Positions 1 to 12,883 of a stretch of DNA of 12,883 bases are shown here, piece by piece. The stretch lies in the UHGV virus genome UHGV-1313942. The stretch is one strand, 5' to 3'. How positions within the stretch are numbered: the stretch's first letter is position 1; every line of letters starts with the position of its first letter. The stretch comes from a virus. The notes beneath the pieces are model-generated. The model saw only the letters and a list, made by a program, of their open reading frames with translations, did no database searches and had not been told where the DNA came from. The position numbers were made by a program, and so were the translations under genes.

Positions 1-9
1 CTCTCCCCC

Positions 10-41
10 AAATAAAAAGGCCTGCGATTACCAGCAGGCCT
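10..41 (-). terminator. Rho-independent terminator downstream of the helicase gene
   Basis: Inverted repeat AGGCCTGC (18-25) / GCAGGCCT (34-41) with 8-nt loop; on the minus strand the hairpin is followed by TTTTTATTT (complement of the A-run at 11-17). Helicase stop codon is at 70-72. Confidence 0.6.
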
Positions 42-69
42 GTTATTAGCTCAGTGATGTAGATGGTCA

Positions 70-1506
70 TCAGAATCCCCCTTTCTTCTTGGACTGCGGT
101 TCCTTGCGTTCACGGCGGCGAATTTCAGCAGACTGTTGGTCTGTGTCATAAATAGCGCCATTTGCCTGAATGCAATACACCGTACCGGTATTGCCATGAC
201 GATTGAGACGAAGGATTAGTTCGGTTTCACCAGGTGGAACACTGTCATCAAAAGCGCCTTCACGATGGATCCCAACCCAATAATCGCAATCCTGTTCAAT
301 CTGCCCTGTATCTCGTGAGTCACTTGGTAATGGGCGTTTATTGGTTCGGCTTTCCAGTGCGCGGTTAAGCTGCGTCAGAAGCACAACAACGCAATCAAGC
401 TCTTTGGCAAGGTTCTTCAGTCCTTTGGTGATCATGCCGTAAGCAAGGTCGTTGCGATCGGCCTTCTCAGCGGTCATTAGTGTCAGGTAATCGACCAGAA
501 TCATGCCAACACATCCTTTTTCTCGCTTGATTCGACGGCTTTCGCTGACGATTTGAGCCAGAGATAATCCCGGCGTGTCGTCGATGTAAAGCATGTCGAT
601 TTCACTCAAGCGATTAGCTGTTTCGATCGCCCTGTTGAAGGCACCATCGTAATCACCCTGATAGCCGTCATCAGCGTCATTTGTCGCCGGAAGGTAAAAA
701 ATATTCGGGTTAACACCAGACTTCTGCCCTACCAGTTTTTCCAGTATCTGATCACCTGGCATTTCAAGGCTGAACATCAAAGCGGGCTTTTTCTCATGCA
801 CTGCGCAATTGATTGCCATCTGGCTGTATAGCGTCGTTTTCCCCATCTTAGGGCGAGCGCCAATGACAAACAGAGAGCCTTTCACCAGACCTTTCGGTGA
901 CAGCATCCTGTCCAGCGATGGGATCCCTGTGCTCATTCCCCGTTGTTCGCCTGATGGGTCAAATCGCTTCTCAAGGTCGCTAACCCAGTCTTCCATGACC
1001 TCACCAAATGAACGAAGGCCGCGACGCGATCCGGTTTTTGCATGGTCTGTCAGTTGCGTGAAAATCGCCTGAATAGCTTCGTACTTCTGCGTTGCAGTCA
1101 TTCCGTTGCGGGAATAGAGCAATTCCGTCGCTTCAGTCATGCGGTTGATGGCGTAGCGTTCCATTGCGGTTTCACGAACCTGCATTGCATAGGCAACGAT
1201 GTTTGCTGCGCTTGGCGTGTTCTTTGCGATCTCAGCGATATAAGCAAAACCGCCAACAGACGCCGTTAACGATTTACGCTCCAGTTCATCGAAAAGCGTC
1301 AGGCCATCTACTGGCTTTTGCTCCCGGTGCATTCTGGTTATTTCTTCGAAAAGGATTTTGTGTGGTCGGCCGTAAAATGAATCAGGCTTCAGCATCGCCA
1401 GAACTTTCCGGACGCGCTCACTGCTGTCATCATCCAGAAGCAATCCACCAATCACCGCCTGCTCTGCCTCGATGCTATGGGGCGGCGCATAAAAATTATC
1501 GGTCAT
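70..1506 (-). CDS. DnaB-family replicative DNA helicase (phage-encoded, P22 gene 12-like role)
   Basis: Track ORF 70..1521; I prefer the ATG at 1506 (GAGG RBS about 9 nt upstream) over the GTG at 1521. N-terminal PHSIEAEQAVIGGLL is a DnaB N-domain signature; Walker A GARPKMGKTT; SLEMP, VDYLTLM and LLTQLNRALESR are RecA-fold helicase motifs that align with E. coli DnaB as I recall it. Overlaps the initiator gene by 11 nt. Confidence 0.9.
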   Translation of the reverse strand: MTDNFYAPPHSIEAEQAVIGGLLLDDDSSERVRKVLAMLKPDSFYGRPHKILFEEITRMHREQKPVDGLTLFDELERKSLTASVGGFAYIAEIAKNTPSAANIVAYAMQVRETAMERYAINRMTEATELLYSRNGMTATQKYEAIQAIFTQLTDHAKTGSRRGLRSFGEVMEDWVSDLEKRFDPSGEQRGMSTGIPSLDRMLSPKGLVKGSLFVIGARPKMGKTTLYSQMAINCAVHEKKPALMFSLEMPGDQILEKLVGQKSGVNPNIFYLPATNDADDGYQGDYDGAFNRAIETANRLSEIDMLYIDDTPGLSLAQIVSESRRIKREKGCVGMILVDYLTLMTAEKADRNDLAYGMITKGLKNLAKELDCVVVLLTQLNRALESRTNKRPLPSDSRDTGQIEQDCDYWVGIHREGAFDDSVPPGETELILRLNRHGNTGTVYCIQANGAIYDTDQQSAEIRRRERKEPQSKKKGGF

Positions 1507-2395
1507 CGTGTTCACCCTCACGAACTTTCAGGTAGGTATTATCGTTAAGCAGGAAATCAAATCCCTTTTTGTGCCAGACGGTTCCGCGCTGATGGTTTGG
1601 GCGCTCTTCGAACATCCATCGGCAATTTTCGCCTACGTAGCTCAAATAATTTCTCCAGTCCTGCATCGTGAAACCATGCCCGTCAAGCTGTCGGGTTATC
1701 ACTCCGGCTTTGCGCCAGAACGTTCGGATCTGGTTTTTACGCTTGTCATTCAGTGCGCGGATTCTTGGCGCTTCAGGAAGGATTTCGTGGTAAGCATCGA
1801 CAACATCCTGACAGCTGACGGAAGGTTTTTTCTTGTCAGACTTTTTGTCTGCTGTGGCACTCTCTAATACGTCAGTATTAGAGATAATATTATTATATTC
1901 TTTATCTGTGGTAATTTGCTGGTAATCTGCTGGTACAGTATTGCTTGCAGGCATTGGTATTGCTGGCTTTGAGGTGGTAATTTGCTGGTAATCTGCTGGT
2001 ACAAAATTTGACTGATAATCGTCATATTTCTCTACCGAGAAAACTGAGAATTTACCGTGTGAAACCCAGTCAATCATGCCGAGTTTTTTGAACTTTCTAA
2101 GCAGGTACTGAACGCGATCTGGTTTGAGTCCTGTTTCAAACGCCAGAGTATTTCTACCGCCAAGTAGCTTCCCTCTGCCTACCAGAATTTCTCCTGCGTC
2201 AGTCATTACATACTCAGGCGTATGCTTTGCTTTGAGGATTAAGTGAACCCACAGATGCGCAGTTTCTGCGTCCTTGTAAAACGGCACATCCATAATTTTA
2301 CGGTGCAGCAAGGCATACCCCTTACCGCTGCTTTGATGCGGTTGTTGTAGCCTTCTGGCCTCTCTGGCTTCGGCTAGATTAGATATGTTACTCAT
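1496..2395 (-). CDS. Replication initiator protein (lambda O / P22 gp18 functional analogue) containing the origin iterons
   Basis: 299-aa ORF immediately upstream of, and overlapping, the helicase gene. Its coding sequence contains directly repeated 11-bp iterons next to an AT-rich stretch, the lambda O/ori-lambda arrangement. Start ATG at 2395 overlaps the stop of the upstream 48-aa ORF. Family of the C-terminal domain not recognised. Confidence 0.75.
1910..2003. repeat. Origin-of-replication iteron array inside the initiator gene
   Basis: Exact 28-bp direct repeat GGTAATTTGCTGGTAATCTGCTGGTACA at 1910-1937 and 1976-2003, each made of two 11-bp iterons GGTAAT(T/C)TGCT; degenerate copies between them (GGTATTGCTGG at 1956-1966). 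Flanked by an AT-rich stretch at about 1876-1905. In protein they encode the duplicated PADYQQITT. Confidence 0.7.
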
Positions 2396-2534
2396 GACCT
2401 TTCTCCTTCTGCATCAGCTTCACTTTTTCCAACTCAGCCCGGAATCGACCAGGCTGCTTGAAGCTGGACAGGAAGCGATCACGTAGTATGTGTTTGTGAA
2501 TTTTGTCCTGGTAAGGACTGAGTTGTTTTGTCAT
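2388..2534 (-). CDS. Small hypothetical protein (48 aa) between cII and the replication initiator
   Basis: Not in the ORF track (below its size cutoff). ATG at 2534 preceded by AGGAG 5 nt upstream; translation [48 protein letters not shown]; stop TAA 2388-2390 overlaps the initiator start codon in an ATGAGTAA arrangement. Confidence 0.5.
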
Positions 2535-2568
2535 AATGACTCCTGTTGATAGATCCAGTCTTTCTACA

Positions 2569-2847
2569 TCAGGCCTCGAAGAATTCGCCGTTCTTCGGGG
2601 CTTTTTCTTTTGTCAGCATTCTGGCTACTTTCTTAGCCAGTTCCGCCAACTCCTCGTCTTCAACACCCCATTCAAGAACAGCCAGAAGCATTCCCATTTT
2701 TGGGATGAAGCTGTCTTTCCATCGCGAAATTTGCGATTCATTAATCCCTAACGCGTCGGCAACCTTTCGCTGACCACGTACAGCAATTCGATTCAGGATG
2801 TTGCTTGTAATTGCATTCGCTTTCTTGCGAGTACTTGTAAGTTGCAT
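2569..2847 (-). CDS. cII: CII-like transcriptional activator (lysogeny establishment)
   Basis: Track ORF 2569..2934 trimmed to the ATG at 2847 (AAGGA RBS about 11 nt upstream); the longer N-terminus would run through the nutR/tR1 region. SQISRWK...[10 protein letters not shown] closely matches lambda CII as I recall it ([25 protein letters not shown]). Position between cro and the replication genes is syntenic. Confidence 0.85.
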
Positions 2848-2905
2848 ATGTAAGTATTTCCTTAACAAATAAGAAGTTATGCGCATCAAATTATGCGCGT
2901 TGTAT

Positions 2906-2949
2906 TCCCGCATTTCGGCGGGAATGAGGACCATGACTGTTAAAGAGCG
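2906..2949 (-). promoter_or_regulatory. nutR antitermination site (boxA + boxB) between cro and cII
   Basis: Minus-strand boxA CGCTCTTTAACA (plus 2938-2949) matches the rrn/lambdoid boxA consensus; boxB hairpin UCCCGC-CGAAAU-GCGGGA (plus 2906-2923) is identical over 18 nt to the boxB upstream of N at 5874-5891. Confidence 0.75.
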
Positions 2950-2957
2950 GGTACTGC

Positions 2958-3176
2958 TTAGGCGGCTTTGTTACTGGATGGAGGGAAAACATCATCCAAA
3001 GAACATTGGCACCCTAACTTCCTGAGGCCTTCTACGATCATTCGGCAATCGTTAAGGCCAGGAGTACGGATATTCAGCTCATAGTTGGCGATGCGGGATT
3101 GCCCCCAACCAATTGCTGAAGCTAGTACAGCTTGCGAAACTCCGATTTTTTTTCGCTGCTGGGCAATTTTGTTCAT
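2958..3176 (-). CDS. cro: Cro-like HTH repressor (XRE family)
   Basis: Track ORF 2958..3215 trimmed to the ATG at 3176 (GGGAG RBS). 72 aa with HTH GVSQAVLASAIGWGQSRIANYE; first gene transcribed from the PR-like promoter, divergent from cI. Confidence 0.75.
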   Translation of the reverse strand: MNKIAQQRKKIGVSQAVLASAIGWGQSRIANYELNIRTPGLNDCRMIVEGLRKLGCQCSLDDVFPPSSNKAA

Positions 3177-3284
3177 TGCGGTCTCCCTAGCATTAATCAC
3201 ACACCCATTACACACAATTTGTGATTAACAGTCAACCTCAATTCGTGTACAGAGTTCAATCACGTTGCGTGTTACATTTAAGGG
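3177..3284. promoter_or_regulatory. OR region: PR (minus strand), PRM (plus strand) and repressor operators
   Basis: PR candidate on minus strand: -35 TTGACT (plus 3230-3235), 17-bp spacer, -10 TGTAAT (plus 3207-3212). The 12-bp palindrome-like CACAATTTGTGA (3213-3224) lies in the PR spacer; a weaker CACGTTGCGTGT copy is at 3261-3272. A possible PRM -10 TACATT (3273-3278) sits immediately upstream of the cI ATG. Confidence 0.7.
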
Positions 3285-3932
3285 ATGAAAACGATGCATG
3301 AAATTATCGGGGAAAGGATCAAGTCCCTTAGAGAAGCTAAAGGACTTAGCCAGGCTCAATTGGCCAAGCTTTGCGGCTGGGCTGCGCCTTCACGCCTGGG
3401 GAACTACGAGTTAGGAACAAGAAAGGTTAGCGCGGATGACGCGCTGGTTCTTGGGGCGGCACTCGGCGTATCTCCGGCAAAAATAATGTTTGGCGAGGAT
3501 TCAGACGCCGTATTTCGCCAATATGAATACCCGTTATTTTCTTCAGTGCAGGCCGGGCCATTTTCGGAGGTGGGAAGCTACACAGCCAGCGATGCAAAGG
3601 CATGGGTCCCAACGACCACAAAAGCCAGCGAAAAAGCTTTCTGGCTTGAGGTGAAGGGGCATTCAATGACGGCGCCTCAGGGGGTTCGTCCAAGTTTTCC
3701 GGAAGGCATGCTGATACTCGTTGATCCGGCTGAGCCGGTAGAGTCTGGGGATTTCTGCGTGGCTTCTGCAAATGGTGATTCAGAGGCAACGTTCAAGAAG
3801 TATGAGAAGGATGCAGGGGTTAGTTACCTGGTACCTTTAAACCCGGCATATAGAACACTGGATTGCGACCATAGCTGCCGCATCATAGGCAAGGTAGTTA
3901 AGGCGCAGTGGCCTGAAGAGACGTTTGGCTGA
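3285..3932 (+). CDS. cI: CI/C2-type prophage repressor with C-terminal S24 (LexA-like) autopeptidase domain
   Basis: N-terminal [25 protein letters not shown]; Ala-Gly cleavage site in SVQAGPF; S24 catalytic Ser in GHSM and Lys in FKK. The C-terminal half aligns with P22 C2 as I recall it. Start could be the ATG at 3285 (possibly leaderless) or 3294. Confidence 0.9.
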
Positions 3933-4082
3933 TCGGCAAGGTGTTCTGGTCGGCGCATAGCTGGTGAAAAAATTATTTAATGCGGTGTATTGGCTGATTG
4001 TAACCCCATGTAACATCTTGCCGTCACCATTTCGGTGGTTAGATTTTTAATAAAAAAAAACAAATGTATAGCAAGGTTTTTT

Positions 4083-4562
4083 ATGGATAAAATTAATTAC
4101 CCACCCCTGTTTGAGCCAGGGTTCCATGACATGGATGAAGCTGGATTAAAATCGTATTGTGTCGATTGCTTTCCTTCATCATCCAGGCGAGGCATGCTAT
4201 ACTGTAATTTTATACAGCTACTCGAATCTATTCGAGAATTATCTGCTCAATATGGCTGTTTTACAGAAATATGGGTTGATGGTTCATACACCACGTCTAA
4301 ACCAGAGCCTGATGATATTGATATTTTGTTGGTATGTGACTATAGCAATATAAACTCAATACCTGTCATGCTTCGGGGCCGCGTCGATAATTTGCTTGAC
4401 CGAAACTACATCAAACAAAACTACAAAATTGATGTCCTACTACTCATGAAGAATTTAGATGACCCTAACTATGATTATGAGTACTGGCGTAGCTACTGGC
4501 GCGGTTGGTTTGGTTTTGATCGCAGTGAAAACCCGAAAGGGTTAGTGAGGATTTTTTTATGA
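4083..4562 (+). CDS. Hypothetical protein with Pol-beta-superfamily nucleotidyltransferase signature (cargo gene 1)
   Basis: Track ORF 4035..4562 (GTG start) trimmed to the ATG at 4083 (AAGG RBS 6 nt upstream; the extension runs through an A9 tract). Residues 67-81 GSYTTSKPEPDDIDI fit the NTase motif hG[GS]-x9-13-Dh[DE]h (nt 4281-4325). AT-rich relative to flanks. Stop overlaps the next start (ATGA). Confidence 0.6.
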   Translation: MDKINYPPLFEPGFHDMDEAGLKSYCVDCFPSSSRRGMLYCNFIQLLESIRELSAQYGCFTEIWVDGSYTTSKPEPDDIDILLVCDYSNINSIPVMLRGRVDNLLDRNYIKQNYKIDVLLLMKNLDDPNYDYEYWRSYWRGWFGFDRSENPKGLVRIFL

Positions 4563-5491
4563 ATGATAAATCAATGTTTAAAAATTGCGATAAACGCATT
4601 GATTTCATTCAAAAAGAAGTCGATGCAATGAAGCAAAACAAAACCAGGTCCTTTGCTGACATGCTTCTTTATCGCTCCATGGATTCTCATCTGAGCGATT
4701 TGAAGGCCGAAAAATTAAAGCAAGATAGTCGGCACCCACTTATCGATTTTTTTGAGCTGCGGCTGAAAGGCTCTGAGGTTGACTTTGGCTCTATTCCTTT
4801 AGAGCTGCTTGGGGCTATTTCAACAAATCTTGCAGCGCTAATACAAAGAGCAACACACAAAATTGCCTCAGGCAAGGACTCAAAAAAAGTTCCCTACGAC
4901 GTGAAAAGCTCCTTAAACCTCAGGCTGGCTGATTTATCCCCTGGGTCTACAAAATTGGGCGTCACCTTCTCTACAGGAATAGCAGAATTAGTAGAAACAG
5001 TACCCAGCAAGGCTGTAAAAGGCATATTCGATTTGTTGTTAAGCGATGACGACAACAACTTCATGAATCACGTCGCTGAAATTGGATACAATTCCACTGT
5101 AAGCCTTAAGAGAATCGTAGAGGAATGCGATAAACACAACTTAACATTTGATGCAAGTTGGACCGGTCCATTTAGTAATGGCACCAAGGTGGCAACTATT
5201 GACTCCAATAAAATTAAGTACTTGGTGAGTAGACTTACATCAACCATTTCATCCCCTCCCATTACTGAAACGGTTACAGGCGAACTGGTCGTTCTATCCA
5301 AATATGGGAAGCTGGAGCTTGATGTTGGTGGTGAACATTTAAAGGCTTCCTATCCGATTGAAATGCTAGATTTAATACAAAAAAAACACAAGGTCGGACA
5401 GATTGTTTCTCTTTTAGTGGAGACTACTGAGATTCACAATGATCGCATAGGTCTGTACCGTAAAAACCATCTTGTTAAATCGGTTCTTTAA
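4559..5491 (+). CDS. Hypothetical 310-aa protein, no family recognised (cargo gene 2)
   Basis: Start ATG overlaps the upstream stop (ATGA at 4559-4562), implying translational coupling; AT-rich; followed directly by an intrinsic terminator. No transmembrane segment or catalytic motif that I recognise. Confidence 0.6.
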   Translation: MNDKSMFKNCDKRIDFIQKEVDAMKQNKTRSFADMLLYRSMDSHLSDLKAEKLKQDSRHPLIDFFELRLKGSEVDFGSIPLELLGAISTNLAALIQRATHKIASGKDSKKVPYDVKSSLNLRLADLSPGSTKLGVTFSTGIAELVETVPSKAVKGIFDLLLSDDDNNFMNHVAEIGYNSTVSLKRIVEECDKHNLTFDASWTGPFSNGTKVATIDSNKIKYLVSRLTSTISSPPITETVTGELVVLSKYGKLELDVGGEHLKASYPIEMLDLIQKKHKVGQIVSLLVETTEIHNDRIGLYRKNHLVKSVL

Positions 5492-5498
5492 TATCTCA

Positions 5499-5523
5499 CC
5501 CGGCCACCGCGCCGGGTTTTTTA
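5499..5523 (+). terminator. Rho-independent terminator ending the cI-cargo transcription unit (t_imm analogue)
   Basis: Stem CCCGGC (5499-5504) / GCCGGG (5511-5516), 6-nt loop, followed by TTTTTTATT (5517-5525); begins 8 nt after the stop at 5489-5491. Confidence 0.8.
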
Positions 5524-5735
5524 TTGTCCGCCGATCACTATCAGGACAGCACCTGCCAGCCGGTCCAAACAATTGATTAAATTACTATAATTCTTAATAC
5601 AACTCCCATATCCCGCCATCTCGCCACCACCACCTTCGCTCGTTTTTCGAACTTTTCAGCACCCATCCTGCTGTTGCCACCGACTTAAGTAAGCAAAACC
5701 ATCGCGGGTAAAACTATTTACACAAAAAAATCATA

Positions 5736-5803
5736 CACATAACGTGTCACACCTTTATTTTACACATTTTGTGATTGACCATTAAATCACAATATGTGAC
5801 TAT
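5736..5803 (+). promoter_or_regulatory. OL/PL region: leftward early promoter with repressor operators
   Basis: Candidate PL: -35 TTGACC (5775-5780), 17-bp spacer, -10 GACTAT (5798-5803). Operator-like 12-mers CACATTTTGTGA (5763-5774) and CACAATATGTGA (5788-5799) match the OR site CACAATTTGTGA; weaker CACATAACGTGT at 5736-5747. Sites are spaced about 25-27 bp apart. Confidence 0.65.
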
Positions 5804-5849
5804 CATTTCCATCAGCAGGACGCTGGTAGCCAAACGGAACATATTGGCA

Positions 5850-5891
5850 GGCTCTTTAACATTGATGGGATTGTCCCGCCGAAATGCGGGA
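5850..5891 (+). promoter_or_regulatory. nutL antitermination site (boxA + boxB)
   Basis: boxA GCTCTTTAACA (5851-5861) and boxB hairpin TCCCGC-CGAAAT-GCGGGA (5874-5891); both identical to the minus-strand nutR elements at 2906-2949. Lies downstream of PL and upstream of N. Confidence 0.75.
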
Positions 5892-6249
5892 ACTGAGTTT
5901 AACAAAACAGGAGGTGCCGTAATGGTGCACTAACGCGGTTAGACCGCAGCCGAAAGGCAATGCAGCAGTAATGATGCTGCCCCGAGTCGCGTAATGGCGA
6001 GCAGGTTTAGCAGACCGATGTGAGGGTAAATAAGGGAACATGCTCCGGAAAGGCAGCGCGAATGCCAGACGCGCACCGGTTATCAGCGGCTAATAAGCGA
6101 CAGAGACTCAAGGGCATGAGCGCGCTCACTGCGAGAGTGTGAGTCAAAGAGTAGTTGGCTTTGGGGTGACGTGAAGTGCAGCTGCACGACGGCAACCGGA
6201 AGATAAGCACCCGGCGCGTCACCGCCAAAGTCAATCATCGGAGGTCAAC

Positions 6250-6522
6250 ATGACAGTAGTCATTACATATCTGGCTGACGATAACGCCAGAAATCGCCGC
6301 AGAGCACGCAGACAGGCTCAACGTGAACAGGCAATGCAAGAGCAGCGACTGGCACGAAAAATTGCGCTAAAGCTCTCTGGTTGCGTCAGAGCAGATAAAG
6401 CAGCATCACTCGGAAGCCTTTGCTGCAAGGAAGAAGATGAACGCAGTGGAAGTATTTGCCTGCCAAACGTAGCCATTTACGCGGCAGGATACCGGAAATC
6501 AAAACAACTGACAGCGAGGTAA
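6250..6522 (+). CDS. N: N-family transcription antiterminator (P22 gene 24-like)
   Basis: 90 aa; N-terminal arginine-rich motif NARNRRRARRQAQREQ typical of boxB-binding N proteins; first gene downstream of PL/nutL; GGAGG RBS 7 nt upstream. C-terminal ...LPNVAIYAAGYRKSKQLTAR resembles my recollection of P22 gp24. Confidence 0.8.
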   Translation: MTVVITYLADDNARNRRRARRQAQREQAMQEQRLARKIALKLSGCVRADKAASLGSLCCKEEDERSGSICLPNVAIYAAGYRKSKQLTAR

Positions 6523-6525
6523 GTG

Positions 6526-6750
6526 ATGAATCAGACATACATTCCATCATGCTTGAGAAATCTGCCAAAGCAGAAAGCAAAGCCCCGCAAGCAAGCCATA
6601 AAGGACGCTAAGGCAGAGGTTATTGATCAAGCAATACAATTGCTCAGGGAGGAGTTAAGAAGTGGCAAGCTCGAAGGAATGATGATGCCCTATCAGCGCG
6701 GATATCTATCGGCGATTAGTAAGTTGGAAGTATTGAAGAGTGAATTATGA
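6526..6750 (+). CDS. Hypothetical small basic protein
   Basis: Track ORF 6523..6750 (GTG) trimmed to the adjacent ATG at 6526; GAGG RBS; Lys-rich; immediately follows the N stop. No family recognised. Confidence 0.5.
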   Translation: MNQTYIPSCLRNLPKQKAKPRKQAIKDAKAEVIDQAIQLLREELRSGKLEGMMMPYQRGYLSAISKLEVLKSEL

Positions 6751-6812
6751 ACTATCTGGAATTTCCGGATGGTTCATTGTTTTGGCAGCAAACCACTTAT
6801 TTGAGGTGATAT

Positions 6813-7262
6813 ATGGAAGAACAAGCAAACAAGATTCTCGTAGAACTACTGCAAAAAGCCAGTAATGGAATAGACGCGGCTGTTTCATTCAGCCAGGCAC
6901 AGATTCCTGATGTTGTTCATCAGTTGCTGCTATGGAATATGGTTGACAGTCTGATTAAAACATTAATGGCCATTCTAACAATCCCACTGGTTTTCTGGTT
7001 TATGAAGAAGCAGTGCCAAAGAGTTGAGACAGGTAAAATCGGTGATGAAGGATATTCATGGGAGAAAGGAAATCCCAAATACATGCCGACAATGGTTTGG
7101 GATAGCAAAGGTGATATTAATCTTCTTATCATGCCATTGGTTGTAGTTTTGACTCTGTGGGGGATTTTTATTATTGGTGTAGTAACCAATATGACTTGGT
7201 TAAAAATTTGGCTGGCCCCAAAGCTTTACCTTATCGAATATGCAGCATCATTGGTTAAGTAA
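6813..7262 (+). CDS. Hypothetical membrane protein with two predicted TM helices (possible superinfection-exclusion-type cargo)
   Basis: 149 aa; hydrophobic segments LIKTLMAILTIPLVFWFM and LLIMPLVVVLTLWGIFIIGVV; GAGGTG RBS; AT-rich; followed directly by a terminator. Occupies the post-N position where lambdoid phages carry ral/sieB-type accessory genes. Function is inference only. Confidence 0.55.
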   Translation: MEEQANKILVELLQKASNGIDAAVSFSQAQIPDVVHQLLLWNMVDSLIKTLMAILTIPLVFWFMKKQCQRVETGKIGDEGYSWEKGNPKYMPTMVWDSKGDINLLIMPLVVVLTLWGIFIIGVVTNMTWLKIWLAPKLYLIEYAASLVK

Positions 7263-7266
7263 TTTC

Positions 7267-7291
7267 AGGCCGCATAGTCGGCCTTTATTTT
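7267..7291 (+). terminator. Rho-independent terminator (tL1-like) after the membrane-protein gene
   Basis: Stem AGGCCG (7267-7272) / CGGCCT (7279-7284), loop CATAGT, followed by the T-rich tract TTTATTTT. Confidence 0.7.
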
Positions 7292-7314
7292 GGGCATAAA
7301 CAACAGAGGTGAAT

Positions 7315-7602
7315 ATGAAAGAGTTTAAGGGTACGCCTGGTAAATGGAAGTACACGGTTAGAAACGTCAACGAGATGATGACTACGTTCCATGGTGTGAC
7401 GATTGGTGACACATACATTGAAGCAGCAACAAGAAATGAAAGGGAGGATGCGCTACTGATAGCGGCAGCACCTGACCTTCTCGAAGCACTTCAGTTATTA
7501 CTTAAGCAATCCAAAAATAGAACAACGACAACATATCCAGAATGGTATGAAGCTGTTAATAAAGGTCTTGCAGCAATCAGAAAAGCTCTTGGGGATAAGT
7601 AA
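7315..7602 (+). CDS. Hypothetical phage protein
   Basis: Track ORF 7309..7602 (GTG) trimmed to the ATG at 7315 with AGAGG RBS 5 nt upstream. No family recognised. Confidence 0.55.
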   Translation: MKEFKGTPGKWKYTVRNVNEMMTTFHGVTIGDTYIEAATRNEREDALLIAAAPDLLEALQLLLKQSKNRTTTTYPEWYEAVNKGLAAIRKALGDK

Positions 7603-7790
7603 TGAAAGTAAAAATAACTGCTTCTAATACCAGTTTTGTTAGTGTTGGTGATATTACAGAAGTAATAACAAACCATGATGGAACCCAAGTTATGTGGTCT
7701 GATTTTTGTAAAAGATATGAGCGAGTCACTTGGTGTAAACTCGTATGGGGCGTCGAATACGAAGAATTACCTGAAATGCATGACGAATAA
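7602..7790 (+). CDS. Hypothetical small phage protein
   Basis: 62 aa; start ATG overlaps the upstream stop (TAATG), implying translational coupling. No family recognised. Confidence 0.5.
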   Translation: MKVKITASNTSFVSVGDITEVITNHDGTQVMWSDFCKRYERVTWCKLVWGVEYEELPEMHDE

Positions 7791-7795
7791 GCACT

Positions 7796-7823
7796 GTGTA
7801 TTCATTCCAACGAGTGAATACAC
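7796..7823. repeat. Perfect 9-bp inverted repeat with 10-nt spacer (RNA hairpin or protein-binding site)
   Basis: GTGTATTCA (7796-7804) and TGAATACAC (7815-7823); not followed by a U-tract; lies in the intergenic region upstream of the cIII-proximal terminator. Confidence 0.45.
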
Positions 7824-7885
7824 GGAGCAATGTCGCTCGTAACTAAACAGGAGCCGACTTGTTCTGATTATTGGAAATCTTCTTT

Positions 7886-7909
7886 GCCCTCCAGTGTGAG
7901 GGCTTTTTT
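7886..7909 (+). terminator. Rho-independent terminator upstream of cIII (tL-like; read-through would require N antitermination)
   Basis: Stem GCCCTC (7886-7891) / GAGGGC (7898-7903), loop CAGTGT, followed by TTTTTT (7904-7909). Confidence 0.75.
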
Positions 7910-7975
7910 ATATGCATACCAATAACGCTTCACTCGAGGCGTTTTCGTTATGCAATCAAACAGAAGGAGCATCCT

Positions 7976-8146
7976 ATGCAACAGTTCGCTATTGCAGGGG
8001 CGGCATCGGTTCGCCCTTTCAACCCGATTTTATCGGTACAGCATTCACGAAAAAATATTTTAACCGGAGCAGACTTTAAACAACCTCGCGTTAAGAGCTT
8101 GCTGGATCGTCTTGTTGAGTTTCTGAATCAAAAGGTACAGCCATGA
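7976..8146 (+). CDS. cIII: CIII-like protein (FtsH inhibitor / CII stabiliser)
   Basis: Track ORF 7871..8146 trimmed to the ATG at 7976 (AAGGAG RBS 6 nt upstream; the extension would span the terminator). 56 aa; MQQFAIAG...SLLDRLVEFLNQ resembles lambda CIII as I recall it (MQYAIAGW...SLLERITRKL...LNQ). Confidence 0.65.
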   Translation: MQQFAIAGAASVRPFNPILSVQHSRKNILTGADFKQPRVKSLLDRLVEFLNQKVQP

Positions 8147-8307
8147 AAAAACCAACTTACGAGGAACTGGAAGAAGCCCTGAAAGAGCTTAGAAGAATGG
8201 CTTTCGCCAGACGCACTAACTCTCACAACTGCGGCCCATTTCAGTACTCGGATTTATGCGAGGACATCATTGAGGTAACTCAACTGATTAAGGTCGTTAA
8301 GCAATGA
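8143..8307 (+). CDS. Small hypothetical protein (54 aa; Kil position by synteny only)
   Basis: Not in the track. ATG overlaps the cIII stop (ATGA); translation MKKPTYEELEEALKELRRMAFARRTNSHNCGPFQYSDLCEDIIEVTQLIKVVKQ. Confidence 0.45.
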   Translation: MKKPTYEELEEALKELRRMAFARRTNSHNCGPFQYSDLCEDIIEVTQLIKVVKQ

Positions 8308-8411
8308 GTATTGCGGATACATGGTCAGACGAAGAATTCATTCGTCAGATGAACAAAATGCTCAATCAGCACAAAGAACAGGATAAAGATGATGATTCTG
8401 ACTCTGAATGA
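8304..8411 (+). CDS. Possible very small acidic ORF (35 aa), translationally coupled
   Basis: ATG overlaps the upstream stop (ATGA); MSIADTWSDEEFIRQMNKMLNQHKEQDKDDDSDSE; overlaps the start of the next ORF by 23 nt. Existence is uncertain. Confidence 0.25.
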   Translation: MSIADTWSDEEFIRQMNKMLNQHKEQDKDDDSDSE

Positions 8412-8700
8412 TAAGCGTGAAATATCGCAAATAATCGCAAGTTTTACTGATGAAGATTACGAACGAATCAACAGTGAAGTTGATCGCCTCTGCAAACGTT
8501 GCGACCCAATAAGCGAAATGCTTCGCTCATATAAACCAGATGAACACACTAAGGACGCTATCGACTGGCTGGAAGATGATGACTGTAACTATCAGGAAAA
8601 AGCCGCTGAATGGTTCTGGGATGCAATAACCGAAAGAGTTAAGGCTGAATATGCCTTCGCAATATTCAAACGCAGACACATTTTTGGAGAAGCAGCATGA
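8389..8700 (+). CDS. Hypothetical phage protein
   Basis: 103 aa; stop overlaps the RecT start (ATGA). No family recognised. Confidence 0.55.
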   Translation: MMILTLNDKREISQIIASFTDEDYERINSEVDRLCKRCDPISEMLRSYKPDEHTKDAIDWLEDDDCNYQEKAAEWFWDAITERVKAEYAFAIFKRRHIFGEAA

Positions 8701-9608
8701 GCAATATCGTTGAATTCGTTAAACAGCAAGAGCAGTTATTCTGCGGAGCATTGACTGAACAGACGGTGACATGGGCTAAGGAAAGCCAGTTTGCAATTCA
8801 GTATTTCCAGAAAAATGATTACCTGGCTAAAACTGCACTGGCAAATCCAACCAGCGCACAGAACGCCATCATCAATGTTGCGGCGATCGGCATCACCTTA
8901 AACCCGGCTAGCAAACTGGCTTATCTGGTTCCGCGCGACGGCATGGTGTGCCTTGATATCAGCTATATGGGATTACTACATATTGCAATGGAGTCTGGTG
9001 TTATCTCATGGGGTCAGGCAAAGCTTGTTCATGCTAACGATACTTATGAGTCAAACGGACTTGATAAAGCACCAACCCATAAATACAACGCCTTCGGTGA
9101 TCGTGGCGATATCGTTGGTGTTTACTGCACAGTTAAGACGCCAGCAGGTGATTATCTAACGGAAGAGATGAGTCTGGCTGAAATTGAGGCTGTAAGGAAA
9201 ACAAGCAAGGCGGCATTCAGCGATAAAGGACCATGGGTAAATCACTGGAATGAGATGGCGCGAAAGACGGTCGTAAAGCGTGCAAGCAAGTATTGGCCTA
9301 AGGCATCACGTCTTGATAGTGCTATTCACGTACTAAACGAAGAAGAAGGTGTATGGACTGAACCAGTTATGCCGCACAAATCAGAGGAAGATATCCGCGA
9401 AGATGAACGGAAACGCCAGCAGGAAATAACGGATAAAGCACAACTTCTTTGTGATGAAATGGCTCAGGCTGAAAACATGGATGATTTGAAGAGATATTTT
9501 GCAGAAGCATATCGCCTGACATCTGGAATGAAATTGCAGCAGAACATACAAGCCATTTACATAGAATGCAAAGCGAAACTGGAGGTTGCCAGTGAGCAAA
9601 CTATATGA
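8697..9608 (+). CDS. recT: RecT-family single-strand annealing recombinase
   Basis: 303 aa; GPWVNHWNEMARKTVVKRASKYWP closely matches the conserved E. coli RecT segment as I recall it (GPWVTHWEEMAKKTAIRRLFKYLP); occupies the bet/erf position of the early-left operon. Confidence 0.85.
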   Translation: MSNIVEFVKQQEQLFCGALTEQTVTWAKESQFAIQYFQKNDYLAKTALANPTSAQNAIINVAAIGITLNPASKLAYLVPRDGMVCLDISYMGLLHIAMESGVISWGQAKLVHANDTYESNGLDKAPTHKYNAFGDRGDIVGVYCTVKTPAGDYLTEEMSLAEIEAVRKTSKAAFSDKGPWVNHWNEMARKTVVKRASKYWPKASRLDSAIHVLNEEEGVWTEPVMPHKSEEDIREDERKRQQEITDKAQLLCDEMAQAENMDDLKRYFAEAYRLTSGMKLQQNIQAIYIECKAKLEVASEQTI

Positions 9609-10074
9609 AATTGCCAATGAATACGCAAAATTGATGGATTCAGATTTAGAACCAGAGATGATTGCTGACACAATAGAAGGCATGGAAGGAGAATTTACCG
9701 ATAAAATAGAACAACTTCTTTCCGTCATTAAAAATGAATCTGGTTATGCCGAACGCCTCAAGGAAGAGGCAAAGTCACTGAATGAGCGAGCCGCAGTAAT
9801 TCAAAATAAGATTGACAGCATCAAATCATATATAGCGTCATCGCTTGAAATGGTTGGCAAGAAAAATATTCGAGCAGGTATTCACCAGGTAACAATCCGC
9901 AAACCGTCAGAAATTGTAGAAATAATCGACTCAAGCGCCCTTCCTCCTGAATACGTTGAGTTTGAAACGACAATTAAAGCCGACAAACTGGCAATCAAGC
10001 ACCAACTAAAAGCAGGAATAAATATTCCCGGTGCTCAACTCAAGGTTGGGGAACCTTCACTTCTTATCAAATAA
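9592..10074 (+). CDS. Hypothetical protein, tentatively Sipho_Gp157-like, downstream of recT
   Basis: Track ORF starts at TTG 9586, directly abutting GGAGG (9581-9585); I prefer the in-frame GTG at 9592 (6-nt spacing). Family assignment is from memory of similar annotations and is weak. Confidence 0.5.
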   Translation: MSKLYEIANEYAKLMDSDLEPEMIADTIEGMEGEFTDKIEQLLSVIKNESGYAERLKEEAKSLNERAAVIQNKIDSIKSYIASSLEMVGKKNIRAGIHQVTIRKPSEIVEIIDSSALPPEYVEFETTIKADKLAIKHQLKAGINIPGAQLKVGEPSLLIK

Positions 10075-10085
10075 CGGTATCGCCT

Positions 10086-10400
10086 ATGAAAAAGACTCCA
10101 TGGGAGAAATGGGAAGTCGATTTCTTGCGCGAAGTATCGGCGACAATGCCAGTTGAAGTTATTGCTGAAAAACTGGAAAGGACTGAAAAATCAGTTATGG
10201 CGAAAGCAACAAGGATTGGCGCTGACATTGTTAGCCGACTTCGTGGAAGACGCTGGACAAGAGCCGAAGTATCACTTTTCGGTAAGTTCTCCGCAGAAGA
10301 AATAGCAATTGCAACCTGCCGCTCAATTTATTCAGTAAGAGCTATGCGATACAAGCTAAAAAAACTCGATGAAGAAAGAGCAGGCATACGAATAAATTAA
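10086..10400 (+). CDS. Hypothetical protein with an internal tandem repeat (possible Myb/SANT-like DNA-binding fold)
   Basis: 104 aa; two similar halves (WEKWEVDFLREV...KSVMAKATRIG and WTRAEVSLFGKF...YSVRAMRYKL). No confident family. Confidence 0.55.
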   Translation: MKKTPWEKWEVDFLREVSATMPVEVIAEKLERTEKSVMAKATRIGADIVSRLRGRRWTRAEVSLFGKFSAEEIAIATCRSIYSVRAMRYKLKKLDEERAGIRIN

Positions 10401-10416
10401 CATGGAGTAATTAACA

Positions 10417-10698
10417 ATGAAGCTAAACATCGACCTCGGAAAATACGTTATTACCGGAACCAAACACGATCTGATTCTTAGCGAAAGAGGAATTATCAAA
10501 GAAGGCGAGAATGCAGGGAAAGAAACACTAAGTCGTATCGGTTATTACAGCAAGTTTGAGCATCTGGTCAAAGAGTTATGCAACCGTGAAATCCTGTTAT
10601 CTCAGGCGCAGACGCTACAGGATATTCAGCAACATATCGAGACTTTAGCTGTGTCACTTAGCATGGCCGTTGACCAGTTCGTGGAGAGTAAATCATGA
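10417..10698 (+). CDS. Hypothetical phage protein
   Basis: 93 aa; GGAG RBS 9 nt upstream; stop overlaps the next start. Confidence 0.55.
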
Positions 10699-10859
10699 GA
10701 GGTCTTGCATACAATCCCGGCATTCTTCCGGCAGAAATGATTATTCGCCAACGCGTAAAGCCAATGCCATCGAGAGAGGAATTGCTTAAGAGAAATTCTT
10801 TTCCATCAGTGAATCAAAACAAGTATCTGAATGCGATGTTGCGGAGTGGGAAGAAATGA
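10695..10859 (+). CDS. Small hypothetical protein (54 aa)
   Basis: Not in the track. ATG overlaps the upstream stop and its stop overlaps the downstream start (both ATGA); [54 protein letters not shown]. Confidence 0.45.
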
Positions 10860-11554
10860 AACAAATGACACTAATTGAGATGGATGGATTTCTGAAAGGT
10901 AAATGCATCCCACGAGATTTAAAGGTTAACGAAACAAACGCTGAATATCTGGTGCGTAAATTTGCTGAGATTGAATCAAAACTGGAAACGGCGTTGCGGG
11001 AGTGTCGTTCTGCTGGAATAACGATTGATAACCTTGAGGCCAAGTGCGCAGCGCTGGCTGCTGATAACAAGAAAGCAATGGAGGCAATGAGGCAGGCAGA
11101 TGCAGCCGTTAAGTTGGCACACGAGAAGTTTTCGGCGCTGACTGCGGAGAATGCGGGGATGAAGGCGACATGTGAGGACCGTCGAACGTTCATTATGAAC
11201 GGTGTGCAACTGGGTTATATCAAGGTTCCTACAGTAGATACAGACCCGGCACTTGATACCATTCGTGTTGCTGTATCACCACAAGAACCAACCCCAGCCA
11301 CCGACGCTTTCTTGGCTGAAGTGAAGACTGAAGCACGCAAGGAGGGCGCTTACTTTGTTGCGAACAGAATGCTGGCTGCCTGGGAAGCTGGTTTTATTGA
11401 TGATACTGCGAAGAACGCCGCTGATATTGCCCGGATGATTCTTACCTCTACTGAGTTTATGGCTAATGCGCCGGAAGGCGATTTTGACCGCTCATTCTCT
11501 GATGGCGTACTCGAAGACATCGCTGCCCAGCTTCGCAAAGGAGTGCAGTCATGA
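10856..11554 (+). CDS. Hypothetical phage protein, probably coiled-coil in its N-terminal half
   Basis: 232 aa; Ala/Glu/Lys-rich heptad-like segment (about residues 30-100); coupled to flanking genes by ATGA overlaps. Confidence 0.6.
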
Positions 11555-11811
11555 GCATTCTTGAAATTCTAAACACTGGCCTCGCTCTGATGGGGTGGTT
11601 ATTCATCATGTTCAAAACGGGCCAGTGGTTTATCTCCATTGCGCTAAAGCAGTGGGATAAGCGTAGAAAGCTATCTCGTAGACAGAAGGCAGTAAACGAA
11701 TTTTACGATGCGTTTGACCTGTCCAGCATCGAACCAGGAACAACGGTGCGCCTGGCGACTAAAGGCGATCTGACAATCATGATGTATCGCACAGAAGGAT
11801 CCGCCCAATGA
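11551..11811 (+). CDS. Hypothetical small protein with one predicted TM helix
   Basis: 86 aa; hydrophobic LALMGWLFIMF near the N-terminus; AAGGAG RBS 7 nt upstream; stop overlaps the next start. Confidence 0.55.
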   Translation: MSILEILNTGLALMGWLFIMFKTGQWFISIALKQWDKRRKLSRRQKAVNEFYDAFDLSSIEPGTTVRLATKGDLTIMMYRTEGSAQ

Positions 11812-12407
11812 GCAACATCAACAAACAGGCGCTGCGTGGTCAGAGCGTCGAAGGTTCGTATTACCTGGCAGAATGTGGTCATTGTGGCGAGATGTACCCA
11901 AGTAACAAGCTGGATGGAGGTGAGTCGCTATTTTCCGGCGATTACGGTGAATGCTTCTGCCACCTCTGTGGCGCTGATGATTCTGATATTGCAGATAACG
12001 GCGCGTGGGGTTCTGAGGCTGTAACAGCATGGAATTATCAGCAGAAGCGTATCGAAGCGCTGCTGGATGAGAACTACAGGCTGACTGCGGAGCGTGATGC
12101 TCTGCGAGAAAACATAGGCGGTGACAACACCCGTGCAGCTGCTGATATTTACTTCCAACTGGTCGAGGAGTGCGAAATTCCTGCTGGCGGATCTCTGGTC
12201 GAATACGTTGATGATATGCGCGAGAAGCTGGAAGCCGCAGAGAAGCGCATTGCAGAACTGGAAGCACGGGAAATATCGCTCCCAGAACGTAGCAGCATGC
12301 TTCATCGAACAGATTTCCACGAGGATTACCAAACGGTAATGGCATACAAAGTTTCTGAAGTCATCGCTGCAATCCGCGCTGCAGGCATTCGCATCAAAGG
12401 AGAGTGA
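11808..12407 (+). CDS. Hypothetical protein with N-terminal Cys-rich (zinc-ribbon-like) motif and C-terminal coiled coil
   Basis: 199 aa; CGHCG ... CFCHLCG cysteine pairs; GAAGGA RBS; last gene of the overlapping chain before a terminator. Confidence 0.6.
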   Translation: MSNINKQALRGQSVEGSYYLAECGHCGEMYPSNKLDGGESLFSGDYGECFCHLCGADDSDIADNGAWGSEAVTAWNYQQKRIEALLDENYRLTAERDALRENIGGDNTRAAADIYFQLVEECEIPAGGSLVEYVDDMREKLEAAEKRIAELEAREISLPERSSMLHRTDFHEDYQTVMAYKVSEVIAAIRAAGIRIKGE

Positions 12408-12488
12408 TATGAGCACTGGATGATATGGGCGCAGATAGCACATGCAGACGTAACCAATATTCGAATTGAAGAACTGAAAGAACACCAA

Positions 12489-12510
12489 GCCGCCTGATGG
12501 CGGTTTTTTA
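12489..12510 (+). terminator. Rho-independent terminator after the early-left gene chain
   Basis: Stem CCGCC (12490-12494) / GGCGG (12499-12503), loop TGAT, followed by TTTTTTATT. Confidence 0.7.
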
Positions 12511-12554
12511 TTGCCTGATTTGCAGGTTCGATTCCCTATTCGGAGATAGCACTC

Positions 12555-12755
12555 ATGCAACACGAACTACAGCCTGATTCACTGGTTGATTTGAAATTCA
12601 TCATGGCCGATACTGGCTTCGGTAAAACCTTCATCTATGACCGGATTAAGTCCGGGGACCTGCCTAAAGCCAAAGTTATCCACGGGCGAGCAAGATGGTT
12701 ATATCGTGACCATTGTGAATTCAAAAATAAGCTCTTAAGCCGCGCCAATGGGTAA
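12555..12755 (+). CDS. xis: Excisionase / AlpA-family small DNA-binding protein
   Basis: 66 aa; GGAG RBS 9 nt upstream; KFIMADTGFGKTFIYDRIKSGDLPKAKVIHGRARWLYRDHCEF fits the AlpA/Xis winged-helix pattern as I recall it. Position at the distal end of the early-left operon, where int would follow. Confidence 0.65.
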   Translation: MQHELQPDSLVDLKFIMADTGFGKTFIYDRIKSGDLPKAKVIHGRARWLYRDHCEFKNKLLSRANG

Positions 12756-12883
12756 AATAGCGGGTAAAATTTTTTTCACATCTAAAAAACACCATTCCAA
12801 TCAATCCCCTGCCGCTTCAAGTAGATGTCTGCAGGGGACACCATCCTTGTGTTTATCCCTAAAACCACATAAAAACCGTAAAT

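Follow-up and report, generated by a model that had tools for sequence, protein, structure and literature searches.

The window, a stretch of viral DNA of 12,883 nt that was analysed as a whole, carries two short repeats on opposite strands, and the question raised by this locus is whether they represent paired nut sites for a phage N protein and, if so, of which specificity. As judged from the sequence, the region very probably controls the early genes of a lambdoid prophage, with the repeats as its nutR and nutL for N.

Paired repeats in the early control region

The composite pattern GCTCTTTAACA-N(8-20)-TCCCGCCGAAATGCGGGA matched the window exactly twice, once on the minus strand (2906-2948) and once on the plus strand (5851-5891), and none of 200 dinucleotide-preserving shuffles contained a match. 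This bears out an earlier note on this DNA, which had described a duplicated boxA with an identical boxB on opposite strands. The minus-strand copy was placed there at 2906-2949; this needs a small correction, as its end lies at 2948, or at 2949 with the preceding C of CGCTCTTTAACA counted in. BoxA alone was a weaker signal, with two or more hits in 10 of the 200 shuffles, and no additional copy of the 18-nt boxB could be found in the window with three mismatches allowed. The four elements, all obtained by pattern match, were as follows.

2906-2923, minus strand: nutR boxB, UCCCGC-CGAAAU-GCGGGA (supported by fold; identical to the annotated nutR of HK620)
2938-2949, minus strand: nutR boxA, CGCUCUUUAACA (supported by alignment)
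5850-5861, plus strand: nutL boxA, GGCUCUUUAACA (supported by alignment)
5874-5891, plus strand: nutL boxB, UCCCGC-CGAAAU-GCGGGA (supported by fold; identical to the annotated nutL of HK620)

The repeat finder returned only two short inverted pairs, 19 nt long at 100% identity (boxB) and 18 nt long at 89% (boxA with the start of the spacer). The spacers between boxA and boxB differ, being 14 nt at one site and 12 nt at the other, so the element is not a piece of a larger repeat, an outcome that the earlier note had named as fatal to its reading. The boxA agrees with the NusB/NusE consensus, since GCUCUUUAACA equals the rrn boxA plus the first spacer bases (rrn boxA-spacer ugcucuuuaaca...; PMC2724277). 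The claim of an rrn-type boxA is correct to this extent, but it does not set the window apart, as P22 carries the rrn-type CGCUCUUUA at both nutL and nutR, and phi21-type phages carry GCUCUUUAACA. When both boxB elements were folded, as had been suggested, the hairpin formed in both native contexts, with a 6-bp stem, a 6-nt loop and a free energy of -9.7 kcal/mol. A T-run follows it at neither site.

The surrounding genes and signals could be arranged as follows.

2569-2850, minus strand: cII (Pfam Phage_CII, 1.9e-42)
2881-2898, minus strand: hairpin GCGCAU-AAUUUG-AUGCGC followed by a U-rich stretch, in the tR1 position between nutR and cII (fold; the tR1 of HK620 is annotated at the homologous place)
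2958-3176, minus strand: cro, an ORF of 72 aa (Pfam HTH_3, 8.8e-8; homologous to cro of VT1-Sakai and mEpX1)
3207-3235, minus strand: promoter PR, -35 TTGACT at 3230-3235, 17-nt spacer, -10 TGTAAT at 3207-3212 (read from the sequence)
3285-3932, plus strand: cI repressor, HTH and Peptidase_S24 (Pfam; region 99% identical in mEpX1)
5498-5524, plus strand: intrinsic terminator ending the cI/PRM transcript, tIMM (terminator scan; homologous feature annotated in VT1-Sakai)
5775-5803, plus strand: promoter PL, -35 TTGACC, 17-nt spacer, -10 GACTAT, with overlapping operators (sequence; identical to the annotated PL of VT1-Sakai)
6250-6522, plus strand: N antiterminator, 90 aa, Shine-Dalgarno GGAGG at 6240-6244 (Pfam N_peptide PF25694)
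7267-7294, plus strand: tL1-like intrinsic terminator of the PL operon, 7267-7284 and then a T-run (terminator scan, fold)
7886-7909, plus strand: tL2-like intrinsic terminator of the PL operon, 7886-7903 and then a T-run (terminator scan, fold z = -2.8)

PR was not listed by a simple promoter scan; its position agrees with that of the annotated PR of the VT1-Sakai immunity region, which is 98% identical. Both nut sites are in transcript sense, one after PL and the other after PR and cro. NutR is situated in the gap between cro, which stops at 2958, and cII, which starts at 2850, while nutL is located approximately 40 nt downstream of PL, its boxA being approximately 41 nt from the inferred PL start. 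The first gene needing read-through past nutR and tR1 is cII. As a candidate terminator, the hairpin in the tR1 position is weak, and a tR1 that depends on Rho is invisible in sequence. The terminators previously claimed near 7267 and 7886 were both recovered, and the terminator scan found no intrinsic terminator on the plus strand between nutL and N. A tRNA-Ala call by ARAGORN at 3483-3565 was dismissed, as it falls inside cI.

The N protein and a natural exchange of specificity determinants

The predicted N protein matched Pfam N_peptide PF25694 at 5.1e-15 with 56 bits, against a cutoff of 27.9, and contains the arginine-rich motif DDNARNRRRARRQAQREQA at approximately residues 10-28. The alignment proposed in the earlier note was made with the N proteins of HK620, phi21-type phages, lambda, Hafnia yong1 and related N, while the P22 N was translated separately. 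The motif lined up with AQTRRRERRAEKQAQ of lambda, sharing the lambda core A-x-x-RRR-x-RR, and with that of phi21-type N; the P22 motif reads GNAKTRRHERRRKLAIERD. The window also has the gene order and nut positions of lambda and the same boxA-spacer-boxB layout. Thus an arginine-rich N, two nut sites, a consensus boxA and downstream terminators, the elements of a lambda-type N/nut system, were all present.

In the proposed mechanism, the PR and PL transcripts would each carry boxA as the NusB/NusE element, a spacer of 12-14 nt and the boxB hairpin, the last of which would be bound by the arginine-rich N-terminus of N through the motif (D/S)DNA(R/K)NRRRA(R/K)R. N would then ride on RNA polymerase with NusA, NusB, NusE and NusG, so that terminators are ignored, both the Nus dependence and the read-through being predicted features. 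The terminators overridden would be the tR1-position hairpin before cII-O-P in the right arm and those at 7267 and 7886 in the left arm.

The strongest evidence for the N/nut reading is a natural swap, in which boxB(L), boxB(R) and the arginine motif have been replaced jointly. The phi21-type phages mEpX1 and VT1-Sakai have the same immunity region, PL, PR and boxA as the window, with cI, cro, OL/PL and OR/PR being 98-99% identical, and their N leader and N core from residue 34 onwards are homologous to those of the window. The window differs from them only at boxB(L), boxB(R) and N residues 1-33. In mEpX1 and VT1-Sakai, the nutL boxB is of the phi21 type, UCUCAAC-CUAACC-GUUGAGA, with a 7-bp stem, the nutR boxB is CACCUCUAACCGGGUGAG and the arginine motif is GTAKSRYKARRAELIAERR. 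These boxB sequences and this motif are unrelated to those of the window, although the loop size of 6 nt is common to both. Neither the CUAACC loop on a UCUCAAC or CACCU stem nor GTAKSRYKARRAELIAERR, which define the phi21 class, was found in the window. The comparison provides a clean natural example of three specificity determinants exchanged together in an otherwise identical immunity module. The lambda-type layout claimed in the earlier note is supported by this joint change, together with the positions and sense of the nut sites, the N_peptide match and the downstream terminators.

Specificity class and the boxB loop

On sequence grounds, the nutL, nutR and N arginine motif of the window are not new but match those of HK620, which have been annotated since 2001. 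In HK620 (AF335538; also in mEpX2, Stx2c phages, ECP1 and N7), boxA, spacer and boxB of both nutL and nutR are identical to those of the window, as are N residues 1-57, and the hairpin in the tR1 region is the same; the AF335538 annotation labels these identical sequences nutL, nutR, tR1 and N. As the nut sites are base for base those annotated in HK620, the finding itself is an ordinary one. Unlike HK620, the window has an immunity region of the mEpX1/VT1-Sakai type between its nut sites and a 251-nt RNA element between the nutL boxB and the N leader. With UCCCGCCGAAAUGCGGGA at both nut sites and an N beginning with MTVVITYLADDNARNRRRARRQAQREQA, the window can be assigned to the HK620 N-boxB specificity class, in which a GC-rich CCGC/GCGG stem is topped by C-GAAA-U. 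Early regulation of the prophage is thereby placed in this class, and otherwise little is changed.

Of the 80 viral contigs whose N is at least 93% identical to this one, 73 carry the exact boxB in both orientations, and these span at least three immunity types, with immunity regions of at least three sizes. Three related loci had no nutR; in one (L026) this was traced to a truncated prophage and not to a mismatched nut pair, and the other two (L072 and L089) had no boxA-like nutR. The same arginine motif occurs on three unrelated C-terminal modules, always with a boxB of the same kind. The CGAAAU loop is identical in HK620, the window, mEpX2 and L122, and reads AGUAAU in a Chimaeribacter relative (L108). 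The boxB is invariant throughout the HK620-type set, so stem covariation is absent within the class and support comes from between-class comparisons. No experiment on an HK620-type N-boxB pair could be found in the searchable literature, and the case for the predicted binding and read-through is thus built from homology and co-variation.

The lambda and P22 loops, read directly from sequence, have 5 nt (GAAAA/GAAGA or GACAA) on a 5-bp stem, whereas the window leaves six nucleotides, CGAAAU, unpaired. The lambda nutL, CGCUCUUA ... GCCCU-GAAGA-AGGGC, shares with the window a purine-rich, GNRA-like boxB loop. It differs in its 5-bp GCCCU stem, against a 6-bp CCGC-rich stem, in its pentaloop (GAAGA/GAAAA), against C-GAAA-U, and in its shorter spacer of 8-9 nt, against 12-14 nt; the window boxA also has the additional U of the rrn consensus. 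The N position of the window aligned with Trp18 of lambda is not aromatic. In P22, the nutR boxB, CCGC-C-GACAA-C-GCGG, has the same CCGC/GCGG stem and pyrimidine-pyrimidine flank, the nutL spacer UUCGAUGAU resembles UUGAUGG of the window and the N C-terminus, ...YAAGHRKSKQITAR, is homologous to that of the window N. The 5-nt GACAA loop of P22 and the arginine motif of its gp24 are both unlike those of the window.

From these comparisons, the boxB loop of the window is probably to be read as GAAA, a GNRA tetraloop, with C·U on its flanks. An alternative is that the nut sites are functional but boxB forms a true hexaloop as in phi21, with recognition unrelated to that of lambda and P22. The thermodynamic fold, which leaves six bases unpaired, and the 6-nt loop of phi21-type boxB are in agreement with this. 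A GNRA-type loop is indicated by the Chimaeribacter relative, whose arginine motif is near-identical and whose AGUAAU folds as a GUAA tetraloop closed by A-U, by the P22 nutR, where the same stem and flank surround a GNRA-like loop, and by the alignment of the arginine motif with A-x-x-RRR-x-RR of lambda, so that the hexaloop appears unlikely, though still to be reckoned with. The earlier note had taken the 6-nt loop as a sign of a distinct N-boxB specificity; that specificity appears real, but the HK620 class was already annotated and a 6-nt loop is also present in phi21-type phages. The C·U-flanked GNRA tetraloop predicted for the HK620 class would be a useful fourth case of an arginine motif and its RNA after lambda, P22 and phi21.

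Two further explanations deny boxB its role as the target of N. The repeat may lack a function of its own and be a recombination scar or homology at a module boundary, conserved only for flanking exchangeable modules. Mosaic joints against mEpX1/VT1-Sakai do occur inside the nut spacer at ~2927 and directly after PL, so homology at the level of boxA could serve as a crossover point, and such a role is compatible with nut function and does not exclude it. On its own, a scar is highly improbable, leaving unexplained why an exact 18-nt hairpin stands in transcript sense in each arm, why it is 100% conserved in 73 of the 80 loci and why boxB stays coupled to one arginine motif although the C-terminal modules differ. 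Slightly less probable still is that the hairpins are protein-independent RNAs of the HK022 put type, or duplicated stabilising or terminator hairpins: stable GC-rich hairpins do lie directly downstream of both early promoters, the positions at which HK022-type phages use RNA-only antitermination, but put RNAs are two-stem structures of ~70 nt in phages with no N gene, whereas the window has at each site a single 18-nt hairpin that has a consensus boxA ahead of it, spaced as in nut sites, and no T-run after it, with a bona fide N gene shortly downstream whose arginine motif changes in step with boxB.

An inserted structured RNA after nutL

Returning to the reading of the repeats as nut sites for N, the unexpected item, which is unannotated and is the part of the locus deserving follow-up, lies directly after the nutL boxB.

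5894-6144, plus strand: 251-nt insertion in the N leader (alignment with phages without the insert)

The alignment showed the insert to be missing from HK620, mEpX2, mEpX1 and VT1-Sakai. It consists of a Shine-Dalgarno sequence (5909-5914), a mini-ORF AUG-GUG-CAC-UAA (5922-5933), a multi-helix RNA and a terminal hairpin (6125-6143). Its copies form a covarying structured RNA with a conserved mini-ORF, made up of a Shine-Dalgarno sequence, AUG, zero to three codons and a stop that abuts the first hairpin; 3' of this, a multi-helix junction of ~200 nt with invariant loops could be recognised. The insert is widespread in enterobacterial phages and plasmids, its copies being oriented with the transcript and placed in leaders of operons that undergo processive antitermination on enterobacterial mobile elements. 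They are located after nutL, after the terminator following Q, between the lysis and terminase genes and, on conjugative plasmids, downstream of a NusG paralogue and ahead of the pil operon.

A search of the whole window against Rfam 15 gave no match at E<=1, and a search of 421 nt (5840-6260) at E<=10 gave three hits and no others, all due to chance, with 10-13 bits where the gathering scores are at least 40. No description of the insert was found in the literature searched. We consider the chances to be even that 5894-6144 belongs to an undescribed and widespread class of structured RNA, combining a mini-ORF with a multi-helix structure in the leaders of antiterminated operons. Should it indeed be undescribed, a common structured RNA that carries its own mini-ORF would have to be added to what is known of temperate phages and conjugative plasmids.

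Other identities of the insert were considered. A protein-coding gene is unlikely, given single-base indels among the copies and compensatory changes in pairs. A group I intron was considered because the insertion is clean, and was rejected since the bases on either side do not fit, the 5' exon ending in a base other than U, since every context is non-coding and since the Rfam intron models were unmatched. A riboswitch was rejected as the insert is followed by neither a terminator nor an SD-sequestering platform, and as the genes downstream of it are variable. As candidate roles, the insert may serve as a leader that engages ribosomes and conditions long antiterminated transcripts, or as an RNA acting in trans that is produced only in lytic growth or transfer. 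The distance from nutL to the N start is 358 nt in the window with the insert, compared to 107 nt in HK620; this lengthening might alter the autoregulation of N, while nut function should be unaffected.

Early control region and the paired nut sites

The window is a lambdoid prophage early control region, and the following features could be located.

70–1521 (−), DnaB-type helicase
1496–2395 (−), O-like replication gene
2569–2850 (−), cII (Pfam Phage_CII, 1.9e-42)
2881–2898 (−), hairpin with a U-rich tail after nutR, at the place of tR1 in the HK620 annotation
2906–2948 (−), nutR
2958–3176 (−), cro (HTH_3)
3207–3235 (−), PR, TTGACT-17-TGTAAT (pattern match)
3285–3932 (+), cI (HTH plus Peptidase_S24)
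4083–4562 and 4559–5491 (+), two accessory genes at the rexAB position
5498–5517 (+), intrinsic terminator (pattern match)
5775–5803 (+), PL, TTGACC-17-GACTAT (pattern match)
5851–5891 (+), nutL
6250–6522 (+), N (Pfam N_peptide, 5.1e-15)
7267–7284 and 7886–7903 (+), downstream intrinsic terminators (pattern match)

Both promoters coincide with promoters annotated in VT1-Sakai, where the region concerned is 98% identical to the window. The paired boxA-boxB repeat described in the earlier note was exact: GCTCTTTAACA followed after 12–14 nt by TCCCGCCGAAATGCGGGA was present at nutR and nutL with no third copy in the window, and the composite pattern was matched in 0 of 200 shuffles. The nut elements are not part of a larger repeat, because the arms common to both sites were a 19-nt boxB (100%) and an 18-nt boxA (89%), and nothing longer. 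The boxB hairpin folded with a 6-bp stem and a 6-nt loop (−9.7 kcal/mol), and it also formed in both native contexts. The nutR site falls in the cro–cII gap, past the cro stop and before the cII start; the nutL boxA begins approximately 41 nt from the inferred PL start; a pattern scan of the plus strand between nutL and N found no intrinsic terminator.

Three further features of the region were also observed. The gene pair between cI and PL, the first member of which is Pfam DUF6932, matched the PADLOC candidate defence system PDC-M63 (A, 1.8e-41; B, 7.5e-45), and the same pair is carried by mEpX1. Direct repeats GTGGTAATTTGCTGGTAATCTGCTGGTACA at 1908–2008, within the O-like replication gene, are probably ori iterons by comparison with the annotation in O genes of related phages. 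An 83-nt tRNA-Ala(cgc) called by ARAGORN at 3483–3565 (+) lies inside the cI coding sequence and is almost certainly a false positive.

Specificity class of the N-boxB pair

The nut/N finding is real and correctly interpreted, and its annotation in a sequenced phage dates from 2001: the HK620 record AF335538 carries nutL, nutR, tR1, N and tL1–tL2. In HK620 and mEpX2, nutL and nutR equal those of the window base for base, and N begins with the same N-terminus, MTVVITYLADDNARNRRRARRQAQREQAMQ. Among 80 IMG/VR loci encoding the window-type N at ≥93% identity, the exact boxB was present in both orientations in 73; nutR was missing from three loci, and the one examined was a truncated prophage. The HK620-type nut pair occurs in several immunity types, because the nut-to-nut spacing was approximately 1155, 1696 or 1740 nt in these loci versus 2968 nt in the window. 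The window-type arginine motif was fused to three different C-terminal modules, and a CCGC/GCGG stem with an N-GNAA-U loop was kept in boxB with all three.

C-terminal modules of N joined to the window-type arginine motif, with the boxB of each
HK620 and window; phi21/HK620-like; UCCCGC-CGAAAU-GCGGGA
mEpX2 and comparison locus L122; P22-like (...TAR); UCCCGC-CGAAAU-GCGGGA, in L122 UUCCCGC-CGAAAU-GCGGGGAA
Chimaeribacter locus L108; lambda-like (...GKSIPLI); CUCCGC-AGUAAU-GCGGGG

A natural swap could be recognised against mEpX1 and VT1-Sakai, to which cI, cro and both operator regions were 98–99% identical by megablast. Their annotated nut sites carry phi21-type boxB (nutL TCTCAACCTAACCGTTGAGA, nutR CACCTCTAACCGGGTGAG), and their N starts with MVTIVWKESKGTAKSRYKARRAELIAERR. 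On the left arm, PL and boxA were identical, the alignment diverged exactly at boxB, and homology resumed in the N leader; N itself was diverged over codons 1–33 and near-identical from LARKIALKLSGCVRADKAAS onward. The right arm was identical from cro through boxA to half of the spacer, with the break at boxB. Since divergence was confined to these segments, both boxB elements and the arginine motif were exchanged jointly while their surroundings were kept, which is what a cognate peptide-RNA pair would predict. The N-antitermination reading of the nut sites thus appears right, as judged from their position, from homology and from between-class co-variation. The mosaic joints relative to these two phages fall at approximately 2927 in the nut spacer and at approximately 5830–5870 just past PL; the exchanged segment of N is codons 1–33 (6250–6348). 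Retention of homology in boxA and the N leader next to a swapped boxB and arginine motif suggests that boxA-level homology provides a crossover point.

The boxA was correctly described as the rrn form: it matches the rrn boxA UGCUCUUUA (with spacer, ugcucuuuaacaauuua), from which lambda CGCUCUUA differs (PMC2724277). The P22 boxA (CGCUCUUUAAC and CGCUCUUUACC) and that of phi21-type phages are also of rrn form, and the phi21-type boxB loop is likewise 6 nt, so that neither the boxA nor the loop size is new. The window loop would most economically be read as GAAA, a canonical GNRA tetraloop with a C·U mismatch on its flanks, which would make it a lambda/P22-type variant and not a phi21-like hexaloop. 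In the fold of the Chimaeribacter boxB, an A-U pair closes a GUAA tetraloop. The P22 nutR boxB (positions 2438–2471 of the P22 sequence) reads ACCGC-C-GACAA-C-GCGGU, with the CCGC/GCGG stem of the window and a GNRA-like pentaloop flanked by C·C; this pentaloop resembles the C·U-flanked GAAA. The lambda nutL boxB is GCCCU-GAAGA-AGGGC, and lambda N shares the core A-x-x-RRR-x-RR with the window motif, whereas the position aligned to lambda Trp18 has no aromatic residue. The literature search found neither structure or binding data for the window-type boxB nor experimental work on the HK620-type N-boxB pair.

A structured RNA element downstream of nutL

Compared with HK620, the window carries a 251-nt insertion at 5894–6144 (+) that separates boxB (...GCGGGAAC) from the conserved N-leader sequence CAAAGAGTAGTTGGCTTTGGGG; it was missing from HK620, mEpX2, mEpX1 and VT1-Sakai. 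RNAalifold analysis of 37 diverse copies revealed helices with compensatory changes. A structure of 37 pairs was drawn by hand, and 91% of its cells pair, with double changes at 18 pairs (71 cells); none of 500 shuffles reached any measure, and slid controls lowered the paired share to 24–45%. The same pattern emerged independently from an alignment of 129 unique copies, e.g., CG/GC/UA/UG at several positions of four helices. The blocks GCACCGGUUAU-AGCGGC and CUCAAGGGCAUGAGCG were invariant among copies retrieved with a pattern requiring parts of these blocks. On this covariation, the insert is judged to be a genuine structured RNA; with no Rfam 15 match for a 421-nt slice even at E≤10, and no published description found in an open-access text corpus, it may be undescribed as measured against these two sources.

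Approximately 32 of the 37 copies started with a mini-ORF, in which a Shine-Dalgarno sequence was followed 5–11 nt on by AUG and 0–3 sense codons. The codons were not conserved (MVH, MKH, MHQ, MV, M), and in most copies the stop fell 0–8 nt before the first hairpin. In the window these elements were:

5909–5914 (+), Shine-Dalgarno AGGAGG
5922–5933 (+), mini-ORF AUG-GUG-CAC-UAA

The insert was non-coding and unannotated in all phage records opened except Klebsiella RothC, where hypothetical CDSs are annotated on the opposite strand. Its identity in phages was 99% in mEp213, 88% in Stx2c phages, 83% in Hafnia yong1 and Providencia PSTCR7lys, 80% in Klebsiella RothC/D and 78% in E. coli vB_EcoS-733R5. 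It was present in 113 of 5,426 complete E. coli genomes, 22 plasmids (Pantoea, Rahnella, Erwinia, Pectobacterium, Klebsiella, Yersinia and others), 32 GTDB representative genomes, chiefly of Enterobacterales genera, more than 120 IMG/VR contigs among the matches listed, and 9 of the 80 HK620-type N loci. In the annotated records opened, it was oriented in the same sense as the adjoining operon genes. It followed nutL sites of no fewer than four boxB types (window, Hafnia, Chimaeribacter, Pseudocitrobacter), lay directly 3′ of a terminator hairpin downstream of Q in RothC and many genomes, and occurred between the lysis genes and terminase as a further position.

Copies were also found on plasmids, mobilizable or conjugative, that carry pilus-assembly genes; there the element precedes the pil operon. 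On a Pectobacterium and a Pantoea plasmid (L126 and L127; one mobilizable, one conjugative MPF_I), the element follows a hypothetical gene of approximately 210–220 aa and is closely followed by the type IV pilus (pil) operon; a NusG paralogue lies upstream of it on the Pectobacterium plasmid, one of the two examined. These settings suggest the leader of a processively antiterminated operon.

In mEp213, a single early-left operon has two annotated N genes (873–1205 and 2358–2630). Upstream of the second, HK620-like N lie the RNA element and a degenerate boxB GCCCUCCGAAAUGCGGGAAC, at which no recognisable boxA was found. Whether or not they carry the insert, HK620-type and several other N leaders conserve the segment CAAAGAGUAGUUGGCUUUG (window 6145–6163, +) downstream of nutL; this segment could form a CAAAG/CUUUG hairpin.

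Follow-up and report, generated by a model that had tools for sequence, protein, structure and literature searches.

The interval between the repressor gene cI and the antiterminator gene N of lambdoid prophages is a known hotspot that houses the abortive-infection systems rexAB and bstA, of which rexAB is the classic occupant of the slot adjacent to cI, with a mechanism that is poorly understood (PMC8585504). This slot is the best-known site for lysogen-expressed exclusion genes. Two further systems are close to the pair of genes described here in composition. In the HEPN-MNT modules the nucleotidyltransferase (NTase) AMPylates its partner, according to the titles of the PDB entries that one of our proteins matches, and in Hailong the partner protein is repressed by oligo-dA, for which the NTase HalB uses a tyrosine as primer (review PMC13434031). 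We compare with these systems a pair of genes (hereinafter designated A and B) that occupies the cI-adjacent slot in the 12,883-nt stretch of the virus genome UHGV-1313942 analysed here (hereinafter designated the window).

All features of the locus are on the + strand. Upstream stands cI (3285..3932), which encodes a repressor with HTH and S24 peptidase domains (Pfam Peptidase_S24, 3.1e-26; HTH_31, 2.4e-11), and downstream stand the OL operators with PL (5733..5803) and the N antiterminator gene (6250..6522; Pfam N_peptide, 5.1e-15), the first gene of the PL operon; all three serve as context, and cI is not counted as cargo. The segment 2942-3965, which holds cI, is 99.8% identical to VT1-Sakai, where cI is annotated, and the segment 5500-5865 is 96.5% identical to VT1-Sakai, whose annotated features place the OL operators at about 5733-5749, 5760-5776 and 5785-5801 and PL at 5775-5780 (–35, TTGACC) and 5798-5803 (–10, GACTAT). 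The left recombination junction (3906..3965) consists of the last 27 nt of cI and 31-33 nt of the lambda-type cI-rexA spacer. Within it 58 nt are 100% identical to lambda, and homology on the cI side stops 31 nt past the cI stop codon in the comparison with lambda or 33 nt past it in that with VT1-Sakai, where the limit is position 3965. Homology to lambda restarts with the final nucleotide of the rexB stop codon, that is, at the terminator after rexB. The right recombination junction is marked by the intrinsic terminator that closes the cI-A-B unit (5498..5523), identified by its folding energy and by homology to lambda and VT1-Sakai; it shows 91% identity over 23 nt to the lambda sequence directly after the rexB stop, and the VT1-Sakai annotation calls it a 'putative rho-independent terminator for pRM transcript'. 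An earlier note, written from the letters of the window, had placed the pair in the rexAB position between cI and OL/PL, and the junctions, which are those of lambda, bear this placement out. Judged from the common left junction and terminator, A-B is almost certainly an exact allelic replacement of lambda rexA-rexB.

Comparison of the cI-OL interval across related prophages, a check that the earlier note had proposed, reveals rexAB in lambda, A-B flanked by genuine lambda cI and lambda OL/PL in two phages (L014 and L016), and other cargo elsewhere: VT1-Sakai has the same cI/OL/PL backbone as the window with different cargo in the slot, and HK544 has a lambda cI/OL/PL backbone with another unknown gene pair. 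The left-junction sequence also precedes the cassette behind unrelated repressor genes, and homology between cassette-bearing phages stops just past the terminator. Because the junctions match those of lambda and the VT1-Sakai backbone holds different cargo, A-B is an exchangeable moron of the cI-N hotspot, in keeping with the suggestion, already made from the window, that the pair was acquired.

Gene A (4083..4562) encodes 159 aa and gene B (4559..5491) encodes 310 aa. The two overlap by 4 nt in an ATGA at 4559-4562, with a GAGGA at 4547-4551 upstream of B. We place the start of A at ATG 4083 and not at GTG 4035, because residue 1 of the 159-aa protein is where the alignments to the PHROG, PADLOC and Pfam profiles begin and an AAGG Shine-Dalgarno sequence lies at 4073-4076. 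The closing terminator forms a stem at 5498-5517 with 7 pairs, 6 of them G-C, followed by T6 (–13.7 kcal/mol, z –3.1), so the arrangement initially described, two overlapping genes downstream of cI on the same strand with a strong terminator, is confirmed. The GC content of A and B together is 40.2%, against 52.3% for cI and 46.1% for the remainder of the window, and falls within the lowest 1% of equal-sized windows; the pair had been called more AT-rich than cI and the replication genes, which is correct for cI. The stretch 6900-7800 is about equally AT-rich.

The spacer between the cI stop codon (3932) and A contains a single hairpin (4020-4039; –7.2 kcal/mol, z –1.7), equalled in folding by 14 of 200 shuffles, and we rejected it as a terminator separating the cassette from cI because it is too weak and has no clean U-run; the claim that no recognisable terminator stands between cI and A thus holds. 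No promoter-like site was found in this spacer. An internal promoter was likewise rejected, since the segment 2900-6400 contains just two promoter-like sites, both inside gene A with a score of 9/12, which is fewer than in shuffled sequences. The cassette-specific AT-rich leader (3966..4082), in which the hairpin, an A-run and the Shine-Dalgarno sequence lie, is kept in all 12 compared phages regardless of the repressor, with an A-run of 7-9 A. We also rejected a structured leader RNA, as the window yields no Rfam match and the leader folds no better than shuffled sequences (z –1.4). From synteny and the absence of a terminator or promoter in the spacer, we infer that cI, A and B are co-transcribed from PRM (and PRE) in the lysogen; cI is presumably the source of read-through transcription into A-B.

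By its sequence motifs A is a minimal NTase of the pol-beta type. It matches Pfam DUF6932 (PF22014) with 87.3 bits at a cut-off of 27 (residues 8-157 on profile positions 7-141 of 142), PADLOC PDC-M63A (PDLC04744) with E 1.8e-41 (residues 1-158 on positions 1-148 of 152) and PHROG phrog_9194 (2.3e-64), and some relatives of A also match PF01909. Among 43 sequences the invariant residues are G67-S68, D78-x-D80 (D78-I-D80 here), R136-S-Y-W-R-G141, which includes a tyrosine near the C terminus (Tyr138), and F143, and D117 is present in at least 90%; A thus carries the hG[GS] motif, the D-x-D metal ligands and the third acidic residue that define pol-beta NTases. The invariant G-S and D-x-D motifs together with the conserved third acidic residue suggest that A is an active enzyme. 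When its predicted structure (AF2, pLDDT 96) was compared with the PDB by Foldseek, 2rff, a minimal NTase, ranked highest together with two MNT antitoxins (7ae2_B and 7ae9) and MntA (7bxo); the first three have a probability of 0.87-0.96. Of the ten highest-ranking entries nine are NTases of the pol-beta type (MNT, CdnC and AAD(9)), but all the matches are weak, with E 2.5e-3 at best and TM 0.23-0.37. A has no hydrophobic segment, the highest 19-residue Kyte-Doolittle mean being 1.25.

B matches PADLOC PDC-M63B (PDLC04749) with E 7.5e-45 (residues 23-304 on profile positions 20-300 of 309) and PHROG phrog_6603. Its predicted structure consists of N-terminal helices, an alpha/beta middle domain and a C-terminal domain (about residues 229-309) whose five strands form a barrel, with strands 3 and 4 joined by a helix, the hallmark by which we call it an OB fold; no Pfam SSB match assigns B to the SSB family. 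The structure-prediction check proposed in the earlier note yields minimal NTases and MNT antitoxins as the nearest, weak structural matches of A and a predicted OB fold at the end of B. Across 126 sequences of 20-30% identity, Ser130 is the sole invariant residue of B; it sits in the G-S-T tip of a hairpin of the middle domain, the loop of which (residues 124-129) has a pLDDT <50. The middle domain may adopt a beta-alpha-beta-beta-alpha-beta palm-like fold in the model, a reading on which our interpretation does not rely; its Foldseek matches, to class III adenylyl cyclases, a Thg1-like protein and Cas10, are all weak (E 0.02-0.3, probability at most 0.54).

Sequence searches with B led back to its own family. 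Profile searches of the PDB with alignments of 36 and 126 sequences found no entry with E <0.008, the middle domain alone, searched as a profile against 5.8 billion proteins, returned just the family of B itself, proteins of roughly 310 aa labelled 'hypothetical', and a HMMER scan of 1.84 billion representatives gave 268 clusters, nearly all of 300-320 aa and none with a fusion. B itself has no Pfam domain, and a scan of the 126 members gave scattered single matches; for HEPN there was no systematic profile match (one of the 126 members at E 0.005) and no Rx4-6H motif, and no recognisable toxin domain was found in B. Nor does B, a soluble protein, have a hydrophobic, transmembrane or channel segment (highest 19-residue Kyte-Doolittle mean 1.38), and a transmembrane effector like RexB or HalA was rejected because A and B both lack a hydrophobic segment.

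The DNA of the pair is 99.8% identical to gp42/gp41 of phage mEpX1. Across the family A stands directly upstream of B in 74 of the 76 retrieved loci with a family member, mostly with a 4-nt overlap and otherwise with tight spacing, at identities of A down to about 35%, and because the arrangement recurs in this way the pairing is more than chance. In 52 of the 57 phage loci the gene immediately before the pair, in the same orientation, is of repressor type; 44 of these repressors are S24-type, in 14 clusters with <60% identity between them, and 8 are HTH_3-only. A distant pair, with an A 41% identical to ours, likewise stands behind an S24 repressor. The family comprises about 270 clusters at 50% identity and includes a member from an Asgard archaeal metagenome-assembled genome. 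Three distinct chromosomal loci were examined (L003 duplicates L002): one adjoins a type I restriction-modification (R-M) system and a YoeB/Phd toxin-antitoxin pair, one a PDC-S37/Hhe-like helicase, and one an ImuB/DnaE2 mutasome and not defence genes.

We considered whether solo and broken copies might reveal the toxic partner and rejected this approach, as none of the three (L070, L077 and L074) supports an inference. In L070 B is split by a 1-nt deletion in an A-run, which may be an assembly error; in L077 an inserted reverse-transcriptase gene shortens A and separates B from the repressor promoter; and in L074 the C terminus of A is damaged and adjoins an IS element.

Taken with this family context, A-B probably defends its lysogen from other phages, through exclusion or abortive infection. 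The earlier note had called the pair an uncharacterised candidate defence system; it is indeed a computational candidate, as the PADLOC check that the note proposed assigns both proteins to PDC-M63, and it is not new, since PDC-M63, DUF6932 and mEpX1 gp42/gp41 are already catalogued. The 'PDC' entries of PADLOC are unvalidated computational candidates. In the literature searched, DUF6932 (PF22014) is not mentioned by name, and the papers on mEpX1 concern other loci. Prophage defence systems often target temperate phages, and defences of E. coli prophages against temperate phages were reportedly described by Brenes and Laub in Cell Host Microbe in 2025. The only published test of PDC-M63 that we found, a deletion of PDC-M63AB in its native host E. 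coli NILS69, left the infectivity of 10 virulent phages unchanged. Because that panel was confined to virulent phages, whereas prophage systems are often aimed at temperate ones, the negative result counts less against a role in defence.

The mechanism that we favour is proposed by analogy with type VII toxin-antitoxin systems. The cI-A-B unit would be transcribed in the lysogen from PRM (and PRE), and A and B would be translated as a coupled pair. A, as a minimal NTase, would have its partner B as substrate and would move one or a few nucleotides onto Ser130 in the flexible hairpin loop, and this mark would hold B inactive, much as AMPylation by MNT does with HEPN toxins. Infection would lower the activity or supply of A, for instance if transcription is shut off, nucleotides run low or the phage brings an inhibitor. 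Unmodified B would then build up, bind single-stranded nucleic acid (intermediates of replication or recombination, for example) and arrest the growth of the phage or the cell. We liken A to MNT because MNTs are its top Foldseek matches and because its 159-aa size and the NTase-first overlapping gene order match mntA-hepT, and we take B as the substrate because its sole invariant residue lies in a flexible loop. The weakness of the structural matches between A and MNT (E 2.5e-3 at best, TM 0.27-0.37) and the lack of a HEPN or recognisable toxin domain in B argue against the proposal, and the invariant serine could equally be catalytic or structural. We tentatively put forward covalent nucleotidylylation of B at Ser130, as MNT does to HEPN, as a possibility with somewhat worse than an even chance of being right.

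Other divisions of labour between A and B are conceivable. B could be the sensor, its OB fold detecting phage single-stranded DNA (ssDNA) or SSB-coated intermediates and activating A, which would stop growth by nucleotidylylating a target in the cell, for instance the 3' ends of tRNA or rRNA, in the manner of MenT/AbiEii-type toxins; yet the known NTase toxins are far larger than A, the nearest structures to A are MNT antitoxins and not MenT/AbiEii, and Ser130 of B is left without a role, so we consider this arrangement rather unlikely. A guard resembling Hailong would have A constantly making a short oligonucleotide primed on its own Tyr138 or on Ser130 of B, with the OB fold of B binding the oligonucleotide and B staying off until phage nucleases release it. 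The two-gene operon of an NTase and a predicted ssDNA-binding fold fits this guard, as does the invariant tyrosine near the C terminus of A, which recalls the tyrosine on which HalB primes, but HalB is absent from the PDB profile matches (E up to 10) and from the top 50 Foldseek matches, B has no transmembrane or channel domain, and gene order and partner architecture differ; we hold it to be distinctly improbable. About as doubtful is a variant, a new kind of guard with a covalent mark on the effector as its signal, in which Ser130 receives from A a single nucleotide or serves as the primer for a short oligonucleotide, and the tether fills the OB fold of B itself, which is thereby auto-inhibited until phage nucleases, phosphodiesterases or nucleotide depletion free the soluble ssDNA-binding effector. 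If true, this variant would represent a soluble, covalent counterpart of type VII toxin-antitoxin systems as well as of Hailong, and would take the place of rexAB functionally.

The pair may also serve ends other than protection. As a toxin-antitoxin-like module for addiction or prophage stabilisation, or as a lysogenic conversion function acting on host nucleic-acid metabolism, it would merely ride in a highly expressed cI-adjacent slot. Such a role would agree with the negative outcome of the deletion test, with the unvalidated status of the PDC entries and with the chromosomal copy beside the ImuB/DnaE2 mutasome. However, the slot is known for abortive-infection systems (PMC8585504), two of the three distinct chromosomal loci adjoin R-M or candidate defence genes, and the test was limited to 10 virulent phages; we judge a non-defence role rather unlikely. 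Least credible, and in our view very unlikely, is that A-B serves the phage's own lytic growth or establishment and is not lysogen-expressed, for example in counter-defence or as a nucleic-acid-modifying replication accessory. The module does lie near PL and the recombination genes, and phage DNA metabolism commonly employs NTases and OB-fold proteins, but A-B is upstream of PL, on the side of the cI transcript, and ends at the PRM-transcript terminator, and copies outside phages are found next to R-M and toxin-antitoxin genes.

Since the lambda cI/OL/PL backbone occurs with rexAB, with A-B (L014 and L016) or with the HK544 pair, and the cI backbone of the window with A-B or the VT1-Sakai cargo, the function of A-B is directly testable by cassette swaps in a lambda lysogen. 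If A-B defends, this would validate a PADLOC candidate family of about 270 clusters and add an NTase system with a soluble OB-fold partner and one invariant serine that lies outside CBASS, HEPN-MNT, AbiE/MenT and Hailong. If it does not, the pair would be a counter-example to the rule that cargo in the cI-adjacent slot is defence.

Among the known systems, lambda rexA-rexB shares with A-B the slot, identical junctions and the form of a two-gene unit on the cI strand, and for these reasons A-B is presumably regulated as rexAB is. By contrast, rexA-rexB has no sequence or family similarity to A or B (Pfam, PADLOC, PHROGs and NCBIfam, E up to 1), and RexB is a membrane protein (PMC8585504), unlike A and B, neither of which has a hydrophobic segment. 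RexA/RexB, HEPN, Stk and SieB were all rejected as identities of A or B, as none was matched in the four profile libraries, which agrees with the initial impression that neither protein is RexA/RexB or a named defence protein, a sub-threshold DrmC match in PADLOC aside. BstA of the Salmonella prophage BTP1 is likewise prophage cargo directly after cI, keeps its association with the repressor locus across diverse phages and has its own terminator (PMC8585504); unlike A-B it is a single protein, and A and B match no named defence model of the PADLOC release searched, which may lack one for BstA, at E up to 1 except the sub-threshold DrmC.

The HEPN-MNT type VII systems (MntA-HepT; 7ae2, 7ae9 and 7bxo) resemble A-B in having a small pol-beta-type NTase gene first and an overlapping partner gene, and the catalytic motifs of A are intact. 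The differences lie mainly in B, which is not HEPN, lacks Rx4-6H and carries a predicted OB fold, and the structural matches of A are weak (TM 0.27-0.37). We know of no counterpart in MNT of the extra invariant C-terminal motif of A. Hailong (HalA-HalB) is also a two-gene operon that pairs an NTase with an ssDNA-binding partner, as predicted for B, and has a tyrosine near the NTase C terminus, invariant in the family of A; yet A has no detectable homology to HalB, and B is soluble with an OB fold whereas HalA is a transmembrane ion channel. The closest correspondence is with PADLOC PDC-M63, both profiles of which are matched at nearly full length by proteins encoded adjacently on the same strand: the pair described here, that of mEpX1 included, is PDC-M63.

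The window covers the immunity and early region of a lambdoid prophage, with its + strand corresponding to the leftward direction in lambda. The - strand carries genes for a DnaB-like helicase and an O-like replication protein, together with cII and a cro-like gene; cI (3285-3932; HTH and S24 peptidase) and, at 6250-6522, an N homologue are on the + strand. Between cI and N stand gene A (4083-4562) and gene B (4559-5491), with the ATGA overlap that the earlier note had described. The true start of gene A is the ATG at 4083; family profiles align with A from residue 1 of this form, and a Shine-Dalgarno AAGG lies 6 nt upstream. Gene B is preceded by GAGGA, and we infer that A and B are translated as a coupled pair. 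The strong terminator proposed to close the cassette is present after B (stem 5498-5517 plus T6, -13.7 kcal/mol, z -3.1). A search of the 150-nt cI-A spacer found no promoter-like site, and the only hairpin there (4020-4039) is weak (-7.2 kcal/mol, z -1.7) and lacks a clean U-run, in agreement with the earlier reading that no recognisable terminator separates cI from A. Synteny, this spacer without promoter or terminator and a common PRM-transcript terminator suggest that the cassette is co-transcribed with cI. An A-run just upstream of gene A (4052-4060) varies from 7 to 9 A in 12 phages whose leaders are otherwise identical.

Computation bears out that the cassette is more AT-rich than cI (40.2% vs 52.3% GC; remainder of the window 46.1%), and its GC content falls in the lowest 1% among equal-sized windows. 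The stretch 6900-7800 is similarly AT-rich. It belongs to a second AT-rich patch (6750-7800, about 38-41% GC), inside which a 149-aa ORF (phrog_3054; 6813-7262, +) lies just downstream of N, with two strongly hydrophobic stretches, judged by eye, and no PADLOC match. The sieB-type exclusion genes of lambdoid phages occupy roughly this position.

The placement of the cassette in the rexAB position proved exact on comparison with lambda and related phages. The left match to lambda consists of 58 identical nt, comprising the 3'-terminal 27 nt of cI and 31 nt past its stop codon, and the right match (91% over 23 nt) falls at the terminator, which starts on the final base of the rexB stop codon. 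In two phages from IMG/VR, L014 and L016, A-B takes the place of rexA-rexB between a genuine lambda cI and lambda OL/PL, and in L016 lambda homology breaks exactly at the same two junction points as in the window. Phage VT1-Sakai is 99.8% identical to window 2942-3965 (cro, OR, cI plus 33 nt) and 96.5% identical to window 5500-5865 (terminator, OL, PL, nutL), and the hairpin common to both is annotated in VT1-Sakai as 'terminator for pRM transcript'. In 12 phages with a near-identical cassette, homology begins at the lambda-type cI 3' end and stops just past the terminator. Since homology is bounded by these shared flanks, the moving unit is 3966-5497, which recombines via the flanking junctions 3906-3965 and 5498-5523.

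The last ~25 nt of lambda-type cI (GTGGCCTGAAGAGACGTTTGG, window 3908-3932) also occur as a non-coding remnant behind unrelated repressor genes, preceding gene A in L012, L015, L017, L018, L020, L022, L024 and L026. The remnant looks like a fossil recombination linker travelling with the cargo. The cI-OL comparison across related prophages, which the earlier note had called for, shows that cargo is swappable on common backbones. Between the two blocks matching the window, VT1-Sakai has a different, 939-nt cargo (L078 3534-4472), and HK544, which has a lambda cI, carries cargo of this type as two genes (L079 3123-3962). These ECs2991/ECs2992-like genes, of 93 and 183 aa, make a further candidate for the rexAB position; neither this cargo nor the other window ORFs tested matched PADLOC models. 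Published work describes the cI-N interval as a mosaic hotspot, home to rexAB and bstA (PMC8585504).

A-B is a mobile pair of a nucleotidyltransferase (NTase) and a predicted OB-fold protein, tightly linked to repressor genes. The cassette DNA is 99.8% identical to gp42/gp41 of phage mEpX1, both annotated 'hypothetical', and occurs at full length in 18 of 5,426 complete E. coli genomes. No complete genome covers more than 61% of the wider window, which is a mosaic. In a scan of 71 sequences, made up of the window and 70 fetched loci, 70 have A directly before B; the sole exception, L064, is cut at its 5' end. The order recurs in L072, L073, L075 and L077, and L074 has a damaged A beside an IS element and no B, so that the pair is kept in 74/76 loci overall. 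The genes overlap by 4 nt in all enterobacterial loci; in distant loci they overlap by 14 or 4 nt or are 10 nt apart. In 57 phage loci the sequence reaches far enough upstream to show the preceding gene, and in 52 of them this is a repressor-type gene directly adjacent on the same strand; 44 of these repressors are S24-type (14 clusters, <60% identity between them) and eight HTH_3-only. A distant pair (A 41% identical) lies behind another S24 repressor, which diverges from a cro-like gene. In a few loci (e.g. L007 6152-6391 and L033 5794-6039) the cassette instead adjoins a ~80-aa gene, DinI-like by eye; repressor adjacency is therefore frequent, not obligatory.

Individual copies are also disrupted. 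In a Klebsiella pneumoniae prophage (CP155670.1, L077 2217-4423), an inserted 495-aa RVT_1 reverse-transcriptase gene on the opposite strand separates the S24 repressor from the cassette; it replaces the ~40 first codons of A, and B is intact. In the phage contig L070, a deletion of 1 nt within an A-run (7660-7670) splits B, which is otherwise 99.8% identical; this copy is a true pseudogene or else reflects a misassembled homopolymer.

Protein A belongs to Pfam DUF6932 (87 bits), PADLOC PDC-M63A (1.8e-41) and phrog_9194. G67-S68, D78-x-D80 and, near the C terminus, R136-S-Y-W-R-G141 plus F143 do not vary among 43 family sequences of as little as 35% identity, and D117 is at least 90% conserved. 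G67-S68, D78-x-D80 and D117 constitute the pol-beta NTase motifs, and some relatives carry PF01909 or the name 'predicted nucleotidyltransferase'. The AF2 model of A is confident (pLDDT 96). Minimal NTases and MNT antitoxins from HEPN-MNT systems lead its PDB matches, followed by CdnC and pol beta; every match is weak (E 2.5e-3 or weaker, TM 0.23-0.37). The C-terminal RSYWRGWFGF.R.E.PKG (residues 136-156, window 4488-4550) aligns non-significantly (E 0.24) with RSYWLGGW...DEK.SG, a stretch conserved in ribosome modulation factor (PDB 2jrm), which may be an RNA-binding hint or chance.

Protein B matches PADLOC PDC-M63B (7.5e-45) and phrog_6603. Pfam and NCBIfam hold no family for it, a 126-sequence profile found no relatives in PDB or Pfam, and no transmembrane segment was detected. 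Its family comprises 268 clusters at 50% identity, nearly all of 300-320 aa and none a fusion, and reaches a Hodarchaeales metagenome-assembled genome. Across 126 members at 20-30% identity, Ser130 is the sole invariant residue. It lies in a G-S-T motif at a hairpin tip, directly after a loop (residues 124-129) where the internal confidence of the model is lowest (pLDDT <50). Foldseek matches the middle domain to cyclase, Thg1 and Cas10 (E 0.02-0.3), which hints at a palm-like fold and is treated as a lead only. The first half of this domain (residues 62-146, window 4742-4996) also matches the N terminus of PDC-M32A, another PADLOC candidate protein (E 3.4e-5); the Ser-loop module may therefore occur in more than one candidate system.

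The slot, PADLOC candidate status and defence neighbours make an anti-phage role probable. Among non-prophage copies, L004 adjoins a YoeB/Phd toxin-antitoxin pair and a type I R-M system, L005 a PDC-S37/Hhe-like giant helicase, and L002 an ImuB/DnaE2 cassette, a neighbourhood found a second time in L003. The earlier description of an uncharacterised candidate is correct, but the pair is not new: it is already catalogued as PDC-M63, and the sole published test, a deletion in NILS69 challenged with 10 virulent phages, was negative. We consider it rather unlikely that A-B is no defence system at all, a reading for which that negative test speaks, and quite improbable that the pair serves the lytic growth of the phage itself.

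How the pair would work is a more tentative matter. The mechanism we favour, by analogy and with reserve, is type VII toxin-antitoxin-like, with A nucleotidylylating Ser130 of B and so restraining it. MNTs act by AMPylation of their partner (PDB entry titles); A is MNT-like in size, gene order and best structural matches, and Ser130 lies in an exposed flexible loop, which together point to Ser130 as a possible site of modification by A. Nucleotide transfer onto Ser130 would hold B in check, infection would lower the activity of A, and the OB fold of B would then engage single-stranded nucleic acid. The same predicted fold could make B an ssDNA sensor that switches on A as a MenT-like effector, a doubtful alternative that assigns the invariant serine no part. 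Still less likely is a Hailong-like arrangement (PMC13434031), in which the OB fold would bind an inhibitory oligonucleotide made by A; identity with Hailong is rejected, there being no channel and no HalB homology in the PDB profile and Foldseek searches.

Identity with RexAB (homology absent, no membrane partner) and with HEPN-MNT (B is not HEPN) is likewise rejected, and a PADLOC search of A and B returned no named defence protein above threshold (e.g. BstA). On sequence grounds, A-B belongs to PDC-M63 and DUF6932, and the pair shows every feature of these families that could be tested. Within the literature searched, the exact replacement of rexAB on lambda and VT1-Sakai backbones, the predicted OB fold of B and Ser130 as the single invariant residue of B appear to be new. 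A-B shares its niche with rexAB and bstA and may work similarly to HEPN-MNT or Hailong but belongs to neither; we rate it among the two-gene NTase-based conflict modules.

Follow-up and report, generated by a model that had tools for sequence, protein, structure and literature searches.

In the type VII (HEPN/MNT) toxin–antitoxin (TA) systems, a small nucleotidyltransferase (NTase) of the polymerase beta (Pol-beta) type, MNT, is encoded first and is coupled to one partner, a HEPN RNase, which MNT AMPylates. NTases are also known as toxins, i.e. AbiEii and MenT; in the AbiE and MenAT systems, which are carried by mobile elements, abortive infection or TA function relies on an NTase. In phage lambda, the exclusion genes rexA and rexB follow cI within the pRM transcript. 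Hailong (HalA/HalB) and Clover (CloA/CloB) comprise two genes each, one of them for an accessory Pol-beta NTase (HalB, CloB); the products of these NTases restrain a toxic partner (an ion channel and the HD-domain dGTPase CloA, respectively), catalytic mutants are toxic, and the nucleotide signals made are free or self-linked, the partner not being modified (PMC13434031, PMC12265719). The phage defence candidate (PDC) systems are 145 candidates that were picked out because they lie within BREX, DISARM or type I RM systems (10.1101/2024.01.29.577857). Deletion of one of these, PDC-M63AB, in E. coli NILS69 caused no change against 10 virulent phages (PMC12409345).

The gene pair orfA–orfB analysed here is located in a stretch of 12,883 nucleotides (the window) of the virus genome UHGV-1313942. 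The pair represents PADLOC candidate PDC-M63 (A+B), with both genes adjacent and matched over full length; no sequence-level difference to PDC-M63/DUF6932 was detected, and the catalogue entry carries no function. Nothing on function was found in the literature on DUF6932, the RefSeq accessions, or phage mEpX1.

As in HEPN/MNT, the first gene codes for a small Pol-beta NTase that is coupled to one partner, and MNT proteins are the nearest solved structures of orfA; in contrast to MNT, orfA carries an additional segment at the N-terminus and a tail of its own (RSYWRGWFGF) and scores below the threshold for NTP_transf_2, and orfB is not a HEPN protein. The layout of two genes with an accessory Pol-beta NTase is shared with Hailong and Clover, whereas orfB, unlike their partners, is soluble and has no HD domain. 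With AbiE and MenAT the pair may share the NTase-based logic on a mobile element, but orfA is about half the size of the DUF1814 NTase toxins, has no AbiEii match in PADLOC (E up to 1) or in Pfam, and has no AbiEi-type or COG5340-type antitoxin beside it. In comparison to the CD-NTases/SMODS of CBASS, orfA lacks the C-terminal lobe, and neither a Cap effector nor a SAVED domain is present. The slot, i.e. downstream of cI, in the pRM transcript, and before the terminator and pL–N, is that of lambda rexA–rexB; however, no relation in sequence, fold or family to RexAB was detected, and orfB is not a membrane protein, as RexB is.

Prophage setting of the cassette

The window represents a mosaic lambdoid prophage with genes for a DnaB-type helicase, CII, Cro, cI, N, RecT, and Ea22. 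The features around orfA–orfB are the following (window positions):

3285..3932, plus strand: cI-type repressor, HTH and S24 peptidase (Peptidase_S24, 3.1e-26; HTH_31/HTH_3)
3966..5499, plus strand: mobile cargo cassette ('moron') between cI and the pRM terminator (homology breaks; composition)
4020..4039, plus strand: weak terminator-like hairpin with T-rich run, upstream of orfA (consensus scan; 6-bp stem, 3 GC pairs)
4083..4562, plus strand: orfA, 159 aa, minimal Pol-beta-fold nucleotidyltransferase (DUF6932, PDC-M63A, PHROG 9194)
4559..5491, plus strand: orfB, 310 aa, soluble (PDC-M63B, PHROG 6603)
5498..5527, plus strand: Rho-independent terminator of the cI–orfA–orfB transcript (7-bp stem, 6 GC pairs, then TTTTTATTGT)
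between about 5730 and 5810: pL/OL (homology to VT1-Sakai, where the operators and pL are annotated)
6250..6522, plus strand: antiterminator N, on the far side of the slot (Pfam N_peptide, 5.1e-15)

The lysogenic transcript with orfA–orfB begins with the repressor gene and, since the cargo is located inside the cI (pRM) transcript, both proteins are expected to be made in lysogens together with cI. The hairpin of the terminator itself spans 5498-5517, and the element is homologous to the 'rho-independent terminator for pRM transcript' of VT1-Sakai. The weaker hairpin at 4020-4039 could attenuate read-through from pRM or could be left over from regulation of the cassette itself. No RNA component was found in 3800-6300 by Rfam and tandem-repeat scans.

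The cassette has a GC content of about 37-43%, compared with about 50-54% in its flanks. The cI DNA is 99.4% identical to cI of VT1-Sakai and mEpX1. With VT1-Sakai the window also shares the terminator, the operators and pL, but the homology between the two ends at 3965 and restarts at 5500. A single unrelated 183-aa gene (H0053) occupies the VT1-Sakai slot in place of orfA–orfB (L093, 2182-3120). The cassette is found in identical form (window 3906-5520) behind a different repressor in E. coli R18, and as an allele of 55-61% identity in the same slot behind the repressor of a Rac-like prophage; the window allele itself follows repressors of nine clusters, with less than 70% identity between clusters. 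The region from cI to the pRM terminator represents an exchange point. In 58 of 78 viral loci, a same-strand gene for an HTH-S24 repressor ends 57-584 bp upstream; for the more distant viral loci (L157-L176), no cI-like neighbour was detected.

The exact window allele was found in 18 of 5426 complete E. coli genomes, and the pair shares 99.7% identity with two genes of phage mEpX1 (L001) that are annotated as hypothetical. The stretch from cI to pL is shared with mEpX1 at 99.4% identity; the window is nevertheless distinct from mEpX1, as the replication genes differ. The replication module of the window (1-2927) is of the DnaB-helicase type and 98.5% identical to that of the E. coli R18 prophage, whereas mEpX1 has O/DnaC.

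Two other open reading frames of the prophage had no Pfam match. The one at 6813-7262, downstream of N, codes for 149 aa with a strongly hydrophobic segment at residues 104-124 (19-residue hydropathy, 2.69), and may represent another membrane-bound accessory or exclusion protein of the prophage; the other (10856-11554, 232 aa) is located in the early-left region.

The nucleotidyltransferase-type protein orfA

The reading frame of orfA begins with ATG at 4083 and its stop codon is located at 4560-4562, and public annotations give it as a 480-bp gene. An alternative GTG start at 4035 is unlikely; the homologues begin at the MDK/MEK position. The positions within orfA that are referred to below are:

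4281..4325, plus strand: NTase motif G67-S68-x9-D78-I-D80-I (direct reading; invariant in homologues)
4431..4433, plus strand: codon of Asp117, candidate third catalytic carboxylate (conservation; strand 116-123 of the predicted model)
4488..4541, plus strand: C-terminal motif R136-S-Y-W-R-G-W-F-G-F-x-R-x-E-x-x-K-G153 (homologue conservation)

The plus strand at 4281-4325 reads ggt tca tac acc acg tct aaa cca gag cct gat gat att gat att, i.e. codons 67-81, for G67 S68 Y T T S K P E P D77 D78 I79 D80 I81, followed by L-L-V; it comprises a GS turn and two aspartates of the metal-binding type (D78, D80). The first-pass annotation had matched this stretch to the pattern hG[GS]-x9-13-Dh[DE]h. The part G[GS]-x9-D-h-D-h is present as claimed, but the hydrophobic residue before G67 is not: this position is taken by Asp66, which is kept in 95% of the homologues and represents a family-specific departure from the strict hG[GS].

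The bare pattern is only moderately rare: 1.5% of shuffled orfA sequences contained its relaxed form, as did 19 of the 3019 unrelated ORFs. Among the 97 stop-to-stop frames (50 aa or longer) of the window, it was present in orfA alone. The motif is therefore significant not because of the pattern but because it is conserved in homologues, 85 of 89 of which contain the relaxed form. Across 64 aligned homologues (down to 34% identity), G67, S68, T71, K73, P76, D78, and D80 are invariant, as are G13, F30, R36, W64, S137-Y-W-R-G141, F143, and E149; D117 is nearly invariant (99%). The motif residues and D117 are conserved at or above 90% across many phyla. Asp117 is placed on the next strand of the predicted model and would presumably be located near D78 and D80 in space.

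The Trp/Tyr-rich tail that had been pointed out is present (YEYWRSYWRGWFGFDR, residues 132-147). The family-specific C-terminal motif (R136 to G153) is invariant or near-invariant in close homologues, and W139, G144, R147, K152, and G153 are conserved at 90% or more across phyla; it may form a substrate- or partner-binding surface.

The sequences flanking the NTase motif had been described as without a match; the whole protein, however, belongs to Pfam DUF6932 (PF22014; 87.3 bits, cut-off 27, residues 8-157) and to PADLOC PDC-M63A (E 1.8e-41 over 1-158). DUF6932 was matched by all 64 of the aligned homologues. In PHROGs, orfA belongs to PHROG 9194, a family of 'unknown function', and neither orfA nor orfB was matched in a search of NCBIfam. 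Below threshold, the 64 DUF6932 members matched Polbeta (46), DNA_pol_B_palm (41), and NTP_transf_2 (38); for the latter (PF01909) the best E was 8.8e-06 among the 38 homologues, below the curated threshold, with orfA of the window itself unmatched. In the profile of the orfA family, GS...DxD is aligned with GSFRRGAESSGDMDVLL of DNA polymerase beta. A PDB sequence search with this profile gave nothing significant (polymerase beta, E 0.17-0.7), and no HalB or CloB chain was among the matches.

The structure of orfA was predicted with high confidence (pLDDT 95.8), and the best matches of the model to solved structures are Pol-beta-fold NTases only, with MNT antitoxins among them (8xeh_E, 7ae2_B, 5yep_A). 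The Pol-beta-type reading of the first-pass annotation is hence corroborated by the invariant G67, S68, D78, and D80, by D117, by the sub-threshold Pfam matches, by the polymerase beta alignment, and by the fold. That the motif arose by chance in a protein that is not an enzyme is very improbable: the frequency of the bare pattern in shuffled orfA sequences (about 1.5%) and the missing hydrophobic residue before Gly67 would fit with chance, but not the conservation of the motif residues and of a third acid across phyla, nor an NTase fold in the model. Apparently, orfA represents a minimal nucleotidyltransferase with a Pol-beta fold that belongs to DUF6932 and is competent for catalysis.

DUF6932 is a large family, with 3691 representatives at 50% identity (E up to 0.001), or 1419 at E up to 1e-10; nearly all of the best 150 of the 3691 relatives are stand-alone proteins of about 150 aa. 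The orfA protein is acidic (pI 4.7; family median, 5.05). In two fusion proteins of metagenomic or genomic origin, P0397 (389 aa) and P0402 (355 aa), an M78 metallopeptidase of the ImmA/IrrE type (HEXXH) is followed by a C-terminal DUF6932 domain; in the only readable context of such a fusion (L096, 5001-6068), no B-type gene follows.

The partner orfB and its coupling to orfA

The start of orfB overlaps the stop of orfA by 4 bp (ATGA). Relatives of orfA (A) were taken from metagenomes and 80 species genomes (89 loci), with taxa including Enterobacterales, Bacteroidota, Bacillota, Nitrospirota, Acidobacteriota, Verrucomicrobiota, and Parcubacteria. A full-length relative of orfB (B) is located directly downstream of A in 75 of the 89 genome and metagenome loci, and nearly all of the others are accounted for by a contig end or a frameshift; for viral contigs (n=80), the number is 78 of the 79 that have room for B. 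The partner of an A with 40% identity is itself homologous to orfB (23% identity, E 2e-16). The one clear exception is L089 (6001-9026), in which A directly precedes a type I restriction hsdR gene (ResIII, EcoEI_R_C) with no B. The A–B pair is near-obligate.

Among the neighbours in 72 genomes, there was no conserved third gene and no strong defence-island signal; the immediate neighbours are heterogeneous and comprise resolvases, integrases, few RM and TA genes, and housekeeping genes. In one locus (L002), the pair adjoins a type I RM system. Together, orfA and orfB represent a self-contained, horizontally mobile, translationally coupled two-gene module.

Two features of orfB are referred to below:

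4943..4948, plus strand: codons of Gly129-Ser130, candidate modification or active site (98% conserved; putative role)
5255..5488, plus strand: C-terminal OB-fold domain, about residues 233-310 (predicted model)

All six PDC-M63B models of PADLOC matched orfB (best E 7.5e-45, over 23-304), and in PHROGs it belongs to PHROG 6603, a family of 'unknown function'. No Pfam family was found for orfB, and no recurrent family among 54 B homologues and 39 B cores. The B proteins always have a length of about 305-326 aa and no fusions; a search with the B-core profile for fusions or relatives, such as proteins like PDC-M32A, yielded only B proteins of 300-326 aa and fragments below this length, and none of these had a Pfam domain. 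PDB sequence searches gave nothing significant with the B profile (a chance-level SAVED match, E 0.82) and only designed helical proteins with the B-core profile. No known toxic domain or recognisable catalytic domain was found in orfB. The protein is soluble, with no hydrophobic segment (maximum 19-residue hydropathy, 1.38).

The model of orfB (pLDDT 80) comprises two N-terminal helices, an alpha/beta core with the strand order beta-alpha-beta-beta-alpha-beta, and a C-terminal OB fold (beta1-3, helix, beta4-5). The B family is acidic, the OB part included, and this family-wide acidic pI of the OB part speaks against the idea that the fold binds nucleic acids. An argument from charge for a toxin and an antitoxin (acidic A, basic B) holds for the window allele and fails family-wide.

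The first-pass annotation had seen no obvious Rx4-6H motif in the partner and had considered a canonical HEPN/MNT pair as not supported by eye. One R-x4-H string does exist (R39-SMDS-H44, in an N-terminal helix), but it is unconserved in the wider B family, and no HEPN match was found in Pfam or PADLOC. The MNT antitoxins among the structural matches of orfA (8xeh_E, 7ae2_B, 5yep_A) and the NTase gene being first in order would suit a canonical HEPN/MNT pair; orfB, however, is not all-helical, with mixed alpha/beta structure, strands throughout and the C-terminal OB fold, and we regard such a pair as highly improbable, in agreement with the earlier conclusion.

The only conserved positions among 176 distinct B sequences are L48, D/E63 (99%), R68 (88%), P80, G129, S130 (98%), G176, and W201, and the N- and C-terminal parts are poorly conserved. 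Ser130 is the sole invariant nucleophile of the family. Gly129-Ser130 is located in the least confident hairpin of the model (pLDDT below 50 at residues 125-129), and Ser130 may be a mere structural turn residue.

A Foldseek search with the orfB model gave nothing at E up to 0.001. Residues 59-232 (4733-5254) had weak matches to class III adenylyl/guanylyl cyclase and to the Cas10 palm (best E, 0.011), for which the invariant Gly-Ser hairpin of B would coincide with the acidic hairpin of these domains. As a lead, which comes from the weak Foldseek matches and the strand order, the B core might be a degenerate palm or cyclase domain; the sequence searches with B and the B core gave no support for this. 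The most conserved part of orfB, residues 62-146 (4742-4996), weakly resembles the N-terminus of PDC-M32A (E 3.4e-05), another PADLOC candidate, which was matched by 11 of 39 B family members; this similarity suggests a domain common to B and PDC-M32A.

Putative role of the pair

The intact NTase-type site, the obligate coupling to B, and the location in the cI operon lead us to infer a lysogen-expressed module of the exclusion or TA type. We give slightly better than an even chance to a use of orfA–orfB as a prophage-encoded exclusion, abortive-infection, or TA-like module; that the explanation as a whole is correct, i.e. a catalytically competent NTase that acts with orfB in a lysogen-expressed, mobile exclusion/TA-like module, appears somewhat short of even. 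In favour of defence, the pair adjoins a type I RM system in L002, and A is located directly before hsdR in L089; the null result for the PDC-M63AB deletion in strain NILS69 and an orfB without a known toxic domain stand against this reading.

As for the mechanism, we tentatively propose, by analogy, that an MNT-like orfA nucleotidylates orfB and thereby controls its activity. With an NTP and the putative metal site of D78, D80, and D117, orfA would place a nucleotide covalently on orfB, for which Ser130 in its flexible hairpin would be the best candidate acceptor; the nucleotide would control the activity of orfB, and infection would upset the balance of orfA and orfB such that orfB is released. 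Covalent nucleotidylation is favoured because the nearest structures of orfA are MNT proteins and because orfA appears too small to hold two nucleotides alone, and Ser130 is favoured as acceptor because it is the sole invariant nucleophile of B and lies in a flexible loop. We infer enzymatic activity, acceptor, direction of control, and defence role alike. A more specific version, in which the DUF6932 transferase nucleotidylates Ser130 of orfB, or uses this residue to prime a short oligonucleotide, and in which loss or reversal of the mark on infection activates the effector, is doubtful.

Alternatively, orfA could be an accessory transferase that generates a signal in the manner of Hailong and Clover, i.e. 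a constitutive nucleotide or oligonucleotide that is bound by orfB non-covalently, via the OB fold or the conserved core, and that silences orfB until phage infection depletes the signal or competes with it. HalB and CloB, whose products restrain a toxic partner and whose catalytic mutants are toxic, set the precedent (PMC13434031, PMC12265719). The C-terminal OB fold of orfB, of the type that binds single-stranded nucleic acids, and the two-gene layout and mobile context would fit as well; nevertheless, we consider this reading unlikely. A role of orfA as the toxin, in the manner of MenT and AbiEii, would turn the pair around: orfA would add nucleotides to tRNA acceptor ends or to other nucleic-acid 3' ends and halt growth on infection, with orfB as antitoxin or sensor. 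NTase toxins of this kind are established, the conserved aromatic and basic C-terminal motif of orfA could bind the end of a nucleic acid, a sensor that diversifies would fit with the poor conservation of B in its N- and C-terminal parts, and A occurs without B when fused to the M78 peptidase and once beside hsdR. However, orfA did not match any AbiEii model of PADLOC, is half the size of the DUF1814 toxins and acidic (also as a family), and has MNT antitoxins, not toxins, as nearest structural neighbours, and this reading, too, we hold to be rather unlikely. The two readings, a nucleotide signal and orfA as toxin, are of similar weight to covalent nucleotidylation.

Finally, orfA–orfB might serve lysogeny or induction as an accessory, or prophage fitness in another way, co-regulated with the repressor and with no part in defence. 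The ImmA/IrrE-type peptidases are a family known to cleave the repressors of elements, and the fusion of the NTase domain to such a peptidase would fit with this reading, as would the strict location beside repressor genes in enterobacterial phages. The deletion in NILS69 was negative for defence (PMC12409345), and lambda RexA itself is reported to modulate the switch as well (PMC11077077). However, the pair is also common outside prophages and in phyla without cI-type neighbours, including beside type I RM, and the distant viral loci L157-L176 are without a detectable cI-like neighbour, which makes a non-defence role improbable.

DUF6932 is a large family, present in many phyla and many phages. 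In enterobacterial prophages, its genes are part of the repressor transcript, where superinfection-exclusion genes are classically found. The pair is already catalogued, with no function assigned and a partner of no recognisable family; if no phenotype ever emerges, orfA–orfB would be a well-defined, ordinary prophage cargo. If control by nucleotidylation or by a nucleotide signal holds true, orfB would represent a new partner type beside those of MNT/HEPN, Hailong, and Clover, and the gene pair of many prophages of E. coli, Klebsiella, Salmonella, and Serratia would have a function. Nucleotidylation of Ser130, if true, would represent a new mechanistic class of NTase-controlled immunity, located in the rexAB slot of lambdoid prophages and present in many phyla.

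Follow-up and report, generated by a model that had tools for sequence, protein, structure and literature searches.

The interval that follows the antiterminator gene N in the viral genome UHGV-1313942 is made up of two independent accessory genes of the early-left (PL) operon of a lambdoid prophage and is not a two-gene system. The second of these genes, ORF149, is a promoterless, terminator-capped and swappable cassette in a hypervariable slot, and its predicted inner-membrane product is, as judged by sequence comparison, neither SieB nor SieA. The first gene, ORF74, behaves less like variable cargo than like a fixed companion of N. All coordinates refer to the window, by which we mean the whole 12,883-nt stretch that was analyzed, read on the + strand with its first letter as position 1.

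The gene preceding the interval (6250..6522, + strand) encodes a 90-aa N protein with the arginine-rich motif NARNRRRARRQAQRE, and was matched by both Pfam N_peptide PF25694 (E 5e-15) and phrog_271 (E 3e-33). Further upstream on the + strand are a boxA-like sequence, GGCTCTTTA (5850-5858), and a boxB-like hairpin, TCCCGC-CGAAAT-GCGGGA (5874-5891). The boxA pattern is by itself at chance level (11 matches versus 11.9 expected), and the two elements were assigned as a candidate nutL because the boxA-like site lies 15 nt before the hairpin, approximately 360 nt upstream of N. From the position of this candidate nutL, the PL transcript would start upstream, and a single leftward-type operon would comprise N, ORF74, and ORF149.

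ORF74 (6523/6526-6750, 74 aa counted from the ATG) and ORF149 (6813-7262, 149 aa) both lie on the + strand. Each is more than a chance ORF, since both have matches to phage protein families and show purifying selection. At GC contents of 0.436 for ORF74 and 0.393 for ORF149, the two genes are indeed AT-rich relative to N (0.498), as a sequence-only reading of this DNA had described them, and the window as a whole has a GC content of 0.455. The low values are not distinctive, however, because the remainder of the leftward operon (7300-10800) is also at 0.35-0.45. A scan of the whole window against Rfam gave no match, and no phage record spanning at least 80% of 6200-7700 was found.

The product of ORF74 (6526..6750, + strand) is a basic protein with a pI of 9.7, in which a Lys/Pro-rich N-terminal tail is followed by two predicted helices. 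Its earlier description as Lys-rich is a fair one, there being 9 Lys together with 5 Arg among the 74 residues. The profile of phrog_5305, a family annotated as "unknown function", covers residues 1-74 (E 4.6e-38), and the homologues fall into 41 clusters. The dN/dS values of about 0.1-0.25, which rest on few differences, indicate purifying selection. Neither Pfam nor NCBIfam gave a match to ORF74, a profile search of PDB sequences returned nothing better than E>=0.057, and the sole match in PADLOC-DB was at chance level over 14 residues (E 0.015).

The ATG of ORF74 is found 3 nt past the TAA of N and in the same frame, with its SD (GAGG) contained in the last codons of N. This junction, AGG TAA GTG ATG with N upstream, is present in 77-78 of the 80 viral ORF74 loci, and the similarity breakpoints in such loci fall inside N rather than at the N/ORF74 boundary. 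Homologues of ORF74 without any N do exist, at 38-55% identity; in HK225 the homologue is the first gene of the PL operon as annotated, while the homologues adjoin terminase genes in Pseudomonas and Vibrio phages as well as in siphophages of the virulent T1-like and Sasha-like groups. Translational read-through from N into the in-frame ORF74 was considered as the main reading of the junction and rejected, as ORF74 is equipped with an SD and an ATG of its own, and N-less homologues occur. The product is a small basic protein, predicted to be helical and probably cytoplasmic, whose translation is coupled to that of N. Given this coupling and its position upstream of a strong hairpin, ORF74 would be an immediate-early product made alongside N.

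That hairpin is a perfect 14-bp stem with a 3-nt loop, followed by UGUUUUGG (6747..6785, + strand), and it overlaps the ORF74 stop codon. The stem-loop (6747-6777) has an energy of -21 kcal/mol (z -5.45), and none of 200 shuffled sequences folded as well. It was flagged as terminator-like, and its sequence varies little or not at all among the commonest downstream variants of ORF74 loci. The hairpin marks the end of the N-ORF74 module, and is a candidate for a tL1-like terminator or for an RNA processing or stabilizing element. It had gone unmentioned when the region between ORF74 and ORF149 was read earlier.

The hairpin is followed by a conserved linker, GCAGCAAACCACTTATTTGAGGTGATAT plus ATG (6786..6815, + strand), which supplies an SD and a start codon. 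This one linker heads many different downstream genes, with divergence beginning at the ATG, and megablast pieces break at 6804-6824 of the window. The linker is the upstream recombination junction of a variable cassette slot. Among 77 loci, 47 distinct ORFs were found downstream of ORF74, so that the proposal of a post-N accessory slot, for which comparative genomics across related phages had been suggested as a check, is supported for a lambdoid early-left operon.

The accompanying proposal that ORF74 and ORF149 form a cargo pair did not survive the same kind of comparison. The two genes assort independently: in a collection of 5,426 complete E. coli genomes, ORF74 was found in 145 and ORF149 in 130, but they were adjacent in only 6. 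Among 80 viral loci, the gene directly upstream of ORF149 was one of the N types in 28, Ral in 26, ORF74 in 4, and a gene of the late region in 3.

The 3' end of the ORF149 cassette is formed by an intrinsic-terminator-like hairpin, AGGCCG-CATAGT-CGGCCT, with a subsequent TTATTTTGGG (7267..7294, + strand). The 6-bp GC-rich stem (7267-7284) is weak in energy (-10.1 kcal/mol, z -1.5), and the same hairpin and T-run come immediately after the end of ORF149 in practically all of the 80 homologous viral loci, regardless of the gene downstream. The retention of the terminator with ORF149 whatever gene comes next supports its function as a 3' end, in keeping with the intrinsic terminator that had been recognized there from the sequence. 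The 60 nt upstream of ORF149 consist of the 14-bp hairpin and the shared SD linker. No sigma-70-like promoter was detected on the + strand from 5400 to 8000 in a strict consensus scan, which does not extend to weak or non-sigma-70 sites of the kind that might permit expression in a lysogen. Positioned between two terminator-like hairpins and having no promoter of its own, ORF149 would be transcribed only from PL after N-mediated antitermination. Its expression would accordingly be confined to lytic development, with none in the lysogen. The slot downstream of cI, which is the one expected to be active in a lysogen, is occupied by a candidate defence pair, PDC-M63A/B, and not by ORF149.

Taken by itself, the interval is ordinary accessory cargo, that is, two hypothetical genes in a slot whose variability was already known. 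The locus nonetheless illustrates lambdoid accessory exchange cleanly: upstream there are a hairpin and an SD/ATG linker that stay fixed, and downstream a terminator attached to the gene. Such a layout can help in the prediction of cargo slots and in phage engineering.

ORF149 (6813..7262, + strand) encodes a predicted inner-membrane protein of 149 aa with two transmembrane helices. The profile of phrog_3054, again a family annotated as "unknown function", covers residues 1-149 (E 3.2e-64), and all 105 diverse relatives of ORF149 also match it. The family comprises 2,471 clusters at 50% identity (E<=1e-3), and dN/dS values of 0.07-0.40 against 9 homologues indicate purifying selection. The hydrophobic segments of ORF149 are found at approximately residues 46-64 and 104-126, with Kyte-Doolittle 19-residue means of up to 1.9 and 2.7, respectively, and exactly two such segments were identified in 98 of the 105 diverse family members. 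Hydropathy is thus in agreement with the two strongly hydrophobic helices noted earlier, and the description of a small membrane protein carried as cargo fits a gene that is exchangeable and whose product is predicted to reside in the inner membrane.

No Pfam match to ORF149 was obtained at E<=1, nor was there any match in NCBIfam or PADLOC-DB, and a profile search of PDB sequences yielded none. When the 105 diverse relatives were scanned against Pfam, scattered matches at chance level were the only result, and no homologue with an experimentally based name was present among the relatives. The homology and structure searches that the sequence-only reading had proposed therefore assigned the two proteins to phage families (phrog_5305 and phrog_3054) and provided no Pfam, NCBIfam, or PDB relative. 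A search of the literature, which extended to lambdoid morons, exclusion, and prophage defence hotspots, turned up no paper on either family.

Conservation within ORF149 is uneven. The acidic N-tail (residues 1-45) and the C-tail (128-149) are conserved and the basic inter-helix loop (65-103) is variable, and in family alignments the invariant and near-invariant positions cluster in residues 1-46 and 129-147. The conserved motifs include QAQIPDV...W and WLKIW.APKLYL.EYA. Lys and Arg residues are more numerous on the loop side than on the tail side in 95 of 98 family members, and the N-tail of the family has a mean of 6.1 acidic versus 2.4 basic residues. By the positive-inside rule, which is the sole basis of the topology, ORF149 is predicted to be N-out/C-out, so that its two ends face the periplasm and its variable basic loop the cytoplasm. 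Such a topology needs a 45-residue N-tail to cross the membrane without a signal peptide. An AlphaFold2 model made with the 105-sequence alignment had a pLDDT of 89 and a pTM of 0.68; an earlier model from a shallow alignment (pLDDT 64) was discarded. A small domain on the periplasmic side of the membrane would then be built from the conserved helices at the N and C termini. As the conserved segments are maintained across unrelated phages and many proteobacterial hosts, the likely partner is a conserved component of the host envelope. This partner would be a host component rather than a fast-evolving phage protein.

Homologues of ORF149 were identified in 181 phage records, including those of virulent N4-like, phi92-like, Vibrio, Pseudomonas, and Ralstonia phages. 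In the N4-like phages the homologue follows the RNA polymerase II genes, in a region of early/middle genes, and most of the E. coli and P22-like copies belong to the early PL operon, a long way from the lysis genes. Context was compared at 37 species-representative loci. In 6 of these the homologue lies directly against the gene for the Rz spanin, with a gap of -13 to +7 nt to the Rz stop codon that indicates operonic or translational coupling. These six loci belong to prophages of Buttiauxella (two), Dryocola, Proteus, Providencia, and Xenorhabdus; in each a holin-endolysin-Rz cassette ends with the homologue, and the identity of Rz was confirmed by Pfam Phage_lysis (E 1e-26 to 5e-29). At a seventh locus the homologue follows a KilA-N gene that adjoins Rz, and at two Yersinia loci it follows an M15 endolysin gene and a 124-aa ORF. 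The homologue is downstream of cI in the PL operon at about 10 of the 37 loci, and elsewhere at the remainder. In PhiR46_1, a 76%-identical copy is situated between Rz and Nu1. A gene of this family would be movable between an early operon and a lysis cassette.

The sequence-only reading had named consistent occurrence of the homologues as core lysis or morphogenesis genes as an outcome that would tell against an accessory role; the contexts are instead mixed. As for the exclusion role that it had suggested, homologues are common in strictly virulent phages and at the ends of lysis cassettes, which indicates that the function of the family is not prophage-specific exclusion.

SieB is a prophage-expressed, abortive-type superinfection exclusion protein of lambda and P22. 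Like ORF149, it is a small membrane-associated accessory protein encoded in the neighborhood between N and ral, and its presence varies among lambdoid phages. No similarity to SieB had been recognized by eye, and none was found here: neither ORF149 nor any of the 105 family members matched PF14163 at E<=0.01, with lambda SieB as a control matching at 1e-29, and hhalign with the ORF149 family alignment gave probabilities of 0.2% for lambda SieB and 0.25% for P22 SieB. In the lambda and P22 records sieB is on the strand opposite N, whereas ORF149 is on the strand of N and in the direction of PL. The P22 record annotates a promoter and an RNA start for sieB, but no promoter-like site was found for ORF149. 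In these searches, virulent phages yielded relatives of ORF149 but no member of the SieB family. The analogy to sieB drawn earlier thus fails on profile match, strand, and promoter.

Comparison with P22 SieA by hhalign gave a probability of 0.1%. The number of transmembrane domains predicted for SieA is three (PMC10883804), as opposed to the two segments of ORF149. The sieA gene of P22 is expressed in the lysogen (PMC10883804), and according to the P22 record it lies beside the ejection and tailspike genes with its own promoter, in contrast to the promoterless ORF149 in the PL operon. SieA is nonetheless a small phage inner-membrane protein without a signal peptide and, in blocking a DNA delivery conduit, is a plausible mechanistic analogue. 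For a family that virulent phages also carry, the closest functional analogy is T4 Imm, a small inner-membrane protein of lytic infection. The Imm protein of this virulent phage is expressed early and keeps DNA from entering the cell, as reportedly described by Lu and Henning in 1994 (cited in PMC12373910). No homology between Imm and ORF149 was detected, on the basis that ORF149 has no Pfam match at E<=1. Imm is roughly half the size of ORF149.

Classical morons, such as HK97 gp15 and lambda bor and lom, are autonomous transcription units that have their own promoter and are expressed in the prophage (PMC3594210). ORF149 is moron-like in being an exchangeable single gene with its own terminator, a GC content below that of the window (0.393 versus 0.455), and several genomic slots, including the late Rz-Nu1 slot of PhiR46_1, and in being present or absent between otherwise similar genomes. 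It differs in having no detected promoter of its own and in using a shared SD/ATG linker in the PL operon. ORF74 invites comparison with Ral, an anti-restriction protein normally found just after N: ORF74 holds the first post-N position, is similar in length (74 versus 66 aa), and is co-transcribed with N. It has no match to PF11058, however, for which CUS-3 Ral as a control gave 4e-48, and hhalign returned a probability of 0.1%. ORF74 and Ral are not alternatives to each other, because Ral can accompany ORF74 in one locus.

We tentatively propose, as a possible function of ORF149, an Imm-like or DicB-like closing of the inner membrane to DNA entry by secondary phages, or a protection of the envelope, during lytic growth. 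A broader version, in which phrog_3054 comprises pan-phage inner-membrane effectors whose conserved periplasm-facing helices would bind one conserved host envelope machine, is somewhat more doubtful. The range of the family runs from temperate lambdoid and P22-like phages to virulent ones, namely N4-like, phi92-like, Vibrio, Pseudomonas, and jumbo Ralstonia phages. If it were true, it would point to a previously unrecognized and widespread control of DNA entry or envelope integrity during lytic infection. ORF149 would in the event of a correct prediction provide a handle on a very large uncharacterized family of phage membrane proteins, temperate and virulent, from many Proteobacteria, and the motifs are so strongly conserved that one experiment might suffice to reveal a target in the host envelope and to give thousands of "hypothetical proteins" an annotation. 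Doubtful to the same degree is that the family consists of accessory regulators of lysis or envelope integrity, being antiholin-like, modulating spanins, or keeping the inner membrane energized until programmed lysis. The inner membrane and its periplasmic face would again be the site of action, in the course of the lytic cycle. A homologue abutting Rz implies late expression, which is a poor fit for exclusion and points toward a role in lysis, and the six prophages with the homologue last in the cassette at -13 to +7 nt from the Rz stop, the two Yersinia loci with the M15 endolysin and 124-aa ORF, and the PhiR46_1 copy between Rz and Nu1 are all consistent with such a role. The predicted periplasm-facing conserved domain would also be located where the periplasmic parts of Rz and holin are, and occurrence in virulent phages fits a lytic-cycle function. 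Yet the copy described here and most E. coli and P22-like copies are in an early PL operon, and those of N4-like phages are early/middle. The Rz-to-terminase interval is a classical moron slot, as with lambda bor, and adjacency to Rz may therefore reflect the site of insertion and not function. Holins and spanins are, moreover, extremely diverse, which fits poorly with the strongly conserved tail motifs of ORF149, and ORF149 does not have the charged C-terminal tail typical of holins. ORF149 as a holin in its own right was rejected, both for the absence of that tail and because at the lysis-adjacent loci the place of a holin, ahead of the endolysin gene, appears to be taken already by another ORF, one without Pfam annotation.

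It is unlikely that ORF149 acts instead as a counter-defence or host-takeover factor, neutralizing a membrane-located abortive-infection effector of the host or of a prophage, or inhibiting a conserved machine of the inner membrane (a protease, transporter, or division component, for instance) to the benefit of phage development. It would then not have been selected for excluding other phages. In related phages this segment of the operon holds other small host-directed proteins (Ral, the FtsH inhibitor CIII, and Kil), the slot is hypervariable as is typical of arms-race cargo, virulent-phage members have early/middle placement, and conservation of the motifs across hosts suggests a conserved host target. 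ORF149, however, resembles no described anti-defence protein, having no PADLOC or Pfam match, and neither co-occurrence with a particular defence system nor supporting literature was found; the copies in lysis cassettes would also be expressed too late for most such roles. Very unlikely, in our estimation, is the original suggestion of a ral/sieB-type pair, taken to mean that the membrane protein is expressed from the prophage and excludes superinfecting phages from a lysogen. It has in its favor the post-N position, which matches the ral/sieB region of lambda and P22, the small inner-membrane nature of ORF149, and the variability of the slot among related prophages. It is opposed by the adjacency of the two genes in only 6 of 5,426 genomes when each is carried by about 130-145, by the lack of homology of ORF149 to SieB or SieA and of ORF74 to Ral, by the placement of ORF149 without a detected promoter between two terminator-like hairpins in a repressed PL operon, and by the presence of PDC-M63A/B instead in the slot downstream of cI, where expression in a lysogen is expected. 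For ORF74, a functional tie to N, for example modulation of N stability or of the antitermination complex, appears quite unlikely. Homologues lacking N occur in the PL operon of HK225 and next to terminase genes in virulent phages, and neighboring genes are expected to be tightly linked even without a functional tie. Such a tie would nevertheless explain the constant coupling of ORF74 to N and its co-inheritance with the C-terminal part of N. The invariant in-frame stop/start junction, the SD inside N, and the breakpoints within N are consistent with it, and N and ORF74, both upstream of the conserved hairpin, form a plausible immediate-early unit.

The window comprises the immunity and early region of an E. 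coli-type lambdoid prophage with a P22-like organization. DnaB-like and O-like replication genes and cII-like and cro-like genes lie on the minus strand, and cI (3285-3932) is on the plus strand. Directly downstream of cI, also on the plus strand, are two overlapping AT-rich genes (4035-5491; 175 and 310 aa; GC 0.38-0.40) followed by a good terminator at 5498-5517. This candidate defense pair matched PDC-M63A/B in PADLOC at E 2e-41 and 7e-45. The slot occupied by rexAB in lambda is held here by the PDC-M63A/B-like pair, and by that position these are the genes in the window most likely expressed from the prophage. A leader of ~700 nt separates the terminator of the defense pair from the antiterminator gene N (6250-6522, plus strand; Pfam N_peptide E 5e-15). 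A boxA-like GGCTCTTTA at 5850 and, 15 nt past it, a boxB-like hairpin (TCCCGC-CGAAAT-GCGGGA, 5874-5891) plausibly constitute nutL (5850-5891, plus strand), ~360 nt upstream of N; the boxA pattern by itself was not above chance.

Immediately after N are ORF74 (6526-6750, plus strand), encoding a basic protein of 74 aa, and ORF149 (6813-7262, plus strand), encoding a predicted inner-membrane protein of 149 aa. The sequence-only reading had taken the two as an AT-rich cargo pair of the ral/sieB type, with a possible role of the membrane protein in superinfection exclusion. Its description of the genes stood, while its interpretation was supported only in part. Both genes are present where it had placed them, and matches to phrog_5305 (ORF74, E 5e-38) and phrog_3054 (ORF149, E 3e-64), together with a dN/dS of 0.07-0.40 for ORF149 among homologues 74-89% identical, indicate that both are genuine coding genes; ORF74 showed a similar substitution bias, with few substitutions. 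ORF74 is indeed Lys-rich (9 Lys and 5 Arg per 74 residues, pI 9.7), and ORF149 has two hydrophobic helices, at residues ~46-64 and ~104-126. Both genes are lower in GC (0.436 and 0.393) than N (0.498), but since the remaining early-left operon is equally low (0.35-0.45), the AT-richness is real and yet no distinguishing mark of cargo. The terminator proposed to end ORF149 was called by the terminator scan as a hairpin at 7267-7284 with a T-tract. Its folding energy is modest (-10.1 kcal/mol, z -1.5), and virtually every homologous locus keeps it immediately behind the stop codon, whichever gene lies downstream. Further small ORFs and recombination genes follow ORF149, including a 95-aa ORF (phrog_1273) and a 62-aa ORF (phrog_10407, GC 0.35) at 7315-7790 on the plus strand, and the scan also called terminator-like hairpins at 7886-7903 and 7924-7943 on this strand, so that the early-left operon resembles a row of cargo genes punctuated by terminators.

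ORF74 and ORF149 are modularly independent, and the claim that they form a cargo pair did not survive. Among 5,426 complete E. coli genomes, ORF74 was present in 145 (at a coverage of 80% or more) and ORF149 in 130, and the two were adjacent in only 6, in one of which a Ral remnant separates them. A megablast search of 6200-7700 against phage records returned none covering 80% of this region, and the matching pieces broke at ~6804-6824 and ~7307. N with ORF74 is followed by other genes in mEp213, mEpX2, ECP1, phi296, and others. HF4s has a different N followed directly by an ORF149 homologue annotated as "TM helix-containing protein," and in CUS-3 an ORF149 homologue of 50% identity comes after N and ral.

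The bond of ORF74 is to N. An N homologue ends immediately upstream of ORF74 in 78 of 80 IMG/VR loci, and in 77 of the 80 the junction is exactly ...AGG TAA GTG ATG (6520-6528 in the window), which places the ORF74 ATG 3 nt past the N stop codon and in frame with N. The Shine-Dalgarno sequence of ORF74, GAGG, is made of the last codons of N. Across these loci the upstream N ranges from ~30% to 100% identity with that of the window, and in many the alignment is limited to residues ~46-69 through 90. Such partial alignments indicate mosaic or recombination breakpoints inside N and not between N and ORF74, so that the C-terminal part of N and ORF74 travel together. This coupling argues for immediate-early co-expression, not necessarily for a shared function. 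A functional tie to N is decidedly unlikely, being weakened by distant ORF74 homologues (38-55% identity) that exist without N and show ORF74 to be a small protein widespread among phages. The HK225 homologue heads the annotated genes behind a PL-like promoter, and others adjoin terminase genes in Pseudomonas and Vibrio phages as well as in virulent siphophages of the T1-like and Sasha-like groups. No ORF74 relatives were found in Pfam, NCBIfam, or the PDB, and, as judged by sequence comparison, ORF74 was ruled out as Ral, having no Ral-family match. In mEp213, two different antitermination N genes are annotated in tandem segments (2466-2798 and 3951-4223), with the ORF74 homologue following the second, and the post-immunity region is unusually duplicated.

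Overlapping the ORF74 stop codon is a perfect 14-bp hairpin (6747-6777, plus strand; -21 kcal/mol, z -5.45), followed by UGUUUUGG (region 6747-6785). The hairpin may serve as a terminator of the tL1 type or as a site of RNA processing or stabilization. The hairpin sequence and the linker GCAGCAAACCACTTATTTGAGGTGAtATATG, the SD/ATG stretch preceding ORF149, are conserved among ORF74 loci, and the sequences diverge from the ATG after the linker onward. Downstream of 77 ORF74 loci were 47 distinct ORFs, Ral among them, and ORF149 was the downstream gene in 8 of 80 (IMG/VR). The post-N position is thus a variable accessory slot, as had been supposed, and its architecture can be precisely defined as the N-ORF74 module, the hairpin, the SD/ATG linker, and an exchangeable gene that ends in a terminator of its own. 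ORF149 is itself such an exchangeable, terminator-capped cassette with defined junctions. In 80 IMG/VR loci with close homologues (76-100% identity), its nearest upstream neighbor was Ral in 26, one of three N types in 28, and ORF74 in 4; genes further from N preceded it in 16, in 3 there was an Rz gene at a greater distance upstream, in the late region, and in 3 no reference gene was recognized. On either side of ORF149, the 10-25 nt leading up to the ATG (…GAGGTGATATATG) and the terminator past the stop codon are retained. A 76%-identical copy in PhiR46_1 lies between the lysis genes and Nu1. Overall, the finding is one of ordinary accessory cargo, at a position whose variability was known before.

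ORF149 represents a very large, conserved, and entirely uncharacterized family of phage membrane proteins that would repay one round of experiments. A word-indexed search returned 516 relatives, all unnamed, and an exhaustive profile search found 2,471 clusters (50% identity) at E<=1e-3, of which 1,106 reached E<=1e-10. No Pfam family matched ORF149 and none matched consistently among 105 diverse relatives, all 105 of which matched phrog_3054. Near-invariant positions in the alignment cluster in residues 1-46 (…F.QAQIPDV..QLL.W) and 129-147 (WLKIW.APKLYL.EYAA.L), and the segment between the helices differs among members in both sequence and length (10 to 69 residues). Exactly two hydrophobic segments were present in 98 of the 105 members. 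In 95 of these 98, the loop side had more Lys plus Arg within 15 residues of the helices than the tail side did, with a mean of 3.7 immediately after TM1 versus 0.6 before it, and the N-terminal tails average 6.1 acidic versus 2.4 basic residues. By the positive-inside rule, this bias predicts a cytoplasmic loop with periplasmic N and C termini, in which case the conserved helices would lie at the periplasmic face. An AlphaFold2 model from a deep alignment (pLDDT 89, pTM 0.68) has a long helix at 2-68, the second transmembrane helix at 106-125, and, toward the C terminus, further helices at 128-148.

The family was found by tblastn in 181 phage records. Virulent phi92-like myoviruses carry a member, gp220, in an early-type gene block, and three genera of N4-like Schitoviridae carry one within an early/middle gene block. 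The FSL SP-058 and MY01 copies come a few genes after those for the RNA polymerase II subunits and precede lipoprotein/adhesin and dUTPase genes; none of these landmarks is annotated around the copy in N4-like Vibrio 1.238.A. Given the conserved placement, the family member may be a semi-core middle gene of the N4-like group. Vibrio myoviruses have a lone opposite-strand member between tail-completion and head-closure genes, Pseudomonas phages carry one annotated as similar to Sf6 gene 34, and Rheinheimera phages carry one as well. Three separate places in Ralstonia jumbo phage RsoM2USA (MG752970.1) match ORF149, suggesting paralogous expansion within one genome.

Among loci from 37 species-representative bacterial genomes, ~10 have the homologue in a lambdoid early-left operon downstream of a cI-like gene. 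In 6 of the 37, in prophages of Buttiauxella (two loci), Dryocola, Proteus, Providencia, and Xenorhabdus, it comes directly after the spanin gene Rz, starting -13 to +7 nt from the Rz stop codon, and closes a lysis cassette that has terminase or KilA-N genes beyond it. These cassettes have an unannotated ORF of ~125 aa in the holin position, a GH19-type endolysin match in the one locus checked, and Rz matches to Pfam Phage_lysis at E 1e-26 to 5e-29 in the two checked. A KilA-N gene separates Rz from the homologue in one further locus, in Dryocola clanedunensis; two Yersinia loci have the homologue after an M15 endolysin module, and in two loci its neighbor is a portal operon, with the two on opposite strands. 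With contexts so mixed, the family is neither prophage-specific nor consistently a core lysis or morphogenesis gene, the latter having been the outcome that the sequence-only reading named as counting against it. Its members are mobile accessory genes serving in lytic programs.

That reading had recognized no similarity to SieB, and we found none: ORF149 and its relatives lacked a PF14163 match (lambda SieB as control, 1e-29), and profile comparisons with lambda SieB, P22 SieB, and P22 SieA gave probabilities of 0.25% or less. Tested for membership in SieA, SieB, Ral, and known defense families, ORF149 belongs to none. The sieB genes of lambda and P22 differ in lying on the strand opposite to N, with a promoter annotated in the P22 record. 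SieA has three predicted transmembrane domains and is prophage-expressed (PMC10883804). What ORF149 has in common with known exclusion proteins goes no further than being a small phage protein of the inner membrane.

A promoter scan picked up no sigma-70 consensus PL, the early-left promoter, and no sigma-70-like promoter on the plus strand between 5400 and 8000. With terminator-like hairpins on both sides, ORF149 expression would depend on PL and N antitermination, and the protein would probably be made from PL in lytic development and not in the lysogen. It is thus very unlikely that ORF74 and ORF149 serve as a pair in prophage exclusion, the two being so seldom adjacent. The target of ORF149 may be a conserved host envelope component, since the periplasm-facing motifs are conserved across unrelated phages and hosts, and holins, spanins, and ejection proteins are highly diverse. 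We tentatively propose that ORF149 closes or protects the inner-membrane DNA-entry route during a producing infection, with an Imm-, DicB-, or SieA-like outcome. The main rival, a role in lysis or envelope timing, draws on the family copies glued to Rz and is somewhat unlikely given the many contexts outside lysis cassettes; a role in counter-defense or host takeover is unlikely.
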